Source of the DNA: Parasitella parasitica NRRL 2501
Lineage: Eukaryota; Fungi; Mucoromycota
DNA length: 64,000 nucleotides
Direction: 5' to 3'
NCBI GenBank assembly: GCA_025201805.1
Contig: MU619261.1
Location: 208,445 to 272,444, forward strand
The notes under the pieces are model-generated. The model made no database searches, was not told where the DNA came from, and saw nothing but the letters and a program-made list of their open reading frames with translations. This document shows positions 1 through 64,000 of this stretch, piece by piece. Each line of letters opens with the position of its first letter. The first letter of the stretch is position 1. Position numbers and translations under genes: made by a program.

Positions 1-462
1 AAGAGAACATGTTGTGAAATAAGCTATCTACATTATATCTTTAAGTTCAGGTTGGTCTTTAAAAAAGGTTACCGTTGTCTAGTGACAAACATCTGTGATT
101 CTGGGTGTAAGTGTGTCTGTTGATATTGGATCAAAAGCCTTCAATTGGATTCAGGAACGGAGAGCAAGGTTGAAGATAAGCACATTAATGTCCTTTTGGG
201 ATTTTACAAATTTCGAAACAGATAATTTTTTATGAATGGGTGTGTTATCCTGGTGGCAGATTGTTTCCTTTTCTCTGGCACTTTCTTATAACATCAGTTT
301 TATCTAGCGTCTTCTAGTGTAGACGGTCTAGTCAAACAAGTACCAATCTACGTACTCCATATTCAGTTGCACAGTAAAACAGCTAGTCAATCCTCTACCA
401 TCTTTTCCATAATATTGGAATGGTTCAAAATTGTATGTCTTTGCAAGTTTTAGGCGCTTGAT

Positions 463-2352
463 TTTTTTTTTTTTGGTCTACGCGAACTTTAGTGGGTTAT
501 TGTTAGAAAAAAGGCAAAAACTATTTTTCAAAATCGGAGCGGGAGATCGTCAGGTCAGGTAGAAGCATGCAAGTACTACCACTAGAAAGCCAAGAAGCAC
601 ACCATTAAAATAAACTAGTTTGCAATTATTTTTCTCTTAATTTGGTTAATCTATAGCTTCTCAAAGCTAATGATTTCTTCAAAAAAGAACATCATTTTTC
701 TCTGATAGCGGAGATTAAACGCGTCCAAAATCAGGAAGGTAAAGTTCTTTCAGAAACTCAATTTGGACATTTCGAATCCAAAATTACTCCTTTGAGGCAA
801 GATATCATCCTCTGATACTATGCATACCACGGCTGTCAGTCTATGATAATAGCTGTATTTTTGGGCGTTCTACCCGATGGTATTACTTTATAATTCCCCG
901 TATGCCTGTGGAAGTAATTCTGTTGAGAAAGCTTCAATATCAGATCAAGAGGGAAAGGTCAACATTTTGCTTAATCAAAGCGCATTGCCAGTTTTTCAGA
1001 TCATGAAATGGTCTTTTACGATCATTCTCCTCCAATATATGTCATAGTAAAAAGTTGCATTTTAGAGGTCAAAAGTGAAGATAATGCATAATTGATGATT
1101 TTGGATGTGTGGATACAAGGAAAAAATCGAAAAAAATCTGTCAGTTTGCATCGAAAAAAAAATCATGCTCGAATTGCACCAAAATCATATATAATACAGT
1201 TTCTTCCCAATGGATACTATTTCTGATGTTCTCAGGGCACTTTTGATTATGAAAATCAATCAAAAAATGGCACACAAAGCTAAATTTCTTGCTTTAAAGC
1301 TGTAAAAAACATCTATCTGGAAATGATATCACGTCAATATCAATTCTAGTACATGATGTAGCTCTATAAAGTGAGTATTTTTGATACCACAAGTAAGTAT
1401 ACTTTTTTTTCATAGTAATAAGATAAAACAGGTGTAGCCCATTGAATTGGAAGCATAAGAGGATAATTATTGAATATTTAACTGCAATAACCCCTGGTTA
1501 TTTGTTAATAATTCAAGAATTACTAATTGCCAGTGACAGAGAAGCCCTATTACCATTGCTGCTTAAAATAATACTTAGTGCCAGCCTTTTTTTTACAATT
1601 CCAATGCTAAAAATGTAGAATAGAAAGTAGAATAGAGGTAAAAATTGAGGTTGAGGGTGATTTGACTAACAAAAGCTAAGCTTCATATAAGCTTCTGGTG
1701 GATTCCAGGTTTCAGGCACTGTACTGTAGAGTATCAATTCTGATTAGGGGTCAACTCGCTATATCAAACACATTTTTGTACATCAATCGTCCGTTATAAG
1801 AGTCGCGACTGTATATTCTTTCCTTGATATTGGATATGCTGATTTAACAGAGAACATAAAATGATAATGCAAAGTTATAAAAATAGGGATTGTCATTTGC
1901 TTGAATATGTTATGATTTTTGAAATGACATACGGTAAAATTAAGTGAGAAAACAGAAACAAACGACTGGTTTAAACTTACATTTCGGGATAAACTGCTAG
2001 CGTATAAATGCATAATTTGACGGATGCGTACAACCTGATGCCTTATTAATATTTGCAGTTTGATACTTTGGTCCTTTGATACTTTCTTACTTTATGGTTT
2101 TTGTAACTTAACCATTTTCTTTTTTTTCGTTTAAATACCCTGCAGTTCTATAAACTTGACTAAATATTTGAGCTTATTTAGATGTCTCATATCTAACGGA
2201 TATATCTGGAATGATTTATCAATTGTGAAATTCAAACAATTTTTATTGTGGCTCCTTGGTGATTGTTCATTTTCAGGTATTCAAAGTACATGCACTCCTG
2301 CACAATGGCCGTTTGATCAAAAATAAAATAATCAGAGCTTCGCAATTTCGCC
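463..2352. repeat. Dispersed repeat family A, copy 1 (probable degenerate transposable element, class unknown)
   Basis: 463-1345 and 2217-2352 align with 30895-32150. The core from ~524 to ~1020 is nearly identical. Homology begins at a poly-T run in both copies. No intact long ORF. Confidence 0.9.
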
Positions 2353-2564
2353 TATCACAATCTATTCTTGGGCATTTTTAATCTAAAATAGAAATGTAAT
2401 AATGTGGTTGTATTTGATACTTCTTGTCCCTACTTGAAATATTCTTGGGGACATCTTTCTCTTCTCTCAGAAACTTCTCGGCTTTTATCTGAAATAAAAG
2501 ATTTGATATAAAAAACCTTAATATAAATTATCACATACCCAATGACATTTATCATTTACTTGAA

Positions 2565-3090
2565 CTTTTTTTTTTTTTTNNNNNNNNNNCAGAAGCCGTA
2601 AAAAGACTGTATGGTGTCTACTGGCGATTTTGATGAATTTTTATATTCTTGCGCTATCTTCAAAATCAAATCCTATTATATTAACTTGGATAATAATCAA
2701 AGACATCCTGTATTTGATCTTGAGATTTGACAATCTCAACAGCTTTGTAGATAACCGCAAGAACCGTCTGAAGACGTTATTCCATACATTCATTTTATGT
2801 AAACAACCAACTTGTCAGATGTTTGGCATCTTCAAGCTCTTGGCACACTACGCAACTGCTATCCTCCATAGTAATTGCAAGTTTAGAGAAACAATTTGGT
2901 GTGGATCTTCCCGGGCCAAGAAGATCATAAAATCTGCCATTGTGGGATGTTCTCTGTTTATCCAATGCTTTAATTTCACACAAAGAATTTAGTCTGATGT
3001 CGTAATAATCAGACATCTTTGCAGTCAAAGCTACTCCGGTAAATGTATCCAAGTTCAACTACGGATTCTCAAATATGAGTTGGTGCAAAT
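2565..3090 (-). mobile_element. Degenerate 3' remnant of a non-LTR (LINE-type) retroelement, zf-RVT-like C-terminus
   Basis: Minus-strand SCVVCQELEDAKHL, then after a frameshift CLHKMNVWNNVF, matches the CxxC..E(D)xxHL...C....VW pattern of LINE ORF2 C-termini. A poly-A run follows on the minus strand (T-run at 2565-2579, next to an N gap). Confidence 0.6.
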
Positions 3091-3218
3091 GGTAAGGTAA
3101 AACGAATATCCGATTTAAATAGTTCCATCCCATCCCTCCCCCCCCCCCTTGCCTGATTTATAGATTTTTTCTTGTTGCTTTTTTTTTAAACCATATCACT
3201 ACTTGCCCCACCTTGCAA

Positions 3219-5520
3219 ATGTCAAAATTGCAATTGTTCAAAAAACCATTATTGAACCCCAGTAACAAGGTGTTATTCAATATTTACAACACACCAAAGC
3301 GCAAAAACTTCTTGCTCCCTCCAGTCTTTGCATACAACATCGACCGTTGCAAAGTGGCCCTGCCGCAGAAGAAAACAGCAGCGCTTGTAACTGATTTACT
3401 GTCGCCAAAAACCAAAGTCTTGAGTAGCCGTACAAATATATACATGAGCAGACAATGGCTCCAGTTACAGTCCATGCGACATTATTCCTCACACAAGCCA
3501 ACGACAAAAGCTGAACTGTTGGCTCAAGCTCGAGGATTTCTTGAAAGATTAAAGATTCGCATTAAATACCCACTGATGAGGCAAATTCGACCCTGGACAT
3601 TAAACGATGCTACAGCTCTGTTTTCCTGGCTGTTTCTCGGACACACTGTCTGGCTACTAGCTGGAACTACCAGTTTTGTGAGTCTATTGTTATGGCTAGC
3701 AAACTCGTTGCAGTTTCAAGGTAAGCCAGTTGCAAGCTGTGCTGCAATCACAACTCATTTTCGCATATGCTTTCTCATAGAATGGATTGCTTATCGCATT
3801 GGAAAATACTTGACCTCTGCTACAGGGGCAATAGTTATATTCGATTCTGCAATTCTGCCCAATTGGAAAGATGGGAAAATTCGATTCAATAACGTCAGAA
3901 TATACAGAATGCCTCGCTCAGAACATGAAAAGTTTGAGCGCCACGCAGCACTGCTAGAAACAGGGCAAGAAATACCAGCAGACGAAGCCGACAACAGCAG
4001 TGATAATGATGAGGATGAGGATGATCCGTTGGCTGGCGTAGAGTTGGATGACGACGAAAAAGACAATGAGGTGCTAAAAAAATGGTTGTGGTACGATTTG
4101 GTAATCGATCGAGTGGAAGTGACACTTAGCTTGATTCGCTGGATGGACGGAAAGGGTCTGGTACAGAGTGCTGATGTGCAGGGTGTGCGTGGCGTTGTGG
4201 ATCGTAGACATGTACGTTGGGATCCTGATGTTCCCTACGACCCAGTTGCCTCTAGACATCAGTATACGCCTGGCGATTTCGAGCTGGAAAAATTGACAGT
4301 AGAGGATTTGCTAGTAACTGTGTATCAACCTCATGGGTTCAGGCCCTATCCCATATCCATCTTTCAGGCTCAGTTGGATAGATTTAGAAAGCAATGGTAA
4401 AAGACGATGATATTTAATGCGACAAAAACACACTTATTCAAACGCTCCTTCCGTTAGGCTCTTTTATGATTTACTGTGTGCTACGTCCATTATAGGTGCT
4501 TTTGACAAATGCTTGTTCAGTGTCCATTCGCCACAGTTAGAAAAGAGCGTACTTGAGCAATCAGGACACATTGATTCTCAAAAGTCAGGGTTCAGAAGCC
4601 ATGACATATACCACTATTATCCTTTCAAGAAACCAGACCCAAACGGCGTTGTGGTTGGCGGCGAATCGACTCGATTTGGTGTACTGACAGACAACGACAT
4701 GAGAAAGCAAGGCTACAAGAGAAAGGTAAGCAGTAAAGAGAGAGAGAGAGAGAGAGAGAGTGTGTGTGTGTGTGTGTGTATGTGTATCTGGTAGTGTCTG
4801 ATACTAGTTTCTTGCTAGTCTCGGTTGAGAATTGATGGCGTCAATATCGACCATATTAATCGAGGCGTAGAAGGGCCTCCCGGATGGATAACTTCAGGCA
4901 CAGTTGATATTTCTGCTGACATTTATATCCCCCAGGAAGCCGTGGAGGCAGATTCCACTGAGCTTTTGCGACAGCTCGTCTATGAACTCACAGATCGAAT
5001 TGAGCTGTCGCAGCCCGTTATCCTCGGAGCCGGTAATGGTGAGGAAATCCTTGTTGTTGGTGGCCAGCGAGAAGAAAAACCGAAAAGGAAAAAGGAAGAA
5101 GACACAAATGCAAAAAAATTCGTCATGGATATGGACTTTCGTTTCAAGGACACCAAAGCCTCTGTGCCCCTGAAAACACCCGAATTGAGCTATCTTAACA
5201 GTGCCATGGTGCGACCTGTCGTTGGATATATATCTCGCAACAAAGCAATTGTCCCCATCAAGATTCGCTTGGTCATGGATCTGAGTAATTTCGATGGATC
5301 TTGGACATTGTACGACTCTACTTTAGCAGAACGAATGAGCGAAAAGCTTGGCCAGGGCTTTGTTGACTTGACATTAGACCAGCAGGAGAGAAACCGAAGA
5401 TTGAAGCGTATTGGATTTTGGAGCATGAAGGAAATGTCGAGGAACCTGATCAGTATCCACGAATTAATGCGCGGCACATCTAGAGGTTTCTGGAGTTATT
5501 TAGGAACTGGTACCGCTTAG
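3219..5520 (+). CDS. MDM31: Mitochondrial distribution and morphology protein 31/32 family (4 exons)
   Basis: Motifs ERLKIRIKYPLMRQIRPW, FSWLFLGH..W..AGTT, GKGLVQSADVQGVRGVVDRR, IDGVNIDHINRGVEGP.GWI, FDGSWTLYD, RLKRIGFWS. Introns at 3721-3780, ~4397-4458 and ~4726-4818. Confidence 0.93.
4736..4785. repeat. (GA)n(GT)n compound microsatellite in an MDM31 intron
   Basis: Directly visible dinucleotide run. Confidence 0.95.
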
Positions 5521-5697
5521 AAATGATATCTTTTTTTTTTATTGTAAAAATTAATATACCCAGCACTATATATATAACAATGTAAATATTATGGACATCG
5601 CTCTTTACCCTTTCTTGAAGCCTCCATTACAAAAGTATTAAACTAATAAACATGAAAAAAAAAGAGATTAAAATTAAAAAATATTACTCTAATGGTT

Positions 5698-6470
5698 TCA
5701 TAATATCAAGTGAATATTTACGCCAAGTAAATCCAGCTCTACTGATTTCAATGGCTTGATGGTTTTCCAATGGTGGTGAGTGTCTGCTGGAATCCAATCT
5801 ACCGCTGTATCATTGTCCTGCGATTGCTGCGGAAGACCACCTTCTATTTTTTCAACGGATAAGGAAAATGTCTTGTCTTGGTTGTCTAGTTTCTTAGATT
5901 GGTATGTAATCAGCTTAACCAAGCACGCTCTCAGCTGCTGCTCGAGATCTGCTAGCGTAAAGGTCGATCCGCTCTCAAGAATAACGTCTGCTGGAATGTC
6001 GACCTTGTGAAGCAATGATCGTATCTCCAAAACAAACTTTTCTGTAGGCATGTCAGTATCTTGCAAAACAGTCAGCGCTATAAACTTCACATCTCCCTAT
6101 GGAAATAAACAATACATCAAAACCAGCGCCACATGGTTATTCCCACCAACGGTACCTTTTCGAGTAAAGGCTGGCATGACCGAACAAAATTTGCTACGTA
6201 ATCATGGACTTCGGGATGGAACGCAATGTAAACAGGCACCTGGAACTTTTTCTGTTGTTTGAAGATAGCTTTAGGGTACAATTCACATTGGTAGAGTATT
6301 TGGTGAAGCCATGTCTCTACTAAATATAAATCAATTAGATCGTTTTGCCATGCTACAAGTTGGATATACTATACAAAACTCGCATGTCAGCGTTATTATA
6401 TCTGCAGTGACATTAGCGCATGTTGCTGGTATGAACAATGTGAAATACCTCTACGTATAACTTGTGCCAT
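5698..6470 (-). CDS. REV7: HORMA-domain protein Rev7/MAD2L2 (DNA polymerase zeta accessory subunit), 4 exons
   Basis: Spliced model MAQVIRRDIITLTCEFLETWLHQILYQCELYPKAIFKQQKKFQVPVYIAFHPEVHDYV...PLLEK...PTEKFVLEI...LEQQLRACLVKL matches the Rev7 HORMA consensus. The first three exons are missing from the ORF track. Confidence 0.88.
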
Positions 6471-6608
6471 AGTTAATAATAGCAGTGACACAAAACGTGG
6501 CCTTATTTTGCAGGGAAGCTAAATGAGATATACCACATTCCTAGGGTATTTTTTTTTTTCCTTTTTTTCTTTTTTTCATTGTTATCATTGATTGCTATTA
6601 AAGGAACA

Positions 6609-8189
6609 ATGATCAACAATACTATCATGATGAAAAACATCAAAGTTGAAGCTGTTGACCAAACTGTCTCCACGCTTGTTAAAGGTGAACCTTGTGGCAA
6701 AAATGTCAGCTTGGCTTCTCCAAGTCTTGGTTCTGCACGCCAGGCCATCACTGAGAGTGAAGGATCTGTTGTAAAAATCCAGGCTGGTTCCATGTGCAAA
6801 TCTAGCTCTGTACAGCAGATTATACCTAGTAAAAGTCTTGTAGACGTGAATAAACAGGCTGGTTCCTTGAACTCTGTCGAGTCTACGCAGAAAGGTTCCA
6901 ACCATGCTGATGGCGTAAGACCTGTAGCGAAAGATATGCAGGCTGCGTTGCATTGCAAACCTGCTGTAAACAATCAGCCTATAGACACTGACATGATCAC
7001 TGTCAATCCTGATGCAGCAGATGTTCGGGATGGTGATTGCAGTAACAGACCTATTAATGTTGCGCTTGGCCAAAAGTGTGATAATAACAATGTTGAAAAC
7101 ATGGATGATAGCACTGTTGTTGCTGCTCCTGCAGGAGAATTATCATCCAGTAAAGAAACAAGTAGTGTTCCCAGTAATCCTCCTGCTAACAAGCGTGTTG
7201 CTCCTTCAGCAGACGTACGATTAGAGGAAGCGTATGACAGGAGCAACAAAGAAAAACTCAATGCCATGCAATCGATACTGCAACCGCTTGAGGCCAAGAT
7301 TGTTAGGTTGACTTTACAGCTGGTTGTTAATCCTGATAGAGCTGATCTAAGCCAGGCGCTGGACGCGACTGAAAAACGAATCAATCTAGTAAAACGTAGC
7401 ATCAAATGTCTCCAGGATGATGTCCCTGTCGCTAGTATCGTTGACGAAAACTACGAGAAGCTTTCCTTAATTTTAAAGCTGATTCCCTATTTTCAGTGGG
7501 AAGGCAATATCACAAACAAAAATGAAAAGGTGTTTTTGACCATTTACGCATGCTTAAGACAAGTCGAAAGAGCTGTCAAAGAGTGCGATTTTGATATTGA
7601 AAGCAAATGGGTATCGCTGATCTCTACCAAACTGTCCTCCAAAATGTATCACTGGTTGGATAACCTACTGTTGCGAAACCCCAACTGCTCCTGGTCCTTA
7701 TTCAAAACTTGCCTAATTCATGAATACGAAATGCCCCAAGACCAAGCTGTCCAGACCATGAGTTCTTGCATTTTTAACAAAGAAACTGAAACGATGAATG
7801 CTTTTGTCAGCCGTTTTCTTATGGCCTTTGAATACTCCAAAAGCCCAGACGAACTAGGTGAAATGTACTTTCAGACTTGTCTCCCTACAATGGCTGACCA
7901 AAGAAATTTTATGTTGCTCTGCCAGAGTGTCAAGAAGAATCACACTAATGAAAAGCTAAATCTGTACCGTGCCATTGAACTTTACCGGGATATCTACAAC
8001 CAAACCCACTTGTGCAGCACATTCAAGAAACAGGAATCCTGCTCTACTAGAGAAACAGAAATCAAGACGGAAAAAAAGGCAAAAAAACACAACAAACCTG
8101 CTCCTTACACCAAGGCTAGACTTCGCTGTATCCACCATCCCAAAGCAAACTCTCATACTACCGAAAACTGCAGAAACCTCCAAGTATAA
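6609..8189 (+). CDS. Intronless retrotransposon Gag-like protein (capsid-like core plus C-terminal CHHC knuckle), no pol
   Basis: Low-complexity N-terminus, coiled coil, then IPYFQWEG...VFLTIYACLRQVE...W..LIS......W......W..FK..LI..Y (retrotransposon Gag-like helical pattern). Ends with a basic linker and C-x2-H-x5-H-x4-C (CIHHPKANSHTTENC). First ATG is 6609; the track start 6579 is TTG. Confidence 0.7.
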   Translation: MINNTIMMKNIKVEAVDQTVSTLVKGEPCGKNVSLASPSLGSARQAITESEGSVVKIQAGSMCKSSSVQQIIPSKSLVDVNKQAGSLNSVESTQKGSNHADGVRPVAKDMQAALHCKPAVNNQPIDTDMITVNPDAADVRDGDCSNRPINVALGQKCDNNNVENMDDSTVVAAPAGELSSSKETSSVPSNPPANKRVAPSADVRLEEAYDRSNKEKLNAMQSILQPLEAKIVRLTLQLVVNPDRADLSQALDATEKRINLVKRSIKCLQDDVPVASIVDENYEKLSLILKLIPYFQWEGNITNKNEKVFLTIYACLRQVERAVKECDFDIESKWVSLISTKLSSKMYHWLDNLLLRNPNCSWSLFKTCLIHEYEMPQDQAVQTMSSCIFNKETETMNAFVSRFLMAFEYSKSPDELGEMYFQTCLPTMADQRNFMLLCQSVKKNHTNEKLNLYRAIELYRDIYNQTHLCSTFKKQESCSTRETEIKTEKKAKKHNKPAPYTKARLRCIHHPKANSHTTENCRNLQV

Positions 8190-8409
8190 AACCTCCCCTC
8201 CCCAATTCTACAATAAACACTCCCGAGAATCACTTTCATTTTGTATAAATAACTCTTAAGTTTGGACAGCTAGACAATTTGTGATCTCGCCTATCCACTT
8301 TATGTATTTTTCTGATCCTGTTTGCATTGACCATAATCGCATCAACATCTCGTTCAACGCTCCAACCCAACTATTCATAACCGAAAAAGGGCCGCTTCAT
8401 CCGGTTTGT

Positions 8410-9080
8410 TTATTCATCTTTGAGTTCTTCCGGCTCATTTACTATGACCACGCTCATGTCATCGTCGTCTCCTTGGACTGAAGAAGCCTCTGAACCACTT
8501 CTCTGTCTTCCACCTCTGCTAGAGGCTTCCACCAGCAATAGTTTTTTGTCGATAATAGGCATCACCGGATTACTCTGGCTTCGACGACGCATGATGCGAT
8601 CCATCTCGACTGCCTTATTCGAAGCAGTCTTGATATTTTTGCTATTCATAAACGACAATCCTTCAATGAGCGATTTGGGAAATGAGAGTAACGGCAATTG
8701 AGGCACAGAATCATTGTTTTTCGCATTCCCATCTTCATCGCCAGCGTTATCGTCATCGTGATTATCATCATCTTGTCTTTCTTGGTCGTTGACATCCACG
8801 TCATTCGAAGAAATACTTTCGCCATCACTAGTGGCATTGCGAAAGGTAGCATTCTGATCGCTTATGCCTGATGATTCTAGCAGCATGTGGTGAGAAGACG
8901 ATGTTGTGCTTGAACTTGTGGTTGCCGGGGACGGCTCATCAGAGGGAGCTGTAAACACCAAATTTGACAATTTCTTGATACTCTCTCTCCTGCCTCCACC
9001 CACTGGTAATGTTAGCGAACTATGGTTGTGCGATGCTGTAAATGTATACAAATGGGATGGTAAAGGTAAAGACATTTTCC

Positions 9081-9116
<36 letters not shown>

Positions 9117-10836
9117 TCTGCTGTGATTCGCACCACGATAATTCGCATTCCAGATAATCTCGATAACACTGTAACCGCTGTAGTTCGATACGCTTTGTTT
9201 TCAGCTTTTTTCCAATCGTATCTGCAAATGCAAGGATTCTATCTTTAGTGGTCTTTTGACAAGGTATAATCACCATAAGATTTCGACGCAGTTGCAGCTC
9301 TCGATCCAGTAAATTGACTTGCTCGTCGATGCGGCTTGTTAGCTCGTTCACTTTTTCTTTGGCCTTTTCCTCTCTTTTTAGCCGATCAGCATTGCATTTG
9401 TTGGTATCAACTGATCGTGTAGAATCGTTTGATTTTTTAGTAGGTCTCATGCGCACTCCTGTCGTCTTGAGTGTTGCTGCATAGTTGATCTTCAGCATCC
9501 AGTCCTCCAGGTCTTTATCATCTTCAGCACGAAGCAGAAACTGCTGTCCATCTCCTGTTATAAGTCGAAATACATGCGGGTATTTTGTATACTCGTCATC
9601 GCAGATACAGATCGCAAAAGACAATGAAACAATCTGGACTGGTCTTAAAAAGGCGTTTGTGGGTATATTTTGTGCTTGTCGCTGCTGCTTTGAATTGCTG
9701 TTATACATGGATGAGATGGAAGAGACTGAACTAAGGTTTGAAGAAGATGAATCTGCTGCCGCTGCTACAATGGACGAAAATGCAGGAAAGCTGTTGTTTC
9801 TTCTTGGAGTCATTGGTTCCTGCTGCTGCTGCTGTTGTTGTTGTTGTTGATGATGATTTTTGTCTTTTCTATTTTCGAGCCAGTTTTGAAACGACGAAAT
9901 ATCAGAAAAGAATATGATTTGACTTCCACTAAGGATACATCCAAAAGGTCTCCATCCGCGGGCAGTTGCCTTCTTCCCGCCTTGCAAAAGGTCGTATTTC
10001 CTATCCAGAATACCGGCTTTTGTCACTCGGATTGTAAAAGTGTTTGTGTTGTTTTCTCCGCCATATCTGCTTCGCACGCCTGCCAAGCACAATGATTGTG
10101 CTCTCAAGATGGAAAAGTGGACTTCCTTAATTGGAATCGGCTTTAGAGTCCGTTTGTAACTAAAAGTGTTTTCGGCGGGCATTAACTGCTCTAGTTTCTG
10201 GCCAAGATCAGCCAGCAGAGTCGGCTGAATGAACGAGTAAAAATTAGACCAAATCAGCCAAGTCGACCAAGTATCATAGCAACCTACCGATTGAATGTTT
10301 GCGCTGAAATCAGCACCCCCTTTTAATTTCGAAAACCATGAATTGGATTTTTCAGCCGCTCTACCTATTGATTCTTTGTGTCCGTCTGCATATGTAAACT
10401 CTGACATGACGATGTTGTCATACATTACGTCCAACAGCTCATGAGGTACGCCTTCGCCGCCTTCGATAATCTTGGTCCTCATAATAAATGTGTCTTTGCT
10501 CATCTTTTGTTTTACGTTCTTGTTGTGGGCATCAGTGTGCAGCAAGAGTAACGAAAAGGCAACGGCATAGACGACGTCTGGAGTGTCGACTAGGCCCAGA
10601 TTGCATTCATAGTACTGTTTGGCAAATTCTTCCATGGCACGATCAATCTGTTGCGCCTCTTTGGGTAGCTGTACTTGAGCGAGAAGTTTTCTACAATTAT
10701 ATCAGCATTTTGCTATAATTTTCCGCTCCTGCACTCACCGTAATGAGGTATCAATCGACTCTCCACAAAAATCGAATTGTTGCACCTGAGACGCGAAACT
10801 AGGCTCTTTTGTAATTCTATCGCTAGGCTCTGCCAT
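8410..10836 (-). CDS. Sec7 + PH domain Arf guanine nucleotide exchange factor (Syt1-like)
   Basis: Exon 1 gives FDFCGESIDTSLR, spliced to KLLAQVQLPKEAQQIDRAMEEFA (Glu finger). Also AFSLLLLHTDAHN, a PH domain (GWRPFG.ILSGSQ...WMLKINYAA), a coiled coil and polyQ tracts. Probable in-frame intron near 10225-10287. Confidence 0.88.
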
Positions 10837-11804
10837 GTGTATTTCTTGATTCAATAAACTCGGGGAAAATGCAGTGTATTATTTGTCTTTTCTTTTTCGA
10901 TTGACTATTTATGGAGGCTATACAATACAGTTGAAGAAGCGAATGTATTTAAAGGAGGGGAGGTAAAAAACAAGAAAACAAAAAAAAGGAGGTATATGAG
11001 ATTCAGGCTTTGGCTCTGGTTGGAGAAAGGGGAGAATATCTATATCCAAGTATAAATGTTGCCTAACAGCAGAAAACAAAAAAACAAAAAAAGAAAAAAG
11101 TAAGAGAGAAAAAGGGTCAAATAAAGGTTCACTCCATGGTGTTTAATATGTGTGTCCTATTGACGACATATACACAGCCCTCATTAGGGCTCAGCCTCAC
11201 ATAAATGTTGTGTCTTACGGCTTGCGATTCCTTCCTTTTTTCTAATCCTAGCCTAAAAAATATGTCTAACAAAAATCAGCATATAGATCCTACAGGCCGT
11301 ATGGCTGAAAGCACTATGCGCATACAAGATCTCCACCAAGCTGAAAAGGTACTTTCTGCAACTGTGTGCCAGCCAATTTACTCACAAACCATGTAGAAAC
11401 TTGTGCTATTGCTCGAAACTGCCGCCGAGGCTCTGGCCATTTTGTCTGACGAAGCGCCTGGCGACGTTGATACAGACCAGTTTGTTCGCAATCGAGCCAT
11501 TTCGTTTCGAGAGTTGGCTTCGCGGTATTTTTCGCTGGTCAATGTACGTATTTGAATCTGCAGCGTGTTCCATCATTAACAGTAAAAAAAAAAAAAAAAA
11601 CACCAGGACATCCAATTTGCTTTGAAAAGCCATACACACTATCTAACAAAGGAAGCCAGTATCACTTCGTCAGCAAACAAAATTATACCCTTCAAAACGT
11701 CAGTAGTTAGCCAACACAAAGAACTAGAAATTTGGATAGCTGCCATTGACACTATCAGTCAGCGTATTACAGAAATCAAAAAGGTGGCCCAACAATGAGT
11801 TTTT

Positions 11805-13648
11805 TTATTCAAGAAATCGTTTATGTTTTAGTTCATCAGGAAGATACGTTTGCTCTACGGGTGTGTCATAGTCTGGATTGTATTTGTAGCCCTGACCATA
11901 TCCCAAATTCTATTCCAAGCATAATGGATAAATACACATGAAAAATCATACATCTTATATAAACTACCTTCATCAAATTCGTCGGTGCATTTCGAATGTG
12001 CAAAGGCACGGTAAACGCTGGACTATCCCTGATGGTCTGTTTTACCAAGTTATAAGCCTTGTAGCTTCTGACGCTCTTTTTCGTTTCAGCAAGATGAACA
12101 ACTAGATGTGCCAGTATTGTATCGCATTCTGGCATACCAATCTTTTCACAAGCGTTGTAGGCGGCCATAGCCAGCGGTAAAGCCGTGTTGTCCGCCAACC
12201 CAATATCCTCGCTGGCACATCGAACTAATCTTCTTGCAATGTACAATGGATCCTCGCCTGCAACAAGCATTCTTCCAAGCCAGTACAAGGCTGCATTTGC
12301 ATCGCTTCCTCGAATGCTTTTATGCAAAGCGCTGATAATATCATAATGCTGATCCCCGTTGCGATCATATAACAGATGCGACTTTTGAAATGCTCCCTTT
12401 ACCGTTTCTATCTCCAGCGGGTGCTGCTTCGACGGTAGTAAGCTGACTGCAATCTCTAGCGTATTTAAGGCAGTTCTTGCTGCGCAAAGTTAATTAACAG
12501 CGCCTTGTTGACAACAATGAAGCTTACCATCGCCATCACTATACACAGCTAATTGAGTCAAAGCAGCTTTATCCTTGCTGCTATCCGCCGTACCAACTAT
12601 GCCTCGCCATTTCTCCAGTCCACGAGTCAAAATCGATTCAATCTGGTCTTGGTCCAATCTTTTCAACACAAACACCTTACATCTCGACAAGAGCGCAGAG
12701 TTCACTTTGAAGCTAATAGCGGTGTAAGCGAGCGCAGCAACAAAGAGCACATATATATATATATATATACCTGGGATTTTCTGTCGTCGCACCTATAAGA
12801 TGAATGGTCCCATGCTCCACGTACGGCAAGAACAAATCTTGCTGTGTTTTACTGAACCGGTGGATTTCATCGATGAAAACAATCGTCTTTTGTCCTGTCA
12901 ACATCAACTGTCCCTTGGCATCTTCAAACGCCTTTTTCACATCTGCTGTGCCATGGCTTGTTGCGCTCAATTCCACAAATCGCGATTTTGTCATTTTCGA
13001 GATGATTCGAGCAACCGTGGTTTTGCCACATCCCGGCGGCCCCCAAAGGACCATGGATGGGATACGATCGTTGTCTATTAGCTTTCTCAATATACCTTCT
13101 GGTCCCAGTAGTTCCTCTTGTCCAACAAAGTCTTGCAATGAAATGGGTCGAACACGGGCAGCTAACGGCATAGACTCCAATACTGCGTCTGTTCTTTTGC
13201 GCTTGGCAGGTGATTCGGCTTGCTGCTGTTGTTGCTGTTGAGGAGCTTGGTGGTCTGGTGAACGTTTCAAACCTCCAAAAGTTGGCATAGGCCTGGGTTC
13301 GGATGGCTGCTGTTGTTGCTGTGATTTGGGCGCAAACAATGGTGCCATTCGTACGGGGGTTGAGCTACTAGCAGCTGTTGGCAAAACAGCTTTCTCGCCT
13401 TCCTGCTTGGTCTCGAGTTTTGCAAAGTCATCTGTCTCTTTCTTTTGCGGTACGCTTGATGATGATGATATTGATATTGATGTTGATGTTGATGCAGGGT
13501 CGGGACAATTAGCGTCAATGTGCACATTGATTTTCGAGGCCACAACCCATTGTCCACAAATGGGGCATTGCACTGTCTGTGTGTTTAATTAACTCCTCCT
13601 CTATTATTTTCAAAATATATGAACAATACCTCTGTTGCTATTTGACAT
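11805..13648 (-). CDS. MGS1: Mgs1/WRNIP1 AAA+ ATPase with N-terminal UBZ4 zinc finger
   Basis: QCPICGQ...INVHIDANC (UBZ4), PLAARVRP, WGPPGCGKTT (Walker A), FIDEIHRF (Walker B), GATTENP, HKSIRGSD, SEDIGLAD, GMPEC, VPLHIRNAPT, GYGQGYKY. Multi-exon. Confidence 0.95.
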
Positions 13649-14979
13649 TATTAGGTATATCGTACACTGTGTAAATTGGTAAAGGGATGGGGGTTTTTTT
13701 TTTGTTTTTCTTGGAAGAAACGCGACCACCACCAGCTCAAATTTTTAATTCCAACTTTGAATACATGAGTGACATCTTTGGGAGCAAGGATAGCACAGCA
13801 ACATAAACCAATAGTCCTATAGTGAAAATCTCTTGGGAATAGCTGATCAACACAGCCGTGGTATCTGCAGCCAAAGTATTGGGTTAGTGCATGCATTGCC
13901 AAAGTGTTGGGCACGCGAGAAAGCCATAATAATGATTCTCGCCGACTCTAATGGCGCATCCGTCATGATTTGGAGGTCTTTGTTTAGAACTGCATATATT
14001 TATTTAGCTATTCCAAGATCGAATGAGGGTTTGAACTAGTGTACGTTTCAAAATTGCTTTCATTCATTTGACAGTGCTACAACAATAGGGCCTTGATCTA
14101 GTCATCCTATCAGAGTAGGAATTTTACTATAATGACAGTTACCAGATATATAAAGATTGTCAAACTATTAGGTGTTTCCCACACAAACATTAGAACGATT
14201 TACGCTTGATAACTATCAAATTCAGACTTTATAATTATAAATCTCGCAGCTTAAAGCAAACAGTATAATTACTGCATTTTATTCTGATTAAAACATTGTA
14301 ATCTGATATATCATCTGGGATGGGGGGGATAATTGGGTAAGCCTTGATCCAATCCACAAGATTGGTGGATAAAAGTTTACGAATCACTAATAAGACAAGA
14401 GTAACAGATACGCATAAAAAAGGATAAAATGCTCTTCAAAATGGTAGGTTTGGTGGAAGAACATTCATCAGGATTTAACCCCATTTTCAGGAACAACGAA
14501 GCTATATTTCACAACTCTGCAGCAAGATAAAGATCAGCCATCCAATGGGCACCACTCATGTCTCTATGCCATGTCTAAATAAAGTAATCACAGTATACTA
14601 CGCATTTCTGCTCTTGCTCGCTTAGTATAATACATTACTGCCAAGATTTGAACTATATCCTAAAACAATTTTCACGCGTCAGACGCAAAAAGTTTTCTAT
14701 TTTACTTTCTTTTAAAGTAATAAGAAATTCAGCAAAGTGTTTTCTTAAACTGGTGTTGTCTCAGAGATACAGTTCTCGGCATAGTGTTAGTTCTAATTGT
14801 CTATATTTTGCAATTTTGAACATGTTATATGGGCAATGTTGTAATGTTTCACTGAAAAATCACTACAAAATCGCTGCTTTTTGCTGATGCGTTGAATTGC
14901 CATCTTGCCAGTACTTTGGTAATCGGTAAAAGACCCTCCTTTGCATATGGACAGGGAAGTATGCCATGGCGATTTCAAC

Positions 14980-15209
14980 TGTTATATCCATAACATGCTA
15001 TAGGGCTGGTAGCCAGACCAAGGGGCTAAACCCAATGGATAAAAGGATGATTTTCATCGCATGCTCTACCTAGTAAACCTTAGTTGCAGTCGTACATTTT
15101 GACGTTAGCACATAATGCTGGTTCATATATACACATCCAGAAGATGTATTTCTAATAAAAGCGTAACTCTATGGCAGACTCGTTTAATGATTGATTGACA
15201 TAATATCAG
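14980..15209. repeat. Dispersed repeat family B, copy 1 (~230 bp)
   Basis: Colinear with 45368-45601. Shared strings include caaggggctaaa.ccaatggataaaa, catcgcatgctcta, tagtaaaccttagttgcag and agaagatgtattt. Confidence 0.9.
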
Positions 15210-15673
15210 CAGCTGGGAGACGTGACCTCACTGCAAACTGTTGTATCAATGACCAATTCGGCTGGTTGGGTTGTATGTATTGAGAGTTAATCTTTTGCCA
15301 CGCTGGACACATTTGCCAATCATTAGATGTCGGTAATACGGCGGCCGCAATGTTATAGCATTATGATTTCCGCAACAATCTTCAGAATATTGCAGTTATA
15401 AACCACAGCAAAAACAGCTATTCTTTGCTTTAATTTTTTAGAATATCAAACTCGTGTGTAAATGCAAAACGCTGACTCGCGTATACTATATTGTTTATTT
15501 AGGACCACTTGAAATTGTAATTAGTAGGGGCACAAGGCTAACCAAATCCTGGAATTGTTTCGGTTATTAATGCTGTTTAAATCATTGGTTGGTACAATTT
15601 GAATGCGATAAAAAAAGGCCTGTGATACAGTGCATCATTTCCTTGCATCATTTCCTTTTAACAATATATTACC

Positions 15674-17700
15674 ATGATTGTTGATAACGCTCAACAAACT
15701 TGTAGCAAAGTCATCGAAAAATTACTCGTTTTTTTTTATAATAAAACGAATAGATACTCATGCATTGGTGCCGCTGTTGCTTGCATACTCTTGCAAAGAC
15801 TTTATTCATCCATCGCACTGCCGCCAAGAAATCTCTTGCAATTTCCGCGAATATCCACACTTGCCATCCTCAATTCTTTTAAAAACAAAGAGTCTGTCAC
15901 TAATCGTATCAAAAGACTTGTCAACCCTATTACAGATGCAGGTTACAGTTTTTATATGGTTTGTCAATGTATAATGATTACATGCTTACAAGCATAATCT
16001 CATTTTATTTTTATTTTTATGATACTTGTACGTAGGCAAGATCACCTATTGCATGGAATCTGTTTGTAGCAGATCCTAATGCCGCCAAGATAGTCTTGAT
16101 GAAAACAGGTACTGTAGTCTGATGCAAGTATCAAACAGTGTATATTAATGTATGATGGACAGACGTTTTCCCAAAGACACACAATTTCTTTGGTAAACTT
16201 GGCGATGACACGCCAGTCGCAATACTTTTAGGTAAGGAAAACGTTGCTGTGTCTAATGGAGAAGTATGGAGAAAGCAAAGAAGGGTTCGTGTATTTGTAG
16301 TTTCTATTGATTCCCTGTTGTCTGCATGCTCACATTCCTGTGCATTCGCAACGTAGATTATGAATCCTGCTTTCCATAGATCCCAGCCCATCAAGACATT
16401 TGGCCGAGTCATGCCGTATCTCTTTGCTGCGATCGATCAAGAAAGCGAGCGAACTCTAATTACAAAGCACATCAAAGCTTTTACTCTGGACTCTTTAGGC
16501 TTGGCAGTATTTGGTGAGTTTGTCTGCTAGATTGGACCGCAAAGTACTCACGCTGTTATGTTAGGATTTGACTTTCAATCTTTGCGAGGAGACCCTCAAA
16601 AATGGACAGAGACATACCACATTGTCATGTCTAATATCTTTAACCCTTTATCCAATATCTTTATCAAGTTTAGCTTCATCTTGAGACACGCTTCAGCTAG
16701 GTATAACAGGACCCAACAGGCGACAGCAAGACTTGTATCTATGATGGAAAACCTAGCTGACGAGAAGCGCAAAAGTATCCTTGCGGGAGATATGAAAAAT
16801 CTGACAGATCAAGAGAAGGATTTGCTAACCCTGATGATTGAAGCAGATATTGAGGAGGGCACCAAAACCACAACAACACAACTTAGGGTAACGTTTTTAC
16901 ATGAATTTCCAAATCCTAGCCTCTATTAAAAAGTGACTATAGCAAAACATTGCTCTCTTTTTCTTGGCTGGTCATGACACGACAGCTAATGCAATATCCT
17001 TTTGTTTGTACAATATCGCAAAAAATCCAGGTGTGCAACAAAAGTTGCGCGAGGAAATAACAAGTGTTCTCGGGGACCATCCAGTAGACATTGTCCCCAC
17101 TATGGATGATTTGAAAAAAATGGATTATCTCAACTTGGTTATCAAAGAGGTTTGTATATTCTCGCCATCATCATCATCATAAATGACAACAGCAACTGAC
17201 AAACCATTTTCAGAACCTTCGCAGAAGTGGCCCCGTTGATAGAATTATTTCCAGAGATGCAACAAAAGATTTTGTTATCAATGGAACTCTCATTCCCAAA
17301 GGAACTCAATTGAACATTGATATTGGATCTCTTCATTTTAACCCCAAGCTATGGCAAGATCCCGAAAAGTTTATTCCTGAAAGATTTGCACCCGGTGGTG
17401 AATATGAGAGCCATGAAGGCTTTGCATATCTACCTTTTGGCAATGGAGCCAGGCAATGCATAGGCATGAATTTTAGTTTAACTGAACAGAAGGTAGTGAT
17501 TGCCATGATAAGTAAGTTGATATATATTGTGTCTCAATATATCGTCATATTTACACCCTAGTTTTTGCATTTTTTTTGTAGTGAGAAAATACATAATTGA
17601 AGTACCCAAAGACTCGATCCATTACGACCAAGTTCAGTTCGACATGCCGATGACTATTTCTCCAGAATCACTGGACCTGAAGTTTTCAAAACTCTATTAA
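15674..17700 (+). CDS. Cytochrome P450 monooxygenase (multi-exon)
   Basis: N-terminal membrane anchor, WRKQRR, AGHDTT (I-helix), KE..R, PERF and heme motif FGNGARQCIG. Eight or more short introns. Confidence 0.95.
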
Positions 17701-17872
17701 TTTCTACGTATTTGTGTTAATAAATAACGCAATCTCATATATTCATGCTTAGAGAATGGAATATTTTATTTGATATGAGGAAAGAATTTGTAGAAAAGTG
17801 GCCATGGTAATACCTACAAAGACTGTGGTATTATATGCCAACGAAAAGAGCGTTGCTTGAGGTAAATATGAT

Positions 17873-18436
17873 TTAATCAATAGTAATGCGGCTAGTTTGC
17901 TTGTTTTCAGCCTTGGGAACAACAACTTTGAGGATGCCATTGTTGTAGGAAGCCTTGATGGTGTCAGGTTTGACAGCAATAGGTAATGTAAAAGATCGCA
18001 CAAAGGAGCCCGAGGTGCGCTCTTGAACCAGCCACTTGTGGTCAGCACTGTCGGGCTTACTAACTTGCTTCTCTTCATCCTTCTTGGTGTTGGCAACCTG
18101 ATTCTCACTAGTAGGAGTAGAAGAAGCAACGTCGCTTGCGTCTGTTTCGCTAGACGATGGACTCTCAGTCTTGTACTCCTTTTCAACATTACCACTAATT
18201 ACCAACGTATGGCTGTCAGACAATTCAATCTTGATGTCTTTCTTGTCATAACCAGGAAGTTCAGCATGCAACTCGAAAGCATTAGGGGTTTCGACCATGT
18301 CAGCAGAAGGATACCGAATCGAGTGGGAACGGAAGAAAGGCGCAGATGAAGCATTAAAGAACGGCTGCTCGAAATATGCCATGGCTCGTTGCATATCACG
18401 AACGGCATCAGAGAATAAACGGTTAGAGATGGACAT
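17873..18436 (-). CDS. Small heat-shock protein (HSP20/alpha-crystallin)
   Basis: DMVETPNAFELHAELPG...ERTSGSFVRSFTLP...IKASYNNGILKVVVPK. Intronless. Confidence 0.95.
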   Translation of the reverse strand: MSISNRLFSDAVRDMQRAMAYFEQPFFNASSAPFFRSHSIRYPSADMVETPNAFELHAELPGYDKKDIKIELSDSHTLVISGNVEKEYKTESPSSSETDASDVASSTPTSENQVANTKKDEEKQVSKPDSADHKWLVQERTSGSFVRSFTLPIAVKPDTIKASYNNGILKVVVPKAENKQTSRITID

Positions 18437-18552
18437 TTTTCTTGTTTGATATCACTTTTGAACAGATATATAATGAGAAAAGAAAATCATTGCAGTGTAG
18501 CCATTGTTCTTATATATGTTTTTTTTTTTTTTTTNNNNNNNNNNTATAAGGG

Positions 18553-18567
18553 GGAAACATCTAGAAA
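18553..18567. promoter_or_regulatory. Imperfect heat-shock element upstream of the HSP20 gene
   Basis: gGAAa-cATCt-aGAAa (nGAAn/nTTCn/nGAAn with one mismatch) about 120 bp upstream of the ATG, beyond a TATA-like element. Confidence 0.4.
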
Positions 18568-19493
18568 CTCTTTGCGTGCCGAATAAAGCAAAACGGCGCT
18601 GCATAAACTGTTTGATGTTTGAGCAATTTCAACCGATCTTTTTGATTGTCCAGGTTTAGGTTGGAGTGATCAAAAAGTACCATCATCTTGTATACAATGA
18701 TGCAATTTCTAGCAATTTCCAGTTCTTTGGCCCTGGTGCATTTCAAGTGCTACAGATTGATATAGATCTAAACTATACCACAATGTGTTGCGCATATACA
18801 CAAAAATGCCTCCCTTGATGGGAAAAGCCATTGATCTAGAAGCTTATACAGTCGCTCCCTGTATCATAAAGTTTGGTACAGTCTTAACCTGATAAAACAC
18901 TATATTGATGTGAGAATTGATTTTGCATAACTATTCTACTTTTTTTTTTTTTTTTTTCACGTGAAATGACTTTTTTATGTCGTCTGACAATGAGCTTATT
19001 TTTTTTTTGACAACATTAGTTGCATATTTTGTAGCCTTTGCAAGGAGATCAAGAGCTCTCTCGGCACAAAAGTGCCTACACAAAGCCTCAGCCCGAATCA
19101 TAAAGCGTTCACCAAAAAATTGTCTCTGGTAAAGGAGTATGCAAAAATATCCTGCAAGCAAACCAAATATCGCTGCTTGTGGAATGTCTAAATTCATCCA
19201 AAGGCAAGGAATACGTTTGAATTTCAAAATTTAAACAAGAAATACTGTAGTATTACCACAACCTTTACCCACCATCAGGTCTTTCTTCTGCTAGGCTATG
19301 AAAAAGATTGTACCCGTACAGAGGCATACCATAATAACTGACATGATAGCAAAAATTAGTCCAAAAGGACAGAATGAGGACAATAAGCCACTGTTGATCT
19401 CCGCAACAAGTTCAAATGTCTTGTAAGGGAGGGGTAGCAACCGACCCCAGCGGAGCGCCTGCCTTTCTTCTCACTATATTATAAGAATATCAG

Positions 19494-19730
19494 ATGTCTT
19501 TATTGTCACAGTTTACAAAGGTCGCCTTCCAGCAATTCACAAGACAACAGCAACCAACTTTAGCGACATGGCAACAAGCTGGTAACCCATCTATTTTCAC
19601 CCTTGTCCGTACGATGAAAGTACGCTCTTCAGTCAAAAAAATGTGCGATGGCTGTTCAACAGTTAGAAGACGTGGAAAGCTCTTTGTCACTTGTAACAAG
19701 AATAAGAAGCATAAGCAACGCCAAGGATAA
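19494..19730 (+). CDS. RTC6: Mitochondrial ribosomal protein bL36m
   Basis: Presequence-like N-terminus followed by [38 protein letters not shown]. Confidence 0.95.
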
Positions 19731-19826
19731 ACAATCCATCCTTTTCTCCCCTGTATAGATATGAATCACCTAATAATAATAGTAATAAAAATCAAAAAAA
19801 AAAAAGCCGTTATAATACAACCCTCT

Positions 19827-22800
19827 CTATTCTAATTTATTATGACATGGTAGGTTGTATTTGACACTTTGCAATCCAACGCCTGTAATAGCAGCATGTA
19901 CTTGACCACTACCATGAAATTCTATATGAGTATTCTGTTTGACAACGGATTCAGGTCAACTTACTTGAATACAACTGCATCTAAAGCAGAAGGATCAGGA
20001 ACATCCAGGTAAACAGCATCACTCATCGAAAGCGATACGCCCTGCTCTTTCAAATCAATGACTTCCCACTTGTTCAGTCTTTGGTCTGTTGACGTGGTAA
20101 ATAGTGATTGATCAATAAACTTGATGCCAGTGACAGAGGATGCATGAGCATAAGGCAGAATAAATGGCTTTCCTACTGGTGTCACGCTGTGGTCGTCTAC
20201 TTTTAATAACGCAGCAGAAACTGCATCGTCTTCTCCACCGGTAAATACAATCATATGCTGCTCATCTACAAAGCACGTCAGTTCCAAAAGCTCAACAGCT
20301 ACAGCAAGTTGTGGGTCAAACCTCTATATTGTACAGCCTCAAGAGCATTCACACCAGACATATGTACACTGTAGTGATACAAGGGCTCCGATAGTCTAAA
20401 TGCTGCCTTTGTAGGCTCAACCTCAAGCTGCTGGTGATTTTTTACTGCCTCTCGTAAATCATGGTCCATGTCCCAAACAGCAACTCTTCCATCGGTGGCA
20501 GATGTTAAAAAGTACATCTTGTCTGCCAGCTTTACATGTATTATTTGGAGAATGCACTTGGCATGCCATGTGCCATCGGCCACCAAGCAAAACTTTCTCG
20601 TCGCCTCATTAAAGAGCCAAAATCGAATTACTGCGTCTGAATACACAGCACCGATGATATGGAGGCCCTTCTTAATATCTACAGCACAAGCGGTAGTATC
20701 CATAATTCGGGATTCAATGTCTACGCTCATCGTGGGACATGTGGCGACTTCAAGACAGTTCAAGTCAACAAGACCTCCTGCGATTTTTGGTGGAGAAGCT
20801 TCGATTTTCCAGCATCTGAATTCTTCCAAACCACCACTGGTAAACAGCAATGTCGATAGCCCTTGGCTGTAATCAATATTTTTGATGACAGTGGTATGCT
20901 TACGAATACTGACATGTGTGTGGAATTTGGAAGGTGCCTCTGGCGCATACTGTTGAATGCGAAGAAGAGTATCCTCACCACCGGTAGCAAACAAAATGGC
21001 ATTAGAAGAAACCAAAGGCAGGAAACGAAGAGCACGTACTTCACGTCCATGATAATTGCCCTGTAAAATGCTCTCGCTGAAATTGTCTGTAACGCTAGAC
21101 GTATCGCGGAAATATGCATACAGTACTTCTTTACGAATAAACGCAAACGCAGATTTGTTCAGTTTGGCATCTTGCGTTGAGAATCCCCATCTTCTATGTC
21201 CTCCACCGCAATTGATAGCTACCGCCATGAAATTCTTTTTTTCGTTAAAGACAAAAAAGTTCTTGCGGAAGAAGCCCATCAACAAGAGTTGGCCGTTTAT
21301 TAGCATAGATCCTTCCAGGGTGCCTTTGGTGATCTTGTTTCGGTACAGCTTCTCCAGCACCAAGTCATTGCTGGTAAATACCGTATCGCCTCGATTAGCA
21401 ACACCCAATTGTGTCTGATCTGGCCGCGTTCTATCGTTTAGTATATTAAGTCTGTATTGCACAAAACAGCCATCGCGACCTGCTGTCCAAAATTCTAGCT
21501 GGTTTCCTTGTTCGCTCGTATCTTTATCTATCATTTCATCCTCGTCGTCTTGGGTATCGTCTCTATCTTGTGCTGGATTTTTTATTAAAACGCTGGTGAT
21601 GGCTTGTTTGCTATGAGATCTGCGCAGTTGCAACGTGGGCTTCAGTGATTGAACAGTATCCTCAGACACCATTGTGTAAAAAGGTACACGATAGATCAAC
21701 AGCGCAGATTCTCTTGAACCACAAAGCAAAATGTTCTTTTCCTCAGAGAAGGCAAGTGACAACAATGTTGTACGTTCAGGGGGCATTTCTAGATTGAAAA
21801 GCGTCCTGATAGTGGGCTTATTCACAGACGACTTAGCATTTGATAATTGTCCTTTGAAAAGCTTACTTACCGTAGATGTCGATAAGTCTAATCTGTGGAA
21901 TAGAACGCTGTCGTTGAACCCGTTTGAAATGACATGGAGAATGTTCTCATCTTAAGAAAGAAGTCAATAGACATTTCTGCTACGTCAAGAAGCAACGTAC
22001 CTGATGATTGCTCAATAAAGATTGTAAACAATTTCTGCTTGTGAGCAGAAATTTTTAAAGGCTGAAAGATATCTGTGGGACTAATAACCACAAGATCGCC
22101 AAAGATATTGCCCACAATGACTACCCTTCCACATTCAGAACTCTTCATAATGGCATAGTTCTTGTAGGAAGAATCATGCTGAATTTCAGTCCACTGATGA
22201 GGAGTAACAGTGCCATCGCATTTCAGGAGATACCCTTCTAAGGTAGCGGCAACAATCCAGCGATTCTTTATCATCACAAAGTTTCTAATGTTGTCCGTTC
22301 CCCTCTCTTCTGGCAGCGGCAAAGCAACCAAGTCGTCTTCAGAGTCAATTTTATTGGCCTTGATGCTTAAAAGCGACCACAATCGAATGCCTGAATCTTG
22401 GCCCCCTGTGGCAACGATTTTATGTTCTGGATTGATTGCGCAACTCCACACATTTTTGCTGGCATGGCCCTCCCAGCATGCAACGCAATCTCCTGTATCT
22501 TCCTCTTTGGCAGGCGTAATTAGCGTATTCCTCCATACACGGCAAGTAGAGTCCTCGGAAATACTCACGAGATATTCGTCTACGAATTGACAATCCCACA
22601 CGCGAGCAGTATGACCGAAAAAAACCAGCGGCTCTACATTGTCTTCTTCTTTCAGCGGCCATACACGAATTGTTCTATCGTCTGAAACGCTGACAATCTG
22701 ACTAGCATCCTCGTTGAACTGTATGCCGAAAATAACACCCTCGTGACCAGTCAACTTTCTATAAACTGGAGCATCTCCCTGTCCTTGCTTTTCAAAGGGT

Positions 22801-23458
22801 TTCCAGAGATGTACCTCGTTGAATACGGTACCTGAAGCCACTATCAATGATTCTGGTGTTGATCCAAAAATGCGCGCCGAGTAGAGGATACACTTGACAT
22901 CACATTGCACATGGTACACCACCTCTTGGGATGCCACATTGAAAATCTCGACGTCGTTATGACCGTACACAAGTGCCATTTGCAAAGTTCCGTTCATCCA
23001 CTGAGCGTCCATGATCCAATCTTTGAATGGCCCATAAGATTGCTCGACATGAATGACTGCATTGTCCCGAGATACGGCGAGCTGAAGGATTGACAAATAT
23101 TTTGATCCGAATACTGCTAATTTTCTGATCTCTACGCCATTGTCGATGCTCGTCTTTGGGGCTATGAGCTTGAATATTAGTCATGTGGTCGTTCAATGTA
23201 CACAATTAGAGTTACCAAATGCAATACGATGAATGCGATTTGCTGGCAGGATGCACTTGCAAGCGAGCAGTTTCCCGGTTTGTACATTATAGACTTTTAA
23301 ATAGGGACCATGACCAACAAGTAGAATGGAATCATTGAAAAAGCTCAAGCTGGTCACAATGCCAGCGTAGATATCCTTTTCCAACACCTTGCAATAGGAC
23401 GGTTAGTGCTGATTTTTGAATAGCATGAAAAAGCATATACTTTGTCTTGAAAAGGCAT
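19827..23458 (-). CDS. TRM734: WD40-repeat protein WDR6/Trm734 (tRNA position-34 2'-O-methylation cofactor), multi-exon
   Basis: CILYSA, VASGTVFNEVHLW, GHEGVIF, SDDRTIRVW, GHTARVW, SISEDSTCRVW, CGGGHRRW, HGREVR, ESRIMD, HMSGVN, HASSVTG. A short first exon MPFQDK was inferred. Confidence 0.9.
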
Positions 23459-24045
23459 CCTGTCGTTCAAACGCTGTCTCTGCTCAAATNNNNNNNNNNN
23501 NNNNAAAAAAAAAAAAAAAAAAAAAAAAAGAAAAGAAAATATCAGAGCTGAAACAGCTCGAGCCATGTAACCATGTAACATTTGTTGCCGTGTGGCTTGC
23601 GGATTAGCTGGTGCCTGTCTCGCTTGCAACAAAGAGAGCATCCACTCATCAACTTGAAGATTGCGTTATTCAATGGGAAATGGGTATGTTGTGCCTGCTG
23701 AAACATTTGCGTTGCTTTTTGTCTGTCTAGCAGCAGTTGCCGATGAAAAAGAAACCTACTTTTCTCTGCTACATGAGTCATCTCTATTTCATAAACAGTT
23801 TCATATGACCAAACTACAAAAGAATGCATGGAGATTCTCGGCCAATAGTTTGAATACTTCACTATGACTCTTTGTTAGCTGTGCGCCCCCATACCGGTAT
23901 AGTCGCTGAATACACATTGATCAAATATGGTACCCGTACTGTTGGACATTGACAGTGCGTGACTAATTTTTCAGCAGACGACGTATAAAAGCAACGAAAG
24001 AAAAAAAAAGTTTTGTTCACCTGTTTCATCTATCCACAACACTCG

Positions 24046-27000
24046 ATGTCTGCTGCCGATAACAAGGAACAAAAGGAAGCAACTCCTGTTGAGCTCGACC
24101 CTGTTGCCGCTGCCAAAAAGGCAGAAAAAGAAAAGAAGAATGAGGAGAAGCGTCTTGCAAAGATGGCTAAATTTGCTGCCAAGCAAGCCAAGGTTGTGTG
24201 CATATTCATTCTTTTGCATTGTTTTTTTACGTGAGTTCTTACATTTTGTTTCGTTTAGCTCGACGAGGCCAAGAAATCCGCCCCTGCCAACCCTGAAAAG
24301 AAAAAGAAGAAGGAGGCCAAGGCTCCTGTTCCTGACTTTGTCAACAAGACTCCCAAGGGCGAAAAAAAAGGTAAAATTGAGTTCAGCATGTGCAGTGACA
24401 ACAACAATTGATCTAACGACATTCGCCTTACTAGACATGTCTGAGCCTTTTGCCAGCACCTATGACCCTCGTGCTGTTGAAAGCGCCTGGTATGACTGGT
24501 GGGTCAAGGAGGGCCTTTTCAAGCCTGAATTCGGCCCTGACGGCAAACCCAAGCCTGAAGGTACATTTGTCATTCCCGCTCCTCCACCCAATGTTACTGG
24601 CTCCCTTCACATTGGTCATGCCCTGACTGTCTCTATCCAAGATGCATTGATCCGCTGGTAAGTAATGTGCCGTTTTTTTTTTTTGTGCAATTGTAATCAA
24701 CCTCTCGTTTTGCTAGGAACCGTATGTTGGGCAAGACTGTTTTGTTTCAAGCTGGTACTGACCATGCCGGTATTTCATGTCAATCCGTCGTTGAAAAGAT
24801 GCTGTGGAAGGAGAGAAAGGTTACCCGCCATGATCTCGGTCGTGATATGTTTGTCAAGGAAGTGTTTGCCTGGAAGGATAAGTTTGGCGACAAGATTTAC
24901 AAACAGTTTGAGCGTCTTGGTGCTTCTTTTGACTGGGACAGAGCTGTTTTTACCATGGATGATGCAAGTATATCTGTGCGTATCGCATTGCTCTCATTAT
25001 GCTAATTTTTTTTTTCTTTCTTTTCTTCAACAGGGGCCGTCTGCTGCAGTCCGCGAAAACTTTGTTCGCCTTCGTCGCGATGGTCTCATTTACCGTGCTA
25101 ACCGTCTTGTCAACTGGTGTGTTCAACTTAATACTACCTTGTCCAACTTGGAGGTTGAAAACAAGGAAATTCCAGGTAAAACTCTGATGAACGTTGTTGG
25201 CTATGATGAAAAGGAAAAGTTTATGTTTGGTGTTCTCAACGAATTCGCTTATCAGGTAGAAAGATCTGATGAGCGTCTCGTTGTTGCTACTACTCGTATC
25301 GAAACCATGCTTGGTGATACTGCCATTGCTGTTCATCCCGACGATAAGCGTTACACTCATCTTCATGGCAAGTACGTCATTCACCCATTCATCGATCGAC
25401 GCATTCCTATTGTCACTGACGACATTGCTGTTGATATGGAATTTGGTACTGGTGCTGTCAAAATTACCCCTGCTCACGATTTCAACGATTATGAAGTTGG
25501 CAAGCGCCACGACTTGGAATTCATCAATCTTTTGAACGATGACGGTACGTACAATGAAAACGCTGGTCCATACCAAGGAATGAAGCGCTTCCATATTCGT
25601 AACAAGATTATCGAGGATTTGAAAGAAAAGGGGTTGTTTGTTGGCGTCAAGTCAAATCCAATGACTGTTCCTGTCTGCAGTAAGTCTGGTGATATTATTG
25701 AGCCTTTGATGAAGCCTCAATGGTGGGTCAAATGTCAAGGCATGGCTGAGAAAGCTATGCAAGCCGTTACTGATGGTGAGCTCAAGATCGCTCCTAAGGT
25801 ATCTGAGGGCGATTGGTTCCGTTGGTTAGCCAACATTAATGACTGGTGTATTTCTCGTCAATTATGGTGGGGCCATCAAATTCCTGCTTACTTTGTCAAC
25901 ATTGAAGGTGAGACTCATGACCGTATTGATGATGCCATGTGGGTTACTGGTGTAGACGAACAGGATGCCCATGCTGAAGCTGAGCGCAAGTTCCCTGGAA
26001 AGAAGTTTTCTCTTGAGCCGGATGAGGATGTCCTGGATACCTGGTTTTCTTCCGGCTTATGGCCCTTCTCCACCCAGGGCTGGCCCGAAAAGACATTCAA
26101 CATGGAGCACTTTTACCCTGCTTCTCTGCTGGAAACTGGATGGGATATTCTTTTCTTCTGGGTCGCTCGTATGGTCATGCTCGGCATTCAATTAACTGGT
26201 AAGGTTCCTTTTGCTGAAGTTCTTTGTCATGCTATGATCCGTGACGCTCATGGTCGCAAGATGTCCAAGTCTCTTGGCAATGTCATCGATCCCGTTGATG
26301 TCATTGAGGGCATCACTCTCCAAGGTCTTCACGATAAGCTTTATGAAGGTAACTTGGATCCCAAAGAGATCAAGAAGGCCGAAACTGGCCAAAAAGCCGA
26401 CTTCCCCAAGGGTATTCCTAAATGTGGCACTGATGCTCTTCGTTTCGCTCTTTGTGCCTATACCACTGGCGGCCGTGATATCAATCTCGACATTTTGCGT
26501 GTCGAAGGTTACCGTAAATTTTGTAACAAGCTGTGGAATGCCACTCGTTTCGCTTTAATGAAACTAGGAGACGATTTCAAGCCTAATGAATCCACAGAGC
26601 CTACAGGTAACGAGTCCTTGGCTGACAAATGGATTCTTTCCAAGCTAAACAAGTGCACTATTGACATAAACAAGTTCCTCGAAGAGCGCAACTTTATGAT
26701 GGCTACTAATAGCATTTATCAATTCTGGCTTTACGAACTTTGCGACGTCTACATTGAGGTTGTCAAGCCCATCTGTGATGCTGATACTACCGGTGACGAA
26801 GCTGCTTCTGCTTGTAAGATCACTGCTCAAAACACTTTGTACACTTGTCTTGAGGCAGGCCTTAAGCTTTTGCATCCATTTATGCCTTATGTTACCGAAG
26901 AACTATTCCAACGTCTTGGTCGCCGTCCTGGCCATGATGAACCTTCCATTGTCAAGGCTCGTTATCCTGTTGAAAACAAGGCTTACGATTTTGCCCAAGC

Positions 27001-27265
27001 CGAGAAAGAGTTTGATACTGTCTTTGAGACCGTCAAGGGCATCCGTTCAATTGCTACTCAGTTAAATCAAAAGAAGAACATTGTTGCCTATATCCAAACT
27101 AATGACTCTGGTCTCAAGTCTCTCTACGAGGCCAACAAGGGCTCTATTACTGCTTTGGTCAAGGGTGTAGATGAATTGACCATTTGCGATACTAGTGCTG
27201 GAGCTCCCGCTGATTGCGAAACTGCTCCTTGTGGTGAAAATGCCAATGTCTTTGTTCGCAAGTAA
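24046..27265 (+). CDS. VAS1: Valine--tRNA ligase
   Basis: [56 protein letters not shown]. Four introns, one of them GC-AG (24964-25033). Confidence 0.97.
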
Positions 27266-27560
27266 ATAGTTTTTCTTTTCTCCTTCTCGTGGATAAAACA
27301 AGTAGCTTCATATTGTACTACTGTTAGAAAGAAAGAAAAAAAAAAAAAGAAAAAAAAAAACTTTTTTTACATGTAATAAAATGATTAGAACTCGAAATTT
27401 ACTTTGCACTGCCTGTCATGAATTTCACTGCATCTATGATTTCTGCAAAGCAGTGCGGTTACTAAATGTGACTCTGCCAGGGCTACTATCCAGCGATATG
27501 AATTTCGTGTTCATGTGCAAGTTTGTCTCTATTGTAGCGATACAAACACAAAATATAAAT

Positions 27561-28702
27561 ATGGCACAGCCTATGGCTCAAAAGCTGCTTGTTGTTGGAG
27601 GCTCCGGATTTCTCGGTAATTCTCTAGTGCCGTTTCATTTTACATGATTATTTTTATCAAGTGTTATGAGTTAGGTTTGAACATTTGCAAGATGGCTGCA
27701 AACAAGGGTTGGGAAACTGTCAGTTTAAGGTAGGTAGAGAGGGTAAAAAAAAAAACAAAGCCGACTTTACAAACAAAATGACTCATATCAAGTCTAAAGT
27801 CGACGAGGGGAACCTACAATATTTGGTGAATATGGAAAGCCAGAATGGGCTCAAAAGGTAAACCAGCTGGATTTTGATTTTTTTTTTACGCCATGTACGA
27901 AAATCTGATACAAACAAAATAGGTGCAATGGGCCTCAGGCAACTCATTAAAGCCAGAAACATACAAAGACATATTGAAAGGTGTCACTGCAGTGGTCCAT
28001 TCGGTTGGTATTTTGATGGAGAACGACTATAAATCTGTCGCCCAGGCTCAAACGTTATGTGAAGCTGCCAGTGGAATCCCTCACATGATTTTGGGTATGA
28101 AAGACCATGGCAATCCACTTGACCCCGCATTAAAAGATCACCCAAGACCAACTTATGAAATGATGAACAGAGATACAGGTAAAATAACAAGCAACATGGG
28201 TCAAAACAAGAATCTAAAGCAGCGCTTTATCAGTCAAAACAGTAGCTGATGAGGTTTCCAAACTGCCAGCAATCAATTCATTTGTTTATATTTCAGCCTC
28301 TGATGTGTTTCCTTTTATTGATCCTCGCTACATCACTACAAAGAGAGAAGCCGAACGCTACTTGTTTCAAAACGAAAAGTTCAAGACGATGGTTCTTCGT
28401 CCTGGTATGTTGCATTTCTTAGGATTGATACATGATATCTGAATTCAACTGCACACATAGGATTCATGTACAACTTACAAAGGCCTACAGCTGTCCCTAT
28501 TGCAGGTGCTCTTCAGTTTGCCAATGCAGTGACCAGTCCATTCAAGAACGCTATCGCCAGCTTGCCAGGTGGAAAGACCATCACGACGCCGCCGCTACAA
28601 ACAGAACAGGTCGCAAGAGCTGCAATTGCAGCCATAGAATCACAACAGAGTGGAATCTTTGACGTAGAAGGCATTGAGAAGCTCAGTCGTGCGTACATTT
28701 AG
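27561..28702 (+). CDS. Atypical NAD(P)-binding short-chain dehydrogenase, Coq11-like (multi-exon)
   Basis: KLLVVGGSGFLG (Rossmann motif), VVHSVGIL, YEMMNRD, FVYISA, YITTKREAE, LRPGFMY. Confidence 0.82.
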
Positions 28703-28872
28703 TATCTGCCAATAAAGCATTTTCGCTATTTTCATGCAAAATCATGCCACCGTGTGTAACTGTATTCATCACGTGGTATAGCAACCTAGATTTGGGTATA
28801 AAGATGCTCTCTGCTTACCGCACAATCTTTTGTCTTTTTTTTCTATTTTTTTTTTTTTTATCTTCTGTGCAA

Positions 28873-29691
28873 ATGACATCTATTATTGGCTATACTAGAG
28901 TGCCGTTTAACCCCTCATGCTCAATTGCACCTGTTCAACGGCTGTACCAAAGTAGACCTCCATTCAGTAGAACAGACAATGCTCGCAACAGTAAAAGCAG
29001 TGATGGAGATGGTAACAGACCTACTTTTCATCGCATGTTTTCAAGAGAGTCTTTTGGCTCAAACGGCATTATTGAACTGATCACTGACGCTCCCAAGACG
29101 CCTCTTCGATCAAGTAAAATATCCATAGTGACAAAGCCGGCCATAGACAACAACAGCAACACCAAGAACGAGAAGATCACGATAAACCACAGAAACTACA
29201 ACACTCATTTGTCTATTGATCTTGGCAACAAGCGCGACTGCGATCATCTGCCTGCAATGGCCATTGACCAGGTGACGACGACAAACTACGACAGTTTGCA
29301 GCGCTTGATGGATTCTATTGCAAAATTAGCACACGACAAGTCTGTCAAATTCTTGAACATCATCGAATTACTAAAACAACTGCAACTGCACCAACCCCAG
29401 CATCGTTTTATGAGCTGTATTGACAAGCAAAAGGATGTAATTTTGGTCTACTTTCCTAGCACCATCTCTAAAAGCGTAGACCAGACTTATAACTGGCTTA
29501 AAACGAATGCTGGCATCGATATCAAACACTACGACAATCAATGGAATTTGGTGCAAGACTTTCCAGAAGAAAACAACTTTTTCGATGGCCCCAAGTATTT
29601 TGAAGATATACACATGTTTATCAATCAGGTGGACGCCTTGATAGAATCAAACGGCCTTTTTTCTCATAAAAAAAAGGGGGGCAACCAATGA
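28873..29691 (+). CDS. Hypothetical protein
   Basis: Long intronless ORF with coding-like composition. Likely start MTSIIG after a poly-T UTR. No recognised domain. Confidence 0.6.
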   Translation: MTSIIGYTRVPFNPSCSIAPVQRLYQSRPPFSRTDNARNSKSSDGDGNRPTFHRMFSRESFGSNGIIELITDAPKTPLRSSKISIVTKPAIDNNSNTKNEKITINHRNYNTHLSIDLGNKRDCDHLPAMAIDQVTTTNYDSLQRLMDSIAKLAHDKSVKFLNIIELLKQLQLHQPQHRFMSCIDKQKDVILVYFPSTISKSVDQTYNWLKTNAGIDIKHYDNQWNLVQDFPEENNFFDGPKYFEDIHMFINQVDALIESNGLFSHKKKGGNQ

Positions 29692-30894
29692 TGATTTGTC
29701 GTTGGTGAGTCAAACGCGCGTCTTGTGATACGAAACTACATTTCACATCCACTAATGCATACCATTTTCTATACATACAATATTCATTACATGCCACTTT
29801 TTTTTTTTTTTTTTTTAAAAAAAAACTAGTATAAATCTCTCAAATCACATATTAAAAGCGATTGTATATTTCCTCTGATAAACTCGCCTGGGAAGATGGA
29901 AATATGACATATTTGATGCAGTGTCACCTGGAAGCGCCATGATCTGTAATTTATGCAATTTTGAGATTATGTAGTATGTTCATCAATTAAGCAATACCGA
30001 CTGATCAGACATTGCCATTTATCCCTTACCGACCAGACAACCAAGAGCAACTTGTAGACGAATACACTACTTTTGATGAAACGCAAAAAAAGTAGAATAT
30101 GGCCATGCTGAATATACCGTTATGAATGCTGCCAATAAGGATGCCATGGCCAACAATGAGTCAAAAGATGTAAAAGACAATTTAGCTAACCTAAAATATT
30201 AAAAGAAGACTTTCAGCCAGTTCAAATAAAGTACAAAACTATTCCCATGCGGAAATTACTGTTTTTATCCACGGTTTGCGGGAAGAGGGCTGTAGTGTAA
30301 CTGAAGTTGCAAAAAGACAAGTATTCTTCGTAGCACAGCCTACAGAATATATGGACAGAGTTCAACGAGAGCGGCGACAGAGAGCTTCCTGGATTCAAAA
30401 ANNNNNNNNNNNNNNNAAAAAAAAGACACAAAACAAGACAACTGTGGATTACCTTCCATCTTAAACAAAGAGCATTCTCAATTCCTAATCAAGTAAATTG
30501 ATTCGAATGTTGCATCAACTGTAGACCTGCAAGCTATGTAGAGCCTTTCCGGACTTACAAATATCGGTTAATGCAGTTTATAAGCATGTGTGGGCAAAAC
30601 GTAATCTGCCTTTGAAGAGAGCTAAAATATTTCGCGAGGAACGTGATTTATATGAGGTAATTGAAAAGAGGAGGTTATACGGGATATCAAGAAATGCAAA
30701 GAGAATAATGTCGATTGCCAGAAATACTGCGTTTTTATCGATAAAACTGGTACCGTATAATAAGCTTGTAAAGGTCTAGGTTCCAACTCAAAAAGGTAGA
30801 GCAAAAGACAGCCTTTGGTTTCCAATGATGCCTTAATTCCTCGAATAAGGCAAGCAGATAATTGCGATAGATGTTTGAATGAAGAACAATTTCA

Positions 30895-32150
30895 TTTTTT
30901 TTTTTTTTTTTTTTGGTTTACGCGAACTTCAGTGTGTTATTGTCAGAAAAAAGGCAAAAACTAAGAGAAAACAATGTTTAGCGATCTCAGACACAAAAAC
31001 AAGTAATGCAAAGTAATGAATTAGACTAGAAGACACCTTTTGATTACATATTTGCATAGCTTAGACCAAGATTTTATGCTCTTTGAGTTGACATCAGATG
31101 AAGGTGAGACTTTTCTGACTCTTTTTCGAAAAAGTATTTTTCAAAATCGGAGCGGGAGATCGTCAGGTCAGGTAGAAGCATGCAAGTACTACCACTAGAA
31201 AGCCAAGAAGCACACCATTAAAATAAACTAGTTTGAAATTATTTTTCTCTTAATTTGGTTAATCTATAGCTTCTCAAAGCTAATGATTTCTTCAAAAAAG
31301 AACATCATTTTTCTCTGATAGCGGAGATTAAACGCGTCCAAAATCAGGAAGGTAAAGTTCTTTCAGAAACTCAATTTGGACATTTCGAATCCAAAATTAC
31401 TCCTTTGAGGCAAGATATCATCCTCTGATACTATGCATACCACGGCTGTCAGTCTATGATAATAGCTGTATTTTTGGGCGTTCTACCCGATGGTATTACT
31501 TTATAATTCCCCGTATGCCTGTGGAAGTAATTCTGTTGAGAAAGCTTCAATATCAGATCAAGAGGGAAAGGTCAACATTTTGCTTAATCAAAGCGCATTG
31601 CCAGTTTTTCAGATCATGGAATGGTCTTTTACGATCATTTTCCTCCAATATATGTCATAGTAAAAAGTTGCATTTTTGAGGTCAAAAGTGAAGATAATGC
31701 ATAATTGATGATTTTGGATGTGTGGATACAAGGAAAAAATCGAAAAAAATCTGTCATTTTGCATAGAAAAAAAAATCATGCTCAAATTGCACCAAAACCA
31801 TATATAATGCAGTTTTTTCCCAATGAATACTATTTCTGGCGTTTTCAGGGCACTTTTAATTATAAAAATCAGTCAAAAAATGGCACACAAAGCTAAAGTT
31901 CTTGCTTTTAAGCTGTAAAGAATATCTATCTGGAGATGATATCACGTCAATATCAATTATGAAATTTAAACAATTTTGTATTGTGATTGTTCAGTTTCAG
32001 GTATCTGAAGTACATGTCGTTAGTGTCGAAAAAGAATTGTTATTGCATTGAAAAATGGGATACTAAAAAACCCAAGTATTCATTCATTAAAAAAATTACT
32101 ATTGCTCCTGCACAATAGTTGTTTGATAAAAAAAAAAGTCGCAATTTCGC
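30895..32150. repeat. Dispersed repeat family A, copy 2
   Basis: Same orientation as 463-2352. Has ~175 bp extra (30964-31136) and lacks the ~870 bp between the tatcaatt repeats of copy 1. Confidence 0.9.
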
Positions 32151-32271
32151 ACATTATATCACTATAAAATGTTCTCTAGTCTCGGACATAAAAAATTGTT
32201 GCGCGTATAAATTAATTATCTTGTGATCCTTTTGAAAAGAGNNNNNNNNNNNNNNNNNNNNNNNNNNNNNN

Positions 32272-32326
<55 letters not shown>

Positions 32327-33455
32327 AAGATTAAGATTAAGTGAAACAATTGAAGATATAGATCCTAAATATAAAGAAGGTAATTATTAGCTTAGTCGTC
32401 AAATACAAGACTAATTTAATTAAACAATGCTTAATAATTAATTACTTCTGCAATTGCAGAGATCTCTGCTGCTAATGTTGCCATGTAAATTAACACCATA
32501 TCTCAGCAACTTACTGCTGTTATTTTCAACTCCTATGACGACTCATCCTTTTTTAGTCTATAAAGCCTTATGAATACGAAGGATTGTAACAGCTTTTTGA
32601 TTATTCGATGTCCCCTTTGAAATTTTGCGTGATTATTGTGAAAAACAGATACTAAATTTTTTTTTTTAAAAAAAAAGCAAAAACATCTTCTGTCTTATTC
32701 AAGACAAGAAGTTAATATCATATAATATAAACAACATGCCTAGTTTATATGATTCCAGCAGCAGTAAGAGTGTTGTATCAAGATTTATAAATGAAGAAAG
32801 TCCTGGATCATGCAGTACCATGATGAAGCAAGCTCTTTTGGAACTCGGAGATAAGTGAGCTATTCAAGAACTATACAAAAACTTATGTCCACTGAAAATG
32901 TGAATTCGGTCCTAGTAAAACGTGTATCAAGTAGCTCTGGTCCTGCTGGCTTCAACATAGCACAGTTCTTGATCAGATAGATTCTTGGCAGGTAGTGATG
33001 TTTTAAAGAGTTGATTTAGAACAAATTTGCCAAAGAATTACACTTTATCACGGATAAATTTCGTAGGTGTATTTATACGCAATCGTTATTCAAGGAAGGT
33101 TGCTATAATGTGGGTGATAACAAAATCCAACACTTATGGAGTGTATTAAATCTAAATCGCCCATGAATTAACCCGAAAAATATGCGACATATTACCTTTT
33201 CCTGAAAATCATATAATGTTTTATCATTGCACTTGGGCTTCTAGCAAAACAACTTTGAGAAATATGAGGATCTAATTGATAGGCAAATACGATTACAAAT
33301 ATTTGTATCATACACACACTGCTAGTAACACATATACGATCATGTTAAAAGATATGAGATAGGGATTTATTTTAATGCATGTATTTACATGTATGTTACA
33401 TTTACTACAATTGCTACTATTTCTGATTCTACTACTTCTATTGCTATACTAATTT

Positions 33456-36013
33456 TCAAATGCCTTCAGTTGAAACTTTTGCTAAACGTTGAGCCAAAGC
33501 AGCCTTGAATTCATCATTTTGAGTAGGTGCAGCTGTTGGGGTGGCACTATGAGCAGTAGTAACAGGAGGCTTAGGTACAGGTCGAGGGGGCACAATAGGC
33601 ACTTGATGCTGTAATGATGGCGAATTATTATTCCAAACATCACTCTTTGTTGGCGCAACATGAAAATTCTCTGTTTCCTCTTTTGATAAACCTTCAGTTG
33701 ACCCGCCTTCATGAATTGTAACTGGCCTTGCAAAGATGCCATTGCTGCCATCCACACTCTTTCTGAATGGGAAAAACGAGGACTGGCTGTACCTTCTCTC
33801 CTCCTCTTCTTCCACACTACTGTCTCCATGAGTACTAAGCGTGTTCAAAGAAATGGAGCCTGTACTAAATCTGACATTGGAACTGGCGTTGCTAAAGACA
33901 GAACTGGTCCGGTTGCCATTACTACTGCTACGAGCACCATACATGCTATTTGATTTTACTTGAGGTGGCTCTCTTAGTGTGCTCAACTCATCTACCGTAT
34001 TCTGACTCACCCAAGATCGCATCAGAATGTACTGTGTAGCCAATTTCTGCTGCTCATCCAAGTTTTCATCGTCTCCATCATCCATTGATATGTTGGCTGC
34101 GCTGCTGCCGCTGCCGCTGCTGCTGTTGGGCGACTCGTTACCGCCAAAAAATCCACCGCCACTGAACCGCTGTATACGGGATGCGCCGCGATGTAAAGCA
34201 CTGGACAAAGCTGGTCTAAAATGATGTTTTTGCGATGATTTCAAAAACGCAGCAGGTATCGAAGGTGTGTAGCATGGCCCTGTTTGAAAACGATGAATGG
34301 TATTCAGTACCTCGTGGATACGGGGTTCATTCTCTGCGCTACTGCCAGCGTTTGAGGAGTTCTTGAAGGCGGCTAGTAAATAAGTGATATCATGGATAAA
34401 GGTGCCAAGAAATGGAACTGTGGGTCTCGAGTAATGCTCATCCCGGATCAATTGCACACTTTTGCCGTTAACTACGCTGGTTTTCACCATGCCCATATGC
34501 TCTCGGTATTGTCCATAATTGTTGGCTTCAGACATGAGTTCGTTCAATGCATCCAGCTTAGTGACGCTCTTCTTGGGTATATACGCCCAAGTACGCTTAA
34601 GACGCTGCACAGGGGGCGTGTTTAGTGCTGATATAATGGCTTTAAGTGTTTGATAATTGTTAATGTCCAAACAGCGGGAGGCTACTTTGATCCAGTAATG
34701 GATGAGTTGGGCTCTTGCTGATGCTTCTTGTGGTAACAATACTGCATGTTCAATACAACGAGTGATGTAGTTGAAGAAATCCGTCGAAGCTACAATGCGA
34801 GGATGGGGGTGTTTGGAAGAATGCTCCAAGAGCGCCAAAGGAGGGATAGCATTGAAGATAGCAGCTTCAATTAGGGTGATTTGATAAGCAATAACATGTG
34901 CTTGAAACTGCAGAATACTTGGTATGGTCGCAGCACTCATGTAAATCGTGCGCACGCCGTTCAAAGTAACCTTCAATTCCGCCAACACTCGCAAGTACTG
35001 TGCAATCATCTGGTCCAGGCTGTCTTCTGTCATCGCATCGAGTGCCTGGCCTTGTGAGATTGCTTGTTTGCGGGCTCTGCAGCTGCGAATCTTGTCTTCA
35101 AATTCATTTACCTTTTGTTGCAACACTCGATGCGTTGTAAGGAGGGGAGGTGCAGGAATCAAGGGAACATGATCTGTGCTCATGGAACCAGACGATGGAG
35201 CCAGGCTATCGCCGGCATTTGTTTGAGCCGGCACCAGATAATCAGGGTCGATTCCCCCTTCAGCGACAATGCGAACATTGGCAACATGCGTGGTATTTTC
35301 TGACAAATATTCGGTAGACGGCCTTGGGGAAGTCTGCAATGTGCTGATATGATTGTGAGGGAGCGGCGGCAAACTAATTGGTCGGCTTTCGTGAACCCGT
35401 GGTTTAATCGTCATTGGCTCTTGTTTGTACGAATCGTCTAAAAATCAGATTAACAACCAACGCCTGCTTAAAACCTTGCAAATTTACCCAGCAATTCAGT
35501 TTCCACAAGAGTGGCGGGTGTTTGCTGAGCAGCTGTTGCCGTCGTCGTAACCGTAGGAGAGGTGACTTTGGGCTTTGGTGGTACGGCCGGTTTCTGCATT
35601 CTCGAAGGTTTTGGAGGCAGAGGAGGGCGCTTTTGATCACCCGTAGTCTGCCTACCGATAGGAGTGTATGTTGTGGTTGAGTGCTTCTCAATGATATTTT
35701 CAATGTGCAGCAAGCATGTTTTGATGGATGATAGCAGCAAGGCGTATTGCTTTGGGCTTGAAATAATGGCTATATTTAAAGAAACAATGTTGGATTGAAT
35801 GTATCTTTTGCAGTACGCAACTTACAAGAATGTACAAATTTGACATCATTTAATGTTTCAATTGCGCTTTTGCTGATTGATGTGAATGAGAAATAGGCTT
35901 CCTAGTAATGAATTAGGTTTGCAAAGCAAAAAGAAAAAAAAAGCGGGTTCTTTTACTTTTATCTGTCCTCTTTCTTCCAGCTCAATAGCATTTTGTATAT
36001 CTTGGTCAAACAT
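33456..36013 (-). CDS. Ras guanine nucleotide exchange factor (CDC25-like domain) with MIT-like N-terminus, 4 exons
   Basis: IAYQITLIE, RAQLIHYWIKVA..CLDINNYQTLKAIISALNTPPVQRLKRTW, NNYGQYRE, VPFLGTFIHDI. Upstream exons give MFDQDIQNAIELEERGQIKEAY and a Pro-rich region. Confidence 0.88.
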
Positions 36014-37234
36014 TATCTATATAACAAAAAACTCGAGTCTTTTGATGCCAAGCTTTCTATTTCTACTATGATATCAATTAAAGAAGGAGGGAAAAGACAA
36101 AAGGACGAAGAGAAAGAGAGAGAAAGAGAGAGAAAGAGAGAAGAAAGAGAGAAAGAGAGAAAACTCGGGGAGAAAATTTGTGTGAAAATACACCCAGACA
36201 TGTAATATCTGAACTAGTGCAAACAACTTGAGATAATTATTCCATATAGTTTGTGTATCAATAGCGTTTTGTCCTGCATCATGAGGGTTTTATCCCAGAT
36301 AATCTTATGTTAACTAATCATCTGAACAGATCAATTATGCTGTGCATTAATCCGCTATTGCGTACACATACATCATCCGACAATACATGGCTTTGGCTCT
36401 ACTGTTAAAAAGAAAGTCGTAATAAGCTTAAACTTTATATATACAAATCTCCCGCTTTGCCTATTTTGTTATGTTTCCGTTTAAGGGTGGATAGCCACCT
36501 TTTTCCGGGCAAGCTTACTAGCATGATGAAATCTCGGGAATCGAACAAGGCTTTTAAAGGCTCAACCAAGCCAGCGTAATAATAACAATATTATGTTCTT
36601 CGTTTCGTTTGCCTTAAAACCTAGTGAATTGCGTTTTGTCCTATCTAAAAATAAGTCTGATTAGGTATACCTATTTTTAAAAAATGTCAACTGTCTCAGG
36701 AACGATCGCATAGCTACTTTGGACGCATCAATATTATAAATTATTATTGTCATAATATGTAGAACAAAATTGTAATGTTGAATTCGTAGGCAAAAATAAT
36801 CTGACCTACTGAAAGCTTTTCTATCTTGGGATAGATTGATTTTTTAAAGAGTATAATTTATCAAGAGAAATCCATTATTAATACTAATCATGAAAAAAGT
36901 CTGTTTCAACACTTTTAATAAGGCGGCAGCCGTGTTGCCAAAATTGAAGTAGAACCCATCACTACTTCTTGTTATCGGCGATATTTGCTTATTTCAAAAG
37001 AGAATGCGCCAAAGCATACGTTAGTGCTAGATGAGCAGTTTTAGAGCAACTGTGCCCGTCAAAGTACCAGGAAAATCCTACGATATCTATGAATAAGGAC
37101 AAAGTAATTACATCGAGTACAATTCTTGATTCAAGTAACACAGAAGAAGCTATTATAAAAACACACATTGAATATAGTCAATTCGGGCAACAAGCCATAT
37201 TGCCACCATACCTTCACTTATTGAGCTAGTACTG

Positions 37235-37762
37235 TTATATCTGTTTCCTAATCAAGCAAATGTACAGTATAATGTATAGAATGATATCATGTTTAATTTT
37301 AGTTTCATGCATATGTAAGACGTTATTTTTAACATGAGGACTATATACAGTCAAACCTATGAAAGTGACAATTATTTTTGTAAAACCGCCAATTTCCATT
37401 GGTTTGACTGTATAATGATATTTACCTGTGTTTGTTGGTGTTACAAAGTCTCCTTGTTTTGCTGCTAATGACTTTGAGTTTGTAGAGACAGCATTTGCTG
37501 GAGGCACCCAAATGTCGAGTGATTTGCTGCTTGCAGGATTTTGCTGTGAAGAATTCATGCTAATAGGCTTGTACACGGCTCTAATCGAGTTCAAAACGGG
37601 ATTTTTATCCAAAATGATGTTCTTGGCGCTTAGCGTCGCGTTCATGTGGTCCTGGATAACGAGAAGAGATTGGGATTGACTATGAGCTAGAAAAGGGGCA
37701 TACAGCAAGATGGTTGCAGAGATTGGCAACAAAACAGACATCAAAAGACGAAATAGATGCAT
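37235..37762 (-). CDS. Putative small secreted Ser/Asn-rich protein; 3' exon structure uncertain
   Basis: Hydrophobic N-terminus MHLFRLLMSVLLPISATILLYAPFLAHS. Probable donor near 37425, so the real 3' end may extend to ~37060. Confidence 0.5.
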   Translation of the reverse strand: MHLFRLLMSVLLPISATILLYAPFLAHSQSQSLLVIQDHMNATLSAKNIILDKNPVLNSIRAVYKPISMNSSQQNPASSKSLDIWVPPANAVSTNSKSLAAKQGDFVTPTNTGKYHYTVKPMEIGGFTKIIVTFIGLTVYSPHVKNNVLHMHETKIKHDIILYIILYICLIRKQI

Positions 37763-37888
37763 GACAGAAAAAGATGGAGAAAGAATTCAGCTTATCATCA
37801 TTTCAATTGTTGATTTTTATATACTATATTTTGTAAAAAAAAATTTAACACTTTCATTGTGAAGGGGTTTCATTGTGATAGCCAGCTT

Positions 37889-38972
37889 TTATGTGCATGA
37901 AAATATCGCCAGAGTCTTCTTGACTCTTTTTGATAATCCCTGGTAGTTTTGTTGTCCCAATTTGAAGTGCTGTTGATGCTGGTTGGCTTGTGTTACTGGA
38001 TGATAACAAAATTCTTTGTGGTTATCTTTATGTAACTGTGGTCGTGGTTGCAGCTTATCCCTGACAATCACTACGGGTATACTAGAATGTTTGAGTCTAT
38101 ACTTGAATATACCGGCACCGGAATAAGCATGTTTGTATTTCGCTTTATTTCTGGATCCAACAACTAGCATCGAAGGTTGATACATCCGCAGCTGTTGCCA
38201 TGCAGAAAAAAAAATTTGTCAATCAGTATTCTCATATTATCAACTGGTGCAAATACCATTTCTTCTAAAGCAAGTTCAGGTCTGCCAAATGTTAATTCTA
38301 CAACCATGCTTATCTAAATTGGAATAATCATACAGTGAATATAGGCTAGTCTACATGGATTTATATATTACATTGTCCCCTTGGTGCGATTCTACTATCC
38401 AATTCATTATCTCTTGTGCTTTATCTTTTGGCTGAAGCTCCTCGTCATCTATTATGTATAAAAAATTACAACCAAATATCTGATACTCATCATCTTCTTA
38501 CGATGTAAATATATATATATATATATACCTGCAAGTTGGCCTTGTGAATAGACGCCAACGACAACAACTTCATCTCCTTCGTCTACGAGATTCTAGATGT
38601 TGGTGATTTTAGGAATAGGATATGTGTCTTTGTATGTGTCAAATTGTTGTCATTAGTGATAAATACCGTCAATGCAAATACAAGTGGTTCTACACTACGG
38701 CAGTCTAAATCAATAGCCACGATAAATGTACGGGTTCTTCTGTTTCTTTCAAACCCTTTACTGCACTGCTTTAGTGTAAAAGATTGAAATGCAGGTGAGA
38801 TATTGGTGACGTTGTCAAAGGAAACTCGTCTTTGATATGTTCTTGAGCTATCAAAAGAGGACTGGATCGAATGGCGTGATTCCAAAGATAACGATGAAGC
38901 TTGCTTATTTAGTTTCGAAGCCAGAGAAGGTTCAACAATCAGTACTTTTCTTGGTTTATTTTCTGCCATCAT
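37889..38972 (-). CDS. Universal stress protein (USP) domain protein, fungal type, multi-exon
   Basis: RRVSFDN, RTRTFIVAIDL, spliced DEVVVVGV, VVELTFGRPELALEEM, YQPSMLVVGSR, YRLKHSSIPVVIVR. Confidence 0.85.
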
Positions 38973-39207
38973 TTGCCGTGCTACTATGCGAAAGAAAGAT
39001 TTCTATGTAAGTTTCCGACATCTACTATACAGTGCAAAACGATTTATTTGTTTATTGGTGAAAGCTTTGTTTTGATGGACACAGACAAAATATATAAGCA
39101 TTTGGGCTAAAATAATCTGATGGCTAGAAGAAAAATTTACAATTCTGTTGTACAATATATAATATGAAGAGGAGTTATATGGAATTAGTTTGTTAAAATG
39201 CAAATTG

Positions 39208-40269
39208 CTATTGGCGAAATTGCTGTTGTTGTAGTTGCCACGAGTCAGTAGGTTGTTGTTGTTGGCCTAGGGCTGATACAGTATTATGGGCAAACGGAAC
39301 TTGCTTCAATTTGGCAATATGCGAATGTTCAATGTGGTACTTCAGTCCATTGAGATTCTTGTAGCGTTTGTTGCAATAACCAATTGTACACATGTACGGC
39401 TTCTGAGCGTCTCTTTCTGCCTCACTTAAAGTATCCTCCTCTGAGTGCCCATGCATTTGATGATATTTAAGTCCATTTGGATTTTTATAAGCCTTATCGC
39501 AACCCTCAATAGGACATTTATAGGGTTTATCTTGACCATCGTCTATAAATTTGGTGTCAGTAGACGACCACTCAATGACTCATTTTAAAGAACTTACCAC
39601 AAGTTTGGTACAATGCTTCAGATCTAAAATAATGTAGACTTTCATGGGCGGCTATAGGTGAGCTTGTATCTATCAGTGCTGGTAAAGCTTGCTTCAAGAT
39701 ATCTTCAGTATGTTGGCTTTGGCTGATAATTGGAGACGATAATACTTCATTAGTGGTTGTAGGATCACTAGGAGCAGGAACGTCTCCTACTGGCGTGGGC
39801 ACCCGTACTTCGATGTTCTTCCGGATTAATGGGCTACTGGTAAGCGCAGCAAGTTCATGGGGCTGCGTGGGCAAGGCCGTAGAAAACGTATCAACACCCT
39901 CCATCACCATGTCACTAACATCATCTTCTCCTTCTTTTGGTTCTGGTTCTTCTTCAATAGGGGCATGATGATGTTCCTCATAATGATGTAACAGTTCGTG
40001 CAAATCTTTGACTCGAGTACCACAGCAAACTAAATCACTGCAAAAAGCAGACTCTAATTCTCTTTGGTGTACAAAGCTGTCTCTGTGCTGAAATAAAGCT
40101 GGCATCGTGTGTGATGAAGGTGAATACGACATTGCTGAAGCTCCATTACCACTACTACATAATATACACAAGAATTCATTGAACCGACTTATATTGACGA
40201 CATATATATGAGATATACTTACATGGATTGTTTCCGCTTAAAGCTTATATTTATATTTTGTGATGCCAT
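39208..40269 (-). CDS. SFP1: Sfp1-like split C2H2 zinc-finger transcription factor (3 exons)
   Basis: LESAFCSDLVCCG...DLHELLHHYEEHH, then KPYKCPIEGCDKAYKNPNGLKYHQMHGH and KPYMC..CNKRYKNLNGLKYH. Confidence 0.85.
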
Positions 40270-42099
40270 GTATGTTTATTGTTTCAATTAAGAGAATTTC
40301 TTACACAATAACAAAAGATGAAAAGGGAGAAGATAGAAAAGCAAATTATGAAAACAAGTTTCAGTTTTGGTTTCAAATGTAGCAAGGATATATAGGAAAA
40401 AGTGACAGGTTTGATGTGATCAAATTATTAATTGATCATTGCTGATTCATCGCACCAATGTTATGTCATATACTAAGCGATACCTGTTACACAAAATCCT
40501 ACACAATATTGTCTACAAATAATGTCAATACTACTATATTTATATCGCAATCTCTGTTACTCTACAGTAAAGTCTCTTTAAAGGCTAATCAAGACATCTG
40601 ATTATAAACTTTAAAAAAAGTAATTAGCCTTGGAGAGAGATGGGTACTATGGAAATTACTGAGGTCATTCAAGAAGTTTTCATAAAAAAAACGCACAAAA
40701 GCAAACTTTTATATTCCAATGTTAGATTGAGTCTTGTATACACACATTGAAGCGATTAATAAACTGGAAATATTTGTTTATCTAGTCAAAATACGTATAC
40801 ATGCCTATAATAGGAGTAACCGATGGCTAAAAAAAACAATTGTCTGTATAGTATATTTTGCAGTTCAATTTGTATACAAGAAATGCTATTAATTAATATT
40901 TTGTAATCATGTAAACATAGGCTTTTTCCAGAAAATTATTTTACTATTTTGTAATGCATTAAATGTAAACATTATGCATCAAATCAACATTTCTAGCCAA
41001 AATGCACGACGGCTTCATAATTTGTATATTAATACGCACACATGTAGGTATTAAAAAGGACAAATAAAGCAAAAATAAAGATCATTGACTTTTTAACCCC
41101 TAGAATTTTAAATAAGACATGTAACCTTTTGTGTCAAATAAAATATCATTATTTTTTTTAAAACATAGGAGATATATCTAATTTTATATAGCTCGCTTAG
41201 AAAGATGTTTTGATCTGACATTATTGATGTGACTCATACAATTGCAATATATACCATTATGTTACGATCAATATAGCCGTTACCGATTTTCTTTTTGACA
41301 GGAAACGATTTCAAGTTTCCTTAACAACGACGAGTATTTTTTAATTAGTCGTAAATCTCTATAAAAATCGTAAATTATATTCAGGCACATGAATGTGATT
41401 TTCTCTTAACCGGACTAAATCTTTTGTGCTCCATCTAACAAATTGGATATACAATATGTCTTGTACTACATGCAATCGAACTATGATAATCAAGTGAAGG
41501 CATAATAGCGGCGCGATGTCGTTAGAGAGCTAGAGACGTCTAAGATTATGATACTTTTTGACCATCAACGCACTTGATTTATATAATGTCAAAAAATAAT
41601 GTTGCTTCTAGCAGACTAAAGAGAGATGTTAAGTAAATCTTTACAAATTACAATAACATGTCCTAACCCCTGCGTCGCTCTAAACCGTTGTTATTATCAT
41701 GCGTTCAAACCGGGGCAACAGACTATTAAAAAAGCGCTCCAAACGGTGTATTGATTTTTTAGTTTCCATTATAAATATGTGAGAAAATAAATGTATCATA
41801 CGAAATCTGGGGTACATTTAGACATGGCTTTTTGCAACTACTGCAACCAAAGAAAGTGACATTTTTTGTGCCAGTTAAAGCAGCAAAAAGCGAGAATGAA
41901 AGGCCTTTAAAAAAGGGAATGCATTCGCTTTTAAAATGTGGAAAATATACAACATTTCTTCACATTGTTTATTTTTTACATAACGGTAAATACTTGTGCC
42001 GTTTATTCTTAAAAGAGTGACATGGTCCCCACTTTTTTTTATTTTTTTTTTTATTATTTTGACTATAACAAATCACTTTCTTCTTCTCTTCTGATTGCT

Positions 42100-42184
<85 letters not shown>

Positions 42185-42210
42185 TTCTTTCTCTCTCTCT
42201 CTCTTTCTCC
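42100..42210. repeat. (CT)n microsatellite in the 5' region of the Gti1/Pac2 gene
   Basis: Directly visible. It explains the SLSLSL ORF in the track. Confidence 0.95.
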
Positions 42211-42471
42211 CTTCTGTTTAGTCTGCTTTGTCTACTTCAAAAACGAGCATTTTGTTTTATAGTATTGAATAATTTCTAGAAGAAATTTAGAAGGAACCCT
42301 CCCCCCCCTTTTTTATTTCTTTTAACGATTTATTTAAACATTTGACGTTATCATCGTTAAAGAATTAACTAGCTTTCGAAAATCTAATCTGTATATATTT
42401 TTATATTGATATTTACCCCCCTTTAAAAGTAGTAATTACACTATCGTTTTCTGTATCTAGAAAAAAAAGCA

Positions 42472-44195
42472 ATGTTGGTCACAGAAACATTTCATGGTTA
42501 CATTGAAACGACGCAAGATGTATTGTTGATATTTGAAGGTTGTCGCAGAGGATTGCTTCCAAGGATATGTAGACGACTTCAAGAACGTGAGCGTAAAATG
42601 ATCAGATCAGGTTCCATCTTTGTATTTGATGAAAGAGAATCAGGTAAAAAAAAAGTAACGAAAATATTCACGGCACAAACTTAGAAACTTTAAAATTATT
42701 CCCCATCCACTCAATCTTAGGCATTAAACGTTGGACAGACGGCCGAGTCTGGAGTCCTTCTCGTATTTTGGGCAACTTTTTAATTTATCGAGAATTAGAT
42801 AAGAAAGCCGGTGAAAAGAAATTAGCTGCACTTAACAACAATAACAATAGCAATGAAAGAAGAAGCTTCAGTTTGGATAGCACAGTTGATAGAAACAAGG
42901 AGCGCCAACTTGTTGGTAGTTTATCAGACTCTTATAGATTTAAAGAAGACGGTCTCATCAAAAAGACAATGTCCATTATTGTAAATGGTGTAGCCCAACA
43001 TCTTATCTCTTATTATGATCCTCAAGAAGTACTGCAAGAGAAATTACGTGCTCCTTCCTCGGTGCCTGAATTAGCCAGCCTTGAAATTTCACCCGAATTA
43101 CTTGTCAAGCAAAACTTTAGAATCCCCCCTTTAGTCGAACCAACATTTGATCAAAATGATCATCATCTAGGGTCTATTACTCCTCCTGAGGCATCTACGT
43201 CCACCGGTTTCAATACAACACGTGCAATGCATCCTCTACGCAGTATGTCTGTAGGATCTATTCGCCATGAACAGCAACAGCAACAACTGATGTATCACCC
43301 ATATCAACAACCACACCAGCACAGACCTCAATCTCCTTCGACTAATAACTTTCAGCATCCCCTATCTATACCAAATGTATATGGAAATAATAACAGCAAT
43401 ACTAATAATACTACAGGATTTCACGCTACAAACATGCCTTCTCCTTCGAGCTTGACATCTTCACCTAGTACACCTATGCTTTCGCCCTCTCGCTATCACC
43501 ACCAGCAACATCATCAACAACAGCAGCACCAAAGGCACTATTCAACTTCATCCGTTTCCTCTATATCATTGCCGAGATTTGACCCTCGCAACTATTCTGA
43601 TCCCATGCGACAAGGCTCCTCTTCGTCTTCTTTGAACCAAATCATGACCTCGGAACAAAGTGAGCGTTTTGCTTCTCCTAATCTTGGTCAGCTATTAAAT
43701 CCTATCCATCCTCTCAACAATACCAATTCAACTAATGATGCTTCTTCAACTCCTGTGACAGCTTCTCCCGCTAGTAACGATATTTTGCAGTCTATGGGTA
43801 TTCATCAGCACTATGAATATAATTCATCTAACCTGCGTAATTCCATCAGCAGTGCTAGCAACGGCAATAATCATCATCAAGGTAGCCATGTTGATATAAA
43901 GCTTGAAATGAACCCACATACTTCCAATGGCAGTAATGATGGCAATAGGGGTGATAATCACAATCATAGCCATTTGCATCGCCATGGCGGGGGCGCCGGC
44001 GCCAGCAGTGATGGTTGTACTGAAGGAAGTAGTGGTGGAGGCGGAGGCGGAGGAGGTGATGAAAGCGGTATAGATTATATGTACTATCAACGCCCTTTAG
44101 CCAACCATCAACAACATTTGCATAATAATTTTATGTTTCAGCAACAAGATGTTTATACAAATGCCCAAGATCATAATGATTTAATGTTAAAATAA
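42472..44195 (+). CDS. Gti1/Pac2 (WOPR-domain) transcription factor, 2 exons
   Basis: TFHGYIETTQDVLLIFEGCRRG...IRSGSIFVFDERESG|IKRWTDGRVWSPSRILGNFLIYRE...GLIKKTMS...HLISYY. Intron 42643-42720. Q/N/H-rich tail. Confidence 0.95.
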
Positions 44196-45367
44196 TTTGC
44201 AGATTGCCTTTTTCGTTTTTCTTTATATTGTATTGCTTTTTTTTTAAAACCCTTTCCATTGTTTCTTTTTGTTTAAAGAAATATTGTATACATATCTTGC
44301 GGTTCTTTTTTATTTATTTTCCTTTGTATGCATGTACATTTTTGTGTAAGAATTGGTCATCTCGATCAATGAAATCTTGAAATAAAAAAACTGCGAAAAT
44401 CTATAATATCTACGTCTATTTGTATTGGTACAAACCCAACCAAAGAAGGTGATTTATGAGCTCTCATTTTATAGTCTATATCATTAGCGCGCTTAATGAT
44501 TCGCCTATTGCCACCTTGGTCATTTCACCGACCTATTTAATCTTTACGACAGCAAAGCAAAGGTTTTAAAACACAAGCTGTGTTCTATTAAAAATGTTCA
44601 TGCCTGCAAAAAAAAACCGCTCCTTTTTATGTATACATAAAAAAGGGGGAGGAGGGGACAATTACAAAGCGACAAATAAAAAGCAACCAAAGTTCATGAC
44701 GAAAAAAGACGCAGCGATCAAGTTATAATGGAAAAGATCGAGTGGACTCGATTGGGAAATGAGATTAAAAAATGGATACAGAATCTCAATTCTAAACTCA
44801 TCCTGATCGAATATGTGGTCCTTGGGTGCGTAGACCGTCCGTCCATCACACAGTTTTAAAGTTATTAGCTTTTATTCTGCTTCGCCATGTCAAATCCAGG
44901 TACAGATTAAAATATTAAAAAACTGCCTTATATTGTTGATAAAGAATGTTTTCGCTCAACCTCATCAGCATTGAAGATTGGCAAGAAATCAGTCTCCCAA
45001 AACTGAAGAGCAAAAAACTGGGTTTCTTCGCTGCTGCTATTTTAGTCAAAAAGCAACTACTTTTGTAGCGAAATTCCGTATATGCGTCGCCCTGCGGGAA
45101 TAAAGTATATATCGGGCAGCCTTGATGATAGCGGTATCAGACAAGTATAAAACATGGCTTGATTTGTTCGTTATGCAAAGTTATAAGCGTTTATATGCAT
45201 ATTTTCAATAAAAATTGTTGATTTTTGTGGCCACTGTTTATGTACTATACGCATAGCTTGCTTCCAACGGAAACAATGTATGTAGCAGATGAGACTGACT
45301 TTAGAGGACATGTTATTTATCATGTCTGATCTTGGATAGCAATGTGAGGGGTCTCGTTATTAGAAGT

Positions 45368-45601
45368 TGTTATATCAATAACATGCTTTAGTGCTTGTGG
45401 CCAGATCAAGGGGCTAAAGCCAATGGATAAAAAAATGATTTACATCGCATGCTCTATATAGTAAACCTTAGTTGCAGCCGTACATTACGACGTTAGTACA
45501 TAATGTTGGTTCATATAAATACACCAAGAAGATGTATTTCCTAATAAAAATGAAACTATTTGGCAGATTCATTTTACGGACTAATTTTGACATAATAACA
45601 G
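45368..45601. repeat. Dispersed repeat family B, copy 2
   Basis: Colinear with 14980-15209, same orientation, with scattered substitutions. Confidence 0.9.
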
Positions 45602-46687
45602 AAGGTATATACCAAAAACCATTGTTTATTTATACCGTAGTAGTAATGAAGTAAAGAAGAATATTTAAAAACTTCGTAGTATCAATAATAGAATCACCAT
45701 ATCAGTAGTAGAAGAAATATAATAGTTATTCGCCATCATTAAGCGTGGCACAATGGCTATGAGAGTGAACAGCTTGGACAGCTTCGTGAAGCGAAACAAG
45801 CTTGGCACATATTCAGCTCGTCTTCTTGTAGAAATACTGTAGTGGTTATAAGTAACATAAAACTCCTTTGAACAATTGCAGCTGATAAAATCTCCAGAGC
45901 ATGCAATAATAGTAGCTTTAATCAGAGTTATTGACATCCAAGCTGCAGAAGAAAGTGCTTTCCATCCATTTTTGCCTAACGGACTCTCATAAAAATCAAG
46001 TAAATTGATGATTATAGAGTGTCGTATTCACATGTTGGCGTTTGCCTTTCTTCCTTCCCTTCAATCAGCTCTTCAGAGCGTTTCTATTGACTCAATATTC
46101 CATTATAGAAAATGTTCTTCAGTTAAATATTTGAACTTTCGCTGCGATTTTCAGATGCATGCTCTAGCTTTTAATCAAGCCACAGGGATTCGTTTAAATT
46201 CGCATGCTTGTCAACAGTGTTACTATTACAATTCTCTTTTTTTTTTTGCTTTTGTTTTTGTTTTTATTGTTTTTTTTTGCCTATTTTCATTAATATTTGA
46301 GAACGGAGCCATCCATATAGTTTAGAAACATGTTTACTCTTGGAATGGGCTTCATTTGGAATCTATTTAAATCTCTTTAGAGATCAGCACAATTTATACC
46401 TATGGTCTGCATTGTTTTGCATGCATCTTTTACCATGTAGCTTTAATGCAGCAAGGTCTTTCAAAACTCACTGCATTTGCTCTGTCTCATATACACCATC
46501 GAACTAGATACAAATAGTTTTATTTTACACGCTTTGCATTTATACATACATTTTTGTGTTTACGCCAGTGCAGTTCACCATAAAGGATTCTCACAAATAA
46601 TAATAATTATGAAAAAAGTATATATATTCGCATGAAACTTGATTTGCCCCCAGGGCAACTATTTAATTCACTCATATTTTAATAAAA

Positions 46688-47005
46688 ATGCATTTAGTGA
46701 CTCAAATACTCATCTCATTAGCACTCGCAAGCTACATGGTACAGATATCCCAAGCTTTGCCTACAGATGGAATGATTGGTAAATCTGAAGGCCATTCCCT
46801 GAGTAAGCGTAACGGCCTCCCTCTTGTTAGCGACTTACTTGGTGGTATTGGCAATAACAGGAGTGGTGCCACTCCTAATGCAGTAGCAGCAGAAAATGCT
46901 CAACTAATGGGTCATGGCAAGATTAGCAAGACTGGCAAGAGTACAAAATCCAAGAAGCAAAAGAAGCAGAAAAAGGCGAAGAAACATTTAAAGAAGAATC
47001 AATAA
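46688..47005 (+). CDS. Small secreted Kex2-site precursor with a GLPLVSDLLGG motif and Lys-rich tail
   Basis: Signal-peptide-like MHLVTQILISLALASYMVQISQA/LP, propeptide ending LSKR, then NGLPLVSDLLGGIG and a basic C-terminus. Confidence 0.8.
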   Translation: MHLVTQILISLALASYMVQISQALPTDGMIGKSEGHSLSKRNGLPLVSDLLGGIGNNRSGATPNAVAAENAQLMGHGKISKTGKSTKSKKQKKQKKAKKHLKKNQ

Positions 47006-48305
47006 ATGGCCCCTGTTATTGAGCAGTTAGGGCAATGGCAAAATAAATCTTGCGTTATGGTGTACTTGAACAGCAAAAATAAAGAAGTCTATATACTTAC
47101 AACAATTGTTGATTGTGGCGAAAGAAGAGTGCATATTCAGATTGTGTGAGGTATCATAATACTGTGATTACTTATTCAAGTACATTTATGATTTGTGCAT
47201 GTACAAGTCATTTAAGCGCTCTATTTAGATCAGAGATCGACCTTACACTGAAATTGACTCAGATCAGTATTAGAATTTATATTGACAATACAGCCACTAT
47301 ATGATATTACCATAGTATAAGCTTACACAAATAGCTTGTTGAGCTTTCATAGAAGACTAACCATAGTCATTTTATCCACATTAATGTCATAAACTAGGGA
47401 CATTGTATAAAATACTATCACGCACATCAAGGATAAATAACGCAATACAGAAAGACTAATTAATGCAATACAGAAAAAAAAAAATTAAAAGAGAAATACT
47501 ACTAAGAAAGGAGCTATACTATGTATGCTTGCATCTACTTTATTCTTCTTTTTGTACATCTTCCTAGTAAAAACACAGAGGATACATTCACCATTTCTCA
47601 TGCGGCTGCAACAGTTTTGATTGTTCATACAATGGGCCCCCTAATTGATCTTTCTCCCTTCTTTGCCTACCCCGTCCTAATTTACCCCTTACATACTAGA
47701 GTTGTTGGAGTATTTCAACGTTTAGCTACATATCACACATACAATCTGACACAGGCTTCGAATGAGGCCTGTGTTTCTTACTTGGGAATAGCGACTGCAA
47801 AATACCAAAAAGGGGGAGTATCTCGCTCAAAAAGAAGGGGAAGACTTGGATGAAACGGGATAAGGGATCAGAAGAAATGGCAGCACCAAATACACCAACA
47901 GCAGGTACAACGACAATTGGTAAGGCTGTGTTCTTGAAATATATATGTATATATTTATTCATTTTTATTCATTAATATATGATAGCTCTAATGAAAAATG
48001 TAATGAAATATTGTGGGTGTAGTACATCATTATACTCAAGACACGTGAGCCACCTTTTGCTTGAGCTTATAAAGAATATAGACAGGTGGACCTGAAGAAA
48101 GCTAAATAATAGGAGTATCTCAATGTTTCCTACTTGCAACACAAATCCTCCCTCTTTATAGTATGCATATGAGTATATATATATATTTTTTTTTTTTTTA
48201 CTAAGACCACTATAATCCTTATTCATATATAAGGGTTAATTACCAGTTTTCTTTCCATTGATTTTTAATACTCTCTTTTTAACTTTATAGAACTTTTTGT
48301 ATAAA

Positions 48306-49133
48306 ATGCGCACACATACATTATTTGCCGTAGCACTTGCTAGTTTCTTGATCAATTTCTCAGAAGCAGCCACCTTGAACAAGCGAAATGAAGCGGTCGA
48401 TATGGTGACAGGTTTTGTGACACCAGGAGGTGTCAGTAACTTGGCTGGAACTGCTGCTAGTTCAGTTCCTTCCACTGCTGGTGTATTGGGTAAACGTGAA
48501 GAGGAAATGAAGAGAGATCTCTTGGGTGGCTTGCCTCTCGTTGGTGGCCTTTTGGGAGGTGATGGAAAGGCAGCCCCTGCTTCAGCAAAGAAAGGCAGTA
48601 AAGGCAAAGGCACAGCATCAACTGGAGAAGATGGTCTTTTAGGCGGTTTAGTAAAGCGAGATCTCTTGGGTGGTGGCTTGCCTCTCGTTGGTGACCTTTT
48701 GGGAGGTGATGGAAAGGCAGCCCCTGCTTCAGCAAAGAAAGGCAGTAAAGGCAAAGGCACAGCATCAACTGGAGAAGATGGTCTTTTAGGCGGTTTAGTA
48801 AAGCGAGATCTCTTAGGTGGTGGCTTGCCTCTCGTTGGTGACCTTTTGGGAGGTGATGGAAAGGCAGCCCCTGCTTCAGCAAAGAAAGGCAGTAAAGGCA
48901 AAGGCACAGCATCAACTGGAGAAGATGGTCTTTTAGGCGGTTTAGTAAAGCGAGATCTCTTAGGTGGTGGCTTGCCTCTTGTTGGTGACCTTTTGGGAAG
49001 TGATGGAAATCCCGGCAAGAAAGCTAAGCAAGCTGCAACAAAGGGCAATGGTCGTGGCCGTAAGAGCAGTAGTAAAACACAAGAAGAAGGTGGTGTGTTA
49101 GGTGGTGGGTTGCCTGTTATTGGCGGCCTTTAG
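48306..49133 (+). CDS. Secreted Kex2-processed repeat protein (KEP-type peptide precursor)
   Basis: Signal peptide MRTHTLFAVALASFLINFSEA, six KR sites, and four KR-delimited repeats starting DLLGG(G)LPLVG(G/D)LLG. Intronless. True ATG at 48306. Confidence 0.9.
   Translation: MRTHTLFAVALASFLINFSEAATLNKRNEAVDMVTGFVTPGGVSNLAGTAASSVPSTAGVLGKREEEMKRDLLGGLPLVGGLLGGDGKAAPASAKKGSKGKGTASTGEDGLLGGLVKRDLLGGGLPLVGDLLGGDGKAAPASAKKGSKGKGTASTGEDGLLGGLVKRDLLGGGLPLVGDLLGGDGKAAPASAKKGSKGKGTASTGEDGLLGGLVKRDLLGGGLPLVGDLLGSDGNPGKKAKQAATKGNGRGRKSSSKTQEEGGVLGGGLPVIGGL
48516..49000 (+). repeat. Coding tandem repeat, units of 144/147/147 bp plus a partial fourth
   Basis: Units start at 48516, 48660, 48807 and 48954. 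Units 2 and 3 are almost base-identical. Confidence 0.97.
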
Positions 49134-50566
49134 GGTTAAACATAATACTAGAGAATTCAAATAAATTATATTGTCTTATTACGAATAACATGTTATGCGC
49201 ATGGCTTTTGCATCGGCATTTCCAAAGCAATGTATATCTGTTTGGAGCATGTTTCTGCTATATCGTTGCTATCTGTCTAATTCAGATAAGACGCTGTTGC
49301 ATCTCCTTAACTCTGGGTGTGCTTAGCATCAAGCTTTTTGTCATTAATGAATTCATTACGTAAAATAGACCTTTCTCTCAACCTGCATCCGTTCTGCGCA
49401 ATGGGAATTGTACAACATAGTGTAACTGACTGTTGCAATCAATAACGAATACATTTCCTTGATGTTGATCCCAAGTCTACAATGTTTCAAAAATCGGTCA
49501 AACCTGCCCACTCAGTCATAAATTTACTCCTGCAAACAGGCCAATATTATTCCATGCCAAAAAACGTGGCAGCTGCTATTTGTATGATGAGAAATCCTTT
49601 GGGAAACTTGTCTGAAATATTGAATTGATATTTTGAAAGGTTACTGAAAATATAACTGTGATAAATTGAATACACAGCACCTTCGGTCTATGAGCAAAAT
49701 GGTGGCTTGAATTCAAGATACAACATAGTCATAAAGGTAAACGTAAATGATCATTTCACACTTTTTCATTAGTAAGTGATGAAGAAACATCTAGTTTGCG
49801 CCATGCTGCCACAATAGAAATACAAACTATGTGTCAACGTAAGCAACCAAGTAATCAGATGTCAAGATGAATCGCATTTTGATTTTCAGTAGAGTAAATG
49901 TATTAACAATATAGTGGTATCGTTTATTCGATCAGAGACACATTCGTTATCATTAAAAAAAAATATTTTAGCTTGAAACGATTATCTCTCCATCCTAAAA
50001 CTTGACCTGTGGGAATCGTCATGAGGAGCTAGCATTTTCGATCAATTTCCGCATGTTGCTGATACCTTGGAAAACTAACACATGCAATTTCATATTTTGA
50101 GTGGATGGCGGCAAATGTGGTGTAGCTATTTATCGTGCCCAAAAGGAAAAAAAACTTGTTTGGGGTTACTGACCCTTACTTCATTGTGGAAAAAAAGGGG
50201 TGAATCGAATCAGTAGCAGTACAAACATAATTACCTGCTTTTATATTCTTGAATTAACATATGAAAATAGTCAACCTGATAACTTGCTAATCACAACACC
50301 AACACAGTTGACAACCAATTTACAATAGAAAAATGCCATGATTGTGATACAAAGGCAGGCATTCAAAAGCGGATTTATGCAAAGGGTGTCTTTTGATATG
50401 TCTCATTCGCCCTGGACTGTCCTGCTTGCCACATTTTGTTAACACAGGTTTCACCCATGGAGAAAAAATTAAAAAAAAAAAAAAGGACCGATCTCTATAA
50501 ATCCCCATCCGCAATGTCTTGGAATTTCTTTCCCTCTTTCAACTTTCTTTCTTTGTCGTTTCGAAT

Positions 50567-51647
50567 ATGCCTATTAGAAAAAGAACAACAGGCCCTAGAT
50601 CTGCCCCTAAACTCTTCCGATGCTTAGGCTATGGCAATTGTGACATGGTCTTCACTCGAAGCGAGCATTTAGCAAGACACGAAAGAAAGCATACCGGAGA
50701 GGTTGGTACCTTACATTACTTCAAGTTAAAACAGTCATTTACTTTTTATTGCTCCTAGAAACCGTATGAATGCATTGTGCCCGGCTGTAATCGAAGATTT
50801 AGCAGATTTGACAACATGATGCAGCATACTCAAACTCATGAAAAAACAAAAAGAGCAGCTCACTCTACTGCAAAATCTACTAAATTAAATCGAAAGCCAA
50901 AAGAGAGATCTCCCACTCCGATCAAGTCCGAGTCATTATCATCAGATTACTTGCTTGAAGGATCAAAAGATGTGCCTGCTCTGGACTTTTCCTCCATGAT
51001 TGATAGTCGAAAGCTGCCGTTACCAAGACGAGCTTCTCTTACTTGCACCTCCACCACTTACAATTTACCTTTGACTTCTGCTTCGTTGATCTATCCAACT
51101 CCTCAGCAATCTCATCAAAACACACCTCGAAATCGCTGTTCATGGCCAATTAGAAGGGAACCCTCTTTTTATCAACAGCCTTATCAACCATACTCGACGA
51201 ATGAAAGCTATCACAACACTCGTCGTAGATCTTCTACATCTACCCAATCTTCTGAATCGACTTTGGCGACATTTCCCTCCAATCTCGCAAATCATAATCT
51301 TAGACGAAGAATCTCGATTGATGATCTGCGTTTACCAATCGAAGATTTAAAAAATATTCAATTAGGGGAAAAGCCTAGACTAGACACTGTTGATATTACT
51401 CCTGACGAGTATGAAGCATTAGAAGGCTTTAGTCAATTCCATTCCAAACCAGTAATTGCCCCAATACCATGTTCTCCCACAGGTATAAATATCATCCTCG
51501 TTATTATGACATAAGTGGCACTAATTGTTTTCCAAAGATTTGACGCCATCTCCTATTTTGAGAAACGAAAGCCCAAACTTTGCTTCTCAAGTGTGTGCAA
51601 TGAGACAGCGTGTCATGACGCTGAATGAATCATTTTCAAGAGGTTAA
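50567..51647 (+). CDS. C2H2 zinc-finger transcription factor, Usv1/Rgm1/NsdC-like (3 exons)
   Basis: [29 protein letters not shown]|[27 protein letters not shown]. Confidence 0.88.
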
Positions 51648-52396
51648 AACAGCAATTTTTTTCAGCTTGTAGCACGTGTATTATTGTTTGATTTTTCATT
51701 GTAAAGTTTTAATATTATTATATAAGTAAAAAAATAAAATAGCTACCACTGCGGTGTCATGTACGTTGGATTTGCTTAATGTGGATTGGCACATGCAATT
51801 TGAAGAGTTTGTTGTCATGACAGCACTTGTCTGATCTACAATGAATTAGCGAATGATCTCTTATCATGCATATGCACATTAGTGACTGTGCGCTACCGTC
51901 TGGAGCTCCTTTTATTTGGCACTCTACCAACAGAACATACTCGGGGTTATACCCTGTTTAATAGATAGAAATGGAGGATACTAGTGTCAAACTCTCTATT
52001 GATCTGACTAACAGAGTTTTGCAGCAATTCAATAAATTCTCTCATAAAGCAACCATCACAATAGACATCGGCCCTAATCTAATGTTGGCCGTAAAGTACT
52101 TAGCAAGTTCTTGGATCATCTACAAATCCATTGACGTAAGTTTCAAAGAGTTAGCCAAATAAAGGAATCGAGGATATAAAAATTGACGTCAATGATCATT
52201 TTATAGGCTGTTTTGAATGCCTATAATAGCAATAAAAAATCTGCCAAAAGTAGTCGCCATAGAATAACTAACAAGATCCGAAAGAACATGATGAAATGAT
52301 CAACTCCCAAACTTGAATAGGGGTTTCAAACCAAAATGAATAATAAAGCTTCACATTGCTTTCTCTTTCGTTCCGGTTCTATACGCCTTTTCAGAA

Positions 52397-53125
52397 ATGA
52401 ATAGCTTGAGATCTTTAAAAGTTTTTTACAACAAATCCTACGATAAACGCCCAATTCTCACTCTATGCGTTGCAAATGGCATTCTTGGTGCGGTTAGCGA
52501 TACAATGGCTCAGAGCATTAGCCTATACAACAAATACAACAAACGTTTGCAAGACGAATTGCTACCTGCTTCAGTAAAAAAACATCAGAGTATGTGGACA
52601 TTAACAAATACGTGGGATTTTAAACGCACATTTCGATTTGCTGCCTACAATTTCTGTGTAGCGCCCTTGGGTGGCAAGTGGTACATGTTTTTAGACAAAT
52701 TCTTTCCAATGCCTGTGGTTACAGGTGTGGTTACCAAAGCTGTTCAAAGTCAACTCACAAGAAGAGCAAATGGCATGGCTATCAAGCGTATGGTAACAGA
52801 TCAAGCACTGTTTGCCCCTGCAGGTTTGGTCCTATTCTTTTCAGTCATGGGTTTGGCAGAAAGTGGCAAATGGGAGGGTGTAAAAGAGAAGTTCAGAGAT
52901 GCCTACATGCCTGCTCTAATTGCAAACTACAAGGTGTGGCCGGCTGTGCAATACATTAACTTTAAATTCATGCCATTACAGTACCGTTTACCTTTTGTCA
53001 GTAGCCTGGGCATTGTTTGGAATGCGTATTTGAGTTGGTTGAATAATGCTTCCAAACAAGAGGAAGTTGTGTTGGAAATATTGGAAAAAGAAGATACCGG
53101 ATTAGAAGTTGTTCAATCCTCTTAG
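52397..53125 (+). CDS. Mpv17/PMP22 family membrane protein (Sym1-like)
   Basis: RPILTL...GAVSDTMAQ, KRTFRF, KRMVTDQALFAP, NYKVWPAVQYINFKFMPLQYRLPFVS....WNAYLS. Confidence 0.93.
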   Translation: MNSLRSLKVFYNKSYDKRPILTLCVANGILGAVSDTMAQSISLYNKYNKRLQDELLPASVKKHQSMWTLTNTWDFKRTFRFAAYNFCVAPLGGKWYMFLDKFFPMPVVTGVVTKAVQSQLTRRANGMAIKRMVTDQALFAPAGLVLFFSVMGLAESGKWEGVKEKFRDAYMPALIANYKVWPAVQYINFKFMPLQYRLPFVSSLGIVWNAYLSWLNNASKQEEVVLEILEKEDTGLEVVQSS

Positions 53126-54114
53126 ATGACTAGATTATATATAAGCTTTTGTTCATTGCTATGACATATATGTTTATATACAGACCAATGCCTTACATAA
53201 TTTATTTTGCAAGTTGATATTAACACTAATAAAGCATTTTATTTCAAGTTTTTGTGCCTGAACGCACTCCTCAATTAAAACTTGTTAAAGCACAGTGGCC
53301 CACTCGTCAAAGCGACTGACATTAGTAGACATTTATACTCAAAAGTAATAAAAATTGTGATAATTGTCAATCTGTATAACATTACTAATGCTTATATTCC
53401 TGAAGACGCTTAGTAAGATCAAAGTAATCTATAAATTACGGCTGTTTTAATCTTTGGAGAAATTTGAGCTGAGGGTCCAAGTTTCGACAACAGTCTTTGC
53501 TGAAGTCCTGAATCAAATTAATATGCTTAAGGTATGTGAAAATTAAATCAATCCATCAACAAGCAAATTTTATTTTAGAGGTGATAGCTGGCCATTCCAA
53601 TGTAGATTTTATTTCAAACATTACTTATTATTTATCAAGGAAGCTGTTGCTGATAGATCAAAGCATCAAGTCCGGGATGAATGTGCTGCATACACGGTAA
53701 TATTCTAATAGACTAACGATGTTGTATCAGACACGGTCAATCGATCATTACGAAATTAGATTGTGGACACCACAGTAACAATAAGTAATACGTTCCCTGC
53801 GTGGCAAGACAGTTTGGTGTTCTTGAAATGATGGCCAGCTTGGTGAACAAGATTACTTTCTGATTTGAATGCAGGCTATTTTAAAGTTGATAATATTGCC
53901 AACGTAACTTAGATTTACGATTATATATTCCAGAAATGAGTTCATTAGAAGGTGGACCAAGATAATAAAAATATGTACAAGAGTTCGTACGCCAAATGTT
54001 CTTTACTAGGATTTCCAAAGAATAATACAGAAATAGAAAATTTCCTGACTATAATTGATCTTGGCGATATAAATGGGTTCCACGAATATGGCAATACCAT
54101 AAGACATTCATCTA

Positions 54115-54346
54115 TACAGTGCTTCCATTCTCAATTTACCGACCCGAAAACTTGAAGTTAATTTGACCATTTCTTCGAAAATAAATTAACCACTTTCAAT
54201 TAAATGGACCAATATTTTGGTCAAATTGATTACAAAGGCTCTTATTTAAAGTATTTAGGACGAATTTTTTAAAGACATCCGAATAAAAAGGTTTGGGTCA
54301 ATTTGGCCGGTCAATCTTTTCCGAAAAAGTGGTCAGAAGCACTGTA
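54115..54346. mobile_element. Non-autonomous Tc1/mariner-type MITE (~228 bp)
   Basis: TA|CAGTGCTTC at 54115-54125 and GAAGCACTG|TA at 54336-54346 form a perfect inverted pair with TA flanks. A diverged sub-terminal inverted repeat is also present (tgaccatttcttcgaaaa vs ttttccgaaaaagtggtca). Confidence 0.75.
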
Positions 54347-54609
54347 CCACCTAAAAGTGTCCATTATATAATGTTCCATTTTTATTAGGAAAGAAAAAAG
54401 GAAAGTTGGAAATTGCTAATTCAAACTTCAAGTAGTTGTGCTGCTTTAATAGATAAATTTGGAACAGCCATCCCTCACACGATATTATCTTTCCAGTTTC
54501 ACTACAATATTCTTTCAATAATACAAAAGTGAAAGCGAACATTTTATTTACAATTAGAACTAAACAATTGATTAAAATATGGTACAAGGCTATTATAAGT
54601 GTAATGAGA

Positions 54610-55119
54610 TTAAGGGGCATGCGCAACGACACGTACGACCACAGAATCAACGGTTTGCAAATACTTATTTTGACGTCTGACAGCCAACAAGAGAGAGGTG
54701 CCATTTTCTGGGACACTGATAGCAGCAGGGGGTACAACAAAAGGGAAACTTGTTTGATTCATGGGACCTCCAGCTAGTGTATCGGTCTTGTCGAAAAAGA
54801 ATATGGCAACAGTTTCACTGGGGGCGCCTTCTTTGAACGTAACATTGACTCTTTCGCCAACGTACCAAGTGGTATTAACAGTAGGAAATAAAATTTCTAT
54901 AACAAGCATGTCAGTTAGAATGCGCTTCACATTGAAGAAACTGCATATCTTCTACTTACGTCCTTGGCTATTGCTAGTGACAGGTGGGGCACTATTTAAT
55001 TCAGCAACATACATTTTCGCAATTTCGAAATCGTCCATGTTATTGTAAGGAATACTTGTGGATGATGCGAACGAACATAACAAGGCAAATGCAATGGCTA
55101 AAAGTGCTTGGAGTTTCAT
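54610..55119 (-). CDS. Small secreted protein with a beta-rich (Kre9/Knh1 N-terminal Ig-like) domain, 2 exons
   Basis: Exon 1 (not in the track) reads MKLQALLAIAFALLCSFASS/TSIPYNNMDDFEI...SQG and splices to ILFPTVNTTWYVGERVNVTF. The P...T.W..G....VT(W/F) pattern is typical of that fold. Confidence 0.7.
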
Positions 55120-55560
55120 TTTTTGCTTTTGATTTTTGTTTTTTGTTTTTTTTACAATGGGTTATTTGAATGGATACCGATTCTACGCTGGGGTTTATAT
55201 ACGCTTCAACAAAATCATTATCAGAATGTGAATCCAAAAGCCGTCAAAATAGGATAAAGATATAGCCTGAAACATGCGCTATAGCATCATTTGCCATGCA
55301 ATTGAAGGGTTACTCGCAAATGGTGATAGGTTCGCCTGATTTCATTCATGTAAAAAAAAGAAACATGGAACAAATTTCACCTTCAGTTTTATCTTCTCGA
55401 GTGGCCAAATTTCAGTGCCACACTTTTGTGCAACTTTATATTGTTTAAAAACAGAGATAGAGTTTGGCATGGCGTGTGAGAATCGGTTTATTCATTCAAA
55501 ATGTGTGAATTCGAGAGACAAACTGTGCATAGCCAAGGGGAAATAAAGGAGAGGGATTCT

Positions 55561-56599
55561 TTAAAGTTCGTATCCAACAAGAACATAACCTGTTTCTTGG
55601 CCGTAAACGGCAGGATCGATCATTTCAAATCCAAGATACATGAAAGCACGCAGCATGGTGCTTAATGTGTCTTTGTAATCATGGCGATCAACCGCTACAA
55701 CCAAAGCACTACAGCCCGTTTTTTCCTCGGCAAGTTCAATCAAATGAGTGATACTACATTGCATCATGGCTACATGTCAGTCTACATACGCTGTAAGGCC
55801 GAGTTTTTCCTTACCATGATTGAAATTCGCCGTCAGCCCAATTCAATAAACCAGCATTTGGGCCAACAAAAGGAGAGCTGAGAAAAACCGTGTCATTGTA
55901 AATAAATGCTTCACAAGAGAGTGTTCTTATCTCTGGAAATCCTGTTCTGGTCGTCTTGATATTCAAAGTCTCATCAACCTGAGCGTGGAATATGCTAGTT
56001 TGACCAAATATTTGGACAATAAAGTCATTTGTAACTGTCCATGTTTATGGTTGTAATGAGCCACACGAAGTTGTCAGAAGCGTTATACTTACCATTACGA
56101 CCGTTTACAGTGACAAGATCGACTGCAGTTTCTTGTAAGTTTATTTTTGCATCGTTGTTGTTGTTTTGGCTACCTGTAGTGGTAGAAGAAACTGATGTCA
56201 TGGTTTGTAGAGGAATTGGTAATTCCTTTTTTGCAGGACTTGCTATAATCATGGACTCAAGGTGTTGAACTGCTTGCTACTGTTACTACTAATACTAATA
56301 CTCCTACTGCTACTACTGCTGCTGCTACTACTACTGCTACTACTACTGCTACTACTGCTACTACTACTACTACTACTGCTGCTGCTGCTACTGCTGCTAC
56401 TACTACTACTACTATTACTACTACTACTACTAGTACTGCTCGAGGGTATTATATTCTTTTCTTTGGTGGCCTTGGAAAAGATGGTGCTTGAAGCGTAAAG
56501 AAGGATTACCGTGTGTTTATCCAGTGCTGTTACTCTATTTCCTTGTAGGTGTTTCGCTGTTTTGGTTGTTTGTGGCGTTAAATGGTTAGCACAAATCAT
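55561..56599 (-). CDS. OAZ1: Ornithine decarboxylase antizyme: ORF1 56599-56249 and spliced ORF2 from 56258/56252 to 55561
   Basis: C-terminal antizyme domain ITHLIELAEEKTGCSALVVAVDR...LRAFMYLGFEMIDP...VLVGYEL. ORF2 is open across introns 56092-56035 and 55814-55754. An overlapping upstream ORF1 in a different frame ends in TGA. Confidence 0.9.
56272..56440 (-). repeat. (AGT/AGC)n trinucleotide expansion encoding poly-Ser in antizyme ORF1
   Basis: More than 50 triplets. Variation is mostly AGT/AGC, which is synonymous only in the ORF1 frame. Confidence 0.95.
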
Positions 56600-57153
56600 T
56601 GTATAGCATCATGTAGATTACCTGTAAAAACACCTAAAACAAACAGAAATATAAAAAAAGGGGAGGGTCAAGGGTTTAAAAAGGCTGCAATGAGTAATAA
56701 TAATAAATAAAAAAAAGTTTGAAGGATAAGGCTTTTCTTTCTTTATCTGCGTATAGATGGGCTGTCTTGGAAGATTGACGATAGTAAAAGAAAAAGAAAA
56801 GGCTAGTCTTTCGGTTGGTACAGAGGGCTGTCGCGCTTAGGGGCGGTTCAAGTGTTGTAAAGGAAGAAGAAGGGATTTGGGTGAGAAATTTTCATCGCCT
56901 ATTTATACGCACTACACGGAGTGTGCTTAAGCAACTAATAATGCCAGCGTAAATAAGAGCACTCGTTCTTGTATCACATTTGAATTGGGACTATATGCAG
57001 CAATACAATTCATATATCGTGTGTCAAGTTTAGAGAGCTGCATGCATCGCTTCTAGGCACTCCCTTTTTTTTTTTCTTGAAATGAACCCACAAGTACATA
57101 TATATATATATACTCGGTTTCTGAAAGCCAGGCATGCCGTTTATTGCCGTTCA

Positions 57154-58524
57154 TCACAATAAGATGCTTCTTTTAAACACTCGAGTCGAGCCATACTGCA
57201 GCTGCAGGTTATTAACAATATCAAGGAGCACTCTTTCGTTGGAGACTGCTGTTAGCGCAGTAATTGGTGTGTTTGGGTATATACTTGTTATCTTTTCGGC
57301 TGCTCTGAGGTATCCAAAGTGAAAATCTGTACCCCATTGCGAAACACAGTGTGCATCCTCCAGCACAAATCTTGTGATACGTCCATTCTGATGTAGCTGT
57401 TTGATGTCTAATGTACATTTTGAAAAGTCGTCAAATGTCATCAAGTACACTGTCGGCTTCTGCAGTGCTTGGACAATGGTTTGCTTGAATTCCACAGTGG
57501 GGATCCACCAGTTTCTCTTGAGGTTTCGGAACCTTGTTACAAAATAACTCTGCACCTGTTCTAGATTGAATGACGGATTTGTCTCTTTCGCGAGCAGGGA
57601 TGAAAGCGATGGCACTATAACGATGGTAACAAGAAATGGATTATGCTGCAAGGTAGCTGGCAGCAAGTAGCACATATCTCTTGCTGGTCCAGACGGCATA
57701 ACAATCAAAAGGTTTTCATTGTCAAGATGGGCATATATCGAATCTAGTTGATTGGCCATGAATGCTTTTTGATGGAACAGTGCTAGCCGCTCTTCGATTC
57801 TTTGCTGTTGGGGTACAATGAACGTTTTGTCGCTGTCATCAGGGTTAGGGTCGGCCGATGTAGGAAAGCTCGTTTCGCTTTCCCATTCATTCGAAGCATC
57901 AAAGTAGAAGGCATCTTCGCTCATGGCACGCGTTACAGATGACCTACTAGGACTGTTTAAAGCTCCATTAGGTATTTTCTCTCGATTGCTTAATTTCATA
58001 TGCCTAATACGAAGCTGTTGGTTTGCTCATATTAGTCTGTATAGCAAGATCCTTTGATGGACTAATTTTACCTTGGCTACAGGGTCCATAAAACCAGATT
58101 TTTGATGGTCAGCGTCCACACCAGCCGGTTGTTTTTCTTCTGAAGGGATGGTTTCAGGCTCCTTGTCTACCACAGACCTTGTATCAAATTCTAACAAGGT
58201 GGAAAGTTTGCCCTTACCGTCTGCTTCCATATTTGTCGCCCAAACACAAGGATTGTGTGCCTCCTGCTCTTTTAATGCTCTGTTGCGTACTGTTCTATTG
58301 GAATCATCTTTTTCATAATCTAGAGTATAGTATAAGATCATAGCCACCATCTTGTACACATGTAATTAATTACTTTCAGAACTCCTCGCCAATTTGGGTT
58401 GTTCGTACGGTTTCGTGGCAGAGGCGTGCCACACCCTTGTTTTGATTGCAATAGGAGTAACAGCGTATGGCTTGACTGTGTTCTCATACCAGGTCAATTG
58501 CTCCTTGTAATTAGTGTTCATCAT
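57154..58524 (-). CDS. Truncated RecQ-family protein (first RecA lobe only, degenerate ATPase motifs), 3 exons
   Basis: FMANQLDSI (motif 0), MPSGPARDMCYLLPA (cf. MPTGGGKSLCYQLPA), VPSLSSL, VLEDAHCVSQWGTDF (cf. DEAHCVSQWGHDF), ITALTA, then stop. The three track ORFs join in frame via GT-AG introns near 58372-58320 and 58071-58015. Confidence 0.82.
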
Positions 58525-61372
58525 GTTTTTGTTTATAGAGAAGAAGCAATCAAGTTGATTTGTTCGTTTAAGCTCAGTTTTTGGTCCCTTTGTTACACGT
58601 AGCCTCATAAATGCTGTGGGGCACGATGATGGCCAAATGGCATTTTACTATCGTGGCAAAATTTGAACATAGTGTTTCATCTACCAAATTGTACACTTTT
58701 ATACCAGAATTTGTGATTCAGTTACGCCACAAAAATAGATAAAGGCCATAATTGGCGTTGAAAATAGGCTCGTGGTGTTACTACTGAATGCATAAATGAG
58801 TTGTATCTCGCTCGAGCACCTAGAAATATGCAAGTTCATATTATGCCGACCCTAGCATAATGCCATTGTGTATAAATACATCTACAACAGAATGTATCCG
58901 TATTAAAGTGTAATTCTTTGGCAGACTTATATTCTATTTGACTTTTGACATAGCATTGCGTATAACTTTTGATATACACATCACACAGTGAAAATTAAGT
59001 AACGCTCAGATAGCCCTGATCATGCCTGTTTAAATCAGATTTAAAACAGTCGAAATTTAGTTTTGTGCGAAAAATTATAAGCGTTAATACGTATTTCTTG
59101 CATGAAAATTACCGTTTTTTGATGAGAAAGTTGTATATAATATGTATTTTTTTTTGGACAGGAATATATCTATAAGATAGTGTTAATTTTACGGTTACTT
59201 GAGCAGAAGTTACGATCAACAGTTTTCTAATTATGGAATCAAAAACTATGCTCGCACATAACTTTTGGTATACGTGACATGAGATAATACTTTTATAATC
59301 AGTGATTTTTACTGGCACAAGCGTCCATGATGTCCTTCGATCAACATCCACCAGGCTATCACTCGTACAATCTCGTTCATATCCATCTTGTCTATTTTCA
59401 CTGTTGCTTTATAATACGTTAGCCAATCTTTCACAACGTTCTCGTTTGCGCTTCTGATTTCAGATAATGTTGTTTCGATTGTGGTTTCGTCGTCTTTCTT
59501 TTTTTCATTTAAAATACTTCCTTTGGAGATGACATTCTTCATCCCATCCCCTGCCTCCATTATAATGCGTTTTTATGTGCAGTTTCATTGTCTTTCCATT
59601 TACCTTGAAACACTTCTTGTCAAGTTGCCATGCCCTCGTCTTTGCCTCTGCTATGTGACAATGCATTTTGCATGGCGGGATTATTGTTATTGCCTGTGCT
59701 TTCTAATATTCTTCGTCTGAAACAAAATCCCTTCTGGAATGAAATAAAGCCTTTTATTGTCATATCATTAATCGAATTCCACGATTTAAGCCTAAAAGAA
59801 CACTCACATTAAATCTAGGCATAAAAAGTATAGCTGGGTATTTAAAATATCTGTGAGCGATTGCATTCCTGATCAAAGTACAATCTATCACAATACAGAC
59901 ACTCTTTATATCAAGCAATACTTGATTATGCTCGATTTCAGGATTCGATAAAGCATCTGCTCATTAAAGTCGCAGTTGCATTAATTCTATAGATATAAAC
60001 AAAAATACCGAATCCCGAAACCCATAAAAAGCTCTGTTGCTTTCTCAACCGAATATAAAATGCATCGTAAGTTCCAGTATTGTATCGAAATTTCAACTGT
60101 TACCCTGTAATGAGAGAATGCCAATAATAGACATTCTTCTTTGTGCCTGTAGAATAGACATGTTCACAGATGATGTAACTATTTCACAAATCGTATGAAT
60201 ATAGCTATATTCTCTCCTTCAGATTTCTTTTAGTCAAATAAAGTTAAAAGACTATAATTGTATTTTCTCGCTATGTGTTTATTTCTTATAATGTTTATTT
60301 TTATCATAAAATTATACAATTTTATTCCACCTTTTTCTATCCAAAATAAAATCATCCTGCAATACTTTGCGCCTGACTGGAACTGCAGTATATGTCGTGG
60401 TAATCCTCATTTTACCAAAGTTGGATGTGCGAAAAAGAGACTATGGGATATGAGCACGGCTTTTGACCACTTGCCGCAAGCCACTTTGAACAGACTCTTG
60501 CATTGGATATTTTGTATACTTTTGACATGCTTTTGCCGTTAAAGTATAGCGCATTGCAAATATACTTCTCTTTATGCGTTCCTTTTTGTTTTTTTTTTGT
60601 TTTTTTTTTAAAAGCCAGCTACAAAAAATGTCTTTTATCCATGCAGAACGCACGTACCCTTAAGTGTGGCAACCTTGCTTGGTGACTCAAATTAGTATTT
60701 GCAGACTTTTGACGTTGGCAGGCAGAACTCATTAATAAGCTTTATCGTATTTTTAATTGAGAGACCATAGAAGATGTAATCAACAAATGTAAGTCAAGTC
60801 GGGAGCATCGACAGAAAATCAGGTACTACAATGAAAAAAATAACACCGACTGCTGTCAATCTTGCATGAATTTGCAAATATACCCAGTTTTAGCTCGCCA
60901 GACCTAGCAGTATTAAGTGCTTGAACATAGAACATAGAGCATAAACAATTCACTGTTGGATTAATGCATTTGATATGCGGCTATTAGTACTAGGTATTTC
61001 TTGACAAGTGCTAAACGGAAATCAAAAGCAGTACATTAGCATAACATTGTTGCAGAAGGAGGTTATATGTACTACTGGAAAGTCTTCAAATGCATACAAG
61101 CAAGAGTACACTATACTCGGAGATGAAGATGCTAATAAAGGGTTGCCATTGTAAGCGATACGTGAAATGTTACCAGCTGCTTGATTGATCTGGTAGATCA
61201 AGGGAAATGAGAACGCGGCTGCGCTGTCAAAGGCATGAAGAAGATACATATGCTTATTATACACCTGTGACCATCCTGGCAGTCATATCAACTCTATAAT
61301 GGTGCAGAGTCTCTTTTTTTTTTCCCTTTGTTTCTTCACGTTTCTGTCAATACTTGAATAAGCTTAAAACTG

Positions 61373-62967
61373 ATGTCTTTTCAACGCACCCGGACGGACA
61401 AACAAGCTAGGAACGAGGCACAGCCTGATACAGGTTCCAATGATGTTGAAGAGCTATCAATTAGTGAAAGCCTTTTAGGAGACGTTCACATCGATTTCGG
61501 ACAAGACGACCAAGATCCGGTATTTGATGAGGCCTTGTTGCAATATTTGGATCAACTTCCTATCGCTCCACCTCCTACTGAAGCCAAATACAGTCCCACT
61601 TTTGTTGAAATGGTGTTGAGAGATATACAAACCTTCAAAGAGGAAGCAAGCATTTATGCAGATAGAGGGTCTTTAGTTGACTTTGAAAAGATGGCTTCAG
61701 ACTATGCGAGTGTGAACGATGAATATACGGTTGAACAACCGAGACGCCAGCAAGAACAAGAGCCCAATGATGAACGTGAAGCTGGTTTCCCATTTGCCTA
61801 TAACGAATGTCTGCAGTTTCCATTTTCAGAACAAGCATCTTCCGAGTACTCGGCCGGACTCTTTGATCCAGTAGCCTTTTACAATGACCAGCAAGATATC
61901 AACCATACAAATGAGAGCCTCCACTCAATGGTAGACGTGAATGGAGGAGGCTTGCAACTCGCATCCACCAATCAATTACCTGCAGACTATTTCGATCTTT
62001 TAGCTTCTCTGGATGATCAGCAGCAACAAAACCAATTACTTTATGACAAGCAGCAAAGTAATTTTTACAATCTGTTGTTTGAAGACAATTCAAAGGACTT
62101 TTCGTCATGGCTCTGCTTTGAGGATGACAGTGAGGTAACACGATTCAAGGTATATTATGCGTATAGATTTGACTGATATTAAATTACTAATATATACCAA
62201 AGAATGGCGTGGATCCTTTACTTGCCAGTTCTCATCAAGAATCCGTTATGGGATGCTCCTTCTTTCCCGAGTATCCTCTCGAACTAGCAAACCTGATAGA
62301 TGACGATCGTACTGCTGCTCGTGCCCTTCACGATGAAACCCACCCAAATCCACCTGTTGACACTTTTAAGGATAATCAGAAAATTGAAGAATTTTTAACT
62401 CAAATGGAGCGCACCATTGATCAAAAGATCAAAAATGTCAACAACAACAACAACAACAACAACATTAACAATAACAACGATATCTGCAAGACTGTACACT
62501 CGGAGCTACTTTCAAATAACAGCGTACCATCGCGTATTCCCCCTTTTCCACAACAGCAGCATCACCGAAAACAAAGCATAAAAAAAGAGACAAGTCGCAA
62601 ACCTATTCCAGCTGTGCATATCTCAAAAGCCGACTTTATGTCTACCGAGGCTCTTGCTGCAACTACTGCATTGCAAAAAAAGCGATCCTCTTTGCATGAT
62701 GACGATGATAATCCGGAATATGGCGCCAGTTTTTCAGATTATATCATTGGCACCAGCACGCCTATTAAAACAAACAGACACCTTCCCCCTGTTTCCAGCA
62801 GCAAAGTACTTTCGGATGTTGACAACCAACAAGAAGTCGGCAGTTCTCTGTATTTTAATACGCGGAGTCGAAGTCGTAGAAGCGAAAGCACTGTTAACAG
62901 CAGCAAAAAACAAGGCAAGACCGAGACCGCAAAGCCTACTTTTAACTTGACAAGGAAACGCCATTAA
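61373..62967 (+). CDS. Hypothetical acidic, low-complexity protein (2 exons)
   Basis: Two long ORFs joined in phase 0 by an intron ending at 62202. Acidic N-terminal half and basic C-terminus. No recognised domain. Confidence 0.65.
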
Positions 62968-63116
62968 CGATACCAACAATAAAGCCATCGATACATATTG
63001 AATAAAAGTGTAGTTTTATTATGCTGTTATTTTTTTTTGCGGTATTATATAAATATATTATGTACATTTGTAACAAAAATAAGTCTAGATTCTGCTGTAA
63101 AACTGCACCAGCAGCT

Positions 63117-64000
63117 TTAATTCAACCTCCAATTAACAATAGATTCATTCAACCCACAATATTCCGGGCCAGTTACATCATCTATGGCGACATGGTTAGA
63201 CAAATGCTATTGTATACGAGACAGCGTAATTTTACCCGAGCTATATATTGAACCGGATAGGCCATATGTTTCTACCAGATAATCCCACAAAAAGGGGGAA
63301 ACAATCGAGAACCCTCCTTTGAAGTTACCGCGTGGTCTTGAATTGGGATTCAACTTGCCCTCCCTTTCAGGATCATCCAATTCATGGTTGGCAATCGGCC
63401 CTGTTCCGATTTTACCATCACATAAGCGTAAAAACCACGAAATCAACCAAATTCTCTCGATGAAATAGTACTTTTTACCATCAGAAACGACCGACGCTCG
63501 GTCTGCGTGTTCCGCATAGAGCTGCCTTTCGTCCATACATTGTGTTCTCCTCGCCATAGCCAGCTTACCTTTTTCGCTATCACGAGTGAGTGTCTTCAAA
63601 AGTGAATCGACATAGAGTGCTTCACTAGAGTCGCCACGAGTTTCGCCGAGCAATCTCTTACAGTCAAAACAGTACATTTGCAACACATTCATACGGAACA
63701 AAATGCCATGGCCTTTGGCAGATTTATGGTAGCTATAAGCACAATCCTTACAGCGATTTCTGACATTTCCCTTCCAGATATACAGACAAAGGCCAGTGTC
63801 TTTACAATTCGCTCCACAGACGGTGCAGTTCAAGTTTTTTTCCAGCCAATTCAATACCTGCTGGTATTTTGTGACATAAGGCGCCAAGGTCGTACCAGTT
63901 ACATGGCATACATGAGGACACATTTTGCAGTTTTGAGGGTCGGCGGATTTGCGAGAGTACATATCTTTCCAGTCCTCGGTGGGGAGTTTGTAGGTGATGC
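63117..64000 (-). CDS. Partial gene (5' end outside window): Cys/His-rich zf-UBP-like region plus C-terminal DUSP domain
   Basis: CPHVC...CTVCG...C.DCA..YH....HGI.......MYCFDC, then YYFIERIWLISW...GPIANHEL...FSIVSPFLWDYLVETYG (DUSP). Short last exon ends at 63117. Confidence 0.7.

Follow-up and report, generated by a model that had tools for sequence, protein, structure and literature searches.

A conserved, AUG-less upstream reading frame in the antizyme gene of Parasitella parasitica and other Mucorales

The antizyme locus

The window analysed here is a 64,000-nucleotide stretch of the genome of Parasitella parasitica NRRL 2501 (contig MU619261.1), and all positions below are counted from its first nucleotide. 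An ODC antizyme gene occupies 55561-56907 on the minus strand, on which all features described here lie; it combines an upstream frame (ORF1) with a longer downstream frame (ORF2). The last exon of ORF2 (exon C, 55561..55753, which ends in a TAA stop) matches the Pfam family ODC_AZ (PF02100) with 43.2 bits and E = 4e-11, against a cut-off of 24.2, and PF02100 is also present in homologues from Rhizopus, Phycomyces, Lichtheimia, and others. The downstream frame is thus a true antizyme of the ODC_AZ family. With one genomic match in the 32.8-Mb, Mucor-like assembly, this is the sole antizyme gene, and there is therefore no canonical copy elsewhere in the genome.

ORF2 comprises about 190 codons in three exons. 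Exon A (56093..56252; MIIASPAKKELPIPLQ...) opens with an AUG that no other precedes in the spliced mRNA, and substitutions are synonymous in its frame from that AUG on. It is followed by an intron with canonical ends on which the orthologs agree (56035..56092, GTAAGT...ACAG), and then by exon B (55815..56034), which is homologous to annotated proteins of Rhizopus, Mycotypha, and Spinellus. A second intron (55754..55814, GTAAGG...TGTAG) leads into exon C, the junction reading ...EFxx-C-ITHLIEL as in Rhizopus arrhizus P0011. The exons were searched singly, and no joined spliced protein or joined leader was used.

Upstream of the coding frames, a TATAAA box at 56902..56907 is the candidate antizyme promoter, and TATAAA occurs at a comparable position in three related loci (L001-L003). 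An ATG 12 nt 3′ of this box (about 56895) lacks conservation and probably lies 5′ of the transcription start. The 3′ end of leader exon 1 (56622..56679) is pyrimidine-rich and almost invariant, TTAAACCCTTGACCCTCCCC...CTGTTTGTTT, and it carries the 5′ arm of an exon-bridging helix, TAGGTGTTT, at 56636-56628. A leader intron of 65 nt (56557..56621, GTAATC...gctaac...CAG) separates it from leader exon 2, which runs from 56556 and has the 3′ arm of the helix, AAACACCTA, near its start (56546..56554).

ORF1 (56249..56524) consists of 91 sense codons and a UGA stop, contains no AUG, and encodes LDKHTVILLYASSTIFSKATKEKN. Its probable start is a CUG at 56522..56524, within the sequence GCA CUG G. The conserved peptide block LDKHTVILLYASSTIFSKATKEKNI is specified by the first 25 codons (56450..56524), and by repeat count an array of 51 AGT/AGC (Ser) trinucleotide units spans 56284..56437 further along the frame. 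Close to the end of ORF1, the third frame contains a CCT-TGA (56257..56262), and at 56249..56252 the ORF2 start codon overlaps the ORF1 stop as AUGA.

Orthologous loci

With the last exon as query, nine and then 27 related proteins were collected, and eleven orthologous loci were compared, some of the counts below being given over 12 loci. The loci came from five Mucor-like assemblies (L001, L002, L003, L005, and L006-8), Mucor hiemalis (L004), L009-11, Phycomyces blakesleeanus (L013), Lichtheimia ramosa (L014), Rhizopus delemar (L015), and, as the most distant taxon, two samples designated L016 and L017. Metagenome scans with a protein profile and with a DNA pattern from the leader found no additional relatives. 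Mucor hiemalis was set aside because single bases are missing from homopolymers in exons B and C of ORF2; it is the only locus in which the Ser/Asn tract lies in the third frame.

The layout of the gene in Mucorales causes annotations to truncate or split it. In Phycomyces, ORF1 and ORF2 are annotated as two ‘hypothetical proteins’, and partial models exist in Rhizopus, Mycotypha, and Spinellus.

A spliced leader without AUG

The ATG at 56599, put forward earlier as the start of ORF1 and the only ATG able to open the upstream frame, was rejected because it falls within the 65-nt leader intron (56621-56557), which holds two more ATGs. In the orthologs this intron has GT..AG ends, a length of 50-85 nt, and a diverged interior between near-identical flanks. 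The Phycomyces model P0028 (JGI PHYBLDRAFT_77310) places its splice precisely at the homologous junction, uses the ORF1 frame, and runs through to the ORF1 stop; it is annotated as ‘partial’, meaning that it lacks a start codon.

The leader exons of 8 loci, about 2.9 kb together, contain no ATG ahead of the ORF2 ATG, whereas the leader introns of the same 8 loci contain 7 ATGs in 0.49 kb. In a single species, the scarcity of leader ATGs is not significant against dinucleotide shuffles; its weight lies only in the recurrence across species and in the contrast with the introns.

The two arms on either side of the intron can pair across the exon junction. Scored as a duplex of two separate arms, the exon-bridging helix has arm-to-arm energies of -8 to -17 kcal/mol in 12 loci, and its compensatory changes include U-A to C-G and, at the outer pair, A-U to G-C.

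Coding status and start of ORF1

The block LDKHTVILLYASSTIFSKATKEKNI has undergone no insertion or deletion in any lineage. Its variable columns number 7, 5, and 17 at the first, second, and third codon positions, and codon differences within it are synonymous or non-synonymous in a ratio of 31:23 in the ORF1 frame, the other frames giving 9:45 and 3:52. In Phycomyces the block shows a third-position identity of 0.50 with an amino-acid identity of 0.83, and in L016 the corresponding values are 0.39 and 0.67. These patterns indicate that ORF1 is conserved as coding sequence.

The CUG at 56524 is invariant, with a purine at -3 and G at +4. In R. delemar, an in-frame TGA lies five codons 5′ of it, with no other near-cognate codon between the two, and the frame 5′ of the CUG is not kept in other loci, being interrupted by a TAA in L003, a 1-nt shift in L006, and a 2-nt indel in L009. 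Because the upstream frame is not preserved and R. delemar has the TGA, the CUG is the only shared candidate start, and it is probably the start codon of ORF1. Initiation in leader exon 1, at an in-frame AUA or CUG, was also considered and was rejected because the frame across the junction is broken in L003, L006, L009, and R. delemar.

Beyond the 25-residue N-terminal peptide, ORF1 has a variable, Ser/Asn-rich tail, in which the Ser array is greatly expanded only in the P. parasitica genome. The C-termini are diverse (..LSP, ..KSP, ..SSP, ..QPE, ..EPC, and ..GSK), with a single Pro frequent. No ORF1-like peptide from fungi outside Mucorales was present among the search matches.

It might be argued that ORF1 is not translated at all, the leader being a pure RNA element, ORF2 an ordinary first-AUG gene, and antizyme being regulated elsewhere, by transcription or degradation. 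Such a gene would fit the absence of AUG from the leader, and the conserved exon-bridging helix does attest to constraint at the RNA level. It would also fit the nucleotide conservation of the ORF1 block, which exceeds that of the antizyme domain: within the Mucor-Rhizopus group, third-position identity is 0.78-0.89 in the block versus 0.44-0.72 in the best antizyme-domain block. However, the substitutions are biased towards third positions, only one frame makes them synonymous, the peptide is retained in Phycomyces and L016 despite diverged silent sites, and the frame survives many indels; moreover, no RNA structure that would account for the conserved silent sites was found in the ORF1 5′ block. 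An untranslated ORF1 is thus considered unlikely.

The junction of ORF1 and ORF2

The minus strand at the end of ORF1 reads ...AGT AGC AAG CAG TTC AAC ACC TTG AGT CCA TGA, as stated in the original prediction, whose account of the frames here was also borne out. The ORF1 TGA (56251-56249) overlaps the ORF2 ATG (56252-56250) as AUGA; the frame of the ATG is -1/+2, not +1, relative to the frame ending in TGA, and a +1 shift at CCA-TGA (56254-56249) meets a stop after 26 codons. The AUGA, with ORF2 likewise -1/+2 to ORF1, is found again in L001, L002, L003, L005, L006, L009, L011, and Phycomyces (L013). From CUG to stop, ORF1 measures 276, 132, 135, 144, 123, and 111 nt in six sequences, all multiples of 3. 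The arrangement exceeds chance, since it recurs with six different in-frame ORF1 lengths.

The way in which ORF1 ends varies among lineages. In the Mucor-like loci and L009/L011 the end is CCA UGA, and in Phycomyces it is GAA UGA, in each case within AUGA. R. delemar has CCA UGU UAA (AUGUUAA), with the stop 4 nt past the A of the AUG. In Lichtheimia, a short homologous upstream ORF in another frame stops 95 nt 5′ of the AUG, and in both L016 and L017 the ORF1 TAG lies 38 nt 5′ of it. A stop overlapping the AUG, as termination-reinitiation would have it, is hence found in the window and in most loci, but not in Lichtheimia or L016/L017. The last ORF1 codon is CCA in the Mucor-like loci and L009, GAA in Phycomyces, and UGU in R. 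delemar, and the stop is UGA or UAA depending on the lineage; because both vary, no shift site is conserved. By contrast, the ORF2 AUG is invariant in 12/12 loci, ORF2 beginning M-I/L-I or M-M, and in every locus ORF1 overruns the AUG by at most 4 nt. Coding conservation in the ORF2 frame starts at the AUG, and upstream of it the frame meets stops within 3-16 codons in most loci; we infer that ORF2 begins there. What appears to be conserved is an AUG for ORF2 together with an upstream ORF that ends no more than 4 nt past it, and not any particular shift codon. The features of a classical +1 gene are missing, as ORF2 is -1 to ORF1, ORF1 has no AUG, and there is no conserved +1 site.

A programmed -1 (or +2) frameshift at AGU CCA UGA would nonetheless fuse ORF1 to ORF2, and would amount to frameshifting in a new direction with the slow UGA still the sensor. 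The end of ORF1 does coincide with the start of ORF2 in most lineages, the UGA-U context resembles the classical UCC-UGA-U, and an N-terminal peptide followed by a linker-like tail suits a fusion protein. Events other than +1 are also known, as the mammalian cassette is reported to shift -2 in S. cerevisiae (PMC1874602). Against this, there is no slippery pattern, re-pairing after a -1 shift would be poor (CCA to UCC, GAA to AGA), and a search for a conserved 3′ structure found none. The P-site codon and the stop vary by lineage, with R. delemar the clearest departure, and a frameshift would not require an invariant AUG. Where ORF1 ends 38-95 nt upstream, as in Lichtheimia and L016/L017, fusion is impossible. 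We therefore give a frameshift little credence.

The same relatives, with an ORF1 stop well 5′ of the AUG, favour an upstream-ORF mechanism over either frameshifting or double recoding. Among the options raised in the original prediction was a real register with a switch to stop-restart, leaky initiation at ATG 56252, or double recoding; the real register and, in a general form, initiation of ORF2 at ATG 56252 without a frameshift appear to stand, whereas double recoding does not.

Decay of the gene is a further alternative, in which a former +1 site has been lost and ORF2 is poorly or not expressed. The locus does break a rule that is said to hold for every fungal antizyme (PMC1874602), but purifying selection acts on an intact ORF2 in 12/12 loci from several Mucorales families, and the genome has no other antizyme gene; this makes decay highly improbable. 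Equally improbable is an intron from 56509 to 56277, or a similar one, that would join ORF1 to ORF2 with no need for recoding. The GTAATC (56509) and the AG (56277) are indeed present, yet the intron suggested would remove the part of ORF1 whose coding sequence is best conserved. In Phycomyces, Rhizopus, and L009 the donor is lost, its place being taken by GTCATT, GTCATC, or GTCCTC; the acceptor region near 56277 is not conserved, and P0028 reads through to the ORF1 stop.

The third frame deserves mention because of the possibility that a surplus A at 56274/5 is an assembly error and that CCU-UGA serves as a classical +1 site in the true gene. The sequence confirms that a one-base skip at CCT-TGA (56262-56257) leads into the ATG frame, and that deletion of one A at 56274/5 would link the Ser tract to this site. 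Alignment of the Mucorales antizyme orthologs, however, shows the ‘extra A’ to be conserved, the shared register being AAR CAG TTY ... TTR AGT CCA TGA. The alternatives AAG/AAA, TTC/TTT, and TTG/TTA are synonymous in the CCA-TGA frame, and the differences among L001, L002, L003, and L005 are non-synonymous in the other two frames. L006-8, L009-11, and Phycomyces (L013) have no such stop in the third frame, which indicates that the third-frame CCU-UGA is a chance occurrence; in P. parasitica, no translated frame enters the site. Since at least five related species show the same register in assemblies made independently, and since the sole locus that has a third-frame Ser tract (L004) carries other homopolymer deletions in ORF2, an assembly error can be dismissed.

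A model for antizyme expression

The reading that we consider probable dispenses with the classical +1 shift: ORF2 would be initiated at an AUG of its own, under the control of a conserved upstream ORF that has a non-AUG start. Splicing of the 65-nt leader intron would produce an mRNA with a long, AUG-less leader. A fraction of the scanning ribosomes would start at CUG 56524 and translate ORF1, stopping at the UGA inside the AUGA (56252-56249), and antizyme would be made from AUG 56252, which would be the first AUG of the mRNA. Ribosomes could arrive at this AUG either by leaky scanning beyond the CUG or by reinitiation after termination of ORF1. Leaky scanning is favoured by the tolerance of widely differing ORF1 lengths (26-91 codons), and reinitiation by the ending of ORF1 at or near the AUG (at most 4 nt past it) and by the maintenance of its frame through indels in the unconserved tail. 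ORF1 would thereby take the position of the classical ORF1, serve as an upstream ORF with a regulatory role, and probably be the polyamine sensor.

The direction of control that such a sensor would impose depends on the route. If polyamines raise CUG initiation, simple leaky scanning would yield less antizyme, which is the wrong direction. Increased use of the CUG, as reported for the upstream conserved coding region (uCC) discussed below, would thus demand that antizyme induction be coupled through ORF1, whereas a simply inhibitory ORF1 would demand that polyamines reduce its translation. In P. parasitica, 91 codons are long for ordinary reinitiation, and RNAalifold, applied around the overlap and to the ORF1 5′ block, gave no supported structure of a reinitiation-promoting kind. 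An N-terminal peptide with a flexible linker would equally suit a domain of a fusion protein.

The AUG-initiated, ORF1-gated model can be extended, more tentatively, to the history of the gene: a CUG-started ORF1 that descends from the classical ORF1, still specifies a sensing peptide, and stops on the antizyme AUG may have replaced the +1 switch throughout the order, with polyamines acting through reinitiation or through the choice between CUG and AUG. This wider proposal is possible rather than probable.

Comparison with known systems

Termination-reinitiation at AUGA or UAAUG overlaps is a feature of victoriviruses, caliciviruses, and influenza B (reviewed in PMC3542737). The Mucorales gene is like these viral systems in its AUGA stop/start overlap and its long upstream ORF. 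It is unlike them in being a cellular gene and in lacking the overlap in some relatives. No conserved upstream pseudoknot was found in the regions covered by RNAalifold.

The antizyme ORF1 of Agaricomycetes encodes a nascent-peptide stimulator, YYYSTTFSGGP(G/E)WRF (PMC1874602, PMC4505036). The Mucorales peptide shares with it that it is conserved, ORF1-encoded, and part of a fungal antizyme mRNA, and the Mucorales segment LLYASSTIFSK bears a loose, short likeness to it, Y-x-S-S/T-T-x-F-S, which may serve as a lead. The two differ in placement: the Agaricomycete peptide lies 3-15 residues before the shift site, whereas that of Mucorales is N-terminal, 8-73 residues before the stop.

In the uCC of ODC and antizyme-inhibitor mRNAs, which is also reported for Zygomycota ODC, polyamines are reported to raise non-AUG initiation (PMC2811004). 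Like the uCC, ORF1 lies upstream of the main ORF, is conserved as coding sequence, and has a near-cognate codon in a strong context as its probable start; it belongs to an mRNA of the polyamine pathway and has a proline near its C-terminus. Its peptide is different, however, and does not end in the PP, PPW, or PS of the pause motif; its stop overlaps the main AUG; and antizyme should be induced, not repressed, by polyamines.

According to Ivanov and Atkins (2007), all animal and fungal antizyme genes need a +1 frameshift (PMC1874602). The only exceptions listed are the protists Tetrahymena thermophila and Capsaspora owczarzaki, in which, as in Mucorales, a simple +1 shift cannot explain expression of ORF2 (PMC1874602). 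Tetrahymena has no equivalent of ORF1 and Capsaspora has a 6-codon upstream ORF, whereas Mucorales keep a long ORF1 with a conserved peptide. The same paper mentions antizymes of zygomycetes (Rhizopus oryzae), and its table gives no shift site for the phylum (PMC1874602). On antizyme decoding in Mucorales or Zygomycota, the open-access literature was found to hold only mentions that zygomycete antizymes exist, and no earlier description of the arrangement of a CUG-started ORF1 and an AUG-started ORF2 was found there.

Antizyme is the textbook case of regulatory +1 frameshifting in cellular genes. The Mucorales gene retains much of the classical design, being a single-copy member of the ODC_AZ family and of the polyamine pathway in which a short ORF1 abuts a long ORF2, and in most Mucorales loci its ORF1 ends in UGA-U. 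It departs from that design in that ORF1 has no AUG, ORF2 is -1 to ORF1 and has an invariant AUG of its own, and the end of ORF1 is not a conserved shift codon and is detached from ORF2 in two lineages. If the proposed arrangement is correct, the gene would be a natural experiment in which one polyamine-sensing circuit has been rebuilt with another translational mechanism, in a small and testable system of three codons: CUG 56524, UGA 56251, and AUG 56252.

Conserved elements of the antizyme leader

The two exons joined by removal of the leader intron (the 65-nt intron in the 5′ leader of the antizyme gene) carry mutually complementary arms of 8–9 nt each, and homologous arms flank the intron at the orthologous loci L001–L017. 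On the minus strand of the window, the 5′ arm (56636–56628) lies just upstream of the 5′ splice site and the 3′ arm (56554–56546) just downstream of the 3′ splice site, with UAGGUGUUU pairing with AAACACCUA; pairings in the relatives are AGGCGUUU/AAACGCCU, GGGCGUUU/AAACGCCC, and GGUGUU/GACGCC. Computed duplex energies for 12 loci range from −8 to −17 kcal/mol. In the pre-mRNA, the predicted helix would loop out the leader intron; in the mRNA, the same arms would form a hairpin 17–22 nt 5′ of the CUG, the probable start codon of the upstream frame ORF1.

A pyrimidine-rich block, TTAAACCCTTGACCCTCCCC(T)nATATTTCTGTTTGTTT, occupies positions 56679–56637 (minus strand) of the leader; it is nearly invariant across Mucor-like species and preserves no reading frame. 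On its upstream side, the antizyme promoter is adjoined by a RecQ-like helicase gene, seen as a 281-codon ORF (57154–57999, minus strand).

Conservation and repeat expansion in ORF1

Silent-site conservation across Mucor and Rhizopus reaches 0.78–0.89 over ORF1 codons 1–18 (56524–56471, minus strand), exceeding the 0.44–0.72 of the antizyme domain, and no RNA structure accounting for it was found. Further along ORF1 is an array of 51 AGT/AGC (serine) trinucleotides (56284–56437), compared with 5–12 Ser/Asn codons in relatives. This array is a microsatellite expansion specific to the window's genome, lying within a putatively translated upstream ORF.

ORF1 and ORF2 in related genomes

In the Mucor hiemalis assembly (L004; GCA_977110905.1), homopolymers between about 2520 and 3100 are short by single bases, disrupting ORF1 and exons B and C of ORF2 (the antizyme frame). 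These deletions look like the consensus errors of long-read assembly, and the reading frames of this record are therefore unreliable. The annotation of Phycomyces blakesleeanus (L013; KV440975.1) splits the gene between two hypothetical proteins: PHYBLDRAFT_77310 (partial; 1971–2465) for ORF1 and PHYBLDRAFT_157949 (3001–3848) for part of ORF2. The ORF1 frame there stays open through the CT-rich leader for 84 codons 5′ of the CUG, without any AUG.
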